Below, one piece after another: positions 1-64,000 of a stretch of 64,000 nt of DNA (position 1 is its first letter; each line of letters begins with the position of its first letter). The notes below the pieces were generated by a model. The model had not been told where the DNA came from and searched no databases. It worked only from the letters and a program-made list of their open reading frames with translations. The stretch lies in contig DATFBM010000012.1 in NCBI GenBank assembly GCA_035253825.1, positions 22,054 through 86,053 of the forward strand, in the 5' to 3' direction. Made by a program: the position numbers and the translations under genes. This stretch comes from Acidimicrobiia bacterium (lineage in GTDB: Bacteria; Actinomycetota; Acidimicrobiia; Spongiisociales; ZC4RG35).

Positions 1-565
1 CTGAGCCCTCGATCAAACCTTCCACCAGAGCGAGGTTGAGACCGCAGGTCGCGTTCCGGTCCTGCTCGCGGAGAACGTGAAATGGACAGTTGCGGAACCG
101 GATCTCGCCATTCTCCTCGGCCGGCTCGTAGCCGGTTGCACTCAGGGCGGAATCGAGTCCGTTCTGGCCGATCTCCACCCCCGCTCGATGGGCGGCGGCG
201 GCGAGGGCCCCCTGCTCGAACCCCCGATCACGAGCCACCTCGAGCAGGATCCGGGCCGCCAGCTCATAGCGCCGGGGCGGGATGGAAACGTCATATGTCT
301 CCTCCGAGCGCCGGTAGAGCTTGGACGGCCTCCCCGCTCCGGGTCCGGCCCGGCCGCCGAGGCGACGAAACTCCACATCGAGCAACCCGTCATCAGCCAT
401 CCGGTCGAGGTGATAAGCGGCCACTTGCCGTGAGACATCCAATGCTTCGGCGGCCTCGTCGCGGCTGACGGGCTCGGAAGCGGCGACAACGAATTCGTAC
501 AAAGCCCGACGGAGGGGCTCTCCCAGGGTTGCCACCACTTCGAGGTCGTCATCGACCCGGTTCAC
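1..565 (-). CDS. Winged-helix (ArsR/MarR-like) transcriptional regulator, partial (3' end outside window)
   Basis: This open frame is absent from the ORF track because it runs off the window. GTG at 565 is preceded by AAGGGA. Translation MNRVDDDLEVVATLGEPLRRALYEFVVAASEPVSRDEAAEALDVSRQVAAYHLDRMADDGLLDVEF... has a wHTH layout. The listed ORF 142..552 is the same DNA read out of frame. Confidence 0.6.
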   Translation of the reverse strand, partial: MNRVDDDLEVVATLGEPLRRALYEFVVAASEPVSRDEAAEALDVSRQVAAYHLDRMADDGLLDVEFRRLGGRAGPGAGRPSKLYRRSEETYDVSIPPRRYELAARILLEVARDRGFEQGALAAAAHRAGVEIGQNGLDSALSATGYEPAEENGEIRFRNCPFHVLREQDRNATCGLNLALVEGLIEGS

Positions 566-575
566 ATGCAATCCC

Positions 576-644
576 TTCTAAAACGTGTACTTCTCGATAT
601 TACAAGCCCACGTCTTCTATGTCGAATGTCGATTGATTTTAGAA
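576..644. promoter_or_regulatory. AT-rich spacer with inverted repeat TTCTAAAA / TTTTAGAA
   Basis: TTCTAAAA (576-583) and TTTTAGAA (637-644). Extended arms CCCTTCTAAAA / TTTTAGAAAGGG pair with one bulge. The left arm overlaps the RBS of the wHTH regulator gene. Confidence 0.35.
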
Positions 645-660
645 AGGGACGTTCCGGGAC

Positions 661-1395
661 TCAGCGCCCCTTCCACACCCCAACGGCCTCGAACCGAAGG
701 GGAATGTCGACCAGAATCAGCTCGCTCGGATCTTCGGCGGAGTAGATGATCTCCTCGGGCCCGCTCACCTTGGCGGCATCACCGGTGCTCATCGATCGAC
801 CGTTCAGCGACCCTCGACCACTGATCAGATATAGATAGACGCCGCGGCCCTCATCGGTCGGCTGAGTGACCACGGCTTGTGGATCGAGAGCCGCCACGTA
901 GACAAAGGCGTCCTGATGAACTCTGGCTGCGAGCCCTCCTTGGGGCGAGACCACAGTGAGCAGTTGGTTGGTCCGGTCGTCTCGGGTGAAGACCCTTTGC
1001 TCAACTCCAGGAGTGAGGTCAGGCGTGTCGGGGAGGATCCAAATCTGAATGAAGCGCATCGGCTCTTCCGCAGAGGCGTTGCGTTCTGAGTGAAGAGCAC
1101 CAGAGCCAAGCGACATCACCTGGACCGACCCGGCCGGGAGCGGACCGAAGGGGCCGCCGATGTTGTCCTCGTGGCCGAACAAGCCCTCGACGACGTAGGT
1201 GATCCCCTCGACATCACGGTGCGGATGGAGGGGCCATATGGCGCCGGGGATCAACCGATCGTCGTTGAAGACCCGCATCGCCCCGAAGCCGTCGTTGTCC
1301 GGATCCCGATAGTGGTCGAAGGAGAAATGCCATCGAGCCGCAAACCATCCACCCTCAACCCGATAGATACTGGCATCGGGTCTGACCTCGATCAC
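661..1395 (-). CDS. Pirin family protein (cupin)
   Basis: 244 aa. WHFSFDHY...HPHRDVEGITYVVEG...ALHSE pirin-type cupin motifs. 4-nt ATGA overlap with the upstream HpaB-like gene. Confidence 0.85.
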   Translation of the reverse strand: MIEVRPDASIYRVEGGWFAARWHFSFDHYRDPDNDGFGAMRVFNDDRLIPGAIWPLHPHRDVEGITYVVEGLFGHEDNIGGPFGPLPAGSVQVMSLGSGALHSERNASAEEPMRFIQIWILPDTPDLTPGVEQRVFTRDDRTNQLLTVVSPQGGLAARVHQDAFVYVAALDPQAVVTQPTDEGRGVYLYLISGRGSLNGRSMSTGDAAKVSGPEEIIYSAEDPSELILVDIPLRFEAVGVWKGR

Positions 1396-2942
1396 GCAGT
1401 GATCCAGGGCCCGTCGGTCCAGCCCTCGAGGTCATACTCGGCCATGCAGGCCGCTACCAGCGCCTGCATCTCCTCCAGGCGTCCGCGCTGGCGGGCAAAT
1501 TGCAGGACATTGAGCCGGACGAGCTCGGGGCTGCCACCGTAGTTGCGTTCGTAGAGAGTGTGGCGGGAGCCGAAATCGCTCCCTACCGCGTCCCAGAGCA
1601 GTTTGAAGAGCTTGATGCGGTCGTGGGCCGAGCCGGTTGAGCCGCGGTAATACCGGTCGATGTAGGGCCGCAGCTCCTCGCTTGCCAGGTCCCGATAGCT
1701 GGAGGGAATCACGAGCGGACTCCCTCCCAGCAGATCTCCTACCGCCTGTTCCACCTTGGGCCAGGCCATGGCCCCGAACAGTCGAACCAAGACGGCGTAG
1801 TCGAGCTTGGGGATCATCATCCCCCCCGGTCCCTCCTCGGGATCGAGGGCGAGGGCCGAGGTGAGGGCCCACATCAGAGATCCCCAGCCCATCAGCTCAC
1901 CAAGTTGGGCCTGGGTGCCGCGAAAGGAGTCGGTTCCGTTGGCCTCCAAGGCCGAAGCCATCACTCCGCACATGAAGTCGAGCTTGACCGCCAGCCTGGT
2001 GCCGGCCTGGAGCGTGTATCGGTTCATGAAACCCGAGGCGGCGTAGAAACCGGTTGCCTTCTCCACATCGCGATAGACGAGTACGTTCTCCCAGGGGATG
2101 AAGGCGTCGTCGAAGATGACCATGGCGTCGTTCTCGTCGAAACGACTGGAAAGCGGGTTGTCCCACGGTGATTCGGCGGCGATTTCGAATGAGCGGCGGG
2201 AGATGAGCTTCATCCCCACGGTGTCCATCGGGGCGATGAACACCAGCGCATAATCATCGGCCTTTCCCTTCTCAAGGCTGGTGGCGGTGTTTTGCGCCAC
2301 GAAGGTGGCGTGGGTGAGGGCCGAGGCGGTCCCGAGCATCTTCGCGCCGCGCACCACCATCCCGTCGTCGCGTTCGGAGACGGCGTGAAGAAAGACGTCT
2401 TCCACCTCGTGCACCTCTCGGTTCCGGTCGATCGGCGGGTTGATGAGGATGTGGTTGAGGAAGAGCGCCTGTTCGGCATAACGCCGATACCAGTCTTCGG
2501 CGCTGGAGGTGAAGGGGCTGTAGAAGGCCGGGGCCGCCCCCAGTGTTGCCATGAAAGACGCCTTGTAGTCAGGGGTCCGCCCCATGAAGCCATACGTGAG
2601 ACGGGCCCAGGCTGCGATGGCTTCCCGGGCCTCCATCAACTCCGAGGCCGAGTAGCTCGGCATGAAGAACTTGTGGGTGATGATTCCGTGGCGGTCCTCG
2701 CCGAGCAGTCGTTGGCCGGGATCGTGGAGGGCGTCGTAGAGGCGGGCGACGGACCGTGCCGAGTTCCGGAAGGCCGGATGCTCGGTGACGTCCTCCACCA
2801 ACTCGCCATCGAGGTAGACCGAACGCCCATCCCGCAGACTCTCGAGATACTCGTCCCCGGTGAGAACCTTGACCGGTCTGCTCTCTCCCATCGGTGTCCT
2901 TTCTCGGTCGCCCCCTGCCAAGCCCGGCGTCCAGTTTGTCAC
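1392..2942 (-). CDS. 4-hydroxyphenylacetate 3-monooxygenase oxygenase-component family protein (HpaB-like flavin monooxygenase)
   Basis: 516-aa ORF. The N-terminus VKVLTGDEYLESLRDGRSVYLDGELVEDVTEHPAFRNSARSVARLYD is typical of the HpaB family. An alternative ATG at 2891 has a GAAAGGA RBS. Confidence 0.85.
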   Translation of the reverse strand: MTNWTPGLAGGDRERTPMGESRPVKVLTGDEYLESLRDGRSVYLDGELVEDVTEHPAFRNSARSVARLYDALHDPGQRLLGEDRHGIITHKFFMPSYSASELMEAREAIAAWARLTYGFMGRTPDYKASFMATLGAAPAFYSPFTSSAEDWYRRYAEQALFLNHILINPPIDRNREVHEVEDVFLHAVSERDDGMVVRGAKMLGTASALTHATFVAQNTATSLEKGKADDYALVFIAPMDTVGMKLISRRSFEIAAESPWDNPLSSRFDENDAMVIFDDAFIPWENVLVYRDVEKATGFYAASGFMNRYTLQAGTRLAVKLDFMCGVMASALEANGTDSFRGTQAQLGELMGWGSLMWALTSALALDPEEGPGGMMIPKLDYAVLVRLFGAMAWPKVEQAVGDLLGGSPLVIPSSYRDLASEELRPYIDRYYRGSTGSAHDRIKLFKLLWDAVGSDFGSRHTLYERNYGGSPELVRLNVLQFARQRGRLEEMQALVAACMAEYDLEGWTDGPWITA

Positions 2943-3008
2943 GAGATAGCTCCCTGAGTTTCGGTAATCGTCTCCTCAGCGAAGCCGCGGCTGCCAGGAT
3001 CGCATCTT

Positions 3009-3983
3009 GTGATCACCGTCGAAGGTCTCGTCAAGCACTTCCGGGTCCACCGCCGTCAAGCTGGGATGGGCGCCGGTTTACGCGGCCTGGTCCGGCGTGA
3101 GTACGCCCTCGTGCGGGCGGTAGACGGGATCTCGTTTCAGATAGCGGCGGGAGAAGTGGTGGGTTTTCTCGGGCCCAACGGGGCCGGAAAGACCACGACC
3201 CTGAAATGCCTCGCCGGTTTGCTCTACCCCGACCGAGGTGTCTTAGAGGTCGCTGGGTTTCGACCTTTTGAACGAGACCGGGAATTCCTCGGAACCATCA
3301 CTTTCGTCATGGGTCAGAGAAATCAGCTCTATTGGGACCTGCCAGCGGTGGAGACCTTTCATGCCAATCGGGAGATCTACCGGATACCCAGAAAGGAATT
3401 TGAAGCCACCCTCGATGTCGTCGTCAATCTGCTCGAGATTGGCCCCTATCTCGACCGGCCGGTGCGCAACCTCAGCCTCGGCGAACGTATGCGCTGTGAG
3501 CTGGCGGCGGGCCTCTTGCACCGACCTCGAGTCCTGTTTCTCGATGAGCCCACGCTGGGGCTCGATGTCACCGCCCAGGCCGCAGTGCGGCGATTTATCA
3601 GCCACTACAGCCGCGACTACAGCGCCACCGTGCTTCTCACCAGCCACTACATGGCCGATATCACCGCTCTCGCTCGGCGGGTATTGGTGATCGATCACGG
3701 TGTTCTCCGTCATGACGGGGAGCTCACGAAGTTGCTGGCGGAGCGGGCGCCCTTTCGCCAGATCACCGTCATCCTGGCCGCAGACGTCGACGATGGCGCC
3801 CTGGCCCGATTCGGGAAGGTGGTGAGCCGGGAAAGGTTGTCGGCAGTCATCGAGGTGCCGAGGGACTCCATCTCTACGGTTGCATCCCAGATGCTGACCG
3901 CTCTCCCGGTCTCAGATGTTGCGATTGCCGACCCACCGATCGAAGAGGTCATCGACCGACTGTTTTCCGACGGTGACGACTAG
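3009..3983 (+). CDS. ABC transporter ATP-binding protein
   Basis: Walker A GPNGAGKTT, signature LSLGERMR, Walker B LFLDEPTLGLD. Confidence 0.9.
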   Translation: MITVEGLVKHFRVHRRQAGMGAGLRGLVRREYALVRAVDGISFQIAAGEVVGFLGPNGAGKTTTLKCLAGLLYPDRGVLEVAGFRPFERDREFLGTITFVMGQRNQLYWDLPAVETFHANREIYRIPRKEFEATLDVVVNLLEIGPYLDRPVRNLSLGERMRCELAAGLLHRPRVLFLDEPTLGLDVTAQAAVRRFISHYSRDYSATVLLTSHYMADITALARRVLVIDHGVLRHDGELTKLLAERAPFRQITVILAADVDDGALARFGKVVSRERLSAVIEVPRDSISTVASQMLTALPVSDVAIADPPIEEVIDRLFSDGDD

Positions 3984-4767
3984 ATCCTTCTTCGCCCTCG
4001 TCAAGACCGAAACCGCGGTTGCGGTCGAGTACCGAGCGCGCATCCTCATCTGGGTCCTCTCGAGCGTTTTTCCCCTGCTGCTGCTGGCCGTCTGGCTCTC
4101 GGTCAAGGAGACCTCCGGCGAACGGCTCGGATGGAGCCGGGAAGAGCTCATTGGCTATTACTTCGCGGCCGCTGTGATCGCACAGCTGACATCGAGCTTC
4201 CTCACCTGGGCTTGGGACGAGGACATGCGCTCGGGAGCGCTCTCCATTCGGCTGCTGCGGCCGATGCACCCCTTCTACCAATACCTGGCCCGGGAAGTCG
4301 GTTTCCGCCTGGTTATGGCTGGCTTCCTCGTCCCCTCGCTCGTCGTCGTGACGCTGGGTTGGGATGACCTCAGCTATTCACTGACCCCCACCCGCGGCTT
4401 ATTCGTGATCCTCGCCGTGGTGAGCGGTTTCCTGCTCAATGTCCTCATCTCGATGACCTTTGCCACCGCCGCTTTTTGGTCGACCCAGATGGCCAACCTC
4501 TATTCGCTTTGGTGGGGGGCTGGGGCATTTCTCTCCGGCTGGATCGCCCCGACCGAGCTCCTGCCCGGCCCGGTGCGGGCTGCCTCCTACGTGCTCCCGT
4601 TTCGCTCTTCGATGGGCTTACCGCTCGACATCCTGGTGGGGCGCGCGACGGCGGCTCAGTCGGCGGCTGGACTACTCGTGACGGCCATCTGGTTTTTGGT
4701 TTTCATCGTGGCTTTTGTCCGCCTGTGGCGAGCCGGTCTCCGTCACTATCAGGCGGTGAGTGGGTGA
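3973..4767 (+). CDS. ABC-2 family transporter permease
   Basis: Multi-TM protein directly after the ATPase. I placed the start at the in-frame GTG 3973 (11-nt overlap with the ATPase gene) rather than the ORF-track start 3916. Confidence 0.75.
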   Translation: MTTRSFFALVKTETAVAVEYRARILIWVLSSVFPLLLLAVWLSVKETSGERLGWSREELIGYYFAAAVIAQLTSSFLTWAWDEDMRSGALSIRLLRPMHPFYQYLAREVGFRLVMAGFLVPSLVVVTLGWDDLSYSLTPTRGLFVILAVVSGFLLNVLISMTFATAAFWSTQMANLYSLWWGAGAFLSGWIAPTELLPGPVRAASYVLPFRSSMGLPLDILVGRATAAQSAAGLLVTAIWFLVFIVAFVRLWRAGLRHYQAVSG

Positions 4768-5552
4768 GACGCTATCTGCATCTATTGAGGATCTTTTGGT
4801 CGGCCACGGTTCAAGCTGAGCTGGAATACCGGCTCAACTTCGTCTCCAATGCTCTGCTCAGCCTCTTCTGGTTGGTATGGGCGGTGCTCGGGGTGGGCGT
4901 CTACTTCCGTTTCGGGGAGACCGTCAATGGTTGGTCCTATCCCGAGCTCTTGGTGGTGATGGGTTGGTTCTTCGCCGTCAACGGCTTGAGACAGGCGCTC
5001 ATCCAGCCCAACCTGGGCCGGATGACGGAGTACGTCCGCATGGGCACGCTCGACTTCGTCCTCACCAAGCCAGTCAACAGCCAGTTCATGGTGAGTTTCC
5101 GCCACCTGGGCATTTACAACCTCATGGATCCTCTGCTCGGGATCGGCCTGATGGTGGTGGCGTTGATCTGGCGGAGTGAACCCGTGGCTGCGATCGACTT
5201 GGCCGGTTGGGCGGTCCTCGGAGCCGCCGCCCTTTCAGTGGTGTACGCGTTGGCCGTGGCGATCCAGAGCCTGGCCCTGTGGGCCATCGGGGGCGAGGCA
5301 CTCGACGACCTGTTGCAAGGTGTGGTCGAAGCCGGGCGCTTCCCAGTCCAGATGTATCGGGGTTTCGTTCGGGGCCTGCTCACCTTTGCGCTGCCGGTGG
5401 CGGTGATGACGACTTTCCCGGTCGAGGCACTGCTGGGGAGAACCACTTTGGGATTGGTGGTAGTGGTTTCTCTGGTCGCTATTGCTGCCCAGCTGGGGTC
5501 CTCGCTCGTTTGGCGCCTCTCGCTCCGGCACTATCGCGGGGCCAGCGCTTAG
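4764..5552 (+). CDS. ABC-2 family transporter permease (second subunit)
   Basis: The hydrophobic protein begins VRRYLHLLRIFWSATVQAELEYRLNF. GTG 4764 forms a GTGA overlap with the preceding stop. The upstream part of the listed ORF (4476..) is Arg/Gly-rich non-coding read-through. Confidence 0.75.
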   Translation: MRRYLHLLRIFWSATVQAELEYRLNFVSNALLSLFWLVWAVLGVGVYFRFGETVNGWSYPELLVVMGWFFAVNGLRQALIQPNLGRMTEYVRMGTLDFVLTKPVNSQFMVSFRHLGIYNLMDPLLGIGLMVVALIWRSEPVAAIDLAGWAVLGAAALSVVYALAVAIQSLALWAIGGEALDDLLQGVVEAGRFPVQMYRGFVRGLLTFALPVAVMTTFPVEALLGRTTLGLVVVVSLVAIAAQLGSSLVWRLSLRHYRGASA

Positions 5553-5568
5553 ACAGCGGTGAGCCTCC

Positions 5569-6516
5569 TCAGTCAGCGGCCCGCAGCCAGGGGGGTGGCG
5601 GGGCATCGATGCGAGCCAGGGTCGACGGGACCGGTCCAAAACGCTCTTCGTTGTGGCTTTGCCAGTCTCGCCAGGCCTCTGTGATCTCTTCAGCGGTACG
5701 GGCCACGAAGTTCCACCACATCTTCAACTCCACGCCGAGGGGCAATCCCCCCAACACCAACACCCGACCGACGCCGGTCTGGGTCTCGAGCCGGAACGAT
5801 TCAAAGCCGGTGGCCAGGACGGCGAGAGAGCCCGGTTCGGCGATGGCCTCCTCGACTTTCACTGGTCGGTCAATTGGCACCACCGCGTATTCGAATTGCC
5901 GCTTGGATTCCAGCTCCAGTGGCCGTCGAAGCGTGAGATCGATGCCGATAGCAGGGTGTTCGAAGCGAGTCGGCGACACAGTTCCGTTGTGCTCGCCGAT
6001 GAGTATGCGCCCGGTCGCACCAATGAGGTCAACTTCCGGCAGATCCTCGTGGTGCTGAAAGCCATTCGATCCATTTCGGGTCGATTCGGGCTGCGCCAGC
6101 CACATCTGGGCGCCCATGATCCCCCCGGTTTCCTCGCTTGCTCGGGGCTCGATTCCTTCCTCAGCGTGGGCAATTCCCCGGCCGGAGGTCATTAGGTTCA
6201 GCTCCCCGGGAAGAATCGGCTGTTGGTTATTGAGTGAGTCGGTGTGGAGGACGGTGCCGGCGAATAACCAGGTCACCGTTGATAGTCCAATATGTGGGTG
6301 AGGGCCTACCTCCAAAGGAGGCGGTTGTTCGACGTTGTCGGGACTCATGAGGTCGACGAAGCACCAAGGCCCGATGCAGCGTCGACCTTTTGTTGGCAGC
6401 ACTCGAAGGATTCCCATCTCCCCCAGATGGGTGCTCCGTCCTTCCTTGACCTCGATGGTGCTGACCCCAAAGCCCTCGTTGGGAGGAAGGGTCGTCTCCT
6501 CGACCGGTCCGCTCAT
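5569..6516 (-). CDS. Pirin family protein (two-domain, long form)
   Basis: 315 aa. GPHPHIGLSTVTWLF...MTSGRGIAHAEE pirin motifs. Second pirin paralogue in the window. Confidence 0.85.
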   Translation of the reverse strand: MSGPVEETTLPPNEGFGVSTIEVKEGRSTHLGEMGILRVLPTKGRRCIGPWCFVDLMSPDNVEQPPPLEVGPHPHIGLSTVTWLFAGTVLHTDSLNNQQPILPGELNLMTSGRGIAHAEEGIEPRASEETGGIMGAQMWLAQPESTRNGSNGFQHHEDLPEVDLIGATGRILIGEHNGTVSPTRFEHPAIGIDLTLRRPLELESKRQFEYAVVPIDRPVKVEEAIAEPGSLAVLATGFESFRLETQTGVGRVLVLGGLPLGVELKMWWNFVARTAEEITEAWRDWQSHNEERFGPVPSTLARIDAPPPPWLRAAD

Positions 6517-6580
6517 TGCCCCGAACCCAACGGGAGAGGAGTTGCGGGAGTGCTAAACCCTCGCGGGCTTTCGTCGGCTC

Positions 6581-6889
6581 TCAAACCAGGACTTGGATGT
6601 CATCGCCTGCGACGCGCACGGGATATGACGGGACTGGCTCATCAGCTGGCGGTCTGAGCACCGCTCCGGTAGTGACGTCGAATTGGCTCCCATGACAAAG
6701 GCAGGTCACCGTGGTCCCATCGAGCTCGCCCTCGGCCAGTGAACACGCCATGTGGGTGCAGACGTCGCCAAAACCGTAGAAGGTGCCGCCGACGTTGGCG
6801 ACCGCCACTTGATTGCCGGAGACGTCGAAATTGGCAAGTTCACCCTCTCTAATGTCGCCAACTTTGGCGACCGTTGCGAAGTCGGCCAT
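6581..6889 (-). CDS. Rieske [2Fe-2S] ferredoxin-type protein
   Basis: CTHMAC...CLCHGSQF Rieske ligand motifs. Start set at MADFATV (6889). Confidence 0.8.
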   Translation of the reverse strand: MADFATVAKVGDIREGELANFDVSGNQVAVANVGGTFYGFGDVCTHMACSLAEGELDGTTVTCLCHGSQFDVTTGAVLRPPADEPVPSYPVRVAGDDIQVLV

Positions 6890-7207
6890 CGTCTGGATTC
6901 CTCTCTTCCGGAGCCTTGACAAAAGCAAGCGGGTTCTGAAGGGGACCAGACTTGCCTTTTTTCGACCTTAATGCGTAAGCCGTTCTGAGCGCTTATCGAC
7001 TCATCTCCAGGCTGGCCTGCTTCCCGATGGTCGCATCGGGCTTTCCGAGCCGCCTCGCCGCCACGTGGCAAGCCGCCCAATGATCGGGCGTGAGGAGAGC
7101 GAGGAGTGGAGGTATCTCTCGACAGGTCTCGCCAGGGGACATCCAAATCGAGGCCGACGATGCGATCCCTGCTGCACTCGTCGACTGTCATCTGATCGCC
7201 TAGCCGG

Positions 7208-8575
7208 GTGGCGGTAACGTCCGCTTCGATGACAAGCTTCCACCGGCTGGTGGCGAACACGGTTCTGGCCAGCACCACCAACAACTTCCTTTGGTTTGCC
7301 TTGACCTTTTGGGTCTACCTGGAGACCCGATCGGTCGTTGCCTCCTCGGTGATCGGAGGCTCGTACATGTTGCTTTTCGCCGGCTCCGGCATTTTCTTCG
7401 GAACCTTCGTCGACCGAAACAAGCGGAAGGCCTCGATGGTCCTATCGAATGCCGGCTCGCTCGTTTTGTTCGTGCTAGCCGGTGTGGTGTACCTCGTTGC
7501 CCCCGAGGATTCGATTCCGCAGCTCAGCCAGCCCCTGACCTGGGTGTTCGTGACCCTGGTTCTGGGAGGAGCCATCGCCGGGAACCTCCGAGCCGTGGCC
7601 CTGTCGACGACGGTGACGCTGCTCGTGCCCGACGATCGACACGACAAGGCCAACGGGCTCGTCGGCACGGCCAATGGAGTGGCGTTCGCCCTGACTTCGG
7701 TTTTCAGTGGGCTCGCCATCGGTCAGCTCGGCATGGGTCCCTGCCTGCTGATCACCATCGCCCTGACCGCCATTGTCGGCGTCCACCTGGCAACGATTCA
7801 CATCGAAGGCGACGCGGCGCCACACGAACACGACGAAGCCTCTCCGGCGGGCGCCAGCAACTTCGACCTCCGGGGGGCACTGAATGCGGTCCGAGTAGTG
7901 CCTGGCCTTCTGGCCTTGCTGTTCTTCAGCACCTTCAACAACTTCTTGGGCGGTGTCTTCATGGCACTGATGGATCCCTATGGGCTTGAACTCATGTCCG
8001 TCGAGGCCTGGGGAATTCTCCTCGCCATATCGAGCTTTGGGTTCATCGTCGGCGGTGTCATCGTTGCCCGCCGGGGATTGGGCACCAATCCGGTGCTGAC
8101 GTTGCTCCTGGTCAACGTGGTGATGTGGAGCATCACCATCTTGTTCCCGATCCGTTCGCTGATCCTCCCGCTGGCGATTGGATTCTTCCTCTACATGGTC
8201 GTCATCCCCATGGCGGAAGCCTCTGAACAGACAGTCATTCAGAGAGTCGTGCCCTATCGGGAACAGGGCCGCGTGTTCGGTTTCGCCCAGACGGTGGAGA
8301 CAGCCGCTTCCCCCGTCACTGCCTTCCTCATCGGCCCTATCGCACAGGCTTGGGTGATTCCCTTCATGACCGACGGCGCCGGAGCGCGAACCATCGGTGC
8401 CTGGTTCGGGACCGGGCCCGACCGAGGCATGGCCCTGATCTTCATCGTCGCCGGATCCGTTGGCCTCTTGATCTCCCTCCTCGCCCTCAAGTCGCGCGCC
8501 TATAAGGACATCTCGCGGAGTTATGCCGAGAAGAAGGCCGAACCCGCCCTGGCCCAGGAAAGCACCGGACCCTAA
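7208..8575 (+). CDS. MFS transporter
   Basis: 455 aa with about 12 predicted TM segments and a typical MFS loop (DRNKRK). Confidence 0.85.
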   Translation: MAVTSASMTSFHRLVANTVLASTTNNFLWFALTFWVYLETRSVVASSVIGGSYMLLFAGSGIFFGTFVDRNKRKASMVLSNAGSLVLFVLAGVVYLVAPEDSIPQLSQPLTWVFVTLVLGGAIAGNLRAVALSTTVTLLVPDDRHDKANGLVGTANGVAFALTSVFSGLAIGQLGMGPCLLITIALTAIVGVHLATIHIEGDAAPHEHDEASPAGASNFDLRGALNAVRVVPGLLALLFFSTFNNFLGGVFMALMDPYGLELMSVEAWGILLAISSFGFIVGGVIVARRGLGTNPVLTLLLVNVVMWSITILFPIRSLILPLAIGFFLYMVVIPMAEASEQTVIQRVVPYREQGRVFGFAQTVETAASPVTAFLIGPIAQAWVIPFMTDGAGARTIGAWFGTGPDRGMALIFIVAGSVGLLISLLALKSRAYKDISRSYAEKKAEPALAQESTGP

Positions 8576-8581
8576 GCGAGG

Positions 8582-9712
8582 TTAAAGAGTCGACAAGAGT
8601 CCGACGAGGCCGCCTCCCGCGATCAGCCAAGCAGTGTTGACTCGCGTCCTCCACAACAAAACGGCGGCGACAATTCCCACCACCAGGCTACGAAAATCCG
8701 CCAGGGCCGCCACTCCCAGCTGAAAGGTGACGCCCGTCATCAATCCCAGGGCGGCAGCGTTGATTCCGTCCAATGGGGCAGCCGCCCACCATCTCTCCCT
8801 GACCCGCTGCGCCAGACGGGTGATGGCGGCCACGAACAAGAAGGACGGAAGAAAGATGGCGATGGTGGCAACCACCGCTCCCGGCCAGCCCGCCACCAGA
8901 TAGCCGATAAAGGTGGCGGTGGTGAACACCGGTCCGGGAGTGAACTGGCCGATGGCAATGGCGTCGAGGAGCTGTTGTTCGGTCAGGACCTCAAGACCGA
9001 TCACGAGATCGTGGTGGAGAAAGGCCAGCAAGACGTAACCCGAGCCGAAAAGGAATGCGCCCGCCTTGAGGAAAACGCCGAACAGCCTTTCCAGCGAAAG
9101 CGAATCGAGGGTCATGGCTGCGGCGAGTGCCTCCCCGCCCCAGAAAGGAAACAGCGAGGCCGGCGGAGCCGTGCTAGCCGACCTCAAAGCCAGGAGAGCG
9201 ACTCCCCCGATGGCGAGGATGGCCAGCTCGTTGAAGCCGAGCAGGTAGGCGACCGTGGCGCCGGCCCCGATCACACCTGTTGCCCAACCTTTGACCGCTG
9301 TCCTTCCCAACTTGATCAGAGCCTGGACAACGATCATCACCACCACCGGCTTGATCCCGTACAAGAGGCCCTCACCGCTGGGGGTGTTGCCATATTCGAC
9401 ATACGCCCAGGCGAGTGCCAGCACGATAAGCGCAGCGGGAAGGATGAACGACACCCCTGCAGCAATTAGCCCTCGCCAGCCGCCTCGCTCATGCCCCACG
9501 TGCATCGCCATCTCGGTCGAGTTCGGGCCAGGAATCATGTTGGTGACACCCATCAGATCGAGAAAGCGCTGATCATCGAGCCAGCCGCGGCGAGTCACGA
9601 CTTCGTCGTGCATCATCGAAAGGTGCGCTGCCGGCCCTCCAAAAGAAGTGACACCCAGCCGTCCGAAGAGGCGGATCAGCTCCCCGAGCGATTGCCGCGG
9701 CGGCGACTCCAA
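8582..9712 (-). CDS. chrA: Chromate ion transporter (CHR family)
   Basis: FGRLGVTSFGGPAAHLSMMHDEVV...NMIPGPNSTEMAMHVG, then a second repeat with TPGPVFTTATFIGY. This is the duplicated CHR signature. Confidence 0.85.
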   Translation of the reverse strand: MESPPRQSLGELIRLFGRLGVTSFGGPAAHLSMMHDEVVTRRGWLDDQRFLDLMGVTNMIPGPNSTEMAMHVGHERGGWRGLIAAGVSFILPAALIVLALAWAYVEYGNTPSGEGLLYGIKPVVVMIVVQALIKLGRTAVKGWATGVIGAGATVAYLLGFNELAILAIGGVALLALRSASTAPPASLFPFWGGEALAAAMTLDSLSLERLFGVFLKAGAFLFGSGYVLLAFLHHDLVIGLEVLTEQQLLDAIAIGQFTPGPVFTTATFIGYLVAGWPGAVVATIAIFLPSFLFVAAITRLAQRVRERWWAAAPLDGINAAALGLMTGVTFQLGVAALADFRSLVVGIVAAVLLWRTRVNTAWLIAGGGLVGLLSTL

Positions 9713-9727
9713 GACCTGGCGGTCCGG

Positions 9728-10108
9728 TTATCTACTGGCTGCTTCGAAGATCTCGATGAGGTTGCCGGCCGGGTCCTCCACCAGAATCTGTTTCCCGCCC
9801 GGCCCGGTCACGATGTCGTTGCGAAAGGGCACCCCTTCCGACCGGAGACGCTCGACCTCGGCCTCGATGTCATCGACGACGAATTCGATTCGGTTCCATC
9901 CTCCCGCTTCGGGCTTGCGGCCATCCGGCATCGGACGCCCCGCCGAGCTGGTGGGACCGCTGAGCAGGAGACGCAACTGGCCTCGGACGACATCGGCGAA
10001 CGCGGGAGCAGCATCGGATTGGAGCCGAAAACCGAAGTGCTTGGTGTAGAAGTCGACCGCGGCCGGAACATCGTCGACCATGTAACGCACATTCACCGTG
10101 TCATCCAT
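9728..10108 (-). CDS. VOC (glyoxalase/bleomycin-resistance/dioxygenase) family protein
   Basis: 126 aa. VDDVPAAVDFYTKHFGF...IEFVVDDIEAEVERLRSEGV...EDPAGNLIEI. Confidence 0.8.
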   Translation of the reverse strand: MDDTVNVRYMVDDVPAAVDFYTKHFGFRLQSDAAPAFADVVRGQLRLLLSGPTSSAGRPMPDGRKPEAGGWNRIEFVVDDIEAEVERLRSEGVPFRNDIVTGPGGKQILVEDPAGNLIEIFEAASR

Positions 10109-10178
10109 CTCCGACCTCCTCGGTAGCGTTCGCGTTGTCCTCGAGGGTGCTCAGAACCACCCTAAGCAAAGCCTCCGA

Positions 10179-10412
10179 TTAGACGCCCAGATCAGCCGTT
10201 TCCACCGACTCCAACACCGACTCCAGCACAATGGCCTGCGTCGGGCAGGCGGCAGCCACTTCGCGCAACAGGTCGTCGTCCACGGTGGTGACGTCGAGGA
10301 GTTCGGGCTTTAAGAAATCGCCATGCCTCCACTGAAAAGCCGATGGAGCCAGCACAAGACAGGTACCCGCTCCGATGCAACGGCGGCGATCGATGACCAC
10401 CCTCACTGCCAT
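10179..10412 (-). CDS. Small ferredoxin (3Fe-4S/4Fe-4S single-cluster type)
   Basis: VVIDRRRCIGAGTCLVLAPSAF...AAACPTQAI gives a CxxGxxC...CP pattern. Its start overlaps the 3' end of the upstream regulator gene by 10 nt. Confidence 0.75.
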   Translation of the reverse strand: MAVRVVIDRRRCIGAGTCLVLAPSAFQWRHGDFLKPELLDVTTVDDDLLREVAAACPTQAIVLESVLESVETADLGV

Positions 10413-13400
10413 GAGACACCCGCCTTGATTGCATACTCCAGGGCCTCGGCCGGCGAGGCAACTCTCAGCTTGGCGAGCAACCCGTCCACTTGATCGGGCG
10501 TCGATTCCTGAGCCGATAGGGAGCCCGATGCCATCTCGCGGAGCAGTGCAAGGTCCTTCTCGCTCAACTCCGTGCCTTCCGGCTGTTCGGACGCCGACGA
10601 CTCGTAGCCAACTATTTCCGCCAACTCACGAACCATGGGGAGCGCAAACCACCGGGCATTGACCTCAGGGTCCGACATTGAAGCGTCGGCGAACCCCAAG
10701 GCGGCGATGATCTCGGCGCTCAGCGAAGCTGTTTCCGGCTCGTTGTTCACGATCAAGATCCGCCCCGCCGTCCACAGGGCGTGAACATATTGCTCGAGAA
10801 ATGTCTCGCCATCGAGCTGCAGGCAAGCCCGGGCTTCAACCGCGGCCGTCGAGAGATCACCCTTCGCCTGGGACACAAGCGCTAGCGCGGCGTGGGCCTC
10901 GGACTCCCAGGGCAGTTGACCGCTCATCGAATCGACCGTCGCCAGGGTTCGGGCCGCCGCTGACTTCGCCTTCTCCAGGGCCGACTCGTCACCGGTGGTG
11001 ACGCCGATCCGAGCGCATTCGAAAGCCATGGTCGACAGCGCCTGGCAACGCCCGCCCAGATTCTTCAGGCCCGCCAACTCCGCCGCCCGTTCGAAATGAG
11101 CGACAGTGCCGCCAAGGTCGTTACGCGCCGCGGCGTGGGCTCCCCGCCACATCTCCAGGCGGCGCGCCATGGATCCACTGGCAACCGATACCGCCGCGCC
11201 AGCGGCCCGTTCAAGCCATGCCACACATTGGAGTTCATCTCCGACCGATAAATGCGTCATCGCCATCCCACCCGCGACGAGACATTCCAGCCAGCGGTCA
11301 CCGAGGGCCCGCGCCGCATCGAAGGCCTCACGTCCTCGTTCCAGCGCCAATCCGGGTTGGAGATTCGTCCGCGCATATGTGTGGATGCTGTAAAGCATCA
11401 GGGAGTCGTCCTTGGCTCGCTGGCTCTCGGTGATCTCGCCACTCCGGTTGTGATGTAGGGCCCTGATGTGCTCCATGCGACCTGCCATGCCTGTTGCCGT
11501 CGGATCCGTGACATGCGCATACGCCATCAAGATCAAGGCGGACATCGACCCTCGCTTGTCACCGAGCTCTTCGTAGATTCGAAAGGCCTCCTCGGCCAGC
11601 TGCTTGGTTTTCCCAAACATCACCGGTGCCTGCATCAGGATCTCAATCCGTGACGTCCCGCTCTCCTCTGCTGCGATCGCCGCCCGCTTCACCCGTCCGG
11701 CCTCGATGACCGCCAGCTCCCGCATTGCATCGGCTTCCTCGGAACGTGCTCCGAGTTCTCGAGCAATGTCCAGGGCGGTCTGGAAGGCTGACTCCGCCGC
11801 GTCGAGGTCGACCTCGACCAGGGTCATATAGCCCTCGCCGATCGGTGCCCGGGTGAGTGCTTGCCCCAGTTCGAGACGAGCCGACAGCTCCAAGCGCCGG
11901 TCGCTCGAGTCCACGGCCGCCTGGCACACACCGAGGGCCAGGTCGGCTGCCATTTCGAAGTCCTGGTTGGCCCGAGCCGCCGACGCTCTCCTCAGCCTTA
12001 CTTCGTTGTCGATCTCGGGGAGTGCTGCTGCCAGCGCGCTCATCTCCGCCAGGTTGGCGAGTCGGTCGATTCCTCGGTCGAGGATTTGGAGAGCGTCGTC
12101 TCTTACTCGCAGCATCGAGATTCGATCCTCTGGCTTAGATGCCGCAGTCAGGGCGGCATCGATCAGCCGGACTGCCTCCTCGGGGGCGGAGACTTCCATC
12201 GCCGCCCGTGCCGCCGCCATCGCAGAAGAGACTGCTAGCGCTTGATCGCCCGCTCGCAGGGCGTGATGAGCCAGCATGGACAGGTTCTCGTTTCCCCCCA
12301 GAGCGGCCATCGACTCAGCGATGGCACCGTGGATTGCTCGCCGACGTTGCCTCGAGATCGAACTCAGCAACGCCGCCCTGATCTGGTCGTGCGAGAACGA
12401 GAAGTCGTAGCGGGATCCAGGGGGCTCTTCCACCAACAGACCCAAATCGATTGCCTTTTCCAGGGTCTCGCTGAGCTGCCATTCCGGCCTTTCGGGCTCG
12501 CCCTGCACCCGTGCCAGCATCCGGGCCAAGTCCCCGAGAGCGAATCGCCGCCCCAAGACCCCGGCGTCGGCAAGGAGAGCTCGACACTCCTCGGGCAGTT
12601 GGGCGAGCCGGCGCTCGATCAGTGACTGGATGGAGGAGGGCACCGCCGGACCGCTCAATTTGGTCATGGTCCAGATGCCGTTGATCAGCTGGAGCGCTTC
12701 CGCCTCCCGGTACGCCCGAGCCAACTCCTCCGCAAAGAATGGGACACCCTCGGATCGGGCGTGGAAACTGGCAACCGTGGCCTCATCCACCGGAGCGCCG
12801 AGCAGACCCTTGAGCAACTCTCCTGTCTGAATCCGGGTGAGGCGCTGCAGTCGTAACACCTGGGTCACGCGCATCCGGTCAAGGTCGGCGATCAGCTTTC
12901 CGGCACCACCCGAGCTCGAGTCCGAATGGGGGCGGAGGCTGATGAGCAGGAAAATGGGGCCGGAGGCAAGGGTCCTGACGAGGTAACGAATCAGCTGGAT
13001 GCTGTCGTCGTCGGCCCATTGCACGTCGTCAAATAGGAGCGCCAACGGCCGCTCCCTGGTCAGGGCCAGGAATGCCGAGGTCACCTCGTCGAAAGTCCTC
13101 AGCATCTTCTCTTGCGGCGAGAGACCCTCCGTTCGTGCACCATTGCCCCCGACCGCTTCCTGGGCTCGGTCCAATGCTTCCAATGCCATCGCCTGCTGGG
13201 CGATCGCGCTTGTGCGAGGTGACTTGAGCAGTGAGCGAAACAGGAGAAACGGACCCCTCAACTCCTCATCGGCTGCGACGTCAAGCACCCAGAACGGGGA
13301 TTCCATCCCGGTGGCTAGATCAGCGGTGGCTTCCAGCATCCGGGTCTTCCCGATGCCTGCCTCCCCTTCGATTACGACAGCCCGCAGCCCTCCGGGAGCT

Positions 13401-14176
13401 GCTAGCTGCTCGGCGATTATCCCGAGTTCCCGGGACCTTCCCACCACCGGCGCCGAAGTCCGGGGAGCATCGACATCGAATGCCGCCGCCGACACAGCTC
13501 TTGTCTCCCTCGTGATCCGGTCGCCATGATCCTTTTCTCGCCAGAGGATCTCGAAAAGGCGCCACCGCTCGGGGAATCCCTTCAGCCAAAATAGGCCCCG
13601 GTCGACGATCCGGGCATGACTCAGGGTTCCGGCGAGATCGTGGACTATTTGGGAAACAAGGATCTGGCCACCCTGTGCCTTGTTGGCTATGCGCGATGCG
13701 GCATGGACAGCGGTGCCATGGGCATCGCTCATCGACTGGGTGACGTCACCGCTGTTGAGCCCGATCCGGACCGAGATCGGTAGGTCGGGGGTAGCTAGGT
13801 TGCGCTGCTCGATGGCCTGCTGAACGGAAACGGCGGCTTCGATGGCCTGGTGAGCTGAGTTGAACAACGCCATGAACCCGTCACCCAGCGACTTCAGCCG
13901 GGCACCGCCCGACCTTTCCAGGCACGACCGGACCAGATCGTCGTGGGCCCTGATCACCTCGTTGGCGACGGTGTCGCCGACTCGAAGCCGCAAATCCGTA
14001 GAGCCCTCGAGATCGGTAAAGAGAATGGTGACGGTCCCCGTTTCTCCACCCAGCGAAGCGGGGGGAGTGCCGGCGAAGCCGGCGAGGGGGGCGGATCCTA
14101 CCTCCGACTCAGTCTCGCTCATCTGGTGCCCATTCGTTCCTGACGTTACCGCCGCAGCCAGCGGACCGACCTCCAT
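10403..14176 (-). CDS. Multidomain regulator: class III adenylate/guanylate cyclase, P-loop (STAND/AAA) ATPase, TPR-like region, LuxR-type C-terminal HTH
   Basis: ILFTDLEGST...KSLGDGFMALF...GTAVHAASR (cyclase). GEAGIGKTRML and LLFDDVQWADD (Walker A and B). Long helical repeat region. The C-terminal LSEKDLALLREMASG...AEALEYAIKAGV resembles a LuxR HTH. I recall the same architecture in M. tuberculosis Rv0386-type proteins. Confidence 0.85.
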   Translation of the reverse strand: MEVGPLAAAVTSGTNGHQMSETESEVGSAPLAGFAGTPPASLGGETGTVTILFTDLEGSTDLRLRVGDTVANEVIRAHDDLVRSCLERSGGARLKSLGDGFMALFNSAHQAIEAAVSVQQAIEQRNLATPDLPISVRIGLNSGDVTQSMSDAHGTAVHAASRIANKAQGGQILVSQIVHDLAGTLSHARIVDRGLFWLKGFPERWRLFEILWREKDHGDRITRETRAVSAAAFDVDAPRTSAPVVGRSRELGIIAEQLAAPGGLRAVVIEGEAGIGKTRMLEATADLATGMESPFWVLDVAADEELRGPFLLFRSLLKSPRTSAIAQQAMALEALDRAQEAVGGNGARTEGLSPQEKMLRTFDEVTSAFLALTRERPLALLFDDVQWADDDSIQLIRYLVRTLASGPIFLLISLRPHSDSSSGGAGKLIADLDRMRVTQVLRLQRLTRIQTGELLKGLLGAPVDEATVASFHARSEGVPFFAEELARAYREAEALQLINGIWTMTKLSGPAVPSSIQSLIERRLAQLPEECRALLADAGVLGRRFALGDLARMLARVQGEPERPEWQLSETLEKAIDLGLLVEEPPGSRYDFSFSHDQIRAALLSSISRQRRRAIHGAIAESMAALGGNENLSMLAHHALRAGDQALAVSSAMAAARAAMEVSAPEEAVRLIDAALTAASKPEDRISMLRVRDDALQILDRGIDRLANLAEMSALAAALPEIDNEVRLRRASAARANQDFEMAADLALGVCQAAVDSSDRRLELSARLELGQALTRAPIGEGYMTLVEVDLDAAESAFQTALDIARELGARSEEADAMRELAVIEAGRVKRAAIAAEESGTSRIEILMQAPVMFGKTKQLAEEAFRIYEELGDKRGSMSALILMAYAHVTDPTATGMAGRMEHIRALHHNRSGEITESQRAKDDSLMLYSIHTYARTNLQPGLALERGREAFDAARALGDRWLECLVAGGMAMTHLSVGDELQCVAWLERAAGAAVSVASGSMARRLEMWRGAHAAARNDLGGTVAHFERAAELAGLKNLGGRCQALSTMAFECARIGVTTGDESALEKAKSAAARTLATVDSMSGQLPWESEAHAALALVSQAKGDLSTAAVEARACLQLDGETFLEQYVHALWTAGRILIVNNEPETASLSAEIIAALGFADASMSDPEVNARWFALPMVRELAEIVGYESSASEQPEGTELSEKDLALLREMASGSLSAQESTPDQVDGLLAKLRVASPAEALEYAIKAGVSWQ

Positions 14177-14210
14177 GAGCTTGCGTGCTACGCCCGTCTA
14201 TCGAACAAGA

Positions 14211-14651
14211 ATGGATCGGCACCGACCAGGAGGGGCCCCCGCGAGCGAGCCGCAGTCACAAGTCGAGAAGGTGTTGGCCAATGCGCCTTTTATCGCCGAC
14301 CTTGGCATCACCTTGGTCGGATCGGGACCCGACTGGCTGGAGACCGAGCTCCACATCGTCCCCCGTCTCCGCCAACAGCACGGATACGTCCACGCCGGGG
14401 TCATCACTACCCTCGCCGACCACACTGCGGGAGGGGCCGCCTCGATCCTGATCGGCTCGAAGCAATCGGTTCTCACCGCCGACTTCACGGTCCATCTTCT
14501 CCGTCCGGCCTCGGGAGAGTTGTTGCGGTGTCGGGGTGAAGTCGTCAAGGCCGGGAAGCGACTGATCGTTACCCAAGCCGATGTCTGGGACGACAAGGTT
14601 CACTGCGGTCGATACCTGGGAACCATGGCGGTCGTCGATCTTGCCCTGTGA
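14211..14651 (+). CDS. PaaI-family hotdog thioesterase
   Basis: ANAPFIADLGITLV...HGYVHAGVITTLADHTAGGAA...VVKAGKRLIVTQADV. The listed ORF 13860.. is an antisense extension over the neighbouring gene. ATG 14175 is an alternative start. Confidence 0.8.
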   Translation: MDRHRPGGAPASEPQSQVEKVLANAPFIADLGITLVGSGPDWLETELHIVPRLRQQHGYVHAGVITTLADHTAGGAASILIGSKQSVLTADFTVHLLRPASGELLRCRGEVVKAGKRLIVTQADVWDDKVHCGRYLGTMAVVDLAL

Positions 14652-14702
14652 AGCCGGCAGGTTAGGTGTCAGAATTCAGCGCCCAGCGGTGTTAAACAGC
14701 TG

Positions 14703-15215
14703 ATGAGTCCGCTCCCAGACGCCCAGTTCGCGGAAGTCTTTCGCCGTCACTACCCGCGTCTCGTCGGTCTGGCCAGTCGTGTGCTTGGCGACGCCAGGGA
14801 AGCCGAGGACGCCGCACAGGAAGCTTTGCTCGCCGTCCGGATCGACCCCGTGGCCGAACGGGGCGATGATGACGTCGCCGCCTGGCTCTCCCGGGTCGTG
14901 ATCAACGGCAGTCTGAACCGGCTACGAAGCCGGAGACGCGCCGATGTGCTTGCCCAAGTGGTCGGCGCACGCGAATTGCCACCGCCGAGCGACGAGCCAG
15001 CCCAGGCGGCCGAAGATGCCGACGAACGCGAACGAGTCCGAGCCACCCTTGCGGTCCTACCAGAGCGACAGGCGGCCGCCCTGCTCCTCCGCCACGCTGG
15101 TCATAGCTATAGCGAAATTGCCACCGCCCTCGGGGTTGCCGAGGGGTCGGTGGGCGTGCTTCTCGCCCGTGGTGAGCGCGCATTCCGACGAGCCCATGAG
15201 GAGATGAACCAATGA
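14703..15215 (+). CDS. ECF-type RNA polymerase sigma factor
   Basis: Region 2 (HYPRLVGLASRVLGDAREAEDAAQEALL) and region 4 (LPERQAAALLLRHAGHSYSEIATALGVAEGSVGVLLARGER). Confidence 0.85.
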   Translation: MSPLPDAQFAEVFRRHYPRLVGLASRVLGDAREAEDAAQEALLAVRIDPVAERGDDDVAAWLSRVVINGSLNRLRSRRRADVLAQVVGARELPPPSDEPAQAAEDADERERVRATLAVLPERQAAALLLRHAGHSYSEIATALGVAEGSVGVLLARGERAFRRAHEEMNQ

Positions 15216-16273
15216 CAAACTGCGCCGACTCGGCAGCTCTGCGCACCCATCTTGACCACCCAAGTGCCGCACTCGACGCCCATCTCGATAGCTGCCACAC
15301 GTGCTCGGGGCTGCTTCGCTCGGTTGCCGCCGATGCGGGCTTCACCAAGCGCTCGCTGGTGCTGCTCGACCCGGCGGAGACGTTTGCCACTCGTCTCGAT
15401 GTGGATGCCGCCCTCGCCGTCGCCTTGACCAAAGTCGGCTCCGCTCCCGTTGTCGCCGGACCTACGGATCGTCGCCGTGGAGTCGTTGGCCGCCGCATTG
15501 TCTTCGCAGGAGTTGCTGCCCTCATGATGCTGATCGTGGGGCTGACTCCGGCCGGACGGGATACGGTCGCCGACGCACTGGACGCTTTCCGGGGAGAGAG
15601 GCTGCAGGTAGTCGTCGTGGACACCGAGGCGTGGGCGGCGTCCCTCGACCCCGAGGGCGTGCAGGCCCTGGCCACCATCGGAGAAATAGATATGAGCGGC
15701 ATGGCCGAACCCCATGAGGTCTCCAGCGCCGCCGAAGCGGAGGCGGTATCGGGCATCGCCGCCCCGACGCTCACTGCCGCACCCGACCGCTTTGTCGCTA
15801 TGGCACCGGGGACTGCGCGACTGGAATTGCTAGTGCGGGAAGGAAATGGGGTGCCGGCCGAGCTGGACGGCGCCGCCCTGATCCTGGAGGTGCCCGGTGC
15901 GGTCGGGGCGATCTATGGCCCCCCCGACCGTCCGCCGGAACTCGTGATCGGGCGCAGCGGTGCCCTGGTCATTCGGGCTGAGGGTGCACCACTCGAGGCC
16001 ATCCGGTCCTTCGTCCTCTCTCGTCCGGAGTTGCCCGCCGACTTGCGATCTCAGCTCGCTGCCATGGGCGACTGGCGGTCGACGATCCCGGTGCCGGTCC
16101 CGGTGGACGGTCCCAGCTGGAAAGAGGTGGAGGTGGACGGGCGGCCGGCGATTGCCCTTGGCGACGATTCCGGCGTCGGCGCCCTCGTCATCCGCCAGGA
16201 TCCCGACGGCGTGACGGTGGTGGTCGGCCGCGTCGGCGTCCGCCAAGCGTTGGAACTTGCAGCCGGAGCGTGA
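15212..16273 (+). CDS. Anti-sigma factor (zf-HC2-like, single TM, extracytoplasmic domain)
   Basis: The N-terminus has HLDSCHTCSGLL (HxxxCxxC), followed by one TM segment (IVFAGVAALMMLIVGL). ATGA overlap with the sigma factor gene. Confidence 0.7.
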   Translation: MTNCADSAALRTHLDHPSAALDAHLDSCHTCSGLLRSVAADAGFTKRSLVLLDPAETFATRLDVDAALAVALTKVGSAPVVAGPTDRRRGVVGRRIVFAGVAALMMLIVGLTPAGRDTVADALDAFRGERLQVVVVDTEAWAASLDPEGVQALATIGEIDMSGMAEPHEVSSAAEAEAVSGIAAPTLTAAPDRFVAMAPGTARLELLVREGNGVPAELDGAALILEVPGAVGAIYGPPDRPPELVIGRSGALVIRAEGAPLEAIRSFVLSRPELPADLRSQLAAMGDWRSTIPVPVPVDGPSWKEVEVDGRPAIALGDDSGVGALVIRQDPDGVTVVVGRVGVRQALELAAGA

Positions 16274-17226
16274 CGTCACCAACTGAAGAGGCCATTGGCG
16301 GGAACGGCGCCATCCCCATCGCGGCCACCGGACTCTCCAAGAGCTATCGGGACCGCAAGGTGCTCGACGAGGTTGACCTTCGCGTGGATCCGGGCCAGGT
16401 CGTGGGGCTACTCGGACCCAACGGAGCGGGGAAAACCACCACGGTCAAGGCGTTGCTTGGGATGGTGCACCTCGATGCCGGTGACGCCACGGTGCTCGGC
16501 CGTCCTGTCGGCGACCCCGCTGCCCGCCGCGCTCTGGGTTACTTGCCTGAGAAGTTCCAATACCCCGATTGGCTCGACGGCCGCCAAGTCCTCGAGGCCC
16601 ACGCCCGCCTCATCGGTATTGCGGCGGATGTGCGAGACAACGCCATCGCCGACGCTTTGCGTCTGGTCGGACTCGCTGGCCGCGGCGACGACCGGGTCAG
16701 CGGTTACTCGAAGGGAATGCAGCAGAGACTGGGCTTGGCGACCGCGATCCTGGGGCGGCCGGCCTTGGTGGTTCTCGACGAGCCCACATCGGCCCTCGAC
16801 CCCATCGGACGACGCGAGGTCAGAGATCTCATCCGGACGATGCGAGATCGTGGCACGGCCGTGTTGCTCAACTCCCACCTCCTGGGCGAGGTCGAACAAG
16901 TCTGCGATCACGTCGTGATCCTCCACCGAGGCCGGATCGTTCATTCCGGGTCGTTGGCAGACCTGGCCGCCGGGGTTGAAGTTCGGGTCACCCTCGATCG
17001 CCTCAACGAAGAAGCCCTCGCCGTCTTGGGGGGATTCGGTCGTATCGCTGCCCGGGACGCCAACACAGTTCTCCTCGCCCTTGACGACGCCGCCGCGGTC
17101 CCGGCGCTTGCCTCGGCCCTCGTCACCCGCGGTCACGGACTGCAGGCGCTGGTACCGCTCCATCGCTCCTTGGAGGACGTCTTCGTCGACCTGGTCGGGC
17201 CCATCGGCGATGGAGAGGCGCTGTGA
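16270..17226 (+). CDS. ABC transporter ATP-binding protein
   Basis: GPNGAGKTT, YSKGMQQRL, VVLDEPTSALD. GTGA overlap with the anti-sigma gene. Confidence 0.9.
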   Translation: MTSPTEEAIGGNGAIPIAATGLSKSYRDRKVLDEVDLRVDPGQVVGLLGPNGAGKTTTVKALLGMVHLDAGDATVLGRPVGDPAARRALGYLPEKFQYPDWLDGRQVLEAHARLIGIAADVRDNAIADALRLVGLAGRGDDRVSGYSKGMQQRLGLATAILGRPALVVLDEPTSALDPIGRREVRDLIRTMRDRGTAVLLNSHLLGEVEQVCDHVVILHRGRIVHSGSLADLAAGVEVRVTLDRLNEEALAVLGGFGRIAARDANTVLLALDDAAAVPALASALVTRGHGLQALVPLHRSLEDVFVDLVGPIGDGEAL

Positions 17227-18059
17227 CCGTCGTCCGGCTCACCCTCCGCGAGGCGGCCAACCGGAAGGTCCTCATCGTCGGAGCGGTGGTAAGCGTCGCT
17301 TTCCTGGTGCTCTTCTGGCTCGGTTTCAGCATCGCTTTCAACTCGATTGAAAGTCCCTCCGACCCCACTGATCCGGCGGTCGGGGCGACGATCATGACCG
17401 TCCTCGGCCTTTACGCGGTGCAGTTCTTGGCGGCGTTTATGGCGGTTCTTCTCGCCAGCGGCGCCGTTGCCCCCGAGATCGACAGCGGACGTCTGCACGC
17501 CATCCTCGCCCGGCCGCTCTCCCGGACATCGTGGCTGGCACAGCGGGCTGGCACGTTCGCCATGCTCGCCGCTTGCTACATAGCTCTCATGTCGGGTGCG
17601 ATCCTCCTGATCGCCGCTTCCATCGCCGGGTATGGCGCCATCGCCCCCTGGCGGGGGGTGGCCTTGCTAGCGCTGGAGGTCATCGTGCTCGTCGCACTGG
17701 GGACGGCGCTCTCGGTTCGCTTCTCGGCCCTTGCCGCCGGGGTGATCGTGATCGCTCTTTATGGCGCCGCCTGGATCGGCGGCATCATGGACATCGTCGG
17801 CACGGCCCTCGACAACATCACTCTGCAGCGGATCAGCACCGGCGTCAGCCTTGTCATCCCCTCTGACGCCCTGTGGCGTGGAGCCTCTTACTACTTGCAG
17901 TCTCCCGCCTTCCTGATCGCCGCCCGGGTCGAGGCCGACACCGGCAACCCTTTCGCCGGCAATGCCCCGCCGAGCGGTCTCTTCGTCGCCTGGGCAATTG
18001 CCTATGGGACGACCTGGTGGTTGCTAGCCGATCGCTGGTTTCGCCGCCGCGACCTCTGA
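17223..18059 (+). CDS. ABC-2 type transporter permease
   Basis: 278 aa with 6 hydrophobic segments. GTGA overlap with the ATPase gene. Confidence 0.75.
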   Translation: MTVVRLTLREAANRKVLIVGAVVSVAFLVLFWLGFSIAFNSIESPSDPTDPAVGATIMTVLGLYAVQFLAAFMAVLLASGAVAPEIDSGRLHAILARPLSRTSWLAQRAGTFAMLAACYIALMSGAILLIAASIAGYGAIAPWRGVALLALEVIVLVALGTALSVRFSALAAGVIVIALYGAAWIGGIMDIVGTALDNITLQRISTGVSLVIPSDALWRGASYYLQSPAFLIAARVEADTGNPFAGNAPPSGLFVAWAIAYGTTWWLLADRWFRRRDL

Positions 18060-18087
18060 GCACTCTTGCGTAGACATGGCGGCATAA

Positions 18088-19509
18088 ATGCGGCCATTTC
18101 TACGCGAAAATGAAGCGGTGACGGCCCAACCGGCTCGTTGGCGGGTACTCCCCGATCGACCCGTCGAATCGATCGCTGACTACGCCGGCTTCGGAGGCGG
18201 ACGAGCCCTCGCCCGTTCCCGCGACCTCCAAAGCGAGGAAGTCATTGCCGAGCTGACCCGGGCGGGCCTGCGGGGCCGGGGTGGCGCTGGGTTTCCCACC
18301 GGCGCCAAATGGCGATCGATCCTCCGCGGCGGTGGCCAACACCACTACGCGGTGTGCAATGCCGCCGAAGGGGAGCCGGGGACGTTCAAGGATCGGGCGC
18401 TGATCCGCTCCAACCCGTATCAGGTGATCGAGGGTCTTGCCATCGCGGCCCGCACGGTCGGGGCCGAGGAGGCCTTCGTTGGCGTCAAGGAATCATTCCG
18501 AGTCGAGACGGAGCGCTTGACGGCAGCGATCTCCGAGTTCGAAGAGGCTGGTTGGCTCGAGGAACTCGGCATCACCGTCGTCGCCGGTCCGGAGGAGTAC
18601 CTCCTCGGCGAAGAGAAAGCGATGCTCGAGGTAATCGAAGGTAACGAACCCCTCCCCCGCTGGCTGCCGCCGTATCTGCATGGCCTCTTTGCCACCGCCC
18701 CCCAGCTCGGCTGGGAAGCCCATGAGGCCGAGCCCGGACATGTGGGAGCCCACACGTCCAACCCCACTCTGGTCAACAACGCCGAAACACTTGCCCACGC
18801 CGCCTGGGTTCTTTTCCACGGGGCCGACGAATTCCGAACCGCGGGCACCGAAGAATCGCCGGGGACGCTTTTGTGCACAGTGGTGGGCGATGTCGTCCAT
18901 CCGGATGTCTTCGAGTTGGAAATGGGAACCCCGCTTCGGGAGGCATTGAACCGGGCGGGCGGAGCCCGGCCGGGTCGAAGGATCAAAGCTGTGGTGCCGG
19001 GAGTGGCCAACGCGGTACTGACGAGCGAGCAGCTGGAGACCGGCCTCACATACGAGGACATGCAAGCGGTGGGTTCGGGGCTGGGTGCAGGCGGATTTAC
19101 CGTCTATGACGACACGGCCTGCATGGTCGAGGTCGCCACCACCCTCTCCAATTTCCTGTATGTCGAATCCTGCGGGCAGTGTCTGCCTTGCAAGCTCGGC
19201 ACCGGCCACATCACCCGGGCACTGGTGAGAATCCGGGACGGCTCCGGCTCCGAGACCGAGCTTGACGAGATCGAGGAACGGCTCCGCATTGTCGCCGACG
19301 CCAATCGCTGCTATCTGCCCGTCCAGGAGCAGAATCTGATTTCGGGCATCCTCCGGCTCTTCCCAGACGATGTCGCCGCCCACCTGGAGGGCGGCTGTCC
19401 GGCGGGCAACCGAGCAATTCCGATCCCCAAGATTGTCGACCTGGTTGACGGTGTCGTCACCTACGACCAGCGCCAGGAGCGGAAGCGACCCGATTGGACC
19501 TACGACTGA
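18088..19509 (+). CDS. NuoF-like flavoprotein (NADH dehydrogenase subunit F family, FMN/NADH and 4Fe-4S binding)
   Basis: GLRGRGGAGFPTGAKW and ESCGQCLPCKLG motifs. No other nuo genes are nearby. Confidence 0.8.
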   Translation: MRPFLRENEAVTAQPARWRVLPDRPVESIADYAGFGGGRALARSRDLQSEEVIAELTRAGLRGRGGAGFPTGAKWRSILRGGGQHHYAVCNAAEGEPGTFKDRALIRSNPYQVIEGLAIAARTVGAEEAFVGVKESFRVETERLTAAISEFEEAGWLEELGITVVAGPEEYLLGEEKAMLEVIEGNEPLPRWLPPYLHGLFATAPQLGWEAHEAEPGHVGAHTSNPTLVNNAETLAHAAWVLFHGADEFRTAGTEESPGTLLCTVVGDVVHPDVFELEMGTPLREALNRAGGARPGRRIKAVVPGVANAVLTSEQLETGLTYEDMQAVGSGLGAGGFTVYDDTACMVEVATTLSNFLYVESCGQCLPCKLGTGHITRALVRIRDGSGSETELDEIEERLRIVADANRCYLPVQEQNLISGILRLFPDDVAAHLEGGCPAGNRAIPIPKIVDLVDGVVTYDQRQERKRPDWTYD

Positions 19510-21050
19510 GCCGGCTCTAGTAATTCAGCAAGACGAGCCTGGTCACCGCTTGCAAGGGCCGCTTCGGCGCGGAGGCTCTCACGATCCCGGTAGATGGACG
19601 CCACCGCCCGCACCACTCCGGCTTTGCGAAACCCGACCAACACGTCCCGTTTTCCGGGATCGCCATTGACGATTTCTTCTTCCCAGCCGGCGAGGTGGCC
19701 GGTGACGTTGATCGGAACGTCGTAGTGCTGGCTCCAAAAGAACGGCGGCTCTGTGAATGGAACGTCGTAGCCGAGCATGTTGCGAGCTGCGCTCTGACCT
19801 TGGCGTTCGGCCAACACCCAGTGCTCGACTCTGACGGCCTCCCCGTCGGGACCGGGATAGCGAGCAACATCGCCGGCTGCCCAAATGTGGGGGTCGCTCG
19901 TGCGGAGGTGGCTATCGACGGTGATTCCTCGATCAATCGCCAGTCCGGCGGCTTCTGCCAGCTCGGTTCGCGGGTTGACTCCGATGCCAACCACCACCAG
20001 GTCGGCAGGTACCTTGCTGCCGTCATCCAGCACGACTTCTTGAGGCGTGATCTCCCGGACCGACCTTTCCAGTTGGAAGCGGACTCCGTGCTCACGGTGA
20101 AGATCGGCAACGAACCGTCCCAATGCCTCGCCGACTACGTCGGCGAGCGGGGTCTTCTCGGGGGCGATCACGGTGACCTCAATGTTCCGGTGGCGGAGCG
20201 AGGCCGCCACTTCCAAACCAATGAAACCGGCCCCGACCACCGCTGCCCGAGTCGAGTCTCCCAACGCGGCGATGATGGCGCGGCTGTCCTCGAGGGTCCG
20301 GAGATAACGGACGTGGCTTGCGTCGCTTCCGGGCACGGGGAGACGGCGCGGTTCGGCACCCGGCGCCAAGAGGAGGGCCCCGTAGCGGACCTCTTCGCCG
20401 CCGTCGAGCCAAACGAGCTGGCCGGCCCGGTCGATCGCCTCCACCCGTCTTCCGCTGATGAGTTGGATGCCGGCGTCGGTGTAAAACTGCGGGGACCGCA
20501 GCGGCATCCAATCTTCCGGGGCCGTTCCGGCCAGATAGTCCTTCGAGAGGTTGGGTCGGTCGATCGGCGCCTCGTCGCCGATGAGGGAAATCGGGCCCTC
20601 ATACCCATACCGCCGCAGGGTTTCGGCCGCAGCTGCGCCGGCCGCGCCCGACCCGACAATCACCACCGAACCCGGCGTCGAGGCGGGCGTCGGCCTCTGC
20701 TCGGAGCGCGCTTTGGGTCCGGTGACGAACACGCGGCCTTCCTTTTCATCGGTCTCAAAGACGGGGACCGGATTGAGCGCTGGTGCTCCTACCGCCTCGC
20801 CGGTATCGAGGTCGAAGGCGGCGTGGTGCCAGGGGCAGCGAATCTCACTTCCCACGCATAACCCTTCTGCCAGTGGCCCCCCGTAATGACTGCACCTGCC
20901 GCTGATCGCCCGCACGCCGTTGCTCGTCGCAACCACCGCCACCGGTTGGCCTTCGAAGTGGCCCGCCAGCGGAATATCGGGCTTGAGGTCTTCCAAAGAA
21001 ACACCGTCGGCGGCGAGGTCGGGGCCGGTCAACTTGATCTCACCCGCCAT
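19500..21050 (-). CDS. Rieske domain fused to FAD/NAD(P)-dependent (ferredoxin-reductase-like) oxidoreductase
   Basis: CSHYGGPL...CPWHHAAF (Rieske), then VVIVGSGAAGAAAAE and AAVVGAGFIGLEVA Rossmann motifs. Confidence 0.85.
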   Translation of the reverse strand: MAGEIKLTGPDLAADGVSLEDLKPDIPLAGHFEGQPVAVVATSNGVRAISGRCSHYGGPLAEGLCVGSEIRCPWHHAAFDLDTGEAVGAPALNPVPVFETDEKEGRVFVTGPKARSEQRPTPASTPGSVVIVGSGAAGAAAAETLRRYGYEGPISLIGDEAPIDRPNLSKDYLAGTAPEDWMPLRSPQFYTDAGIQLISGRRVEAIDRAGQLVWLDGGEEVRYGALLLAPGAEPRRLPVPGSDASHVRYLRTLEDSRAIIAALGDSTRAAVVGAGFIGLEVAASLRHRNIEVTVIAPEKTPLADVVGEALGRFVADLHREHGVRFQLERSVREITPQEVVLDDGSKVPADLVVVGIGVNPRTELAEAAGLAIDRGITVDSHLRTSDPHIWAAGDVARYPGPDGEAVRVEHWVLAERQGQSAARNMLGYDVPFTEPPFFWSQHYDVPINVTGHLAGWEEEIVNGDPGKRDVLVGFRKAGVVRAVASIYRDRESLRAEAALASGDQARLAELLEPAQS

Positions 21051-21160
21051 CTACTGACCCTCACTTTTCTGGTCGGTTTGCAGAACCCGCGCGACCCTAA
21101 GTCTAAAATCGGTCACTGTCAACTTTAGAGCGGTGGCCAACCCTCGCGTAACCTGCCGGC

Positions 21161-22348
21161 GTGTTCGGCGAGTTTCGACGCCGCTTCTGGCTTCCGCCCC
21201 GGGCGCATGGCGAGATCATCGAGGATCGTCGGGTCAGCTGGCTCGAGTTGTTCTACGACCTCACCTATGTAGTTGTCATCGGGAGGATCGCGCATGAGCT
21301 GGCGGGCGATGTCAGCTGGCGCGGCGTGCTCCGCTTCGCTGTCGTTTTCGGACTCGTCTGGATCGCCTGGATGAACGGCACGCTCTATTACGAGCTGCAT
21401 GGCAGGGAAGACGGTCGCACCCGAGTCTTCGTCTTCGTCCAGATGCTGATCCTGGCCCTGCTAGCCGTCTACGCCGGCGACGCTTCCGGTGAAGACGGAC
21501 CCGGCTTCGCCATCGTGTACATCCTTTTCCTCGCCGTCCTTACCTGGCTTTGGTACTCGGTTCGGCGACGGGATCGCCAGGAGTACATGGTGGCCACCGC
21601 CCGCTTTCTCTGGGCAATGGTCATCACCATCCTCACCATCGCGATCTCGATCCTCGTGCCCAACGACGAGCGCGTCATCATTTGGGCGGCCTTGGTCTTG
21701 TTCTGGGTGGTGGGAGGCGTGGTCCTTGCCGGGGCGCCGGGTATGGACTCGGCTTTCCCGGTGACCGAATCGCTGGTGGAGAGGTACGGCCTGCTGGTGA
21801 TCATCGTTCTCGGGGAAGTCGTGGTCGGTGTGGTTGAGGGCCTGTCCGAAGCTGAGCGGAGTGCCGAGGTGATCGCCACCGGTCTCTTCGGCCTGGCGAT
21901 CGGGTTCGCCTATTGGTGGACTTATTTCGACTTTGTCGGTCGTCGGCGACCGCTGCCGATCCCGCGTGTCCGCCTGCGGTGGTTATTCACCCACCTGCCG
22001 TTGACCATGGCCATTGCCGCGGCTGGAGCGGCGATGATCAGCCTGATCCAGCACGGCCGCCAGGAGTCGACCCCGCCGGCTACGGCGTGGTTGCTCACCG
22101 GCTCGGTCCTCGTAGCTTTGGTGGCGTTGATCATCAACCTGCGAACACTCGAAGAGAGCGACTCTGCGCCTCAGCCGATCTCGTTGCTCGCAGCCGGCGC
22201 GGTGGCAATGTTCTTCGGTTCGCTGCGTCCGCGGCCGTGGGCCCTGGCGGCCCTGCTGGTGATGACTCTTAGCGGGCTTTGGTTCTACGCGGTGGTCCGT
22301 CGGAACCCGGCTCTGGCCAGCGTCGAAGACGACGGCACTCTCGCATAG
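21161..22348 (+). CDS. ltrA: Low-temperature-requirement A (LtrA) family membrane protein
   Basis: RVSWLELFYDLTYVVVIGRIAHEL is the typical LtrA N-terminus, followed by about 10 TM segments. Confidence 0.8.
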   Translation: MFGEFRRRFWLPPRAHGEIIEDRRVSWLELFYDLTYVVVIGRIAHELAGDVSWRGVLRFAVVFGLVWIAWMNGTLYYELHGREDGRTRVFVFVQMLILALLAVYAGDASGEDGPGFAIVYILFLAVLTWLWYSVRRRDRQEYMVATARFLWAMVITILTIAISILVPNDERVIIWAALVLFWVVGGVVLAGAPGMDSAFPVTESLVERYGLLVIIVLGEVVVGVVEGLSEAERSAEVIATGLFGLAIGFAYWWTYFDFVGRRRPLPIPRVRLRWLFTHLPLTMAIAAAGAAMISLIQHGRQESTPPATAWLLTGSVLVALVALIINLRTLEESDSAPQPISLLAAGAVAMFFGSLRPRPWALAALLVMTLSGLWFYAVVRRNPALASVEDDGTLA

Positions 22349-22383
22349 CTCCACTGGTGCCACCCATCTAGTGTCTCGAGGTC

Positions 22384-22974
22384 GTGGACTCTCCGCAGCG
22401 GACGGCGGGAATCGCAGCGCTCCTTGCTGCTCTGGGAGGAATTCTTTACGGGTATTTCTTCGTCATCGTCGGCAACGTTGCGGTGGCTTCGGCGCTCCTG
22501 ATGCTCGGTGGATTGCTGCTGACGTTCATCATCGTCGTCCTGGGGTCGTCGTTGGAGGAAGTCAACCGCCCTCTGGCTCGTTGGGCGACGGGGGTGGGCT
22601 TCCTCGGGGCGATGCTGTCGATGGTCCACGGCGGTTACGACCTCGCCAACCAGATCCATCCCCCAGGCGCCAGCTCCGGGGACTTTCCCAACCCGGTCGA
22701 TCCGCGGGGTCTCGCCACATTCGGCCTTACCGGAGTTGCGGTTCTGATCCTGGGAGGCGTCATGAGTAGGTCAGCCGAGTACCCCCTCGGGCTCGCCCGC
22801 GCAGGCCAAGCACTGGGGCTGATCATGATCGTCATCTATCTCGGACGGTTGATCATCCTCGACCCCAATAACCCGGTCGTGCGAGTGGCGCTCGCCCTCG
22901 GCGTCATTGCCAACACTGTCTTTCTGCTCTGGATCGGTCGTCATTGGCTAGTTGCGAGAAAGCCTCCGCCCTAG
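22384..22974 (+). CDS. Hypothetical polytopic membrane protein
   Basis: 196 aa with 5-6 hydrophobic helices. No motif recognised. Confidence 0.6.
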   Translation: MDSPQRTAGIAALLAALGGILYGYFFVIVGNVAVASALLMLGGLLLTFIIVVLGSSLEEVNRPLARWATGVGFLGAMLSMVHGGYDLANQIHPPGASSGDFPNPVDPRGLATFGLTGVAVLILGGVMSRSAEYPLGLARAGQALGLIMIVIYLGRLIILDPNNPVVRVALALGVIANTVFLLWIGRHWLVARKPPP

Positions 22975-23015
22975 GAGTTGTGGCCGCAGACCGGAAGCGC
23001 CAGCGATGCTGCGGC

Positions 23016-23399
23016 TCAGGTCAGGAGTCCCCAATTAATGACTATGAGCACCGTCGCCAACCCGGCGATAACCGGCGGAATCGGCAACGCAAAGCCCCAC
23101 CAAAACGCCGCCCCCAGCGGCAAGAGCGCCAACGAGAGAATGGCGCCCGAGCGGGCACCATTCCACAGGAGCCATCCGGCGACGCACTCGAGCAGGCAGA
23201 CGAGCACAAATGCGAACAGCAGGGGGACGGTGGTCTGCAGCCCGATGCGCTCGAATGGTCCCTTCCCGTACGTTGGGAATCCCAGGAAGTAAAGAAGACC
23301 CCGCCCGTCGGCGAGGCTCCGAATGCCAAATACTCCCGGGATTCCGAAACCCAAACCGAGGACCCATTGGAGGATCGACGCCGTTCGCAACCCAATCAT
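23016..23399 (-). CDS. Hypothetical 4-TM membrane protein
   Basis: 127 aa, hydrophobic. Lies 21 nt downstream of the cyclase fusion gene on the same strand. Confidence 0.55.
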   Translation of the reverse strand: MIGLRTASILQWVLGLGFGIPGVFGIRSLADGRGLLYFLGFPTYGKGPFERIGLQTTVPLLFAFVLVCLLECVAGWLLWNGARSGAILSLALLPLGAAFWWGFALPIPPVIAGLATVLIVINWGLLT

Positions 23400-23420
23400 T
23401 GGCGTCGCCGAATCTACCGA

Positions 23421-24554
23421 CTACCGAAGCGATGCCTCGAATAACTCCCAGGTTCCCGGGATCCCTTGCAACTCCACCATGCCCCGGGGCGAGAAGTTGA
23501 GGTCGGATCCGGTTGCCAGGTCGATGACTGTCCGCGTAATCACCACCTGGTTGGCGCCAGCTTCTCCCAAAACCCGCGCAGCGATGTGGACCGCGATGCC
23601 GCCGATGTCACTGTCTCGCAGTTCGATCTCACCGGTGTGTATCGCCGCTCGAATCTTGAGTCCCAATTTGGCTACCGCAGCTTGGAGATCGAAAGCGCAG
23701 CGCAGAGCGCGAGTGGGGGCATCGAATGTCGCCAAGATGCCGTCACCGGTGCTCTTGACAACCCGGCCACTCCAACGGTCAGCCAACTGACGGGCGAGTT
23801 CATCGTGACGGTCGAGGAGTCGTCGCCACTCGCGATCTCCCCGGCTCGCCGCTTCGGTCGTCGAACCGACGAGGTCGGTGAACAAGACCGTTGCCAGTAC
23901 CCGATTGGCGTTCTGGGCTGCCTGCAACAACTGGTACTGCTCCTCAGTCCAGGAATAAGTCTCCAGGTAGGGACCGGAAAGAACCGAGCTCTCGGGACGG
24001 TAAGTGAGGAGAACCACACCGGAGCTGAAGGTCCGGGAGCTGACGAGGCGCAAGTTGTGGGTATCGATCCCGTCGCGAAACAGGTGTTTGCCGCTGCCGA
24101 GGATCGTCGGATAGAGGAGCAACTGATACTCATCGATCAGGTCATGTTTGAGCAGTTCGTCGACCAAATCGGGGCTTCCGTAGACGACCAGGTCACCACC
24201 CGGCGCCTCTTTCAACCTGGCGACCTCGCCGGCAACGTCTCGGGAGATGATGGTTGAGTTGTTCCAGTCGGCTCTAGTCAGGGTCGTCGAGACCACGTAT
24301 TTGCGAATTTCGTTCATCCGCTTGACGAGCTCGTCGTCGCCCCGCGCCGAGGGCCAGAATGCCGCCCAGATCTGATAGGTCTTTCTTCCCAGTAGGAGAG
24401 CGTCAGCATTGAGAACCCTGGCCCTGTTGACCTCTTCGTCATCTTCGCCCTGCACTCGCAGGGCCCAGGCGTTCTTTCCATCCCGGTGCTCGTCAAATCC
24501 TGGGCCCTCGACCACGCCGTCGAGGGTCATGAAGGCGGTGACGATCAGCCGCAT
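23421..24554 (-). CDS. RibD_C/dihydrofolate-reductase-like domain fused to class III adenylate/guanylate cyclase
   Basis: N-terminal part: MRLIVTAFMTLDGVVEGPG...LLLGRKTYQIW...LVVYGSPDLVDELL (RibD C-terminal/DHFR-like fold). C-terminal part: VLFTDLVGST...KSTGDGILATF...GIAVHIAARV (cyclase). Confidence 0.85.
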   Translation of the reverse strand: MRLIVTAFMTLDGVVEGPGFDEHRDGKNAWALRVQGEDDEEVNRARVLNADALLLGRKTYQIWAAFWPSARGDDELVKRMNEIRKYVVSTTLTRADWNNSTIISRDVAGEVARLKEAPGGDLVVYGSPDLVDELLKHDLIDEYQLLLYPTILGSGKHLFRDGIDTHNLRLVSSRTFSSGVVLLTYRPESSVLSGPYLETYSWTEEQYQLLQAAQNANRVLATVLFTDLVGSTTEAASRGDREWRRLLDRHDELARQLADRWSGRVVKSTGDGILATFDAPTRALRCAFDLQAAVAKLGLKIRAAIHTGEIELRDSDIGGIAVHIAARVLGEAGANQVVITRTVIDLATGSDLNFSPRGMVELQGIPGTWELFEASLR

Positions 24555-24585
24555 CGGGAGCTAGCTGTCACCGTCATTTGCTGGG

Positions 24586-26910
<2,325 letters not shown>

Positions 26911-26969
26911 GCGGATGTAGTCATGGCTATCGGCGAGCGCCGAATCCGCCCCCGGTTTCCTTGCCTTAC

Positions 26970-27449
26970 TCAGCTCACGGCCTTCTTGACGAGGGCGGCG
27001 ATCGCTTTCTCTTCGGCCGCGGTCAACTTCGTAAGCGCAAAGGAAGTCGGCCACATGCCACCGTCGTCGAGGTTCGCATCGTCGTTGAAGCCAAACGTTG
27101 CGTACCTCGATTTGAACTTCGCGGCCGGAGTGAAGAAGCAGATGATCTTCCCCTCCTTGGCATATCCGGGCATCCCGTACCAGGTTTTGGGCGCCAGATC
27201 CGGCGCATTGGCTTTGACAATGGCGTGGATTCGCTTGGCCATAGCGCGGTCCGGTTCTGGCATCTCTGCGATTTTCGCCAGCACTTCTTTCTCGCCAGCC
27301 TCCCGGTCCGCACCACGTCGCGCCTCTGCCTTCTGCTCCCGTACCCGCTCTTTCATCGCCGCTCGTTCTTCGGCGCTGAAGACCTGTGCCGATTTGCCTT
27401 TGGCGGAGGCGCTCTGAGCGGTCTTCTTAGTGGTCTTTTGGGCGCTCAT
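26970..27449 (-). CDS. DUF1801 (YdhG-like) domain protein with Lys/Ala-rich N-terminal tail
   Basis: [20 protein letters not shown]...ATFGF core is typical of DUF1801. Confidence 0.75.
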
Positions 27450-27550
27450 CGTTCTCTCCTCTGAACGCAGCTAATTCGGTTACTGAAGAACGGTTTTTCG
27501 CAAATCTGGTTGCTGGCGAACGAGTACCGGGCGTCAGCAGCCAAATTTCG

Positions 27551-27955
27551 CTATCCCTGCTCGATCCGAAGCATGTTGCCGGCGGGGTCCCGGACTGCAG
27601 CATCGCGGACGCCCCAGAACTGGTCGGCGGGCTCGGAGAGCACCTCCACGCCGGGGGCCGCCGCGATCTTCTCGAAAGTGGCGTCGAGATTGTCGGTCCG
27701 GAAAAAAGCCGGGCCCAACTCGCCCTTGGCGAGCAGGGCGGCGATGGCGTCGCCGTCCTCCTGGGAGCGGCCGGCATGCGGCTGCGACAACACGATCTGG
27801 ACCTCGGGTTGGCTGTCGGTGGTGAGGGTGATCCAGCGGAAGCCGCCGTTCTCGACCTCGTTCTGCACCTTCAAGCCGAGGGTGTCGCGGTAGAAGGCGA
27901 GGGCGGCGTCAGGATCGTCAACGAGGATGTGCACATGGCTGAGTGAAATGGTCAT
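27551..27955 (-). CDS. VOC family protein
   Basis: LSHVHILVDDPDAALAFYRDTLGL...VRDPAGNMLRI. Confidence 0.8.
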   Translation of the reverse strand: MTISLSHVHILVDDPDAALAFYRDTLGLKVQNEVENGGFRWITLTTDSQPEVQIVLSQPHAGRSQEDGDAIAALLAKGELGPAFFRTDNLDATFEKIAAAPGVEVLSEPADQFWGVRDAAVRDPAGNMLRIEQG

Positions 27956-28003
27956 GACACGGACACTACGCGCGGGGTTGAAAAATTGCTTCTCAAAAAC
28001 TGC

Positions 28004-28423
28004 TCACTTGGGAACGCTTCCAGCACCTAGTTTCCGCGGCCGGGTCACCACCATCATCTGGCAGTGAGGCAAGGCGAGCAGCGCTTGGTGATCACGAGCC
28101 CGGTAGGCGCTCGGGGTCTCGCCGACGAGTTCGGTGAATCGGGCGGAGAAGGAGCCAAGGCTCGTGCAGCCCACCGCGAAACAAACCTCGGTCACGCTCA
28201 GGTCCCCCCGACGCAACAGTGCCTTCGCCCGCTCGATGCGCCGGGTCATCAGATAGGAGTACGGCGTCTCCGAGTACACTGCCCGGAAGCGACGGCTGAA
28301 ATGAGCGGGCGACATCAGCGCTGTCCGCGCCAGCGCCGCTACGTCGAGAGGCTGCGCGTACTCACGGTCCATTTGGTCACGCGCTCGGCGAAGCCAGCGC
28401 AATTCGTCGAGGTCGACGCTCAT
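28004..28423 (-). CDS. AraC-family HTH transcriptional regulator (short, DNA-binding domain only)
   Basis: LDVAALARTALMSPAHFSRRFRAVYSETPYSYLMTRRIERAKALL...VTEVCFAVGCTSLGSFSARF. Confidence 0.8.
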   Translation of the reverse strand: MSVDLDELRWLRRARDQMDREYAQPLDVAALARTALMSPAHFSRRFRAVYSETPYSYLMTRRIERAKALLRRGDLSVTEVCFAVGCTSLGSFSARFTELVGETPSAYRARDHQALLALPHCQMMVVTRPRKLGAGSVPK

Positions 28424-28437
28424 CCGGCCATTGTGCC

Positions 28438-29178
28438 TCAGCCGGCGGTATACCCCCCGTCGACCACGAATTCGGCCCCGGTGATGAACGATGCATCATC
28501 ACTGGCCAAGAAGGTGATCACGGCAGCGATCTCCTCCGGCTGGGCAAGGCGGCCCATGGGAGTCAGGTTGGCCAACATCACCGGGTCGGTATCCCCCAGG
28601 ATCGGTGTGTCGACGAAGCCCGGATGAACCGAGTTGACCCGCACATTCTCTTTCGCCCAGGCGAGGGCAGTGCTCTTGGTCAAGAGTCGCACCGCCCCTT
28701 TGGCAGCGTGATATGCGGGAGAGGTTCCGAAGCCCCCGACGATGCCGAACATGGAGCTCACGTTGACTACCGCTCCATTGCCCGATTTCTTCAACGCCGC
28801 GCTGGCTGCCCTGTGGCCTAGGAAGACGCTGGTCTGGGTGATGGCGATGACCCGGTCGTAGGTCTCCTTGGACGTCACCTCGATTGGATCGTTGTCTCCG
28901 ATCCCGGCGTTGTTGACCAGGATGTTGAGGCCACCGAACTCGGCTTCTGTCCTGGCAACCGCCTCCGCCCAAGCGGCTTCGTTCGCAACATCGAGGCCGA
29001 TGAAGAGGGCTCGTCCTTTGTCGTCTTCTATCTCCGCAACCACCTTGCCCGCCGACTCGTCCTGGATGTCAGCCACCACAACTGCAGCGCCCTCCCGCGC
29101 CATTCTCAGGGCCGTCTCCTTGCCGATTCCGCTGGCCGCCCCGGTGACCAAAGCCACTTTCCCATCAAAGCGGGACAT
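28438..29178 (-). CDS. SDR family oxidoreductase
   Basis: TGAASGIGKE, NNAG, and the S...YxxxK (YHAAKGAV) catalytic pattern. Confidence 0.9.
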   Translation of the reverse strand: MSRFDGKVALVTGAASGIGKETALRMAREGAAVVVADIQDESAGKVVAEIEDDKGRALFIGLDVANEAAWAEAVARTEAEFGGLNILVNNAGIGDNDPIEVTSKETYDRVIAITQTSVFLGHRAASAALKKSGNGAVVNVSSMFGIVGGFGTSPAYHAAKGAVRLLTKSTALAWAKENVRVNSVHPGFVDTPILGDTDPVMLANLTPMGRLAQPEEIAAVITFLASDDASFITGAEFVVDGGYTAG

Positions 29179-29281
29179 ATCGCTCCTCCCTCAGATCTGG
29201 TGCCCGAATTGTCAGGTTACGACCGAGCTCGTTGGTCCATCGGGGGGTTGGTCGACTATCGCCCTACGCCGATGGTCGAGG

Positions 29282-29908
29282 CTATCTCCGCGCTTGCGGC
29301 ATGTTCCAATCGAAGTAGACACCAGCGACACGGATAGCGAAACACACCCCGGCCCCGAGGATCGAAAACCACAGGCTTTGCATTCCGCTCTCGAAGGCGA
29401 TCACAACGATGGCCGCCCCCACCAGTGCCGGGATCGCATAGAGCCCAGTGCGCAACACAACCGGGATCTCCCTCACCAAAACGTCACGCAGGACCCCACC
29501 GCCAATCCCCGTGATCGCCCCCAGCACCACCGCGCCGAGTGGTCCCACACCATGAGCGAGTGCCGTGCTGGCGCCGGTGACGCAGAATAGAGCAAGGCCG
29601 GCTGCGTCGAAAACGAGGATCGGACGCTCGAGCCTCGTAAGCAGAGAGTGGCCCAGGAAAGTAACGCCGCCCGCGAATATCGCGATGGCGAGATAGCGCC
29701 AGTCTTGAAACGCCTGTGCCGGGAGCCCGATAAGGAGGTCGCGGGTGATGCCCCCGGCAAGTCCGACGACAACGGCGAACACGACCACGCCGAAGACGTC
29801 GAGCCTGGCCCCAACGCCCGCCAGACCTCCGCTGATCGCAAAAACGAAGGTGCCTGCCACATTGAGTATGAGCAAGAGGGCCGGGTCGAAGGCCTCGAGA
29901 CCTGGCAT
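29282..29908 (-). CDS. TRIC-like / UPF0126 (YadS) family cation channel
   Basis: Two UPF0126 repeats (AISGGLAGV...GGITRDLL and TGASTAL...GGGVLRDVL). Start set at the internal MPGLEAF (29908). Confidence 0.8.
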   Translation of the reverse strand: MPGLEAFDPALLLILNVAGTFVFAISGGLAGVGARLDVFGVVVFAVVVGLAGGITRDLLIGLPAQAFQDWRYLAIAIFAGGVTFLGHSLLTRLERPILVFDAAGLALFCVTGASTALAHGVGPLGAVVLGAITGIGGGVLRDVLVREIPVVLRTGLYAIPALVGAAIVVIAFESGMQSLWFSILGAGVCFAIRVAGVYFDWNMPQARR

Positions 29909-30036
29909 CCGTTGCGAGGCTATCGCACAGAAACAACTTGGGCCACGACCGAACAATCGCGGAGCGAGGCGTTTATGTTTCGTCGACATTCATCTGTCGA
30001 AACCACTCGAGCACGAAGGGGCAAGGGAGGTCCCAG

Positions 30037-30651
30037 ATGTGGCTGGTGATAACCGCCTGGGTCGCGGCTTTTCTCGTCTTCTCGTCATTTTTCATGAAGA
30101 CGATGATCCCTTTGCGGATCGTGGCGATCGTGAGCAACGTGGCCTTTATCACCTACGCCCTATTGGGGATCACATACGGCATCTTCGATCGGGTCTATCC
30201 GATCCTGGTGCTCCATGCCTGCCTGCTGCCGCTCAATCTCTTCCGACTACGCCAGCTCAAGCGCCTGACTGCAGCCGTCCAGCAGGCGACGCACGAGGAC
30301 GTGCTCCAGTCACTCATCCCCTACATGAAGACCGAAACGCATCCGAAGGGAAAGGTGCTGTTCCGGCAGGGCGACCCGGCCGACCGCTTCTACATGATCC
30401 AGGAAGGGCGGGTGCTTTTTCCGGAGATTGACAAGCGCATCGGACCCGGGGAAGTCTTCGGCGAGGTAGGTTTGTTCGCCCCCCAAGGCGTCCGAGCGCT
30501 CACCGCCATCTGCGAGGAGGCGTGTCGTCTTTCGGTGATCTCGGGCGAAAAAGTGCTGGAGCTCTACTACCAAAACCCCAAGTTCGGCCTCTTCTTGATT
30601 CGTCTCGTCTCCGGTCTCGTCATCGAAGATCGGCCCGGAGCGACCACGTGA
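30037..30651 (+). CDS. Small membrane protein with C-terminal cyclic-nucleotide-binding (cNMP) domain
   Basis: ATG 30037 follows GGGAGG. About 3 N-terminal TM helices, then KGKVLFRQGDPADRFYMIQEGRV...GPGEVFGEVGLF...RALTAIC (cNMP-binding beta-barrel). Confidence 0.75.
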   Translation: MWLVITAWVAAFLVFSSFFMKTMIPLRIVAIVSNVAFITYALLGITYGIFDRVYPILVLHACLLPLNLFRLRQLKRLTAAVQQATHEDVLQSLIPYMKTETHPKGKVLFRQGDPADRFYMIQEGRVLFPEIDKRIGPGEVFGEVGLFAPQGVRALTAICEEACRLSVISGEKVLELYYQNPKFGLFLIRLVSGLVIEDRPGATT

Positions 30652-30675
30652 CCATGACGAGCGTCGTTTCCCTGA

Positions 30676-31028
30676 CTAGAGCAGGAGATTGGCAAGCTGA
30701 CGCCAGGAGTCGACGGGGTCGTTGTCGAGGACATAGACGGCCAGGTGATCGGCGCCGGCCTCGAGGTGAGCGGTGAGACCGGTGACCACGGTCTCGGGAG
30801 GGGCATGAATCACCAATGCATCGACCAAGCGATTGCTCCTCCGGCTGCCAAATCGGAGGAGTCCCAGCCTTCCCGAAGCAGATTGCGCCGATAGTTCGAC
30901 AGACGCAGGTAACGCGCAACGATTGTCCTTGCCTCGGGCGGCGCAGGCGATGCGCCGGAGGTGAGTACCACCATAGGCGTCGGCGCCAGCAGCGATCCGG
31001 GACCCATCACCTGGCGGGCGAAGGCTTC
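30676..31028 (-). pseudogene. Remnant of an LLM-class F420-dependent oxidoreductase (C-terminal third only, plus a 1-nt frameshift)
   Basis: Two frames together read EAFARQVMGPGSLLAPTPMVVLTSGASPAPPEARTIVARYLRLSNYRRNLLREGWDSSDLAAGG / SNRLVDALVIHAPPETVVTGLTAHLEAGADHLAVYVLDN. This matches my recollection of the C-terminus of this family. The frame switches near 30835-30842. There is no N-terminal part, because the neighbouring gene's stop codon abuts it in frame. Confidence 0.6.
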
Positions 31029-32504
31029 TCACCCCATCTCTTCTCGTTGGGCCGGTCCGAACCAGGTCGCCAGCGCTTCGGGCAATTTTGAGTCCGTGAG
31101 CGCTCCCGCCCAGGCGACGTATCCGTCGGGTCGAATCAGCACTGCCGGTGGGGCGGGAACCTCGCCCAGAACCGGGAGCTCCCAGGAGCCGCCATAGCTG
31201 GCATTGACCAACAACACCCGACCGGCCCACGGAGAAATATCGCCGCCACCGGGCTGTCCCAGGTTGAGGAGGACGGGGCGGGCATCGTGGAGCAGGTTGT
31301 AAACCCGCATCGGGCCGTCGGTGGTGTCCAAGTCAAGATCGGGCATGCGCCTCCCGAGCAGGGGATGTCCCTCTCCGAGGTCGTATGAGATGTCCAGCCC
31401 CGAGATCATCCCGGCAATGCGCTTGCGCGGTTGGTCCATGGCCAGCATTTCCAGGACAGTGTCCCGGAGAGCCCGGCTGCGCTCGTCGATGCGCATCAAG
31501 GCAACCTGCGCCATGGTGTTTTGCAAAACCCGGGCGCCGACCGGATGCCGTTCGGCGTGGTAGGTATCGAGGAAGCTCGCGGGGGAGAACCCTTTCACCA
31601 CCTGGGCCAGCTTCCATCCCAGGTTCACGGCATCCTGGACGCCGGTATTGAGGCCTTGTCCACCTTGGGGGCCGTGCACATGAGCGGCGTCACCCGCCAG
31701 CAGCACCCGTCCCGCCCGGTAGGACGCCGCCTGCCTGGTCATGTCGGTGAACCGTGAAATCCAGTTGGGACTGTGCACGCCGAAGTCTGTCCCGTAGGCA
31801 GCGACGAGCGCCTCCCTCAAATCTCGGAGGCTGGGCTGACTCGCATGCTCGATCTGCTTCTCGAGCAACACGACCCCATAGGGTCCTCCTCCCTTCTCCC
31901 GGTTGACCGGCCCAATGCCGCCACCCTCGGGGCGCATGCCGATCTCCGGCTCCTCGTCCATTTCCGCCTCGGCGATCATGTAGCTGGCCGTCGGGTCCCA
32001 CCCGGGGAATTCGATGCCGGCCGCCTTCCGAACCAGGCTCCGGCCCCCGTCGCAGCCAACGAGATAAGTCGCTCGGAGCGAGCTCTCGTCGGACAGCTCC
32101 ATAGAAACATCCGTTTCGTCTTGGGTGAAGCCCACCACTTCTCGGCTCCGAAGGATGGGGACCCCGAGCTCGTCGACCCATCCCGCCAGGATGGGCTCGA
32201 TCCGGCTTTGCCAGAGGGCCAGGATGTAGTTGTGGCGGGTGGGAAAGTCGCTGATGTCTAAGAAAGTCCCGGCATAGCCCACGAAGGGATGTATTTGGCC
32301 CTCGGCCAAGAACCGATCGGCGATGCCACGCTGATCGAGCACTTCGATAGTCCGCGAATGGAGGCCCCCCGATCGTGACCCGTCGAGATCCTGGGTGGCC
32401 CGTCGTTCGACGATGACGACCTCGATCCCTGCCAACGCCAGCTCCCCCGCCAGCATCAACCCAGTCGGACCCCCTCCGGCGATTACTACCGAGTGCTCGG
32501 TCAA
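31029..32504 (-). CDS. FAD-dependent aromatic-ring monooxygenase (group A; Rox/RdmE-like)
   Basis: VVIAGGGPTGLMLAGELALAGIEVVIVERR, LLAGDAAHVHGPQGGQGLNTGVQDAVNLGWKL. Confidence 0.85.
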   Translation of the reverse strand: MTEHSVVIAGGGPTGLMLAGELALAGIEVVIVERRATQDLDGSRSGGLHSRTIEVLDQRGIADRFLAEGQIHPFVGYAGTFLDISDFPTRHNYILALWQSRIEPILAGWVDELGVPILRSREVVGFTQDETDVSMELSDESSLRATYLVGCDGGRSLVRKAAGIEFPGWDPTASYMIAEAEMDEEPEIGMRPEGGGIGPVNREKGGGPYGVVLLEKQIEHASQPSLRDLREALVAAYGTDFGVHSPNWISRFTDMTRQAASYRAGRVLLAGDAAHVHGPQGGQGLNTGVQDAVNLGWKLAQVVKGFSPASFLDTYHAERHPVGARVLQNTMAQVALMRIDERSRALRDTVLEMLAMDQPRKRIAGMISGLDISYDLGEGHPLLGRRMPDLDLDTTDGPMRVYNLLHDARPVLLNLGQPGGGDISPWAGRVLLVNASYGGSWELPVLGEVPAPPAVLIRPDGYVAWAGALTDSKLPEALATWFGPAQREEMG

Positions 32505-32565
32505 CGCTGCTCCCCGGTACGACTCGCTGGAGTCCGATTACGCCGGATGGCGCGGGTGCCAAGCC

Positions 32566-33303
32566 TCATTGCGGGCTGAGAACGGCGAACTCGTTTCCGT
32601 CGGGATCTGCCAATTGCAATCCGGGAGGGCCTTCCTGACTGACGACCCTGCTGGCCCCGAGGGCGGTCAGGCGATCGACCGCGGTTTCCTCTCCATCATC
32701 CGCCCGGAGATCGAGGTGGAGACGATTCATTCCGGCTGCCACCTCCCCAGGAGGCCCGAAGGTGATGAATGGTCCCCGACCGTTGGGAGCACGGATCGCA
32801 ACATCGCCGTCTTGGTCGTAGACAACGGGCCAACCGATCGCTTCTCCCCAGAAGTAGCCGGTGGCTGGATTGGCCGGCTCGAAGACGACTGCTCCGAGGA
32901 ATTCGGTGTCGGCTAGAAACTCCCCGCGCAGAACGATGCAGAACTCGTTGCCTTCGGGATCACCCAGCACCACGTGCTCGGCATCGGGGCCTTGCCCGAT
33001 ATCGACACGCCGAGCGCCGAGCGAAATCAAGCGGTCGACGATCTCTCGCTGGTGGTCGACGGATTCGCTGACCAAATCGAGATGGATCGGATTCTTCGTG
33101 GTCTTCGGTTCCCGAACCTGGCGGAAGGCAAGCTTGAAGGGAGTGCCATCGGTTGGCAGTACGTACATCTCCTCACGGAACTCCCGTCCCAAATCCCAAC
33201 CGAGGGCGCTCGCCCAGAAGCTGGCAAGGGAAACGGGGTCGTTGGCGTCAAAGCGGAGGTTGGCAAACCTCATTGTCATCTCAGGGCCGGAGCTGGGGTC
33301 CAC
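32566..33303 (-). CDS. Two-domain VOC family protein
   Basis: Duplicated glyoxalase-like halves (...HLDL...DRLISLGARRV...DPEGNEFCI and ...HLDLRA...DRLTALGASRV...DPDGNEFAV). The start could be the internal MTMRF. Confidence 0.75.
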   Translation of the reverse strand: MDPSSGPEMTMRFANLRFDANDPVSLASFWASALGWDLGREFREEMYVLPTDGTPFKLAFRQVREPKTTKNPIHLDLVSESVDHQREIVDRLISLGARRVDIGQGPDAEHVVLGDPEGNEFCIVLRGEFLADTEFLGAVVFEPANPATGYFWGEAIGWPVVYDQDGDVAIRAPNGRGPFITFGPPGEVAAGMNRLHLDLRADDGEETAVDRLTALGASRVVSQEGPPGLQLADPDGNEFAVLSPQ

Positions 33304-33740
33304 TACTCCTTGGCTGAGGTGTTGAACATCCAGCGCACCCCGTACTTATCCATCAGGGAGCCGAAGTAGTCGCCCCAGAATTGCTCACCGAGGTTCATCT
33401 CGATGGTGGCGCCCTCGCTCAGCGCGGCGAAATAGCGGTCGGCGTCGCGGCGACTGTCGAGCTCCAGCATGATGTAAACGTTGTTGCCCTGATCGACAGT
33501 GAATCCCATGGACTCAGGGGCATCGGTCCCGTGCAGCATGTAATCGTCGACGATCGGGAGCTGAATATGCATGATCAGGTTCTTGTCAGACTCGCTCAGC
33601 TCCGGCTGGCCCGGCTGGGGTGGCGCATCTCCCAGCCGAGAAATGTCTCCCACGAAATCGGTGCCGAAGATCGATTTGTAAAAGTTGAACGCCTCTTCAG
33701 TCTGGTTGGCGAAGTTGAGGTAGGTGCTTACCCGAGCCAT
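33303..33740 (-). CDS. VOC superfamily protein (PhnB-like)
   Basis: ATG 33740 is preceded by AGGAGG. MARVSTYLNFANQTEEAFNFYKSIFG...FWGDYFGSLMDKYGVRWMFN. The 294-aa listed ORF is an N-terminal over-extension. Confidence 0.8.
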   Translation of the reverse strand: MARVSTYLNFANQTEEAFNFYKSIFGTDFVGDISRLGDAPPQPGQPELSESDKNLIMHIQLPIVDDYMLHGTDAPESMGFTVDQGNNVYIMLELDSRRDADRYFAALSEGATIEMNLGEQFWGDYFGSLMDKYGVRWMFNTSAKE

Positions 33741-33872
33741 CTTTTCCCTCCTTGGAAGAGCGTGATGCCAGGTTAAGCACCCCCTGAGGCTCTCGAACGG
33801 GGTGCACTCCGTAGGGACCAACTCCTCATTCGATGCGATCGAGGTTTTGCCCATCGTTAGCGTGCAGCGGTT

Positions 33873-35111
33873 GTGGGTCGAATCGTCGAAGCCATAGCTC
33901 CGAGTCGTCTCGGGCGGGACTTTCGATGGCTCTTCGCCGCCTCCTGGGCCACCAACATCGGGGACGGCATCGCGGTGGCAGCGGGACCGCTCCTGATGGC
34001 GGCCCAGACCAGCGATCCCGGGCTTGTCGCCCTGGCCCTCCTCGTCCAACGCCTCCCCTACCTGCTCATCGGTCTGTACGTGGGAGTCCTGGCTGATCGA
34101 CTCAACCGAAGGCGAATCGCGATCGTGGTCAACGCCTTGCGGGCTCTGGTGGTCGCCACCCTGGCGGTGATCATCGCCAGCGAACAAGCCAACGTGGTCG
34201 TCGTTCTGACAACTCTCTTCATTTTGGGTATCGCCGAAGTCTTCGCTGACATCACCAAGGCGACGCTCCTCCCCATGGTCGTGGCGGAGAGAGACCTCGG
34301 AGTGGCGAACGCCCGAACCGTTTCCGGATTCATCACGGCCAACCAGCTCGTGGGACCCTCAATCGGGGCCTTCTTGTTCGCAGTCGGGATGGCCGTACCG
34401 TTTGGTGCTCAGGCGATGTGCATGGCTCTGGGGGCGGTGCTTGTCTCCCGGATCGCGCGAACACCATCGGTGAACTCAGGCAAGCCCTCGCACCTCGGGC
34501 GCGACCTCAAGGAAGGATGGCGCTGGCTCTGGAACCACGCCCCGCTTCGCACCCTGGCGGTAACGGTCTTCGTCTTCAATATCACTTTTGGTGCCGCCTG
34601 GTCCGTCCTGGTTCTAATTGCAATCGACCGCCTCCAGGTCGGCGAGGGGGGCTACGGATTGATGATCACAGCCGGTGCGATTGGAGGGCTCATCGGATCC
34701 GCCGCCTACGGTGCCCTGGAGTCGCGGTTCAGCCTGGCCGACCTCATGCGAGTGGGTCTGGTGGTCGAATGCCTCACCCACTTGACCCTGGCAACCACTA
34801 CCACACCGTGGTTGGGGATGGCCATCCTCTTCCTGTTCGGGGCCCATAACTCGATCTGGGGAACCACGACCACCACGATTCGCCAGCGAGCCGTGCCTGC
34901 CGACTTCCTGGGACGAGTCAGCAGCATCAACCAACTCGGATCCTATGGGGGACTGGTAGCGGGCGCGGCATTGGGTGGGGTTGTCGCCCGCAGTTGGGGC
35001 GTCACCGGGCCCTTCTGGTTCGCCGGCATCGGCTCGGCGGTCACGCTCGTCCTGATCTGGCGTCAACTCTCTCACATCGCCCATGCTGGAGCCGAGCGCT
35101 CGTTGAGCTGA
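33873..35111 (+). CDS. MFS transporter
   Basis: 412 aa with 12 TM segments and LADRLNRRR loop motif. Confidence 0.8.
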   Translation: MGRIVEAIAPSRLGRDFRWLFAASWATNIGDGIAVAAGPLLMAAQTSDPGLVALALLVQRLPYLLIGLYVGVLADRLNRRRIAIVVNALRALVVATLAVIIASEQANVVVVLTTLFILGIAEVFADITKATLLPMVVAERDLGVANARTVSGFITANQLVGPSIGAFLFAVGMAVPFGAQAMCMALGAVLVSRIARTPSVNSGKPSHLGRDLKEGWRWLWNHAPLRTLAVTVFVFNITFGAAWSVLVLIAIDRLQVGEGGYGLMITAGAIGGLIGSAAYGALESRFSLADLMRVGLVVECLTHLTLATTTTPWLGMAILFLFGAHNSIWGTTTTTIRQRAVPADFLGRVSSINQLGSYGGLVAGAALGGVVARSWGVTGPFWFAGIGSAVTLVLIWRQLSHIAHAGAERSLS

Positions 35112-35149
35112 CCTCGCTCACCCATGTTGTCGACCGGGGCGCTTGAGGG

Positions 35150-36022
35150 TTGGATGTGCCGATGCGAGAGGTCAGAGCAGTGGACTTTGAAGCAGTGGTG
35201 CTGGCGACAAGCTTGTTGCAGCGCGCTCGTCTAGCTCACCATCACGCCGGCCTCTGGGAAGCCGCCGACGTGCAGTGGTGGTGGCGCCAGCCGCGACAAT
35301 CCGACGAAGTCGAGAAGCTCTTCTGGGTCGACGAGGAAGGGCCGGTTGTCGGAGTCCTCCTGACGAGCTGGATCGATCAGGCCTGGCAATGCGATCCAGT
35401 CATCGTCCCCGGGGCGCCGGGGCTCCATCCAGACCTGGTGTGGACCCGGGCAATCGAGCACGCCGAAAGGCACGTGGACACAAGATTCGAAGTGCCAGTG
35501 AGCGACGATGATCGAGCGTTCACAGAGCTGGCCCAGCGAGCCGGGCTCACCGCCGGCGGCCGAGACTCCACCGCCTGGATGGACGCTGCCCATCGGCCGC
35601 CCACATCGGCTCTACCTGCGGACTTCGTAGTGGTCGATCGGACTCAGCGGCGGGACACCCCGCATCCGCTACGCCGTCGAAATGGGGACGGGGTGGCGCA
35701 GCGACTCGCCCAGTGTCCCCTTTACGACCCGGAGCTCGATCTCGCGGTCGAGACCGCCGATGGGGTGGTCGCCGGCTACTCGCTGTACTGGTTTGACCCG
35801 ACCACAAAGGTGGGACTCGTCGAACCCGTCAGGGTCGAAGAGGAGTTTCAACGGCGAGGTCTCGCACGAGCGATGCTGACTGCCGGAATCGATCGCCTCT
35901 TCAAGAGAGGAGCCCAGCGGGTGAAGGTCTCATACGAAACCGACTCCGCCGGCGCTCTCTATCAAGGTGTCGGGTTCCGGCCGACATCTACCGCCACTTG
36001 GTATCGATCCTTGCCCAATTAG
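35150..36022 (+). CDS. GNAT family N-acetyltransferase
   Basis: VRVEEEFQRRGLARAMLTAGIDRLFKRGAQRVKVSY (acetyl-CoA binding motif A region). Confidence 0.75.
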   Translation: MDVPMREVRAVDFEAVVLATSLLQRARLAHHHAGLWEAADVQWWWRQPRQSDEVEKLFWVDEEGPVVGVLLTSWIDQAWQCDPVIVPGAPGLHPDLVWTRAIEHAERHVDTRFEVPVSDDDRAFTELAQRAGLTAGGRDSTAWMDAAHRPPTSALPADFVVVDRTQRRDTPHPLRRRNGDGVAQRLAQCPLYDPELDLAVETADGVVAGYSLYWFDPTTKVGLVEPVRVEEEFQRRGLARAMLTAGIDRLFKRGAQRVKVSYETDSAGALYQGVGFRPTSTATWYRSLPN

Positions 36023-36049
36023 CCGGCGGCCCGCCACCGCGTTCGTTGG

Positions 36050-36553
36050 TTGACCGCCCCCGTCATCCGTAGAAAACTCGTCGCCGTGAGCTATGGCTGG
36101 TGGGTTTTCATTCATCTGGTCGGCGTGGTGGGCTTCGTGGCTGCTCACGGCACCTCCATGGCAGCGACCGTGCTCATGCGTCGCATACGTGATCCGCAGC
36201 AGGTTTCGGGGATCCTCCAGCTCAGCGCCGCCACGGTGAATGCCTTCTACATCTCGACCCTGGTGTTGTTGGTGGGCGGGATCGGTGCCGGGATTCAGGG
36301 CAGGTGGTTCTCTCGGGGTTGGATCTGGGTCTCGCTCGGCTTGCTGATCGGCGTCGGAATCCTGATGTTTCCCATGGCTCGTGGACACTTCCGGCGCGTC
36401 CGAATGGTTCTGGAGCTGATGGGGAGCGGAACCACGGTTACGGGCGACGACTTCGCCCGGGTGCTGAACTCAGGCAACCCGATCCTCACGGCGGGGACCG
36501 GAGTGGTTGCCTTGCTTCTTATCGTCTATCTAATGGTGATGAAGCCCTTTTGA
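36050..36553 (+). CDS. Hypothetical 4-TM membrane protein
   Basis: 167 aa, hydrophobic. TTGA overlap with the following gene. Confidence 0.6.
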   Translation: MTAPVIRRKLVAVSYGWWVFIHLVGVVGFVAAHGTSMAATVLMRRIRDPQQVSGILQLSAATVNAFYISTLVLLVGGIGAGIQGRWFSRGWIWVSLGLLIGVGILMFPMARGHFRRVRMVLELMGSGTTVTGDDFARVLNSGNPILTAGTGVVALLLIVYLMVMKPF

Positions 36554-37560
36554 GCGCCTATCGCCGCCTCCTGGTCGGGGCGCATGGGACGGCGACCTCG
36601 GCGGTGGCCGAGGAAGTCGCTTCCCGTCTCGCCAATCAACTTGGGGCCGGTCTGACCCTCGTCCACGTCGGTGACGACCCGGTAGCCAGTGCCAAGATCC
36701 TGGAGGAAGCGGTGGAGCGAGCCCGGAAGTCAGGGGTCGAAGCCGAGACTGTCCAACACCAGGGTGAGATCGCCCAATCGATCATGACGGCCGCCACCGA
36801 GCGGCTAGCCGATCTCTTGGTTATCGGGGACCACGGAATAGGGTCGGGGAGTCGGTTCGCGATGGGGGGTATTCCCGATCAGGTGGCTCATAACACCCCA
36901 ATCGACATCTTGGTGGTGAGGACAAGCGATCCCCAGAATCGTCCGCCCAGCTACCGAAAGGTCTTGATCGGCACTGACGGGTCTCTAACCGCCCATCAGG
37001 CAGCGCGTCATGGTCATGCCCTGGCGGAAGCACTCGGAGCCGCGGTCAGCTTGATGTTCGTGGGAGACCCACTGATTGGAGACATTGTCCTTCGCGACAC
37101 TTCCGCTCGCCTCGGTGGCGAGAAGATGAACCTCATCGTGGCCAAGGGCAACCCCTCGGCCAAGATCTCGAAGGCGGCCGGCGATCACGACCTGGTGGTG
37201 GTTGGCAGCAAGGGAATGACCGGATCTCGGCGCTACATCCAGCGAGTGGTCCCAAACCGGGTGGCGCACGACGCCCCATGCGACGTGCTCATCGCCAAGA
37301 CCGTGGGTCGCCAATTCTTCGACCTCCGTCCCGGCGAAGGCGCCGTGGTCGAGGTGGAAGGAGAGAGGGTGGCGGCCTACCTCCACGAAGACGGTTCGAC
37401 CTACCTACTTTCGGCTCGTTGCACCCACATGGGCTGTGTGGTCGGATGGAACAGCCGTGCCCGAACCTGGGACTGCCCATGCCACGGCTCCCGATACGAC
37501 TATGCCGGGGCTGTGATCAACGGTCCCGCCGCCAGGCCGCTCCCCCCACTCGAAGCCTGA
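36550..37560 (+). CDS. Tandem universal stress protein (USP) domains fused to a C-terminal Rieske [2Fe-2S] domain
   Basis: Two USP halves (...LLVIGDHGIGSGSRFAMGGIPDQVAHNTPIDILVV and ...LVVVGSKGMTGSRRYIQRVVPNRVAHDAPCDVLI), then CTHMGC...CPCHGSRY. TTG start at 36550; the upstream part of the listed ORF overlaps the previous gene. Confidence 0.8.
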   Translation: MSAYRRLLVGAHGTATSAVAEEVASRLANQLGAGLTLVHVGDDPVASAKILEEAVERARKSGVEAETVQHQGEIAQSIMTAATERLADLLVIGDHGIGSGSRFAMGGIPDQVAHNTPIDILVVRTSDPQNRPPSYRKVLIGTDGSLTAHQAARHGHALAEALGAAVSLMFVGDPLIGDIVLRDTSARLGGEKMNLIVAKGNPSAKISKAAGDHDLVVVGSKGMTGSRRYIQRVVPNRVAHDAPCDVLIAKTVGRQFFDLRPGEGAVVEVEGERVAAYLHEDGSTYLLSARCTHMGCVVGWNSRARTWDCPCHGSRYDYAGAVINGPAARPLPPLEA

Positions 37561-37615
37561 GGCGATCGGGCATACCGCAACGGGCCTGCCCCCCACATCG
37601 ACGTATCCTCGCGCG

Positions 37616-38899
37616 GTGACGTACCTCAGGAGCCTCGGCGACCGCCTCGCCACGATCGGAGCCGAGCCGTCCGACGACGACGATACGCGCCACCGCAAAG
37701 CACTTCTTGTCCGGATCGCGGTTCTAATCCTGCCGATCTCTTTCCTGTGGGCCGGCCTGTATCTGGCATTCGGCGCCTGGTCAGGCTCGTTGGCGCTGCT
37801 CTACGCGGTGATCTCGATCGGGTCCATCGCTCTTTTCGCCCGGAACGGCAACTTCCGTCAACTCTTGCGCATCCAACTCGCGGACATCCTCCTCGCCCCT
37901 ACGGTCTCGATGATCGCCCTCGGCGGCTTCTTGCCCGGCGGGTCACCCGGCATTTGGGGCATCCTCGCCCCGCTCGGCGCGCTGGTCTTCGATGGCGTGC
38001 GCGCCGGCATCCGATGGTTCTTGGCCTTCATCACCATCTTCCTGGCGTCGGGGGTTGCCGGCATCGCTTTGGGGATCTCGTCCCCGCTGCCGGAATGGTT
38101 CTCCGGTCTTCTCCTGGCGCTGAACGTCACTGTCGGCGGGACGATCTTCTTCACATTGCTGGTTCTGTTCGCGAGGCAGCGCGAGGAGGCGTTGACCGCT
38201 CTCCGGTCAGAACAACAGCGGTCCGAGGGACTGCTCCTGAACATCCTTCCCACTTCGATCGCCGACCGGCTCAAAGGCGAGGCTCGTACCATCGCCGACC
38301 AGTTCGCGGCCGCCTCGGTGCTGTTCGCAGATGTGGTCGATTTCACCGCCCGCTCGAAGGATCTGCCAGCTGCCGAGATCGTCGGTCTCCTCGATCGGCT
38401 TTTCAGCCATTTCGACACCTTGGCTGAGCGGCACGGGCTCGAGAAGATCAAAACCATCGGCGATGCCTACATGGTCGCCGCCGGGGTCCCGATTCCGAGG
38501 CCGGACCACGCCCGGGCTATTGCATTGGTGGCACTCGATATGGTCAGTTCGACCGCCCCCGGTGGCCCTTGTGGCGACCTTGGTTTCGAACTGCGTATCG
38601 GGATCAACTCGGGGCCGGTCGTGGCCGGCATCATTGGTCGGCACAAGTTCCTCTACGACCTGTGGGGAGACGCGGTGAACACGGCATCTCGGATGGAGTC
38701 GGGTGGCACACCAGGTCGGATCCAGGTCACCCGGCCCACCTACGAGTTGCTGAAGGATGAGTTCGAATTGGAGCGGCGGGGAACGATCAAGGTCAAGGGC
38801 AAAGGCGAAATGGAGACTTGGTACCTCTTAGGGAGATCCCTGGACGCCCACGAATCTCAGAGCACCAGACAGGCGCTGGCTGATCGCATAGCGAAATGA
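37616..38899 (+). CDS. Membrane-anchored class III adenylate cyclase (6 TM plus catalytic domain)
   Basis: VLFADVVDFT...KIKTIGDAYMVAAG...LWGDAVNTASRMES are canonical class III motifs, including Lys/Asp specificity positions and the Asn. Confidence 0.85.
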   Translation: MTYLRSLGDRLATIGAEPSDDDDTRHRKALLVRIAVLILPISFLWAGLYLAFGAWSGSLALLYAVISIGSIALFARNGNFRQLLRIQLADILLAPTVSMIALGGFLPGGSPGIWGILAPLGALVFDGVRAGIRWFLAFITIFLASGVAGIALGISSPLPEWFSGLLLALNVTVGGTIFFTLLVLFARQREEALTALRSEQQRSEGLLLNILPTSIADRLKGEARTIADQFAAASVLFADVVDFTARSKDLPAAEIVGLLDRLFSHFDTLAERHGLEKIKTIGDAYMVAAGVPIPRPDHARAIALVALDMVSSTAPGGPCGDLGFELRIGINSGPVVAGIIGRHKFLYDLWGDAVNTASRMESGGTPGRIQVTRPTYELLKDEFELERRGTIKVKGKGEMETWYLLGRSLDAHESQSTRQALADRIAK

Positions 38900-38962
38900 T
38901 GCTGGGGTTGCCATCGCCACCTCGTACATGGCGCAATGTCAAGATCGACCAAAGGAGAACAA

Positions 38963-39565
38963 ATGCCCGAATTGATGGTGGATTTCATCACTTCATTGGA
39001 CGGATTTGGCGCTGCCGAAGGCTGGCCAGGTTGGTGGGGGCTCGAGGGTCCCCAATATTTGGCCTGGCTACAACAACAACCACAGGACTACACGACCCTG
39101 ATGGGAGCGAACACCTACCGGCTGATGTCGGGATTCGCCGCCCAAGCGGCGGAATCGGACGACGCCACCGAGGAAGACGCCGCCATGGGCGTGCTCACCA
39201 AACAGCCCAAGGTGGTTTTTTCCTCAACACTCAAGGAACCGTTGTCGTGGGCCAACACCCGGCTGGTCGCCGAAGATGCGGCGGAGACGGTGAAAGCGAT
39301 GAAGCGCGACGGCACCAGTCCGATGCACACCCTCGGCAGCATCAGTCTCTGCCGCTCGCTCCTGAAAGCCGGTCTGGTGGACCGCTTCCGAGTCGGAGTC
39401 TTCCCGGTCATCACCGGAAGCACCGGCCGGGACCGAATTTATGACGGTTATCCAGACGTCGCCCTCGAGCTGGTTGCCCACCAGACATTTGACGACAAGA
39501 TCCAACTCCTCGAGTACGTTCCTACAGTGCTCGAGGGGCCGCCCGGCGCCAAGCCCACGCCCTGA
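38963..39565 (+). CDS. RibD_C/dihydrofolate-reductase-like family protein
   Basis: ATG 38963 follows AAGGAG. MPELMVDFITSLDGFGA...LMGANTYRLM...MHTLGSISLCRSLLKAGLVDRFRVGVFPVITG. Confidence 0.8.
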   Translation: MPELMVDFITSLDGFGAAEGWPGWWGLEGPQYLAWLQQQPQDYTTLMGANTYRLMSGFAAQAAESDDATEEDAAMGVLTKQPKVVFSSTLKEPLSWANTRLVAEDAAETVKAMKRDGTSPMHTLGSISLCRSLLKAGLVDRFRVGVFPVITGSTGRDRIYDGYPDVALELVAHQTFDDKIQLLEYVPTVLEGPPGAKPTP

Positions 39566-39577
39566 CCCGACACCCGT

Positions 39578-39925
39578 CTACATCAACTGGTAGGGGGTGA
39601 ATAGCTGGGGTTCTTCGCCATCGCCAATCTTCGCTTTGAGCTCTGCACTCGGTTCACCGAGGAGTTCCCCTGAGACCAGGCCCGTCTCCAGAATTGCCGG
39701 TGTCAAGTGGGCGAGGTTCGCACTGTGCTCGATGAGCGCCTCGGAATCCCTGAACCGCTCGATGACGATTGCCTCCGACTGGTCCTCGTTGAGATAGGTG
39801 TCGTACTGGAGCGTGCCGGAATCCCTGGCCCGGACGATTTCCAGGCACTGAGCGGACAGACGCTTGAACTCCTCGACCCTGTCCTGATGAAATTTGAAAC
39901 GAACGATGCCCATAAGCTCACTCAT
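39578..39925 (-). CDS. Antibiotic-biosynthesis-monooxygenase (ABM)-like small protein
   Basis: 115 aa. VRFKFHQDRVEEFKRL...EAIVIERFRDSEALIEH ferredoxin-like ABM pattern. Confidence 0.65.
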   Translation of the reverse strand: MSELMGIVRFKFHQDRVEEFKRLSAQCLEIVRARDSGTLQYDTYLNEDQSEAIVIERFRDSEALIEHSANLAHLTPAILETGLVSGELLGEPSAELKAKIGDGEEPQLFTPYQLM

Positions 39926-39969
39926 TGCTCTGGCCTCCTTCCCTGCGCCTCAAAAGTGGTAGCGAGCTC

Positions 39970-40386
39970 CTAATGGGCGTACTGCTCCCTGGCCCGCTTG
40001 AAGCTGGCGGCGATCAGTTTCTCCAAGACCTTGGTGTCGACATCAGCCAGCTTGTTGATGTAGAGACAGCCAACGCTGGTCGTGTGTTTGCCCAGGTCCT
40101 TCAGCAGTTCCGGGAAGTTCCGGGGATAGACGTAGAGGGTCAGGTTTTGCTTGCGCGGCGAAAAACTGGCCAGCGGCCAGTCGCCCTCCTGCGAGCTGCG
40201 CTCCGACTTGTAGTGGTATACGCCGAAGCCGACAATGCTCGGCCCCCACATCTTGGGGTCCATTCCGGTAACACGCTTATAGATTTTGAGAAGCTCGAAG
40301 GCATCCCGGCGCCGGGTGTCGTTCTCCACGCTGTTTAGGAAGTCTTCAACACTTGCGTCTGTGACCTTGGTCTTGAGTTCTGCCAT
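39970..40386 (-). CDS. DUF1801 (YdhG-like) domain protein
   Basis: VEDFLNSVENDTRRRDAFELLKIYKRVTG...MWGPSIVGFG.YHYKSE... Confidence 0.8.
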   Translation of the reverse strand: MAELKTKVTDASVEDFLNSVENDTRRRDAFELLKIYKRVTGMDPKMWGPSIVGFGVYHYKSERSSQEGDWPLASFSPRKQNLTLYVYPRNFPELLKDLGKHTTSVGCLYINKLADVDTKVLEKLIAASFKRAREQYAH

Positions 40387-40450
40387 GAGTCTTTGTCAAA
40401 CCTTTCCTATCGCCACCGTAACACCGTGGAAAAGCTGGCCATAAAGCCAG

Positions 40451-42513
40451 TCATACCCATCCCCAGCCGATCAGGTTCCAGGCAACGAGCTGGGCGACGA
40501 GGAAGATAGAGGTGAGGTAGAGGGCCAGGTTTTGCCGGAGGAATGAACCATCCCACCAATCCCTGAACCAACCGATGGCACCGACGCCGACGAAGGCCCC
40601 CGCCATCCCTGCGAACACCAACGGGACGTGTAACGCCAGCCGCTGGCCCAGAGGCAATTCGAGCCAGCCGACAAAACCGGAATCGACGAGCCCGGGCAGC
40701 GCAGCGATCAGGGCGACGACCCCGAGGACAAAAAGGGAAACAACCGAGGCAAGAGCCGCGGCCAGGCGCCGAGCGGCGAGATGGTCGCTCACAAGCGTTT
40801 GCCCGGTCCGGCGGCGGACGAAGGCTCGAGTGGCAGCTGCTGCAAGCGAACCGATCGCCACCGCCCCGGCAAATGCCAGTGCGACCCACTGCCACTTTGC
40901 CGGACCCGAAGCTTTGATCAGCTCGATATTTCGCCATGTTGGAACGGGGCTCGCCAGGTCAAGTGTTTCACCGTCTTCGGAGAGAAAGAGGCCTTCGGAG
41001 ATCTCGGTCAAGCGATGTTGGCCGGCAACGAACCATTCGCCAGTTTCGAGGTATGGCACCCCAGCCTCGACGAAAAACCGGGCGCTCGGCGTCATAGGGT
41101 CGATGACCTTCCACTGCCGCGCTCTGTACTCACCGGCGTAAGCAGCCCAACGGTCGGATTCATCTCCGACTGGCACGGTGGCGGCGGCGCGGACCAACGC
41201 CGGAAGGTCTCGGGGAAGTTGATAGCTGGCGAGCGGATCTGCTGGCCAGCCCTGATAGGGGAGCCTCTGCACTCGATCGGCGTAGACGCTCTGGGGCTGT
41301 CGAACGAGGGCAGTCAAAATCGACGCCGGGAGGTAGCCCTGGAGGGTGTGATCCGACGAGTTGGTCAGGACCGCGATGCCAAGTTGGAGTTGCGGAAGCC
41401 ACCACAGATCAGACAGGAACCCGAATCCGCCGCCTCCATGACTGAACAGGTCAGCCATATGCCCTGCGACCCACCTCGTTCGATCTACGCCGAGCGCGTA
41501 CCCGAGAGGTGCATCCTCGTGGGGAGCGGGAACGGATCGCATCTCCCCGATCAATGCGGGGTTGAGAATGGTCCGCCCGTCAATAGTCCCGTCACCGAGT
41601 TGAAAGCTGAGAAAGCGGGCGAGGTCCTGCGCATTCGAATACATCCCCCCTGCCGCGGTCATCGGGACCTCGAGAGGGATCTTGGAAAGCGGAGGCACAT
41701 GGCCGACGGCCCGATTGGCGTTTTTGCGAATGTCCTCGAGATCGAAAGAGCTGGCATACATCCCGATCGGCTCGAGGACCTTCTCGCGCATCAAGTTGGG
41801 GAAGGGTTGACCGTAGGCCCTTTGCAGGATGTAGCCGGCGAGGTCTATGCCGAGGTTGGAGTAGGCGTAGCCAGTTCCAACGGGAAAGCGGAGCCAGGTA
41901 TCAGAAATGCTCTCGACGTGTGAGTCGAAAGTGCCCGTAGCGAGTTCGAGATTGTTCCCGACTGGAGCCTCATGGGTGAAGCCCGCAGTATGGCTGAGCA
42001 ACATCCTCAGCGTGATCTTGCGTTCGGCGTGCGCTTCGAAGGCACTGTTCACCGTGAACTCGGGCAGGTAAGTGACGATCGGCTCATCGAGATCAAGCAG
42101 GCCTTCCTGGACGGCAATCATCACTCCCGTTGCAGTGAAGACCTTTGATATCGACTGAACGCTGAAGACTGTCTCGGTCGTCACAGGAATATCTCCGCCT
42201 CGCTCAGTTGACCAAAGCCCTCGATCCACAGCACCTCATCGCCGTCGACAAGGACCAGTGCGAGCCCAGGAACCTTCTGTTCCGCCATGAGCTCGGGGAT
42301 TTCCTCTCGGAAGCGAGCGATGATCGAAGAGACGGCTCCAACCGGCTCCGAACTCTGGGCCCAAGCTGGCCAACCGGCAATGAGAGTCGCCGCCGCCGCT
42401 ACGACCAGGACGCCGCCAGTCAGGCGCGGTCTTCGCTCGCTGGGACTAGACCGGAAGAAATTCAACAAGCCTCTACCTATTCCAAGTGATCGAGCGCACG
42501 CCCGACCACTCAA
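40451..42513 (-). pseudogene. Serine hydrolase / beta-lactamase-family protein with C-terminal multi-TM extension, interrupted by a frameshift
   Basis: ORF 42181..42513 (signal peptide ...VPGLALVLVDGDEVLWIEGFG) and ORF 40451..42229 (...TERGGDIPVTTETVFSVQSISKVFTA..., SxxK motif) are consecutive parts of one class-C-like fold in different frames. The frame switch lies near 42208-42213. Confidence 0.65.
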
Positions 42514-42580
42514 GATTCATCCGCCGGCGAGGAATCTCCTAGAGGCGAATGGCACGAGGTAAGAAGGTTCAACCAGAACT

Positions 42581-42615
42581 CTGACAAAAGAAAAGGGCCC
42601 GGTCAGCCCGGGCCC
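42581..42615 (-). terminator. Rho-independent terminator after 42642..43181
   Basis: GGGCCCGG (42595-42602) pairs with CCGGGCCC (42608-42615). On the minus strand it is followed by CTTTTCTTTTG. Confidence 0.7.
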
Positions 42616-42641
42616 TCTTCTTGATGAGTCGGATGCTCTTT

Positions 42642-43181
42642 CTAGGCGATTAGGGCCTTGCGCAGGGAGAGGAAGGTCACTCCCGAAGCGATGAGTGCGA
42701 TTCCGACCACCAGGGCGAAAGCCGAGAGTGCGTAAGCCAGAAGGCCAAGGTTGAGAGCGGTCATCAGGCTCGTGGCATTGATCCAGCTAGCCCTCGCCGC
42801 GTTGGGCACCATGACGGGCTGTCCGTCTTCGCCAACGACCTCGTTCCCCGCCTCGTCGACCTGGGGGACCTGGCGAGGCATCTCGGAGTAGCGCAGCCCC
42901 TCAGTGCTGTCTAGCTGATGGTGCTCGATGATGGCGGACTGGGCATACATGCTCATCGGCCCTCGCACCGGCACCTCAGGGAAGATCGCGTCGTCAGGGG
43001 TCGTTATGTCCTCCTCGACTGCCTGACTCCAGGTGTAGACCGCTCCGAAAACACCGCCGGCGAACGATCCGATCCCGACCACCAGGGTGAGAATTCCAAC
43101 GATCGCTAGAAGCCGGCGACGTGCGTGCCCCGTACGTTCATCGAGAGCCTTGGTGGCTCTCCTCTCGACAACGGTTGTCAT
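42642..43181 (-). CDS. Uncharacterised bitopic membrane protein, family A (paralogue of 53031..53444)
   Basis: ATG 43181 follows AAGGAGG. N- and C-terminal TM helices flank a domain with GPMSMYAQSAIIEHHQLDSTEGLRYSEM. The paralogue has GPFSAYCEAQIIDQHALDATDGLRYAEL. Confidence 0.7.
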   Translation of the reverse strand: MTTVVERRATKALDERTGHARRRLLAIVGILTLVVGIGSFAGGVFGAVYTWSQAVEEDITTPDDAIFPEVPVRGPMSMYAQSAIIEHHQLDSTEGLRYSEMPRQVPQVDEAGNEVVGEDGQPVMVPNAARASWINATSLMTALNLGLLAYALSAFALVVGIALIASGVTFLSLRKALIA

Positions 43182-43248
43182 CGTGTCCTCCTTTTGAACA
43201 CTTTCGAAAACTGACAATGTCAGTGTTCAAGGTCAGGGGCTCCCCCGG

Positions 43249-43289
43249 TAGGGCCGGCAGGTCCCTATGGCTCGGGACCTGTGGCCCTA
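43249..43289. promoter_or_regulatory. Two adjacent DevR-box-like palindromes in a divergent promoter
   Basis: TAGGGCCGGCAGGTCCCTA (43249-43267) and CGGGACCTGTGGCCCTA (43273-43289). They lie 67 nt and 69 nt from the two divergent start codons. Confidence 0.4.
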
Positions 43290-43358
43290 TTGCGTGAGGT
43301 CACTAGCTGCCAATTTCGGTTTGGGAATGACCAGGCAAGGCATGTCAGGCACCTAGCG

Positions 43359-43820
43359 ATGCTCGTCTACTACTTCGGACACGTCGAGGGCACTCTGGCC
43401 GAGGTTGCCCTACTGATCAGCGATTCCCAAAGCGACCTCTCAGCCTGGGCTCGGTTGGCCGTCAGGCATGGAGAGGAATTGACAACCCGCCTCAACGCTG
43501 GGCCTTTTATGCCCGCCAAAGAGGTGCATATCGACGTGGGGAGGGCTGAGCGCCGTTCGGGTTCGGTGGTAATTCCCATCAAGTGGCAGGCGACGGGAGC
43601 GGAAGCTCTTTTCCCGGAGATGAACGCTGATCTGGTTCTTCAGCCCATTGGCCATATGTACGTCCAGGTGGTATTCAGAGGTTCCTATGACCCGCCATTC
43701 GGGGGGATCGGACGTTTGCTCGATCGGGCGCTGATGCATCGACTGGCTGAAGCCAGCGTCAAGTCATTCGTCGATCAGTTGTGCACCGCGGTCAACGAGC
43801 GCTCTAACGGAACCTCTTAG
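43359..43820 (+). CDS. Uncharacterised soluble protein, family B (paralogue of 54947..55438)
   Basis: MLVYYFGHVEG...VVIPIKWQATGAEALFPEMNADLVLQPIG...FRGSYDPPFGGIGRLLDRALMHRLAEASVKSF aligns along its whole length with MFVYYFVHVEK...TTVPISWKATGIGALFPVLEADLVVERIG...LQGRYRPPFGAVGRLLDAALFHRLAEACVKDF. Confidence 0.65.
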   Translation: MLVYYFGHVEGTLAEVALLISDSQSDLSAWARLAVRHGEELTTRLNAGPFMPAKEVHIDVGRAERRSGSVVIPIKWQATGAEALFPEMNADLVLQPIGHMYVQVVFRGSYDPPFGGIGRLLDRALMHRLAEASVKSFVDQLCTAVNERSNGTS

Positions 43821-44548
43821 CGGGAAATCCGGCGCCGCCACTCGGATGGCGGGTATTGGTGACTGGATTGAGCTTCAATCCGAGCCAGGTGAGCGGCCGC
43901 GCCAGCACGATGACCAATGCCCATCTTGGTCAGCAGGTTGGAGACGTAGTTCTTGACCGTCTTCTCAGCCAGAAAGAGATTGTCAGCGATTTCTCGGTTC
44001 GTTCTTCCGGCGGTGATTTGCTGAAGGATGATCCTCTCGCGCTGGGTCAGCCTCGCCAGCAGCGGGTCGTCGGGCAAACGACTGGCCTGGGTTGTTGGCG
44101 CGTCCCTGAACACTGTGTCACCAGCGGCCACTCGCCTGATGTCGTCGAGCAAATCGAACTCCTGAACGCGCTTGAGTACAAAGCCTGCCACACCCTCTCG
44201 TCGGGCGGCCTCGAGCGCTTGCTGGTCAGCAAATCCGGTCAAGATGAGAATTCGCGAGTTGGGAGAAACCCTGCGGGCTGCCCGACATACCTCAAGACCG
44301 GAACCATCTGGAAGGTCGAGGTCAACCACGATTACATCGGGTTCGTGGATCCCGATGCGGCGAATGGCGTCTGCCACGCTGGCGGCCTCAGCCACAACTT
44401 GGAAGTCGGCCGTTGCTTCGATGAGCGTGCGCAGTCCATGACGCACCAGATCGTGGTCGTCGACGAGCATCACCCGGGTTGGTGTATGGTCGCTTCCCCT
44501 TCCGGGTGCGTCAGGTGCAACGCGAGGAAGGTCAGTTGTGTTGACCAT
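43817..44548 (-). CDS. NarL/LuxR-family response regulator, DevR(DosR)-like (orphan, co-transcribed with a CBS gene)
   Basis: Receiver VMLVDDHDLVRHGL...VIVVDLDLPDGSG. HTH LTQRERIILQQITAGRTNREIADNLFLAEKTVKNYVSNLLTKMG. Alternative starts at 44473/44470. Confidence 0.9.
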   Translation of the reverse strand: MVNTTDLPRVAPDAPGRGSDHTPTRVMLVDDHDLVRHGLRTLIEATADFQVVAEAASVADAIRRIGIHEPDVIVVDLDLPDGSGLEVCRAARRVSPNSRILILTGFADQQALEAARREGVAGFVLKRVQEFDLLDDIRRVAAGDTVFRDAPTTQASRLPDDPLLARLTQRERIILQQITAGRTNREIADNLFLAEKTVKNYVSNLLTKMGIGHRAGAAAHLARIEAQSSHQYPPSEWRRRISR

Positions 44549-44945
44549 ATGCCGACTTTCGGCTCAACACCCCTGCTTCCCCGGTTATGGACCACATGAT
44601 GTCTTTCATGCTCACCATCCCGAGAAGCTTGCCGCCGTCAGCCACCGGCAGGTGCCGGTAGCCAGCCGCCAGCATCCATTCGGCGGCGTCCGTTACCTCG
44701 ATGTCGGGCTCCATCGAATCGGGGTCTCGGGTCATGTACTCGCTGGTTTGCGTGGTTTCGGGATCTCGTCCCTCTGCAACTGCCCGGACAACGTCTCGCT
44801 CCGAAATGATCCCAACCAGATAGTCATGCATCGTTATGGCGAGGGCTCCGTGTTCCTCGGCGACCATGCGCCGCGCCACATCAGCTATGGATGTGTCCAT
44901 TCCGCAGGTCTGAACCGGGCGGACCATTACTTCGCTAACCAACAT
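44532..44945 (-). CDS. CBS-pair domain protein (HRP1-like)
   Basis: 137 aa. LVSEVMVRPVQTC...LVGIISERDVVRAV...GYRHLPVADGGKLLGMVSMKDIMW. 17-nt overlap with the regulator gene. Confidence 0.85.
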   Translation of the reverse strand: MLVSEVMVRPVQTCGMDTSIADVARRMVAEEHGALAITMHDYLVGIISERDVVRAVAEGRDPETTQTSEYMTRDPDSMEPDIEVTDAAEWMLAAGYRHLPVADGGKLLGMVSMKDIMWSITGEAGVLSRKSAYGQHN

Positions 44946-45004
44946 ATCAAAACCTCCTAGAGCACCTCCGATTATCTCCCTCGGCCGTATCCGCCGCCAG
45001 GATG

Positions 45005-45038
45005 CAAAGGTCCCCGCCCGTAGGGCCGTTCGACCCTT
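45005..45038 (-). promoter_or_regulatory. Conserved 34-nt promoter element (copy 1) upstream of the CBS/DevR-like operon
   Basis: The minus strand reads AAGGGTCGAACGGCCCT-acgggc-GGGGACCTTTG, 59 nt before the start at 44945. Identical 17-nt and 11-nt blocks occur at 62875-62908. Confidence 0.55.
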
Positions 45039-45166
45039 AGGGCTGTCTTGGTCGCTCAGAACTGGATGCCAGTCAGGACCTTCGCCTCTGTGCAGTCGTG
45101 CACGCTTTGCGCCACCTTGACACCGACGGGGCCCCCCAAAAGGCCTCTCAGAAAGGAGGTGATCTT

Positions 45167-45508
45167 GTGACGCTGTTACTTGAACGAGAAAAGCGAACTG
45201 AGATCACCCGGAGCCCGGTCCGCCATATGACCGAATGGGTGCTTGGCCTGGCCGGGGTGGTAGCGGCCGCAGTGGGTGTGTGGATGTACTACGTCCCGAC
45301 TGATTGGTTCCTCGGAAACCTTGTCGAGGGTTGGTACCTAGGCATGTTTGCGGGAGCCGGTCTTCTTCTGTTCGCCGCCTTCGCGGTGCTCACCCGAAAG
45401 GCGTACGTCGTACACCGAGACTGGACAGCCACGGCTGTCTGGGCGGCAGGGTTCGCGATCGCCGCCCTCACGGGTGCGGTGGTGTTCGGCCTGATCTGGA
45501 TGCTCTGA
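45167..45508 (+). CDS. Hypothetical 3-TM membrane protein
   Basis: GTG 45167 lies 7 nt after AGGAGG. 113 aa, hydrophobic. Confidence 0.6.
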   Translation: MTLLLEREKRTEITRSPVRHMTEWVLGLAGVVAAAVGVWMYYVPTDWFLGNLVEGWYLGMFAGAGLLLFAAFAVLTRKAYVVHRDWTATAVWAAGFAIAALTGAVVFGLIWML

Positions 45509-45520
45509 TCCCCAACGCCC

Positions 45521-45560
45521 AAGGATCCGGGGACCCTGTGGGCCCCGGATCCTTTGCTTC
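45521..45560 (+). terminator. Rho-independent terminator (long hairpin) after 45167..45508
   Basis: AAGGATCCGGGG (45521-45532) pairs with CCCCGGATCCTT (45544-45555), with 3 further inner base pairs and a TTGCTTCTGTG tail. Confidence 0.65.
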
Positions 45561-45588
45561 TGTGTCGTGGCCCTCTGGCCCTAGGCGG

Positions 45589-45605
45589 AGGGCCGTTTGG
45601 CTCTA
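45589..45605 (+). promoter_or_regulatory. DevR-box-like site upstream of the tandem USP gene
   Basis: AGGGCCGTTTGGCTCTA, 56 nt before ATG 45662. It shares AGGGCCGTT with the CBS promoter box. Confidence 0.35.
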
Positions 45606-45661
45606 GCGCGAGTGCTGGCCCCCTCAGCAAGCTGGTGGCAGCCAAATCAAAGGAGATGTCC

Positions 45662-46477
45662 ATGACTAGCTTGCCAAGGCGTCCCTATCGCAGTGTCATT
45701 GTCGCTACGGACGGTTCCCGCCTGTCCCGTTCGGCACTGGCCGGGGGGGCGCTACTCGCCTCCCAATCCAAGGCCGAGCTCTATGTCTTTCATGCCGCGA
45801 CAAGTCTCGACGTCGAGCAATCTGTCCTGGATCAGGCCGCCGAAGTGCTCGGGATCCAAGAGCACAAGATGGTAGTTAGGGACCTCGACTTTGAGTCGAC
45901 ACCGGCCGAGATGATTGCGGAGTTCGCCCGCGAGCTTGGTGAGGAAACGATGGTGGCGGTCGGTACCCACGGCCGAGGGGGAGTCGGCCTTTCCGTACTC
46001 GGATCGACTGCCATTGATCTCTTGGCTCGCGCCAGCCAGCCAATCATCGCCTACGGACCGGAATCGAACTCTCCCATAGAAATCGCCAGAGTGGTGGCGT
46101 GCGTCGATGGCTCGGAGTTCTCCGAATTGAGCATCGGGGAGGCGGCAAGGTGGGCTAACGCTCTCGCCGTTCCACTTTGGGTAATTCAGGTGGTTCGACC
46201 ATACATGCCCGCCAAGATGGGCGTCTTCGAGACTGCATATGTCCACAACCTCGCAAAGGAAGTCGTAGGGCTCCAAGAGAAAGTGGAGTGGGACGTGCTT
46301 CACTCACCCTCCCCCGCCCACTCGATTCTCGACATGTATGGAAAGGACTCGGCGACCATGCTGGTGATGGCTACTCATGGGCGCACCGGGTTAGAGCGAC
46401 TGCTGCTCGGGAGCGTTGCGACCGGCGTGGTGAAAGGAGCCTGGGGCCCCGTCGTCCTGGTCTGCCCTCCTCAATAG
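45662..46477 (+). CDS. Universal stress protein (tandem USP domains)
   Basis: VIVATDGS...VGTHGRGGVGLSVLGSTAIDLL and VVACVDGS...MATHGRTGLERLLLGSVATGVV. Confidence 0.85.
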   Translation: MTSLPRRPYRSVIVATDGSRLSRSALAGGALLASQSKAELYVFHAATSLDVEQSVLDQAAEVLGIQEHKMVVRDLDFESTPAEMIAEFARELGEETMVAVGTHGRGGVGLSVLGSTAIDLLARASQPIIAYGPESNSPIEIARVVACVDGSEFSELSIGEAARWANALAVPLWVIQVVRPYMPAKMGVFETAYVHNLAKEVVGLQEKVEWDVLHSPSPAHSILDMYGKDSATMLVMATHGRTGLERLLLGSVATGVVKGAWGPVVLVCPPQ

Positions 46478-46519
46478 GGATCAGCGCACTCATCGCCACC
46501 CACACGATGGTGTAGTTCC

Positions 46520-49237
46520 CTACCGGCGTCGTTGCAGCATCAGGGCCAATATCACCACGGGTAAAAGTCCGCCGAGAGCCGAGATGAGCCATGCCTGACT
46601 GTCCATCCTCACCACTCCAAAGACGTCGCGAAAAGGGCCCACAATGGTTCCGATCTGCAGCAGTAGACCCGCCGCGGCCGCCGCGGCAAGACGTGGGTTG
46701 AAGTGGTTGCTCCCGGCGGGAAGGCGCACGACGTAGGCGTACAGGAGGTGAGCGGCGACCAGTGCAGTAAACATCGAAGTCCGGGCCTCTTCCCAACTTC
46801 CTCCACTATTTCGAACTGCGATCAATGCCGCTATCGCTCCCCCGGCCAGCACTAGCGCCCGGATTCCCAGCACCGCCAGCCGCCTCATAGAAAGGAGTTG
46901 GGTCGCCGACGAGAAAGCTGAACGATAGAGCAGGTCCTCGCGGTGACGGTCGAAACCGAGCGCCAACGCGGGCAGGCCATCGGTCAGCAGGTTGATCCAA
47001 AGAAGCTGGAGGGGAAACAAGGGAATCCCCAAGTCGGGAAAAAAGGCGAGCCCAGCGAGCAAGACTGATATTTCAGAGAGGTTTCCACCGACCAAGTAGT
47101 CGATGACCTTCCTGATGTTGTCGAATATCCCTCGGCCTTCACGGATTGCTCTGGTAACCAGGTTGAGGTCGTCGTCGGTGATGACAAGGTCGGCCGCCTC
47201 TCGGGCTACCTGGCTGCCACCGCGGCCCATGGCGACTCCGATGTTGGCCCGACGGAGGGCTGGAGCATCGTTCACTCCGTCGCCCGTCACTGCAACTACG
47301 TGGCCGATTGATTGAAATGCTTCCACCAAGTCGAGCTTTTGCTCCGGATCAACTCGTGCGTAGACCCGCACCGAACCGAGATCAGCGGGTACGCCATCCG
47401 CTCGCAGCTGGCTGCCGGTCAGAACCTCACCGTCGCCAGAGGGCAATCCTGCAGATCGGGCTATTGCCGAAGCGGTGCCGACGTGGTCACCCGTCACCAT
47501 TATCAGCTGGACTCCGGCGTCCGTCACGTTTTTCACCGCTTCAGCAGCTTCTGCCCTGAGGGGATCGTGCAAGGCCACCAACGCCACGTAGACCAGGTCG
47601 CTTTCGGCGGCGGCCAAGTCGGATGGGAAGTAGTCCATTGTGCGGGTGGCGAGCGCCAGGACTCGCGAGCCGGCGGCGGCGAGCCCATCAACTGTTTCAA
47701 GCACTCTCGAGCGGTCTTGATCGGTCAAGGGTCTCGAGCCGCTCCCATCTGTCAACACAGACCCGCTGGCCGAAAGAACGGCCTCCGGCGCCCCTTTGGT
47801 CAGCAGCTCGAATCCGCCCGCGGCCTCGTGGAGAGTGCTCATCATCTTCCGGCGGGAGTCGAATGGCAGATTTCCGACCCTAGGAAGAGCCTCCCGCAAG
47901 TGCTGGATTTCGGCTGGGTCGAATGCCTCCAATAGCGCGACTTCGACCGGGTCGCCTTGGGGGGGATCAGTCGTCGCGTCATTGCACAGGGCACACACGC
48001 GCAGAACGCGGTCACGCAGGGCGCCGGTGGGCTGCCCGAGGGTGAATCCCGCCTCTCCGGCAATGACTCCCGACATCCGCAGCCGGTTTTGCGTGAGGGT
48101 GCCGGTCTTGTCGGTCAACAGCACGGTAGTTGAGCCAAGGGTTTCGACCGCCGGCAGGTTGCGCACTATGGCGCCGTGGCGCGCCATGCGGCTCACTCCC
48201 AGGGCGAGGCTCAGGGTGACCACCGTTGGAAGTCCTTCGGGGACCGCCGCAACGGCCAATGCCACAGCCCCGAGAAAGGCTTGCTCCACCGCGTCGCTAT
48301 TTCCCTGCAGGCGGAGGAGAATCAAGAAGAATACGAACAGTGCGATCGCAATAGCAGCCTGACCAAGCCGGGCTGAAAGCGATGCCAGCTGCCTTTGAAG
48401 CGGTGTCGGCGGCGACTCCCTCTGGAGATGGCTGGCCACGCGCCCGACTTCCGTGTGCCGTCCCGTCGCTATAACCACGCCGCGCCCCGAGCCGGCGGTC
48501 ACCAAGGTCCCCGCGTAGGCCAGCCATGTTCGGTCGCCGAGGGGCAAAGTTATGTCACCGTCCGGGGCTGGACCCTTCGCGACTGCAAGGGATTCACCGG
48601 TCAAAGCAGATTCATCCACCTCAAGCGACCAGCTGTCGGTGATCCACAAGTCAGCGGCAACGCGATCTCCTGCCGCCAGGAGCACCACGTCGCCCGGCAC
48701 CACTTCCGCTGCCGGGATGGTGATGGCCTTTCCTGAGCGCATAACGACGGCCGCTGGCGCCGCCGCCGAACGTAACGCTTCCAGCGCGGACTCAGCCCTC
48801 TCCTCCTGGACCATGGCGATGACGATGTTGAGAATCACAATCGCGGTGATCGCCACGGCATCTCTTGGATGCCTGAGGGCAACAAGACTCACCATGGCAG
48901 CTGCCACCAGCAACAAGGACATCGGCTCGCGGACGTGGCTCCAAATGCGCCTGCCTAGCGACGCCCGAGCCGCCGTCGGCAGCTCGTTGCGCCCATTGGC
49001 GAGGCGATCGGACGCCTCCGCACCAGTGAGACCCGCTTCGACGTCGGCCTTCAAGCTCTCGAGGACTTCGTCCAGTTTGGCCCGGGTTTCCCCCCCGGAA
49101 TGAGAACCAGTCATGGCGGAAAGAGCATGACCAAGGACGTCGACCGGGTCAAAAGTCGCCTGGTCGCCGGAGGAAGGCCCGTATGTCGCAGCGGACAACG
49201 GCCTAGCTACAGAGGCTTCACCACGAGCACGTCGCAC
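46520..49237 (-). CDS. Cation-transporting P-type ATPase (P2 type, CtpF/SERCA-like)
   Basis: DKTGTLTQN phosphorylation site, TGES-like TGESLAV, MVTGDH, TGDGVNDAPALRRANIGVAMG. The start is uncertain: GTG 49237 overlaps the upstream USP gene by 31 nt, and ATG 49114 is an alternative. Confidence 0.9.
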   Translation of the reverse strand: MRRARGEASVARPLSAATYGPSSGDQATFDPVDVLGHALSAMTGSHSGGETRAKLDEVLESLKADVEAGLTGAEASDRLANGRNELPTAARASLGRRIWSHVREPMSLLLVAAAMVSLVALRHPRDAVAITAIVILNIVIAMVQEERAESALEALRSAAAPAAVVMRSGKAITIPAAEVVPGDVVLLAAGDRVAADLWITDSWSLEVDESALTGESLAVAKGPAPDGDITLPLGDRTWLAYAGTLVTAGSGRGVVIATGRHTEVGRVASHLQRESPPTPLQRQLASLSARLGQAAIAIALFVFFLILLRLQGNSDAVEQAFLGAVALAVAAVPEGLPTVVTLSLALGVSRMARHGAIVRNLPAVETLGSTTVLLTDKTGTLTQNRLRMSGVIAGEAGFTLGQPTGALRDRVLRVCALCNDATTDPPQGDPVEVALLEAFDPAEIQHLREALPRVGNLPFDSRRKMMSTLHEAAGGFELLTKGAPEAVLSASGSVLTDGSGSRPLTDQDRSRVLETVDGLAAAGSRVLALATRTMDYFPSDLAAAESDLVYVALVALHDPLRAEAAEAVKNVTDAGVQLIMVTGDHVGTASAIARSAGLPSGDGEVLTGSQLRADGVPADLGSVRVYARVDPEQKLDLVEAFQSIGHVVAVTGDGVNDAPALRRANIGVAMGRGGSQVAREAADLVITDDDLNLVTRAIREGRGIFDNIRKVIDYLVGGNLSEISVLLAGLAFFPDLGIPLFPLQLLWINLLTDGLPALALGFDRHREDLLYRSAFSSATQLLSMRRLAVLGIRALVLAGGAIAALIAVRNSGGSWEEARTSMFTALVAAHLLYAYVVRLPAGSNHFNPRLAAAAAAGLLLQIGTIVGPFRDVFGVVRMDSQAWLISALGGLLPVVILALMLQRRR

Positions 49238-49635
49238 TTCGCGATGTGAAGCGCCCGATGGCTTGTACTCCCCAGCACGAGGGAGGCGAACTCGCCACGG
49301 CCTCGCGTGCCGATCACCAGTAGGGCAGCTTGATGCTCGGACGCATAGTCGACGAGAACGTCCGGCGGATACCCGGACAGGTCGACAGCCTTCACCGGTA
49401 TATCAGCCTCCCTGAGAATCGGATCGAGCGAGCTCCAAACTGCCTTGCGTTGGGCGGCCTCAATCGCGGCGATGTCTATCGGAACTGCCACCTCCATTGG
49501 GAGGTGGAAATAGATCGGACTCTGCACAACATGAACAACGTGCAGATCAGCATCCTTCGCGGTGGCTTCCTCGATCGCCCGGCGTAGCACGTGTTGGGCG
49601 TGGGCCGAATCGTCCACTCCGGCCACGATGATCAC
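49207..49635 (-). CDS. Universal stress protein (single domain)
   Basis: MIIVAGVDDSAHAQHVL...LLVIGTRGRGEFASLVLGSTSHRALHIAKCDVLVV. Confidence 0.85.
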   Translation of the reverse strand: MIIVAGVDDSAHAQHVLRRAIEEATAKDADLHVVHVVQSPIYFHLPMEVAVPIDIAAIEAAQRKAVWSSLDPILREADIPVKAVDLSGYPPDVLVDYASEHQAALLVIGTRGRGEFASLVLGSTSHRALHIAKCDVLVVKPL

Positions 49636-49674
49636 TTTGGTCCTCCTTTTTGAGCGATTCAGTTCATGAGGCCG

Positions 49675-50193
49675 CTACGGCTCAGTGGTCGAGCCGGCGG
49701 CAGCGGTCTCCTGGAGAGAAACGGCGATCTCGGCGGCCCAATCCCGTATTTGCCCCCAATCGCGGAAGTCGCCGTAGGGGGCTCGGAGGGCGCCAACGAC
49801 GGCGCGTTCGGGGAAGCTGAGCAGGGTTTTGTCGAGCTTGCCCGCGAAAAGCCGGTGCTCACGCGCCTTGGTCAGATCCATCATTTGCTGTACGTCCACA
49901 GGTTCCTCGGTCGGCTTGGGCGGGTCCCCTATCGGCCCACTGGAAAAGAGCCAGACGGGTTTGTTCGCCAGCCTCTCTGCGATCCGCTGTGTCATCTCGA
50001 TGGCGGGCTTCATCCAATGGCCGGCGTAAACGGCGCTTCCGACCACGATCGCGTCGCAATCGTCGATGCCGTCAATCTGTGCCGGTTCTCGGACGATGAC
50101 CTCGAGGCCCCGGCTGGTCAGCTCTGAGGCGATGGCGTCGGCGATTCCGGCGGTCGCTCCGTGTTTGGAAGCGGCGCTTACTAGGACTTTCAT
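49675..50193 (-). CDS. Flavodoxin-like protein
   Basis: MKVLVSAASKHGATAGIADAIA...AIVVGSAVYAGHW. Start set at the internal ATG 50193. Confidence 0.8.
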   Translation of the reverse strand: MKVLVSAASKHGATAGIADAIASELTSRGLEVIVREPAQIDGIDDCDAIVVGSAVYAGHWMKPAIEMTQRIAERLANKPVWLFSSGPIGDPPKPTEEPVDVQQMMDLTKAREHRLFAGKLDKTLLSFPERAVVGALRAPYGDFRDWGQIRDWAAEIAVSLQETAAAGSTTEP

Positions 50194-50273
50194 TCTCTTC
50201 CCTTTCTGCTCGGCTACCCAGAGCCGCATTCACTTGACTAAGGGCTTCGCAAGGGCTTGACCATGCCCTCCGC

Positions 50274-50798
50274 TCAACCGTGGAAGCTTCCGGCGAGCGG
50301 GCCCCAGTGCGAGTCTGCAGAGAGGTTGGTCTGCAGTCGGGTGCTGGCCCGAGACCAGTAGGACATTCGTTCGTACTGCTCGGGGATCCTTCTCCCGCTG
50401 ACCTCGGTGGGGTGGAGCCGAACCCACGTTGTCGGCTGCTGCCGGGGAACCCAATCCTCGAGCCCGATTGCCTCCAGCTTTCGAGTTTCCACCGGGTCGT
50501 GAACGGTTTCCGCCCGACCGCGGACGATCACACTCCAGCCCCCACGTTGGGCGGTATTCCAGCCGTCGGCCTCAAAACTCACCGCGGCTCCAATCCACAC
50601 TGCGTCCATCTTTTCGCCCGCCGCAGTCCGGAAAACGATGGTCCCCTCAACGAAGCGAAACAACACTGGAAAGATCATCGGCTCACCCGCCGCGATCACG
50701 CCCAATCGGCCAATTGGCGTACTGGAGAGAAGCTCTTCACATTCTTTTCTGGCTAGCACGACCATCCCGCGACGGTCGGTGGGCGGTACAAAACTCAT
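50274..50798 (-). CDS. Pyridoxamine 5'-phosphate oxidase (PPOX)-like split-barrel family protein
   Basis: LARKECEELLSSTPIGRLGVIAAGEPMIFPVLFRFVEGTIVFRTAAGEK...WSVIVRGRAE. Confidence 0.8.
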   Translation of the reverse strand: MSFVPPTDRRGMVVLARKECEELLSSTPIGRLGVIAAGEPMIFPVLFRFVEGTIVFRTAAGEKMDAVWIGAAVSFEADGWNTAQRGGWSVIVRGRAETVHDPVETRKLEAIGLEDWVPRQQPTTWVRLHPTEVSGRRIPEQYERMSYWSRASTRLQTNLSADSHWGPLAGSFHG

Positions 50799-50846
50799 GC
50801 TTCTTCCTTTCCTTTGAGCCCAGTGTCCCGAAAATTTCGCTGAGCA

Positions 50847-50887
50847 CTAGGGCCGACCGGCCCTAGGAGAAAGGCCGTTCCGCCCAA
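50847..50887 (-). promoter_or_regulatory. DevR-box-like palindrome plus a degenerate second box upstream of the PPOX-flavodoxin-USP-ATPase operon
   Basis: CTAGGGCCgaccGGCCCTAG (50847-50866; 8-bp perfect arms) lies 48 nt before the start at 50798. AAGGCCGTTCCGCCCAA is at 50871-50887. Confidence 0.45.
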
Positions 50888-50902
50888 ACGCTTTTGGTGA
50901 CA

Positions 50903-50930
50903 GTCAAAAGGGCTCCCCTGAGGGGAGCCC
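50903..50930 (-). terminator. Rho-independent terminator after 50980..51270
   Basis: GGGCTCCCC (50910-50918) pairs with GGGGAGCCC (50922-50930). On the minus strand it is followed by TTTTG. Confidence 0.6.
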
Positions 50931-50979
50931 TCTCCTTTGCCGCCTGAAGGCCTCCGGCTGGTCGACCGGCCGGCCTGGC

Positions 50980-51270
50980 TCAAGACATTTTGCTGCGAAT
51001 CAGTTTGTTAATGGCCCCGAGGTTCGGCGCCCAGCCGACGCCGAACAATTTGCCCGAAATGACGGGACCTTCCGGGTTCCAGTAAGTGCTCTGTAGCCGC
51101 TCCATCGTCGGCATTCGGAAGTCATACGGCACGAAGTCGAAAACCTTTCCGTGCCACTTTCTTTCCGCCTTCGGTTTTCTGAGTTCTTGCACTATGGCCA
51201 CCACTCCGATGACGGCCAGGAGCAATTGCCAAAGAGTTCTGAAGCTCGGTTTGCGCCGTTCGCGTTCCAT
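50980..51270 (-). CDS. Small membrane protein (DUF5808-like)
   Basis: 96 aa with one TM (LWQLLLAVIGVVAIV) and GKLFGVGWAPNLG near the C-terminus. The family assignment is from memory and tentative. Confidence 0.55.
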   Translation of the reverse strand: MERERRKPSFRTLWQLLLAVIGVVAIVQELRKPKAERKWHGKVFDFVPYDFRMPTMERLQSTYWNPEGPVISGKLFGVGWAPNLGAINKLIRSKMS

Positions 51271-51367
51271 CCGGCAACGCTATCCGAAAGCGACGAGCAC
51301 TGCACACCCGCGGGGTGGCCCCGGGTTCCGACCTTGGCCGCTGGCTCCAGGGGTTGCTCGGGAGGCG

Positions 51368-52009
51368 TCACGTGGCCGATTTGCCTTCGACCACCTCATG
51401 GAACTGAAGCGACCGAGCGATCAAGACGCCCGCCTTCCAACCTGGTGCTCGACCGCCTTCTGGCGGCAGCAAGGCGCCGGCATCTACTCCGGCTCGAGTG
51501 AGCAGATATGAAATCACGGAATTCGAGTTCCACATCTCCCCCGCGTTCTCATCTGCTCTACCCCAAACCAGGGGCGGCACCGTGGCCACCAGGTCGATAA
51601 CCTCGCGGGCCTGACCTTCGTCTTCGCTGAGGAGTTGCACCTCAACAGCCTCCGCGGCGTCTGAAATGACTCCACCCGACCAGCACCGCAGCTCATATCT
51701 GAAAGGCCGGAACCGAGCCAGTCGGTGACTGAAAACGGGCCCTTCGAGGACCACTCCTCTTGCGTGGAGATTGGCATCGGGGCTTGGCCAGGCGCTCTCC
51801 ACGACGAAGCGGTTCTCCGACAGGCAAACCTCCAGAGCTGTGTGGTAGAGATCGAGTGGCTTCCTTCTCTCGCTCCGGGCCTTGAAAATCTCGTAAATCC
51901 GGCCGTTAAAGCGCACAAACCCCATACCACCGGCGCCAAGAGGCAACCACCAAAGGTAAATGCCAGCATCGGAGATTTTGCCGGCTTGACAGCCGCAAAT
52001 CGACGTCAT
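51368..52009 (-). CDS. Hypothetical protein (no recognised domain)
   Basis: Start set at ATG 52009 (MTSICGCQAGK...) to avoid overlap with the upstream gene. 213 aa, globular-looking, in an operon context. Confidence 0.55.
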   Translation of the reverse strand: MTSICGCQAGKISDAGIYLWWLPLGAGGMGFVRFNGRIYEIFKARSERRKPLDLYHTALEVCLSENRFVVESAWPSPDANLHARGVVLEGPVFSHRLARFRPFRYELRCWSGGVISDAAEAVEVQLLSEDEGQAREVIDLVATVPPLVWGRADENAGEMWNSNSVISYLLTRAGVDAGALLPPEGGRAPGWKAGVLIARSLQFHEVVEGKSAT

Positions 52010-52044
52010 GGTGCATCGGCTCTGCTTCAACAGCTCCAGATCAC

Positions 52045-52977
52045 TCACTCCAGACGAACCGGGTACTCCCGGATGTGGATGCGGCTCCCGTCTTTGGCTG
52101 AGAACTCCCACACGATGAGTGCGCCGAACTGATCACGGTCCACTTCATAAGGGACCTCAACAGACCATTCCCCCCAGCACCCGGTGCCGCAGCTGGCCCT
52201 GACGACATCCTCGAAAAGTGGCTCCCCATCGTCGTCGGTGAGCATGACCTGAGACACCGCTTCGAAGACGTTGCTGAGCCCGCTCACCTGGATTGGGCTG
52301 CTCACCGGCTCGCCCCAGGCAGGTCGATCGACGAAGATGGGGGGCAACAGGTCGAAGTAGTCATCTCGCTGCTGCGGCCCGTCGAGTTCGATTCCCTCCG
52401 CTGAGAAGACGGTCACCGACTCGCCCTCGATCTCGAATGCGACCGAGTGGATATCCGGGAGCCGGGTGAGGGTGTACACCACTTGGGCGAGGCGAGCAAA
52501 CATGCCAAAACTGCCCCCGCCGTCGTCGAACTCGCCGCTCAGGTTCACCGTGGCCACACCATTCACGATGGAGCCGCCCAGGGCTTGCGTTTCCTCGGGG
52601 ATTGCGGTCGAAATCGACGGGGTGCCGGCTGTCTCCTCTGGGGTGGGCCCAGCCAGCAGGACCTCAACGGCCTGCTGGGCTGAATTTCCTGACGAACTGA
52701 CCTCTCGGTGCACCGGCACCAGGAAGGGTCCCGGTGGCTCTTCTCCCTCGAGTTGGTCGAGCAGGAAGTAGACCACCAATCCCGTGGACTCGGACGCGGT
52801 GGTGGTTGTCTGCGGCGCGGTGGTGGTCGACGGAGCCTGGGTTGTGGTTGTACTCACAGGTGCATCCGTCGTGATCGGCGGCGTGGTCGTCGAACGCTCG
52901 GCTCCTCCGCACGCCGCCGCCACGAGAGCCAAGACCGTCGTCCCCACAAAGAGCAACCCCGGGCGCCGCCCGATCAT
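52045..52977 (-). CDS. Lipoprotein with GerMN and Gmad2-like (spore-germination-type Ig-like) domains
   Basis: Lipobox LALVAAAC|GG, a Thr/Pro-rich linker, then ...VPVHREV...AQQAVEVLLAGPTPEE...VATVNLS... (GerMN-like). Alternative ATGA-coupled start at 53034. Confidence 0.7.
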   Translation of the reverse strand: MIGRRPGLLFVGTTVLALVAAACGGAERSTTTPPITTDAPVSTTTTQAPSTTTAPQTTTTASESTGLVVYFLLDQLEGEEPPGPFLVPVHREVSSSGNSAQQAVEVLLAGPTPEETAGTPSISTAIPEETQALGGSIVNGVATVNLSGEFDDGGGSFGMFARLAQVVYTLTRLPDIHSVAFEIEGESVTVFSAEGIELDGPQQRDDYFDLLPPIFVDRPAWGEPVSSPIQVSGLSNVFEAVSQVMLTDDDGEPLFEDVVRASCGTGCWGEWSVEVPYEVDRDQFGALIVWEFSAKDGSRIHIREYPVRLE

Positions 52978-53030
52978 GCATGGAGAGTTAGCCCGCTGCC
53001 CTCCCTCTCCCCACCGCCCAAGCTTGGAGC

Positions 53031-53444
53031 TCATGCCGGACGGGCGGTTCTGACTCCGACGTCGCGGATCCCGAGGCCGATCAGGATGAACAAGAAGCCG
53101 ATCAGGATCGCCATCCCGGCCACCCCAAAGGCGACCACGGACGTGAATAGAGACGCCTGGAGGAATGCCGCCGACTGGGCAACCTGTCGGCGAGGATCCT
53201 CGCGCTCGAGTTCCGCATAGCGGAGCCCGTCGGTCGCGTCCAGGGCGTGCTGATCGATGATCTGGGCTTCGCAATAGGCGCTGAAAGGCCCGTTGACCTC
53301 GTCACCGGCCAAGCAGGTCGCGTCGTCGGAGACCGTTATCTTCTGATCGCCGAGTGTGCGGCTCACCACTATCCAGGTAGCTGCCCCACCCACAATCAAT
53401 ACCAAGCCGATCAGGATCGACAGTATCGAGGCGGTTCTTCTCAT
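53031..53444 (-). CDS. Uncharacterised bitopic membrane protein, family A (paralogue of 42642..43181)
   Basis: See 42642..43181. The RBS GAAAGGA precedes ATG 53444. Confidence 0.7.
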   Translation of the reverse strand: MRRTASILSILIGLVLIVGGAATWIVVSRTLGDQKITVSDDATCLAGDEVNGPFSAYCEAQIIDQHALDATDGLRYAELEREDPRRQVAQSAAFLQASLFTSVVAFGVAGMAILIGFLFILIGLGIRDVGVRTARPA

Positions 53445-53521
53445 CAGGGTCCTTTCTCACGTCGGGGTAACCACCTTGGCAGCCCGACCAACGAGTTTGT
53501 CTTGGGATTCCTAAGTCAAGC

Positions 53522-53539
53522 AAGGGGCCAGTAGCCCTT
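53522..53539. promoter_or_regulatory. DevR-box-like palindrome in a divergent promoter
   Basis: AAGGGgccagtagCCCTT, 77 nt from both divergent start codons (53444 and 53617). Confidence 0.3.
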
Positions 53540-53616
53540 CGTTAGCTGCCGAATGGCCCTACCCCTCCCCGGTCAGGGCGAGCAAATTGCGAGGGTCCCC
53601 AACGCAGGGAGCCGCC

Positions 53617-54945
53617 ATGAACGATTCGTCCAAAGTTTTCGACCGCCTGATCATCTTCTTGTGTGTAATTGGAGTGCTTGCGATGGCTGCGACTTTGGTA
53701 GTCGCCATCCGGGGTCCAGCGGCAGCGGCCGAGACCAGTGGCAGCATGGTCGATGTCTCTTTATCTGAGTTCTCAATCAGTGGTGATCTAAACGTTCCGG
53801 TAGGACCCGTTGCCCTGCGTGTGACCAACAATGGGACGGTCGCTCACAACCTCCGGTTAGAGAACGGACCCGCCACTCCTGACCTCGGTGCTGGAGAGAG
53901 TGCAGCCCTCGATCTGGGTGAGCTTCCAGCCGGCTCTTATCGGCTGTTTTGCACGATTCCCGGACATGAGTCCGCCGGTATGAGCGCCTCCCTCGCCGTA
54001 GGATCCGAGGGCGAACACGCCGGACATGGAACCACCGTTGACTATGCGGCCATGGACGCGGCAATGGTGCAAAGCATCCTCCAGTTTCCGTCGGCCACCA
54101 CCGGGAGCGGCAATCAGCTGCTCGAACCGACGATTCTTGCCGATGGGACCAAGCAGTTCGAGATCACGGTCGCCATCACTCCATGGGAGGTAGAGCCTGG
54201 AAAAGTCGTCGATGCATGGACCTATAACGGCCAGGCACCCGGCCCGGCGATCAAAGTCGATGATGGCGACCGGGTGTCGGTGGTCGTCTCCAACGAGCTT
54301 CCCATGGGTACCGATGTTCACTTCCATGGGATCAAGCTCAGCAATGCCATGGATGGCGTATCACCTATCACTCAACCGCTGATCGAGCCCGGGGAAGCAT
54401 TCGAATACCAGTTCACCGCAGAAGGTCCCGCGGTTGCCATGTATCACGCCCACCACCATGCCCAGTTGCAGGTCCCCAACGGGCTGTTCGGTACCTTGAT
54501 CATCGGCGACTTGCCCTTACCGCTTGGTCGCACAATCGGCCGTCACGAGATACCAGGCGAGCTTGCGTTGTCCGCAGAGATACCCATGGTCCTCAACGAC
54601 GCCGGTGTGATCGGTTACTCCCTCAACGGCAAATCCTTCCCTGCTACCGCCCCCCACGTCGTAGGCCTGAACGAGTGGTTCCTGGTCCACTACTACAACG
54701 AAGGTCTCCAAATCCATCCCATGCACCTCCACGGATTCCCCCAGCTCGTGGTTGCCAAAGATGGATTCCCTCTCGACGAGCCCTATTGGGTCGACACACT
54801 CAACGTAGCTCCAGGAGAGCGATTCTCTGTTCTCGTCCACGCCACCGAGCTGGGGACCTGGGTGTGGCATTGCCACATCCTCAACCACGTTGAGTCCGAA
54901 ACCGGAATGTTTGGGATGGTCACCGCGGTGATCGTGGAGCCGTGA
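53617..54945 (+). CDS. Membrane-anchored multicopper oxidase with an extra N-terminal type-1 cupredoxin domain
   Basis: N-terminal TM. Cupredoxin with H...CTIPGHESAGM. MCO copper motifs HFHG, HAHHH, WHCHILNHVESETGMFG. Confidence 0.85.
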   Translation: MNDSSKVFDRLIIFLCVIGVLAMAATLVVAIRGPAAAAETSGSMVDVSLSEFSISGDLNVPVGPVALRVTNNGTVAHNLRLENGPATPDLGAGESAALDLGELPAGSYRLFCTIPGHESAGMSASLAVGSEGEHAGHGTTVDYAAMDAAMVQSILQFPSATTGSGNQLLEPTILADGTKQFEITVAITPWEVEPGKVVDAWTYNGQAPGPAIKVDDGDRVSVVVSNELPMGTDVHFHGIKLSNAMDGVSPITQPLIEPGEAFEYQFTAEGPAVAMYHAHHHAQLQVPNGLFGTLIIGDLPLPLGRTIGRHEIPGELALSAEIPMVLNDAGVIGYSLNGKSFPATAPHVVGLNEWFLVHYYNEGLQIHPMHLHGFPQLVVAKDGFPLDEPYWVDTLNVAPGERFSVLVHATELGTWVWHCHILNHVESETGMFGMVTAVIVEP

Positions 54946-54946
54946 A

Positions 54947-55438
54947 GTGTTCGTCTACTACTTCGTGCACGTCGAAAAACCGTTCGAGGCAGTAGTCCGC
55001 GATCTCACCGACGCCCCCGGTCGGCTCACGGCTTGGGGACGGGTGGCCTACGAAGGATGGGACGAGCTCCGAACCCGCATCCACCCCAGCTTTCCGGCTC
55101 TCACCAAAGAGGTGGAGGTGACGGTGGGAAAGCTCCGGCAGCGGGGTGGAGCGACGACTGTTCCCATCTCGTGGAAAGCCACGGGTATCGGTGCCCTGTT
55201 CCCGGTGCTCGAAGCCGACCTGGTAGTGGAACGGATCGGTGCGGACCTGACCCAGATCACCCTCCAAGGGCGGTATCGACCCCCCTTTGGAGCCGTCGGT
55301 CGCCTGCTCGATGCCGCCCTCTTCCACAGGCTGGCGGAGGCATGCGTCAAGGACTTTCTCAACCGTCTGGCCGAGGCGGTTGGCGCACCCGGGGATGACG
55401 ACTCGGGTGAGGCGCTATCCATGTCATCGAAGGTCTGA
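54947..55438 (+). CDS. Uncharacterised soluble protein, family B (paralogue of 43359..43820)
   Basis: See 43359..43820. It starts 1 nt after the oxidase stop codon. Confidence 0.7.
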   Translation: MFVYYFVHVEKPFEAVVRDLTDAPGRLTAWGRVAYEGWDELRTRIHPSFPALTKEVEVTVGKLRQRGGATTVPISWKATGIGALFPVLEADLVVERIGADLTQITLQGRYRPPFGAVGRLLDAALFHRLAEACVKDFLNRLAEAVGAPGDDDSGEALSMSSKV

Positions 55439-55455
55439 GCTTCCTCGTCGAACGG

Positions 55456-55472
55456 AGGGACGTTCTCCTCTA
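55456..55472 (+). promoter_or_regulatory. Weak DevR-box-like site
   Basis: AGGGACGTTCTCCTCTA, 48 nt before TTG 55521. Confidence 0.25.
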
Positions 55473-55520
55473 GTCCCACCCGGCGGCATCACCTTGGCTG
55501 GCGCGTAGAAAGGAGTTCTG

Positions 55521-56033
55521 TTGCTCAAGGTCGACGTAGGAAATCCGCCGGTGGCGCCGGGCCGTAGCGGCGCCCTCACGGCCGCAAGGGTCTTGCTGGC
55601 CTTCCTCGGATTGGCTGCCCTAGGCGGGGGATTGACGATGATGGGCGATCCCAGCGGGAGTTTGATCGGTATGCCTGCGGAGTGGATGGCGCGCGTGCCC
55701 CTGCTCGACGATTGGCTGGTGCCGGGATTGGTCCTCGCCATCTGGTTCGGGCTCGGCTCTTTGCTCACACTGGCGGGTATGACCTGGCGTTTTGAGTTGA
55801 TGGGTACACGGTGGCTCCAGCGCTGGGGAGGAGGGCGACACTGGTCATGGGCCGCCACTGTCGTTCTCGGGATCACTCAGGTCGCTTGGATCGGAGTGGA
55901 ATTGCTGTTGTTGCCCGAGACCATCTGGGTGCAGGCCCTCATGGCAGCGGTGGGAGCACTAATGGCGGTATTGATGTTCTTTCCCGGCGCCCGCCGCGCT
56001 CTGGTCCCGCAGGCGGCTCCGGCCCAGCGATAA
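55521..56033 (+). CDS. Hypothetical 4-TM membrane protein
   Basis: TTG start after AAAGGAG. 170 aa, hydrophobic. Confidence 0.55.
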   Translation: MLKVDVGNPPVAPGRSGALTAARVLLAFLGLAALGGGLTMMGDPSGSLIGMPAEWMARVPLLDDWLVPGLVLAIWFGLGSLLTLAGMTWRFELMGTRWLQRWGGGRHWSWAATVVLGITQVAWIGVELLLLPETIWVQALMAAVGALMAVLMFFPGARRALVPQAAPAQR

Positions 56034-56098
56034 GGACTTTCGACCATGGTCGGCGACGAAGAACCCGTAGACGCTTGGCCGATGAAAGGAGACACAAA

Positions 56099-56515
56099 GT
56101 GACTCAACTCGCGTCGCCGGCCGCGGAGCGAGCCCCTGCCCGGCTCCGTCGCAGCCAGAGCGACAAGGTAGTCGCCGGCGTCTGTGGCGGTCTCGGCCGC
56201 TACTTCGGGGTAGACCCGGTCTGGTTCCGGCTCGCATTCGTGATCCTCGCCATCGGTGGAGGGTCCGGTCTGTTGCTGTACCTGGTCGGGTGGCTGGCCA
56301 TTCCCACCGAGTCGGGCGACATGGCTGGGACGACCGTCATCGCCCGGCACGGCACTCAGGGATCGCTCTTGGCCGGTCTGATCCTGGTGGGAGTGGGCTT
56401 GGTGTTCTTGGCGAACACGCTGGTCCCTTGGTTCAACCGCTTCATGTGGCCGGCGGCGGTCGTGGCCGCCGGGCTTGGACTCATCTATTCGGGGAGGAAT
56501 CGTGCAAACGCTTGA
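56099..56515 (+). CDS. PspC-domain membrane protein
   Basis: GTG 56099 follows AAGGAG. LRRSQSDKVVAGVCGGLGRYFGVDPVWFRLAFVILAIGGGSGLLLYLVGWLAIP is a classical PspC domain. Confidence 0.75.
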   Translation: MTQLASPAAERAPARLRRSQSDKVVAGVCGGLGRYFGVDPVWFRLAFVILAIGGGSGLLLYLVGWLAIPTESGDMAGTTVIARHGTQGSLLAGLILVGVGLVFLANTLVPWFNRFMWPAAVVAAGLGLIYSGRNRANA

Positions 56516-57146
56516 TGCCGCCCCTGCCACGAGCACTCCGTTGCTGTCGCAGAGGCGCAATAGATTCGGTGCAACTTTGCTGGGCGCGATTCTGCTTGTG
56601 CTCGGCGGCCTTTGGGCCCTCGACGTAGCCGACGCCATCGACATCCGGGCCACCGTTGTGGTACCGGCCGTTTTGGCTGTCCTGGGCCTCGGCCTAATTG
56701 TTGGCGCCGCCAACGGCCCGCACAGCGGGCTCATAGTGGCTGGAGTATTTCTCTCGCTCGCCGTCGTGGCGGCGGCGGCGGTTCCCACTCCCTTTGCCGG
56801 GGGCATGGGTGATCGCCGGTTCGTCGTTACGGAGCAATCGCAACTGCGGTCCGCCTATCAGGTCGGTGTCGGGAATCTGGTTCTCGATCTGAACGAGATC
56901 CACCTGTCTCAAGCGAAGTCGGTTTCGATCTCGGTTGGGGCCGGCGAGCTATCCGTTCTACTACCTGACGAAATCCCCGTGCGCATCAATGCCACTTCCG
57001 GCGCAGGTGAAATCAATCTCCTGGGTCAGCGAACCGACGGCGTTGCAGTCTCCAGGGAATATCAAAGCGATGGGTACGCGGCGTCGGATGTCCGGTTGAA
57101 CCTGGACCTCAACGTTGGTGCCGGATCGATTGAGGTGAAACGATGA
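56502..57146 (+). CDS. LiaF-like (cell-wall-active-antibiotic response type) membrane protein
   Basis: GTG 56502 follows GGGAGGA. TM region, then a beta-rich C-terminal repeat (VGVGNLVLDL...VGAGELSVLLP...SGAGEINLLG...VGAGSIEVK). Confidence 0.6.
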   Translation: MQTLDAAPATSTPLLSQRRNRFGATLLGAILLVLGGLWALDVADAIDIRATVVVPAVLAVLGLGLIVGAANGPHSGLIVAGVFLSLAVVAAAAVPTPFAGGMGDRRFVVTEQSQLRSAYQVGVGNLVLDLNEIHLSQAKSVSISVGAGELSVLLPDEIPVRINATSGAGEINLLGQRTDGVAVSREYQSDGYAASDVRLNLDLNVGAGSIEVKR

Positions 57147-57334
57147 AGCTTCATATCGGGACTCTGTTCGCAGGGTTGGTCTACCTGATTATTGGTTTGG
57201 TCTTCCTCGCCGAGGCAGCTGGATGGTGGACCTTTCAATGGTCGGACCTGCGTTTAATCGGACCACTCGCCCTCGTCTTGATCGGGCTTGCGGTCTTGGT
57301 CGGAACGATGACCCGGAAGAGTCCGACGGACTAG
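57143..57334 (+). CDS. Small 2-TM membrane protein
   Basis: 63 aa. ATGA overlap with the upstream gene. A strong terminator follows. Confidence 0.45.
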   Translation: MKLHIGTLFAGLVYLIIGLVFLAEAAGWWTFQWSDLRLIGPLALVLIGLAVLVGTMTRKSPTD

Positions 57335-57362
57335 GAAAGATCCGCCCTCCTAGTTGTCGCCA

Positions 57363-57400
57363 GGAGGGGCCCCGCCCCAGTGCGGGGCCCCTCCATTTTT
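57363..57400 (+). terminator. Rho-independent terminator
   Basis: GGAGGGGCCCCGC (57363-57375) pairs perfectly (13 bp) with GCGGGGCCCCTCC (57382-57394), followed by ATTTTT. Confidence 0.8.
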
Positions 57401-57465
57401 CAGGCCCGGACCCGAGATGGAAAGCACGTTGGCCTCATCTTCTCGAGTAAAGACAGTTGCCCGAG

Positions 57466-57485
57466 TAGTCCCCGGATACGGACTA
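57466..57485 (+). promoter_or_regulatory. Inverted repeat TAGTCC-N8-GGACTA upstream of the second LiaF-like gene
   Basis: 6-bp perfect arms, 57 nt before GTG 57543. Confidence 0.25.
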
Positions 57486-57542
57486 AGGCCTCTATCTGCG
57501 GCCATCAGAGTCTCAAAAGATGTTGGCCGAAAGGAGACATTT

Positions 57543-58199
57543 GTGAACAGGGCAAGACTCTTATTTGGAGCTGTTGTGATCGCTCTTGGCACGTTGCTAC
57601 TCCTCGATTACACCGAGGTGCTCGACGCAGGTGAAGTCATCGGCAGCTGGTGGCCAGTAGTGCTGATCGCCGCCGGCCTATTGGCCCTCACGGCTAATCC
57701 TCGGCATTGGATCGGACCGACGCTGATAACAGGTCTGGGTGGCGTGCTGTTGCTAAGGACCACCGAAGTCGTGGATACATTGAAAGTTGTCGGCCCGGCG
57801 ATCCTGGTGGTGCTTGGCGTCATCGTCATCTTCGGGAGGGGATTCACGCCCCGATCAGTAGCAAGCCAGAACCGAATCAACAGCTTCAACGTGTTCTCCG
57901 GCTCCGAACTCGCATCGACATCAGAGCACTTCGAGGGCGGCTCGATCGGTGCACTCTTTGGCGGGGCCGAAGTCGACCTCCGAGATGCCAAGCCGGCACC
58001 TGGTGCCGAACTAGATGTCTTTGTGGCCTTCGGTGGAGCCGAAATCAAGGTGCCCGAGGGCTGGAACGTGGTCACTCACGGAATGCCGATCTTTGGCGGC
58101 TTCGACAACGTAACCGCTAGAGAGAGGGTCACTGCCGGCGCCCCGACGCTCGACGTCAATGCGACCGTCATCTTCGGAGGCCTCGAAGTCAAGCATTGA
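57543..58199 (+). CDS. LiaF-like (cell-wall-active-antibiotic response type) membrane protein, second copy
   Basis: GTG 57543 follows AAGGAG. 4 TM segments, then FGGAEVDLRDA...FGGAEIKVPEGW...IFGGFDN...IFGGLEVK repeats. Confidence 0.65.
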   Translation: MNRARLLFGAVVIALGTLLLLDYTEVLDAGEVIGSWWPVVLIAAGLLALTANPRHWIGPTLITGLGGVLLLRTTEVVDTLKVVGPAILVVLGVIVIFGRGFTPRSVASQNRINSFNVFSGSELASTSEHFEGGSIGALFGGAEVDLRDAKPAPGAELDVFVAFGGAEIKVPEGWNVVTHGMPIFGGFDNVTARERVTAGAPTLDVNATVIFGGLEVKH

Positions 58200-58211
58200 A
58201 GCTCAAGTTCT

Positions 58212-58253
58212 CGGCGGCCCGCCCAAACGGGGTGGGCCGCCGATTTGTGTGTG
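58212..58253 (+). terminator. Probable rho-independent terminator
   Basis: CGGCGGCCCGCCC / GGGGTGGGCCGCCG stem (one mismatch), followed by ATTTGTGTGTG. Confidence 0.5.
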
Positions 58254-58275
58254 AAGGCCGGCCCGATCACCTGCC

Positions 58276-59397
58276 TTACACCGGCAGGATCACTTTTACG
58301 GTCGTGCCCTGGCCGGACCGACTCCGAATTGTGGACTCGCCGCCTGACTTTTCGGCCCTCCAGCGGATATTGGAAAGGCCCATGCCTTCTCGGGCGCCGC
58401 CGACGTCAAAGCCCTTCCCTTTGTCCTCCACTTCAATGTGAAGAAAGCCCCCGCTCTTTCCGATGCTCACCCGCACTATGTCCGCCTTGGAGTGGCGCAA
58501 AGCGTTGCTTGTGGCCTCGCGCACGATCTGGATGACATCGTCGATCAGTTCACCTGAGATCGCGTCACCGTCTGCTTCTAGCTCGGGACCAACGTCGACT
58601 GTGACAGTGGTTTCGTACGGATCCGATAGCTGTCGGACGAGACGCGTTATGTCGGACGCAAGACTCCGAACGTTCCACGCCGGCGGGCGGAGGTCAAAGA
58701 TGAGCTTGCGCAACGAGGCGATCGCGTCGTCCAGACGCTGCACCGCGTCGTCGAGGTCGTTGCGCTCTCGCTCATTCTCGGAGCGAAGAGCCATGCCTTG
58801 GAGCAGTAGGCCGACCGCGAAGATGTCTTGGATGATGGCGTCATGGAGATCGCGGGCGATCCGCTCGCGATCATCAACGACGGCCAGTCTTCGTAATCGC
58901 TGGTGGGTTCGAACGTTTGAGATCGCCGAACCCGCTATCACCGCAAGCGCCTCGACCAGCATCTCGTCTTCCTCCGTGAAGCCGCTCGGCTTTTCGGTCA
59001 AGTAGAGGTTCCCGAACACCCGGTCACCGCTCCGGACGGGAACACCGAGGAACGAGCTCATCGGCGGGTGGTGAGGCGGAAATCCCGACGAGTCGGGGTG
59101 ATCCTGCAATCGATTCAGGCGGATCGTCCTGGCCGAATGGATCAATGTGCCGAGAACCCCTCGCCCCACCGGAAGCTGACCGATACGTTCGGCTACGCCG
59201 GGGTCGAGGCCGACGTGGAGGAACTCGACCAGAGTGCCCTGCTCGCCGATGACCCCGAGCGCGGCATAGCGGGCGCCAGTGGTCTCACGAGCTAGCTCGA
59301 CCGTACTCATGAGGAGGGCAGCTAGGTCAGAGTGGGCGGTCACAACCGCGGCCCCCTCGACCAGCGTTACCAGCTTGTCAGATGAGATGCCGGTCAC
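58276..59397 (-). CDS. Soluble sensor histidine kinase: single GAF domain, HisKA_3 and HATPase (DevS/DosT-like)
   Basis: GAF with GFPPHHPPMSSFLGVPVRSGDRVFGNLYLTEK. H-box RERIARDLHDAIIQ. C-terminal G-boxes (DKGKGF, GMGLSN). No TM segment. Confidence 0.9.
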   Translation of the reverse strand: MTGISSDKLVTLVEGAAVVTAHSDLAALLMSTVELARETTGARYAALGVIGEQGTLVEFLHVGLDPGVAERIGQLPVGRGVLGTLIHSARTIRLNRLQDHPDSSGFPPHHPPMSSFLGVPVRSGDRVFGNLYLTEKPSGFTEEDEMLVEALAVIAGSAISNVRTHQRLRRLAVVDDRERIARDLHDAIIQDIFAVGLLLQGMALRSENERERNDLDDAVQRLDDAIASLRKLIFDLRPPAWNVRSLASDITRLVRQLSDPYETTVTVDVGPELEADGDAISGELIDDVIQIVREATSNALRHSKADIVRVSIGKSGGFLHIEVEDKGKGFDVGGAREGMGLSNIRWRAEKSGGESTIRSRSGQGTTVKVILPV

Positions 59398-59441
59398 ACC
59401 CTCAGACTATTGACTCGGCTCTGTGGGGTTATCGTGGCTCG

Positions 59442-60104
59442 GTGAAAATTCTGCTGGTGGACGATCACGAGATCGTTCGCCGTGGGATCCGTGGACTCTT
59501 GGAAGGACAGGAAGACTTCACTGTGGTCGGCGAGGCGGCCAGCGCCGCCGAAGCGGTTCGGCGGACCGGATTCGACTCGCCGGATCTGGTGATCATGGAC
59601 GTTCGGCTTCCCGACGCATCGGGCGTAGAAGCCTGCCGAGACATCCGATCCGGATTCCCAGATGTCAAGGTGTTGATGCTTACCTCGTATGCTGACGAGG
59701 AGGCCCTGATGTCTGCAATCCTGGCCGGGGCTTCTGGCTACCTGCTGAAGCGAATCGACTCCGCGGAGCTGATCGAGAGCGTTCGCAAAGTCGGTCGGGG
59801 TGAATCGCTCCTCGATCCGGAGATGGTGACCAAACTCTTCAGCCGCCTGCGTGGCGGAGCCCCTTCCGACCCGCTCCTCTCCAGGCTCTCGGAGCAAGAG
59901 CGCAGGATCCTCGATCTGATCGCGGCGGGTCGAACCAACCGCCAAATCGCCGAGGACATGTTCCTGGCCGAGAAGACGGTGAAGAACTACGTCTCCAACT
60001 TGCTCGGCAAGCTTGGGATGGCGAGGCGCTCCGAGGCCGCGGCCTATGTGGCGCGGGTGACCTCAGGAACCCCCAGCGACCCACCCGAGGAGTGGAAGTC
60101 TTGA
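59442..60104 (+). CDS. NarL/LuxR-family response regulator, DevR(DosR)-like
   Basis: [16 protein letters not shown]...[71 protein letters not shown]. Divergent from the kinase gene with a 44-nt spacer. Confidence 0.9.
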   Translation: [220 protein letters not shown]

Positions 60105-60158
60105 GCCGCTCACGCAGATAATCAGGCGCAAGCCGCCGAGGGGATCTCAGGAGTAGGA

Positions 60159-62822
60159 CTACCAGGTCTTGGTCAGCGGCCGGGCAACTGGCCGGGACAC
60201 ACGAACCCGGTAATCAACTGCCACGCACTCCGAAGGCATTGCCAAAACCGGGTTTAGGTCGAGCTCTGCGACAGCAGGGAGATCAAGGCCGAGACGGGCG
60301 AGCCGGTGTACCAGGTCCACGAGCGTGGCGGGGTCGGCTGCGGTAGCCCCGCGATAGCCACGAACCAAGACCCCTGCCTTACCGCCGCTTATCAGCTCCT
60401 CTGCATCGATGTCGGTCAACGGCGCGATCTTGAAGGATGCTTCGCCAATCAGCTCGGCAAACACACCGCCTGGTCCGAATGCGACCAGCGGACCGAAGAC
60501 CGGATCCTGGACCAGGCCGGCGAGAAGCTCGACACCTCCCTTGACCATGGTCTGCACGACCAGCGGTCCACCGATGCGTTCGGCTGCGGCGCGAATAACC
60601 TCATCGCTTCCTAATTCGAGGGCGACACCTCCCAGGTCCGTTTTGTGCACCCCTGCAGCGCCGGTCTTGATCGCAACCGGAAAACCCAGCTCTCGCGCAG
60701 CTGCCACCGCCTCATCGGCCGAGGACACCTGTCGCTCCGCTACTAGCGGAAGGCCGTAAGCGAGCAAGAGCTTGCGGGCCGCGGGTGCCTCGAGCCAGCA
60801 CTCATCCCGCTCACGCAGGGCTTCGTCGATCACGGCCTGAGCAACGGAGCGGTCAATGTTCGCAAGACTGGGAACGGATCCCAGCGGGCGTCGCAGCCAA
60901 TCGGCACGTTCGGCGGCCCGCCCAAGGGCGCGGGCGGCGGATTCCGGATACGTGAAAGCGGCTGCGGCACTCCGATCAGAGCGCAGAGCTTTGGGGATGC
61001 CCTCAGCACTCATCACGACTGCCAAAACCGGTTTGGCTTGACTCTGCGCTCTATCGGCAATAGCCGACGCAACCGCGTCGGCACCCGCGCTCACCGCCGG
61101 CACGAAGAGCACGATCACTGCGTCGACTGCCGGGTCCGCGAGGACATGTGGTAGTACCGAGCTGTAGGACGCTTCGGTGGCAGATCCCAGCATGTCGATG
61201 GGATTCCCGAGGCTCGCCTCGGGCGGAAGGAGAGGACGGAGCGATTCAAGCGTCGCCTCGCCGAGTGGAGGTAGCTCCAACCCGGCGGCGTCGCAGGCGT
61301 CGGCACAGAGAATGCCCAAACCTCCGGCGTTGGTCATCACCGCCACTCGGCGACCGAGGGGAAGCGGCTGCGCCGATAACAGTGAAGCGACATCGATCAA
61401 TTCCTCGAGTGATTCGGTGCGAATCACGCCGGCTTGCTGGAAGAGCGCATTGACCGCCGCCTCGGAACCAGCGAGGGCTGCGGTGTGGGAACTCGCGGCT
61501 CTCGCTCCGGCTCCGGTCGAGCCGCTTTTTACGGCCAGAATCGGCTTTCGCCGCGCCACCCGCCTGGCGATCGAAGCAAATCGGCGCGGGTTACCAAAGC
61601 TCTCCAGGTAGAGGAGGATGACGTCGGTGGCGGGATCATCCTCCCACCACTCGAGCAAGTCATTCGAGGAAATGTCCGCTTTGTTCCCGATCGAGACAAA
61701 CGCCGAAAGGCCAAGGCCCCGGGAATGGGCCGCTTCGAGGAGGGCGAGGCCCAGGGCGCCGCTTTGGGACGAGAAACCGATGTTGCCAGGCGGGGCCGAG
61801 CGAGCGGCAAAAGTGGCATTGAGCCGAGTCGACGCTGACGTAATTCCGAGACAGTTCGGACCCAACAGGCGCGCCCCGTAGGCCCGGATCAATCCCAACA
61901 ACTCTTGTTGTCGATGCTCTCCCTCTGATCCAACCTCGGCGAAGCCTGCCGAGATAACACAAACGGCTCGCACCCCGGTCTGCAAAGCGGACTCAACACT
62001 TTCAATGACCGATCTCGCCGGGACTGCGACCACCGCCAGGTCGACGGTCTCCGGGATCTCCGCCATGGACTCGTAGCCCCTCACTCCCGCCACCGGAGAT
62101 CCGTCGCGATTTACCGGATAGACGGCCCCCGCGAACTCACTTTCGAGGATATTGCGGAAGAGCTCCCCTCCGATCGTGCCCCGGCGAGCCGAGGCGCCAA
62201 TGACGGCGACGGCTCGGGCCTCGAAAAAGGGTCGGAGAGATGCCACGACCGCCCCGTGATCACGGCTCTCGACCTGGGACGAATATCGGGAAGTCGTTGC
62301 TATCGGAAAGATCATTTCGACCTCGCCCCCGGATGCCACCCGACTGACCTCGAATCCGATACCTTCGAAGACCTGAATCATCTCGCGGTTTTCGGCCATG
62401 ACCTCGCCGATGAAGTACTCGATGCCCTCGGCAGCGGCCCGCCCGGCGAGTTGCTCGAGGAGCCTCGTCCCTATTCCTCGTCCTTGATGCGAATCGGCTA
62501 CGGACACGGCGAACTCTGCACGCCGCGGATCGCGCAAACGCACGTAGTTCGCCAACGCCACAATTCGCTCCGCACCCGATTCTGCGGCTGAACCGAGCAA
62601 AGCTCCGGTGTTCGTCCAGTCGGATGCGAGCACCGGGTCGACCAACCTGTGATCGACCTTCGGAAAGCCGTGAAACCGGTAGTACAGGCTCTGCCGAGAG
62701 AGGGCTCTGTAGAAATCGAGCAAGCCCTCGCGGTCCGCAGAAGTTGGAGCTCGGAGCCGCAACGTGCGACCGTCGCGCAAGATGACGTCGATGGGCTGAT
62801 CGATGGCAGCGTTTCTGGTCAC
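60159..62822 (-). CDS. GNAT acetyltransferase fused to an ADP-forming acyl-CoA synthetase-like module (Pat-type protein acetyltransferase architecture)
   Basis: N-terminal GNAT (VADSHQGRGIGTRLLEQL...). Then CoA-binding (VAVIGAS...), CoA-ligase and C-terminal ATP-grasp-like regions. 887 aa. Confidence 0.9.
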   Translation of the reverse strand: MTRNAAIDQPIDVILRDGRTLRLRAPTSADREGLLDFYRALSRQSLYYRFHGFPKVDHRLVDPVLASDWTNTGALLGSAAESGAERIVALANYVRLRDPRRAEFAVSVADSHQGRGIGTRLLEQLAGRAAAEGIEYFIGEVMAENREMIQVFEGIGFEVSRVASGGEVEMIFPIATTSRYSSQVESRDHGAVVASLRPFFEARAVAVIGASARRGTIGGELFRNILESEFAGAVYPVNRDGSPVAGVRGYESMAEIPETVDLAVVAVPARSVIESVESALQTGVRAVCVISAGFAEVGSEGEHRQQELLGLIRAYGARLLGPNCLGITSASTRLNATFAARSAPPGNIGFSSQSGALGLALLEAAHSRGLGLSAFVSIGNKADISSNDLLEWWEDDPATDVILLYLESFGNPRRFASIARRVARRKPILAVKSGSTGAGARAASSHTAALAGSEAAVNALFQQAGVIRTESLEELIDVASLLSAQPLPLGRRVAVMTNAGGLGILCADACDAAGLELPPLGEATLESLRPLLPPEASLGNPIDMLGSATEASYSSVLPHVLADPAVDAVIVLFVPAVSAGADAVASAIADRAQSQAKPVLAVVMSAEGIPKALRSDRSAAAAFTYPESAARALGRAAERADWLRRPLGSVPSLANIDRSVAQAVIDEALRERDECWLEAPAARKLLLAYGLPLVAERQVSSADEAVAAARELGFPVAIKTGAAGVHKTDLGGVALELGSDEVIRAAAERIGGPLVVQTMVKGGVELLAGLVQDPVFGPLVAFGPGGVFAELIGEASFKIAPLTDIDAEELISGGKAGVLVRGYRGATAADPATLVDLVHRLARLGLDLPAVAELDLNPVLAMPSECVAVDYRVRVSRPVARPLTKTW

Positions 62823-62874
62823 CGAGCCGTCCTTTCTAGGTAGAGGAACAAGATCGCGGCGTGGGTCGCAGGCA

Positions 62875-62908
62875 AAGGGTCGAACGGCCCTCTCCGAGGG
62901 GACCTTTG
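62875..62908 (+). promoter_or_regulatory. Conserved 34-nt promoter element (copy 2) upstream of the second CBS gene
   Basis: AAGGGTCGAACGGCCCT-ctccga-GGGGACCTTTG, 57 nt before ATG 62966. See 45005-45038. Confidence 0.55.
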
Positions 62909-62965
62909 AACCTGATCACCTCTGCCTGGTTAGAGGATGATTGCAGTCAGAAGGGAGATACGAAG

Positions 62966-63361
62966 ATGCTGGTAGGAGATGCCATGAGAAGCCCAGTCGA
63001 CACGTGTTCGATCGACACCACCGTTGCGCAGGCAGCGAGGCGTATGACAGAGGACGATCAGGGGGCGATGCCAGTCACTCTCCATGGGTCGCTCATCGGG
63101 ATCATCACCGAACGTGACGTTCTTAGGTCCGTCGGTCGGGGTGAGAACCCGGGAGGGACAAAGGTCAAGTACTTGATGACTCCGGATCCAGATCATCTCA
63201 GGCCCGACGTGAAAATTGAAGATGCCGCGGACTGGATGCTCGCTGCCGGCTATCGACATCTGCCTGTCGTCGAAGACGGCCAGGTACTTGGCATTCTGAG
63301 CGTTAAGGACGTGCTGTGGGCGCTCACCGGTAGGAGTGCCGACTTCGTTCAGCCGTTATGA
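62966..63361 (+). CDS. CBS-pair domain protein (HRP1-like), paralogue of 44532..44945
   Basis: ATG 62966 follows GGGAGA. LVGDAMRSPVDTC...LIGIITERDVLRSV...GYRHLPVVEDGQVLGILSVKDVLW. Confidence 0.85.
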   Translation: MLVGDAMRSPVDTCSIDTTVAQAARRMTEDDQGAMPVTLHGSLIGIITERDVLRSVGRGENPGGTKVKYLMTPDPDHLRPDVKIEDAADWMLAAGYRHLPVVEDGQVLGILSVKDVLWALTGRSADFVQPL

Positions 63362-63573
63362 CGACTCCGGCACCCCAGGCAATCGCCTCGAAGTCCCACG
63401 GCAGGCTGAGCTGACATTGGTAGGAACGCGACCCAACGTCTGGTGTCACGATCCAGCTCATAGACACTTCCGCCCTGGCTGCATGGGAGACATAGCCATG
63501 CAATGCTTGGGAGAAAGCGAAAAGGCCGGTCGACCAACCTGATTGGGAGCCGCCAACCGAGGAAAGCGGAGAC

Positions 63574-64000
63574 ATGATGAGAGGACGAGGACCGGCAGGG
63601 ATAGCAGCGGCTCTGCTGATGATGACGGCGTGCCAAGGCCAGGGAGTCGTATCAACAACAGAACCGACCCCGACCGGCGCACTCACGACCAGTGCACCCG
63701 CGGCAAGTGCTCAGGATGGCGATCTGGAGGTGATCGAAGCCGGCGTGGCTGCCTTCTACTCAGGGGACGCGGAGCGAGCCGCCGAGCTATTCGAGCTCGC
63801 CGACCGCACCGACGACCAGATACGGGCAGAGTCGGCCTATCAAGCGGCCATCGGTGGGCGATTGAGCCTGAGCTGCTCGAGGACCTCGGCCGGGAATTTC
63901 AGCTGCCTTACGCCCTACCAGAACGCGATGACAGACGCGATCGGCGAGGGCGGCGGCCATGACACGTGGCCGGTCATGGTCGAAGACGGAGTGATAACGG
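63574..64000 (+). CDS. Putative lipoprotein, partial (3' end outside window)
   Basis: This open frame is absent from the ORF track because it has no stop in the window. ATG 63574 follows GGAAAGCGGAG. MMRGRGPAGIAAALLMMTAC|QG lipobox. I read no stop codon to position 64000. Confidence 0.45.
   Translation, partial: MMRGRGPAGIAAALLMMTACQGQGVVSTTEPTPTGALTTSAPAASAQDGDLEVIEAGVAAFYSGDAERAAELFELADRTDDQIRAESAYQAAIGGRLSLSCSRTSAGNFSCLTPYQNAMTDAIGEGGGHDTWPVMVEDGVIT

Follow-up and report, generated by a model that had tools for sequence, protein, structure and literature searches.

The window analysed here is a 64-kb stretch of DNA in which two paralogous genes for CBS-pair proteins, CBS1 and CBS2, are each preceded by one copy of a 34-nt element. 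Two response regulators and a sensor histidine kinase are encoded in the same region:

43817-44945, minus strand: the apparent CBS1-RR1 operon, which copy 1 would drive (CBS-pair protein at 44532-44945; response regulator RR1 at 43817-44548 or 43817-44470; Pfam CBS and Response_reg+GerE)
62966-63361, plus strand: the CBS2 gene, encoding a CBS-pair protein 51% identical to CBS1
59442-60104, plus strand: RR2, a DevR/DosR homologue (3C3W, E 2e-65)
58276-59397, minus strand: sensor histidine kinase with one GAF domain, HisKA_3 and HATPase_c (Pfam; 2VZW, E 1.4e-40)

RR1 lies downstream of CBS1, directly adjacent and on the same strand, and the two apparently form one operon. The best solved-structure match of both regulators was M. 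tuberculosis DevR (3C3W), with E 1.7e-41 for RR1 and E 2e-65 for RR2; the RR2 alignment was full-length, including helix alpha10, and RR2 is the closer homologue. NCBIfam yielded no DevR-specific model for RR2, the best match being MadR, below the cutoff. Both proteins are NarL-family regulators with an identical recognition helix, AEKTVKNYVS, which carries K179, K182 and N183; in the DosR transcription activation complex these three residues read GGGACT/TGTCCC (PMC3177182; PMC13486717). The GAF domain of the kinase matches the haem-binding GAF-A domains of DosT (2VZW, E 1.4e-40) and DevS (~1e-37) and keeps the HHPPM motif, and the kinase is thus of the DevS/DosT haem-GAF type, with a single GAF domain where the M. 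tuberculosis enzymes have two.

The initial annotation had placed a DevR-like regulator next to each copy of the element. This holds for copy 1, where RR1 adjoins CBS1, and does not hold for copy 2, where RR2 lies 2.9 kb from CBS2 with another gene between them. That gene (60159-62822, minus strand), divergent from CBS2, encodes an 887-aa fusion of an N-terminal GNAT domain (the Pat-like match was weak and below cutoff) and an ADP-forming acyl-CoA synthetase. The kinase and RR2 genes are divergently arranged across a 44-bp gap, and the divergent arrangement is kept in more than 40 Acidimicrobiia loci. The gap holds no box of the kind described below, and RR2 may for this reason not be autoregulated. 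We also considered the two CBS proteins as orthologues of Rv2626c and rejected this, as a PDB sequence search at E<=1e-5 returned no Rv2626c chain; they show no detectably greater similarity to Rv2626c than to CBS-pair proteins in general, and any correspondence would be a functional analogy only.

Read in gene orientation, the CBS1 copy of the element is AAGGGTCGAACGGCCCT-acgggc-GGGGACCTTTG (45038->45005, minus strand), 59 nt before the ATG at 44945, and the CBS2 copy is AAGGGTCGAACGGCCCT-ctccga-GGGGACCTTTG (62875-62908, plus strand), 57 nt before the ATG at 62966. Recounting reproduced what had been claimed for the pair: 29 of the 34 positions are the same, with block 1 identical at 17/17 positions, block 2 at 11/11 and the spacer at 1/6. 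The divergence claimed for the surrounding non-coding sequence was likewise borne out, since in the same register only 9 of 50 nt upstream and 15 of 57 nt downstream are identical (18-26%, random level). Between the two genes themselves, nucleotide identity is 58% across the coding DNA and 30% at third codon positions (saturated). With the blocks alone held constant and their surroundings diverged, the duplication must be old.

A search of the window with the 17-mer of block 1, a check that the initial annotation had suggested for the whole genome, gave 3 matches at up to 3 mismatches against 0.23 expected; none of 100 shuffles reached 3. All three matches are intergenic and none lies in coding DNA. 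The third is a perfect palindrome, TAGGGCCGACCGGCCCTA, at 50848-50865. The 11-mer of block 2 alone was not significant in the 64-kb window, and the bare core GGGNCNNNNGNCCC was found 5 times in the window against 4.6 expected, a count that is not over-represented, although 4 of the 5 matches fall in intergenic DNA (~11% of the window). Because the core count is not enriched, the argument is built on where the boxes lie, on their flanks and tandem phasing, and on their conservation across species. We further scanned the 64 kb with a position weight matrix (PWM) trained exclusively on boxes from other organisms. Its top three matches, at 62874 (the CBS2 copy), 45020 (the CBS1 copy) and 50847-50866, are all intergenic and all above 20 shuffles; block 1 of CBS2 was the window's top match with a score of 23.2, and block 1 of CBS1 scored 18.9 against a maximum of 16.6 in the 20 shuffles. 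Two box-like sequences inside coding regions (25501-25520 and 11818-11837) had PWM scores of 12.3 and 11.2, within the shuffled range, and are probably chance matches.

Block 1 is a predicted complete DevR/OsdR-type box, AGGGTCGAACGGCCCT (A-GGGTC-GAAC-GGCCC-T), a 16-18-bp palindrome. Its cores, GGGTCGAACGGCCC, follow the GGGnC-N4-GnCCC pattern of the 16-20-bp Dev box palindrome and keep the third G and C of each half-site, the positions found essential for DevR binding in M. tuberculosis (Chauhan et al. 2011, PMC3177182; Shi et al. 2026, PMC13486717). The position between these two bases is T or C here and A in M. tuberculosis, so that the distal half-site reads GGGTC/GGGCC rather than GGGAC. 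The closest sequence match is the box of S. coelicolor OsdR (SCO0204), 5'-AGGGCCGATCGGCCCT, which was confirmed by EMSA (Urem et al. 2016, PMC5069765): block 1 agrees with this Streptomyces consensus at 14/16 positions, and a further box in the window, at 50849-50864, at 15/16. The earlier description of block 1 as a DosR-like GGG-N8-CCC palindrome thus agrees with both comparisons.

Block 2, for which the initial annotation had given no interpretation of its own, is the putative upstream half, centre and first downstream base (G10) of a second, promoter-proximal box, GGGAC-CTTT-G. The core of this box starts exactly 22 bp (about two helical turns) past the distal core in both copies, which fits the tandem, in-phase arrangement characteristic of DevR promoters, with at least two adjacent boxes about 21 bp apart from centre to centre. 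Conservation in the proximal box covers the left half-site, the centre and G10, and the remainder of the right half is degenerate. The 6-nt spacer would then be an uncontacted linker between the boxes, which would explain why it alone has diverged within the element. The predicted boxes are as follows:

45022-45038, minus strand: block 1 of CBS1, distal complete box AAGGGTCGAACGGCCCT (core GGGTCGAACGGCCC at 45036->45023; PWM 18.9; OsdR 14/16)
45001-45015, minus strand: extended block 2 of CBS1, proximal box GGGACCTTTGCATC (core 22 bp after the distal core)
62875-62891, plus strand: block 1 of CBS2, distal complete box AAGGGTCGAACGGCCCT (core at 62877-62890; PWM 23.2)
62898-62912, plus strand: extended block 2 of CBS2, proximal box GGGACCTTTGAACC (core at 62899-62912; 22 bp; tandem score 8+7 of 16)

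The 22-bp tandem rule, applied to the whole 64-kb window, returned 8 pairs against 3.6 expected. Six of the 8 are intergenic, with intergenic DNA making up ~11% of the window (binomial estimate ~5e-5), and in each of the six an nAnnnT hexamer stands 36-38 nt after the proximal GGG. These six pairs are:

43252-43287, no strand assigned: GGGCCGGCAGGTCCC / GGGACCTGTGGCCC, 22 bp apart, between two divergent unknown genes (42642-43181, minus strand; 43359-43820, plus strand)
45001-45036, minus strand: the CBS1-RR1 pair, found by the 22-bp tandem rule
45568-45603, plus strand: TGGCCCTCTGGCCC / GGGCCGTTTGGCTC, before a tandem-USP gene (45662-46477), with a -10-like CAAGCT at 45628-45633
50850-50885, minus strand: a perfect proximal palindrome, TAGGGCCGGTCGGCCCTA, with a degenerate distal box, before a PNPOx-flavodoxin-USP-P-type ATPase operon (50798->46520)
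53524-53559, plus strand: GGGGCCAGTAGCCC / CTGCCGAATGGCCC, the weakest of the set, before a multicopper oxidase gene (53617-54945), with a -10-like CAAATT at 53583-53588
62877-62912, plus strand: the CBS2 pair, found by the 22-bp tandem rule

The pair at 50850-50885 is followed by a -10-like GACACT at 50827->50822, and its 50849-50864 box, besides matching the OsdR consensus, is identical at 15/16 positions to the Streptomyces OsdR site at SCO0208. The genes behind the boxes are of the stress, hypoxia and redox type, comprising the two CBS genes, the tandem USP gene, the PNPOx-flavodoxin-USP-P-type ATPase operon and the multicopper oxidase gene. As the same type of operator stands before at least four other stress-type units within 20 kb, the region from 43 to 63 kb, judged by its predicted boxes, has the appearance of a DosR-type regulon island.

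Several further features were noted in this region. None of the unknown proteins of the putative regulon (153, 179 and 113 aa) matched a Pfam or NCBIfam family, even at E<=1. The gene for the 153-aa protein (43359-43820, plus strand), which has the double box upstream here, is found beside that of the DevS-like kinase in most loci from Acidimicrobiia, and its product may be a conserved, so far uncharacterised member of the regulon or an accessory protein. The other two proteins without family match, encoded at 42642-43181 (minus strand) and 45167-45508 (plus strand), are small membrane proteins. A lone half-site, AGGACCTTCG, at 45075-45084 faces the divergent gene; we set it aside, since it has no phased partner and is possibly a chance occurrence. 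An inverted repeat at 45523-45558 (plus strand; ggatccgggg...ccccggatcc followed by TTTGCTT) directly follows the 113-aa gene and precedes the USP boxes. It is probably an intrinsic terminator whose short T-run escaped a simple scan.

We then compared the CBS loci with a set of CBS homologues in 80 genome loci, almost all from Acidimicrobiia. About 20 divergent Acidimicrobiia genomes have the two-block layout ahead of their CBS homologues, in the order GGGnC-N4-GnCCC, 8 poorly conserved nucleotides, GGGAC(C)tTtG, about 23 unconserved nucleotides, [CG]A...T, Shine-Dalgarno sequence and ATG; in these roughly 20 CBS loci the distal palindrome begins 83-95 nt ahead of the ATG. Of 78 CBS-upstream windows, 38 had a tandem score of 13/16 or more, compared with 45 of 3015 control windows. 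When the spacing was left free, the offsets from a perfect box to a partner (at least 6/8) peaked at 22 bp, with 14 observed against 1.2 expected, and the histogram had shoulders at 21 and 23 bp.

Gene order is conserved as well. In more than 40 Acidimicrobiia loci the CBS gene shares its neighbourhood with the gene for the 153-aa unknown protein, the kinase gene and RR2, and a CBS gene directly followed by an RR1-type regulator is conserved in the subgroup nearest CBS1 (L004-L014 and L031). Related genomes illustrate variation in the boxes. The SMAG_U8708 MAG (DATEDN01) is the closest relative, 99% identical; upstream of its 99% identical CBS1 (L004, 2908-2945), GGG has become GAG in box 1 and GGGACC has become GGGACT in block 2, and its CBS2 copy (L013) is unchanged; this is a case of natural variation within the operator. 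In a related genome, the paralogous boxes at L005 and L008 differ from each other (GGGTC vs GGGCC).

The position of the element relative to the promoter was assessed from the aligned sequences. A -10-like sAnnnT hexamer ([CG]A...T) stands 37-38 nt after the proximal GGG in 22 of 22 aligned promoters, and at the two CBS genes the corresponding predictions are:

44971-44976, minus strand: predicted -10 of CBS1, GATAAT, 38 nt after the proximal GGG, with a predicted TSS near 44964
62936-62941, plus strand: predicted -10 of CBS2, GATGAT, 37 nt after the proximal GGG, with a predicted TSS near 62948

On these predictions the box centres would fall near -64.5 (distal) and -42.5 (proximal), or at about -65.5 and -43.5 for CBS1. 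Provided that this conserved hexamer functions as the -10, the proximal box (18 bp) would have its edge at about -34 and its centre at about -42.5/-43.5, and its degenerate downstream half would abut the -35 region. This predicted geometry would be that of the class I DevR promoters of M. tuberculosis, which include tgs1-Rv3131, Rv3134c-devRS and Rv2626c (PMC3177182; PMC13486717). The proximal Dev box of M. tuberculosis promoters is often degenerate and is 33-34 bp away from the TSP, the box centres are at -42.5/-63.5 at tgs1-Rv3131 and -43.5 at hspX, and every promoter of the regulon needs tandem boxes in phase (PMC3177182; PMC13486717).

No canonical -35/-10 promoter was present in either CBS upstream region, as expected for activator-dependent promoters. 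We rejected the element as a core sigma-70-type promoter, as a TTGACA-/TATAAT-like pair 16-18 bp apart was not found in either region, and we rejected the TTG of block 2 as a -35, as it lies 24 nt from the conserved -10, which is too far. Since the element is situated upstream of the predicted -10, it would be an operator rather than a core promoter.

Three other explanations of the element were weighed. It might act as RNA, forming a 5'-leader hairpin (AGGGUC-GAAC-GGCCCU) or an AAGGGUC/GACCUUU pairing that controls CBS translation or termination, and some features are compatible with this: both 34-mers fold with the outer AAGGGUC/GACCUUU stem, block 1 is self-complementary, and the folding z of the CBS1 copy is -2.0. 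The CBS2 copy, however, folds no better than shuffles (z = -0.6). Covariation was absent from both helices across 22 sequences, their scores being reached by 178 of 500 and 109 of 500 shuffles, and many cells in the candidate helices are A.G or C.U mismatches. In addition, Rfam gave no match anywhere in the window, the element is upstream of the conserved -10-like hexamer, and boxes of this type are found in either orientation, also between divergent genes. With neither covariation nor a curated RNA family match, we rejected a cis-regulatory RNA and regard it as highly improbable. It is even harder to credit that the identity of the copies is a functionless leftover of recent duplication or gene conversion between the loci. 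The loci are indeed paralogous, 18 kb apart and alike at 28 identical bases, but the internal spacer differs at 5/6 positions, identity in the flanks is at random level, third codon positions have reached saturation (30%), about 20 other genomes keep these two blocks, and the paralogous boxes at L005 and L008 differ slightly.

A protein site with another role deserves more consideration, although we still judge it quite unlikely: the element could be bound by a regulator other than the two DevR paralogues, could be a repressor operator for these, or could mainly serve the divergent neighbours (the 45167 gene, and the GNAT/acyl-CoA synthetase gene at 62822). Both copies do lie in divergent intergenic regions, divergent genes share boxes in M. 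tuberculosis, and other NarL-family regulators may exist in the genome beyond the 64-kb window. Box 1 of CBS2 is centred 61 nt from the GTG of the 60159-62822 gene, a typical proximal-box distance, and this operator may be shared; such sharing would be compatible with an activating role at CBS2 and is not opposed to it. Against the other roles, 22 of 22 promoters have the oriented half-box GGGAC and the fixed -10 pointing to the CBS gene, DevR/OsdR is matched in box sequence, tandem phasing and recognition helix, and a predicted centre near -42.5 without a -35 is typical of activation.

On the observed sequence conservation, geometry, homology of the regulators and the kinase, and gene content, we consider it very probable that a DevR/DosR (OsdR)-type NarL-family response regulator uses the 34-nt element as a tandem operator, which would form the activator-dependent part of both CBS promoters. 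The initial annotation had proposed a protein-binding promoter element for DevR-like regulators, and the box match, the regulator homology, the nearby kinase of matching type, the phylogenetic footprint and the lack of RNA covariation support that proposal. As to how the regulators bind, where transcription starts, which signal induces it, in which direction it is regulated and how RR1 and RR2 share the work, we infer the following course. A low-oxygen or redox/NO-type signal would lead the haem-GAF kinase (58276-59397) to phosphorylate RR2 and/or RR1. Dimers of the regulator would bind the distal box and then, cooperatively, the proximal box, with centres near -64.5 and -42.5, and the bound regulator would recruit RNA polymerase to promoters with a -10 (sAnnnT) and without a usable -35. 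At the CBS1 copy this would create a positive autoregulatory loop, because RR1 appears to be co-transcribed with CBS1. A more elaborate scheme, which we think unlikely, is a two-tier relay in which a constitutive DevS-like kinase/RR2 pair would switch on box-driven RR1, co-transcribed with a CBS-pair sensor. Both paralogues would then read one operator, possibly as mixed oligomers, and the conserved oriented half-box GGGACCTTTG might reflect a non-mycobacterial binding mode, in which DNA would be contacted by one monomer and RNA polymerase would hold its partner.

The putative tandem operator and its setting resemble the M. tuberculosis system in many respects. Both have the GGG-N8-CCC palindrome with an essential G and C per half-site, at least two phased tandem boxes, a regulator with K179/K182/N183 and a haem-GAF kinase. 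The M. tuberculosis position of the proximal box, with its edge about 33-34 bp away from the TSS and box centres at -42.5/-43.5 and about -63.5, would be approached here at the predicted TSS. Known DevR targets in M. tuberculosis include Rv2626c, ctpF and several USPs (PMC3177182; PMC13486717), and the candidate targets here are likewise USPs, a stand-alone CBS protein, a P-type ATPase (ctpF there) and redox proteins. Also common to both, as a prediction in our case, is a box-dependent promoter from which a small stress gene and the regulator gene behind it are transcribed together. Besides the distal half-site and the number of GAF domains, the two differ in the spacing of the boxes (22 bp here, 21 bp at tgs1) and in the partner of the regulator gene, a CBS gene here and a USP gene there.

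As at the loci described here, the OsdR sites are clustered around the regulator gene, precede USP, nitroreductase-like and redox genes, and lie in divergent intergenic regions (PMC5069765). The actinobacterial class differs, as the present lineage belongs to the Acidimicrobiia and is uncultured, and the strict promoter-proximal half-box with its fixed -10 distance has no counterpart in the OsdR text consulted (PMC5069765). The kind of switch is well known and no new mechanism is proposed; for this lineage the switch is without an earlier description, and our literature search found no paper linking DosR with Acidimicrobiia. In box, phasing, predicted promoter distance, haem-GAF kinase and typical targets, a DosR/OsdR dormancy-type switch thus appears to reach uncultured soil Acidimicrobiia, which supports an ancient origin of this promoter architecture within Actinomycetota. 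The PWM together with the geometry can be used for predicting hypoxia regulons in MAGs.

Finally, we scanned metagenomes with a composite 32-nt pattern and obtained more than 120 loci of mixed origins, which we excluded from the evidence. Only 29 of 134 matches had a -10-like hexamer at the right offset, and chance matches are plausible in GC-rich DNA. One of the loci (L176) is a close CBS relative. Many contigs, among them L084, L086, L089 and L091, carried a GC-rich triple box, CAAAGGTCCC-N8-GGGACCAATGGCCC-N8-GGGACCTTTG, which is found in an AT-rich divergent intergenic region of a low-GC organism present in several metagenomes. The sequence of this triple box suggests a DosR-like operator outside the high-GC actinobacteria.
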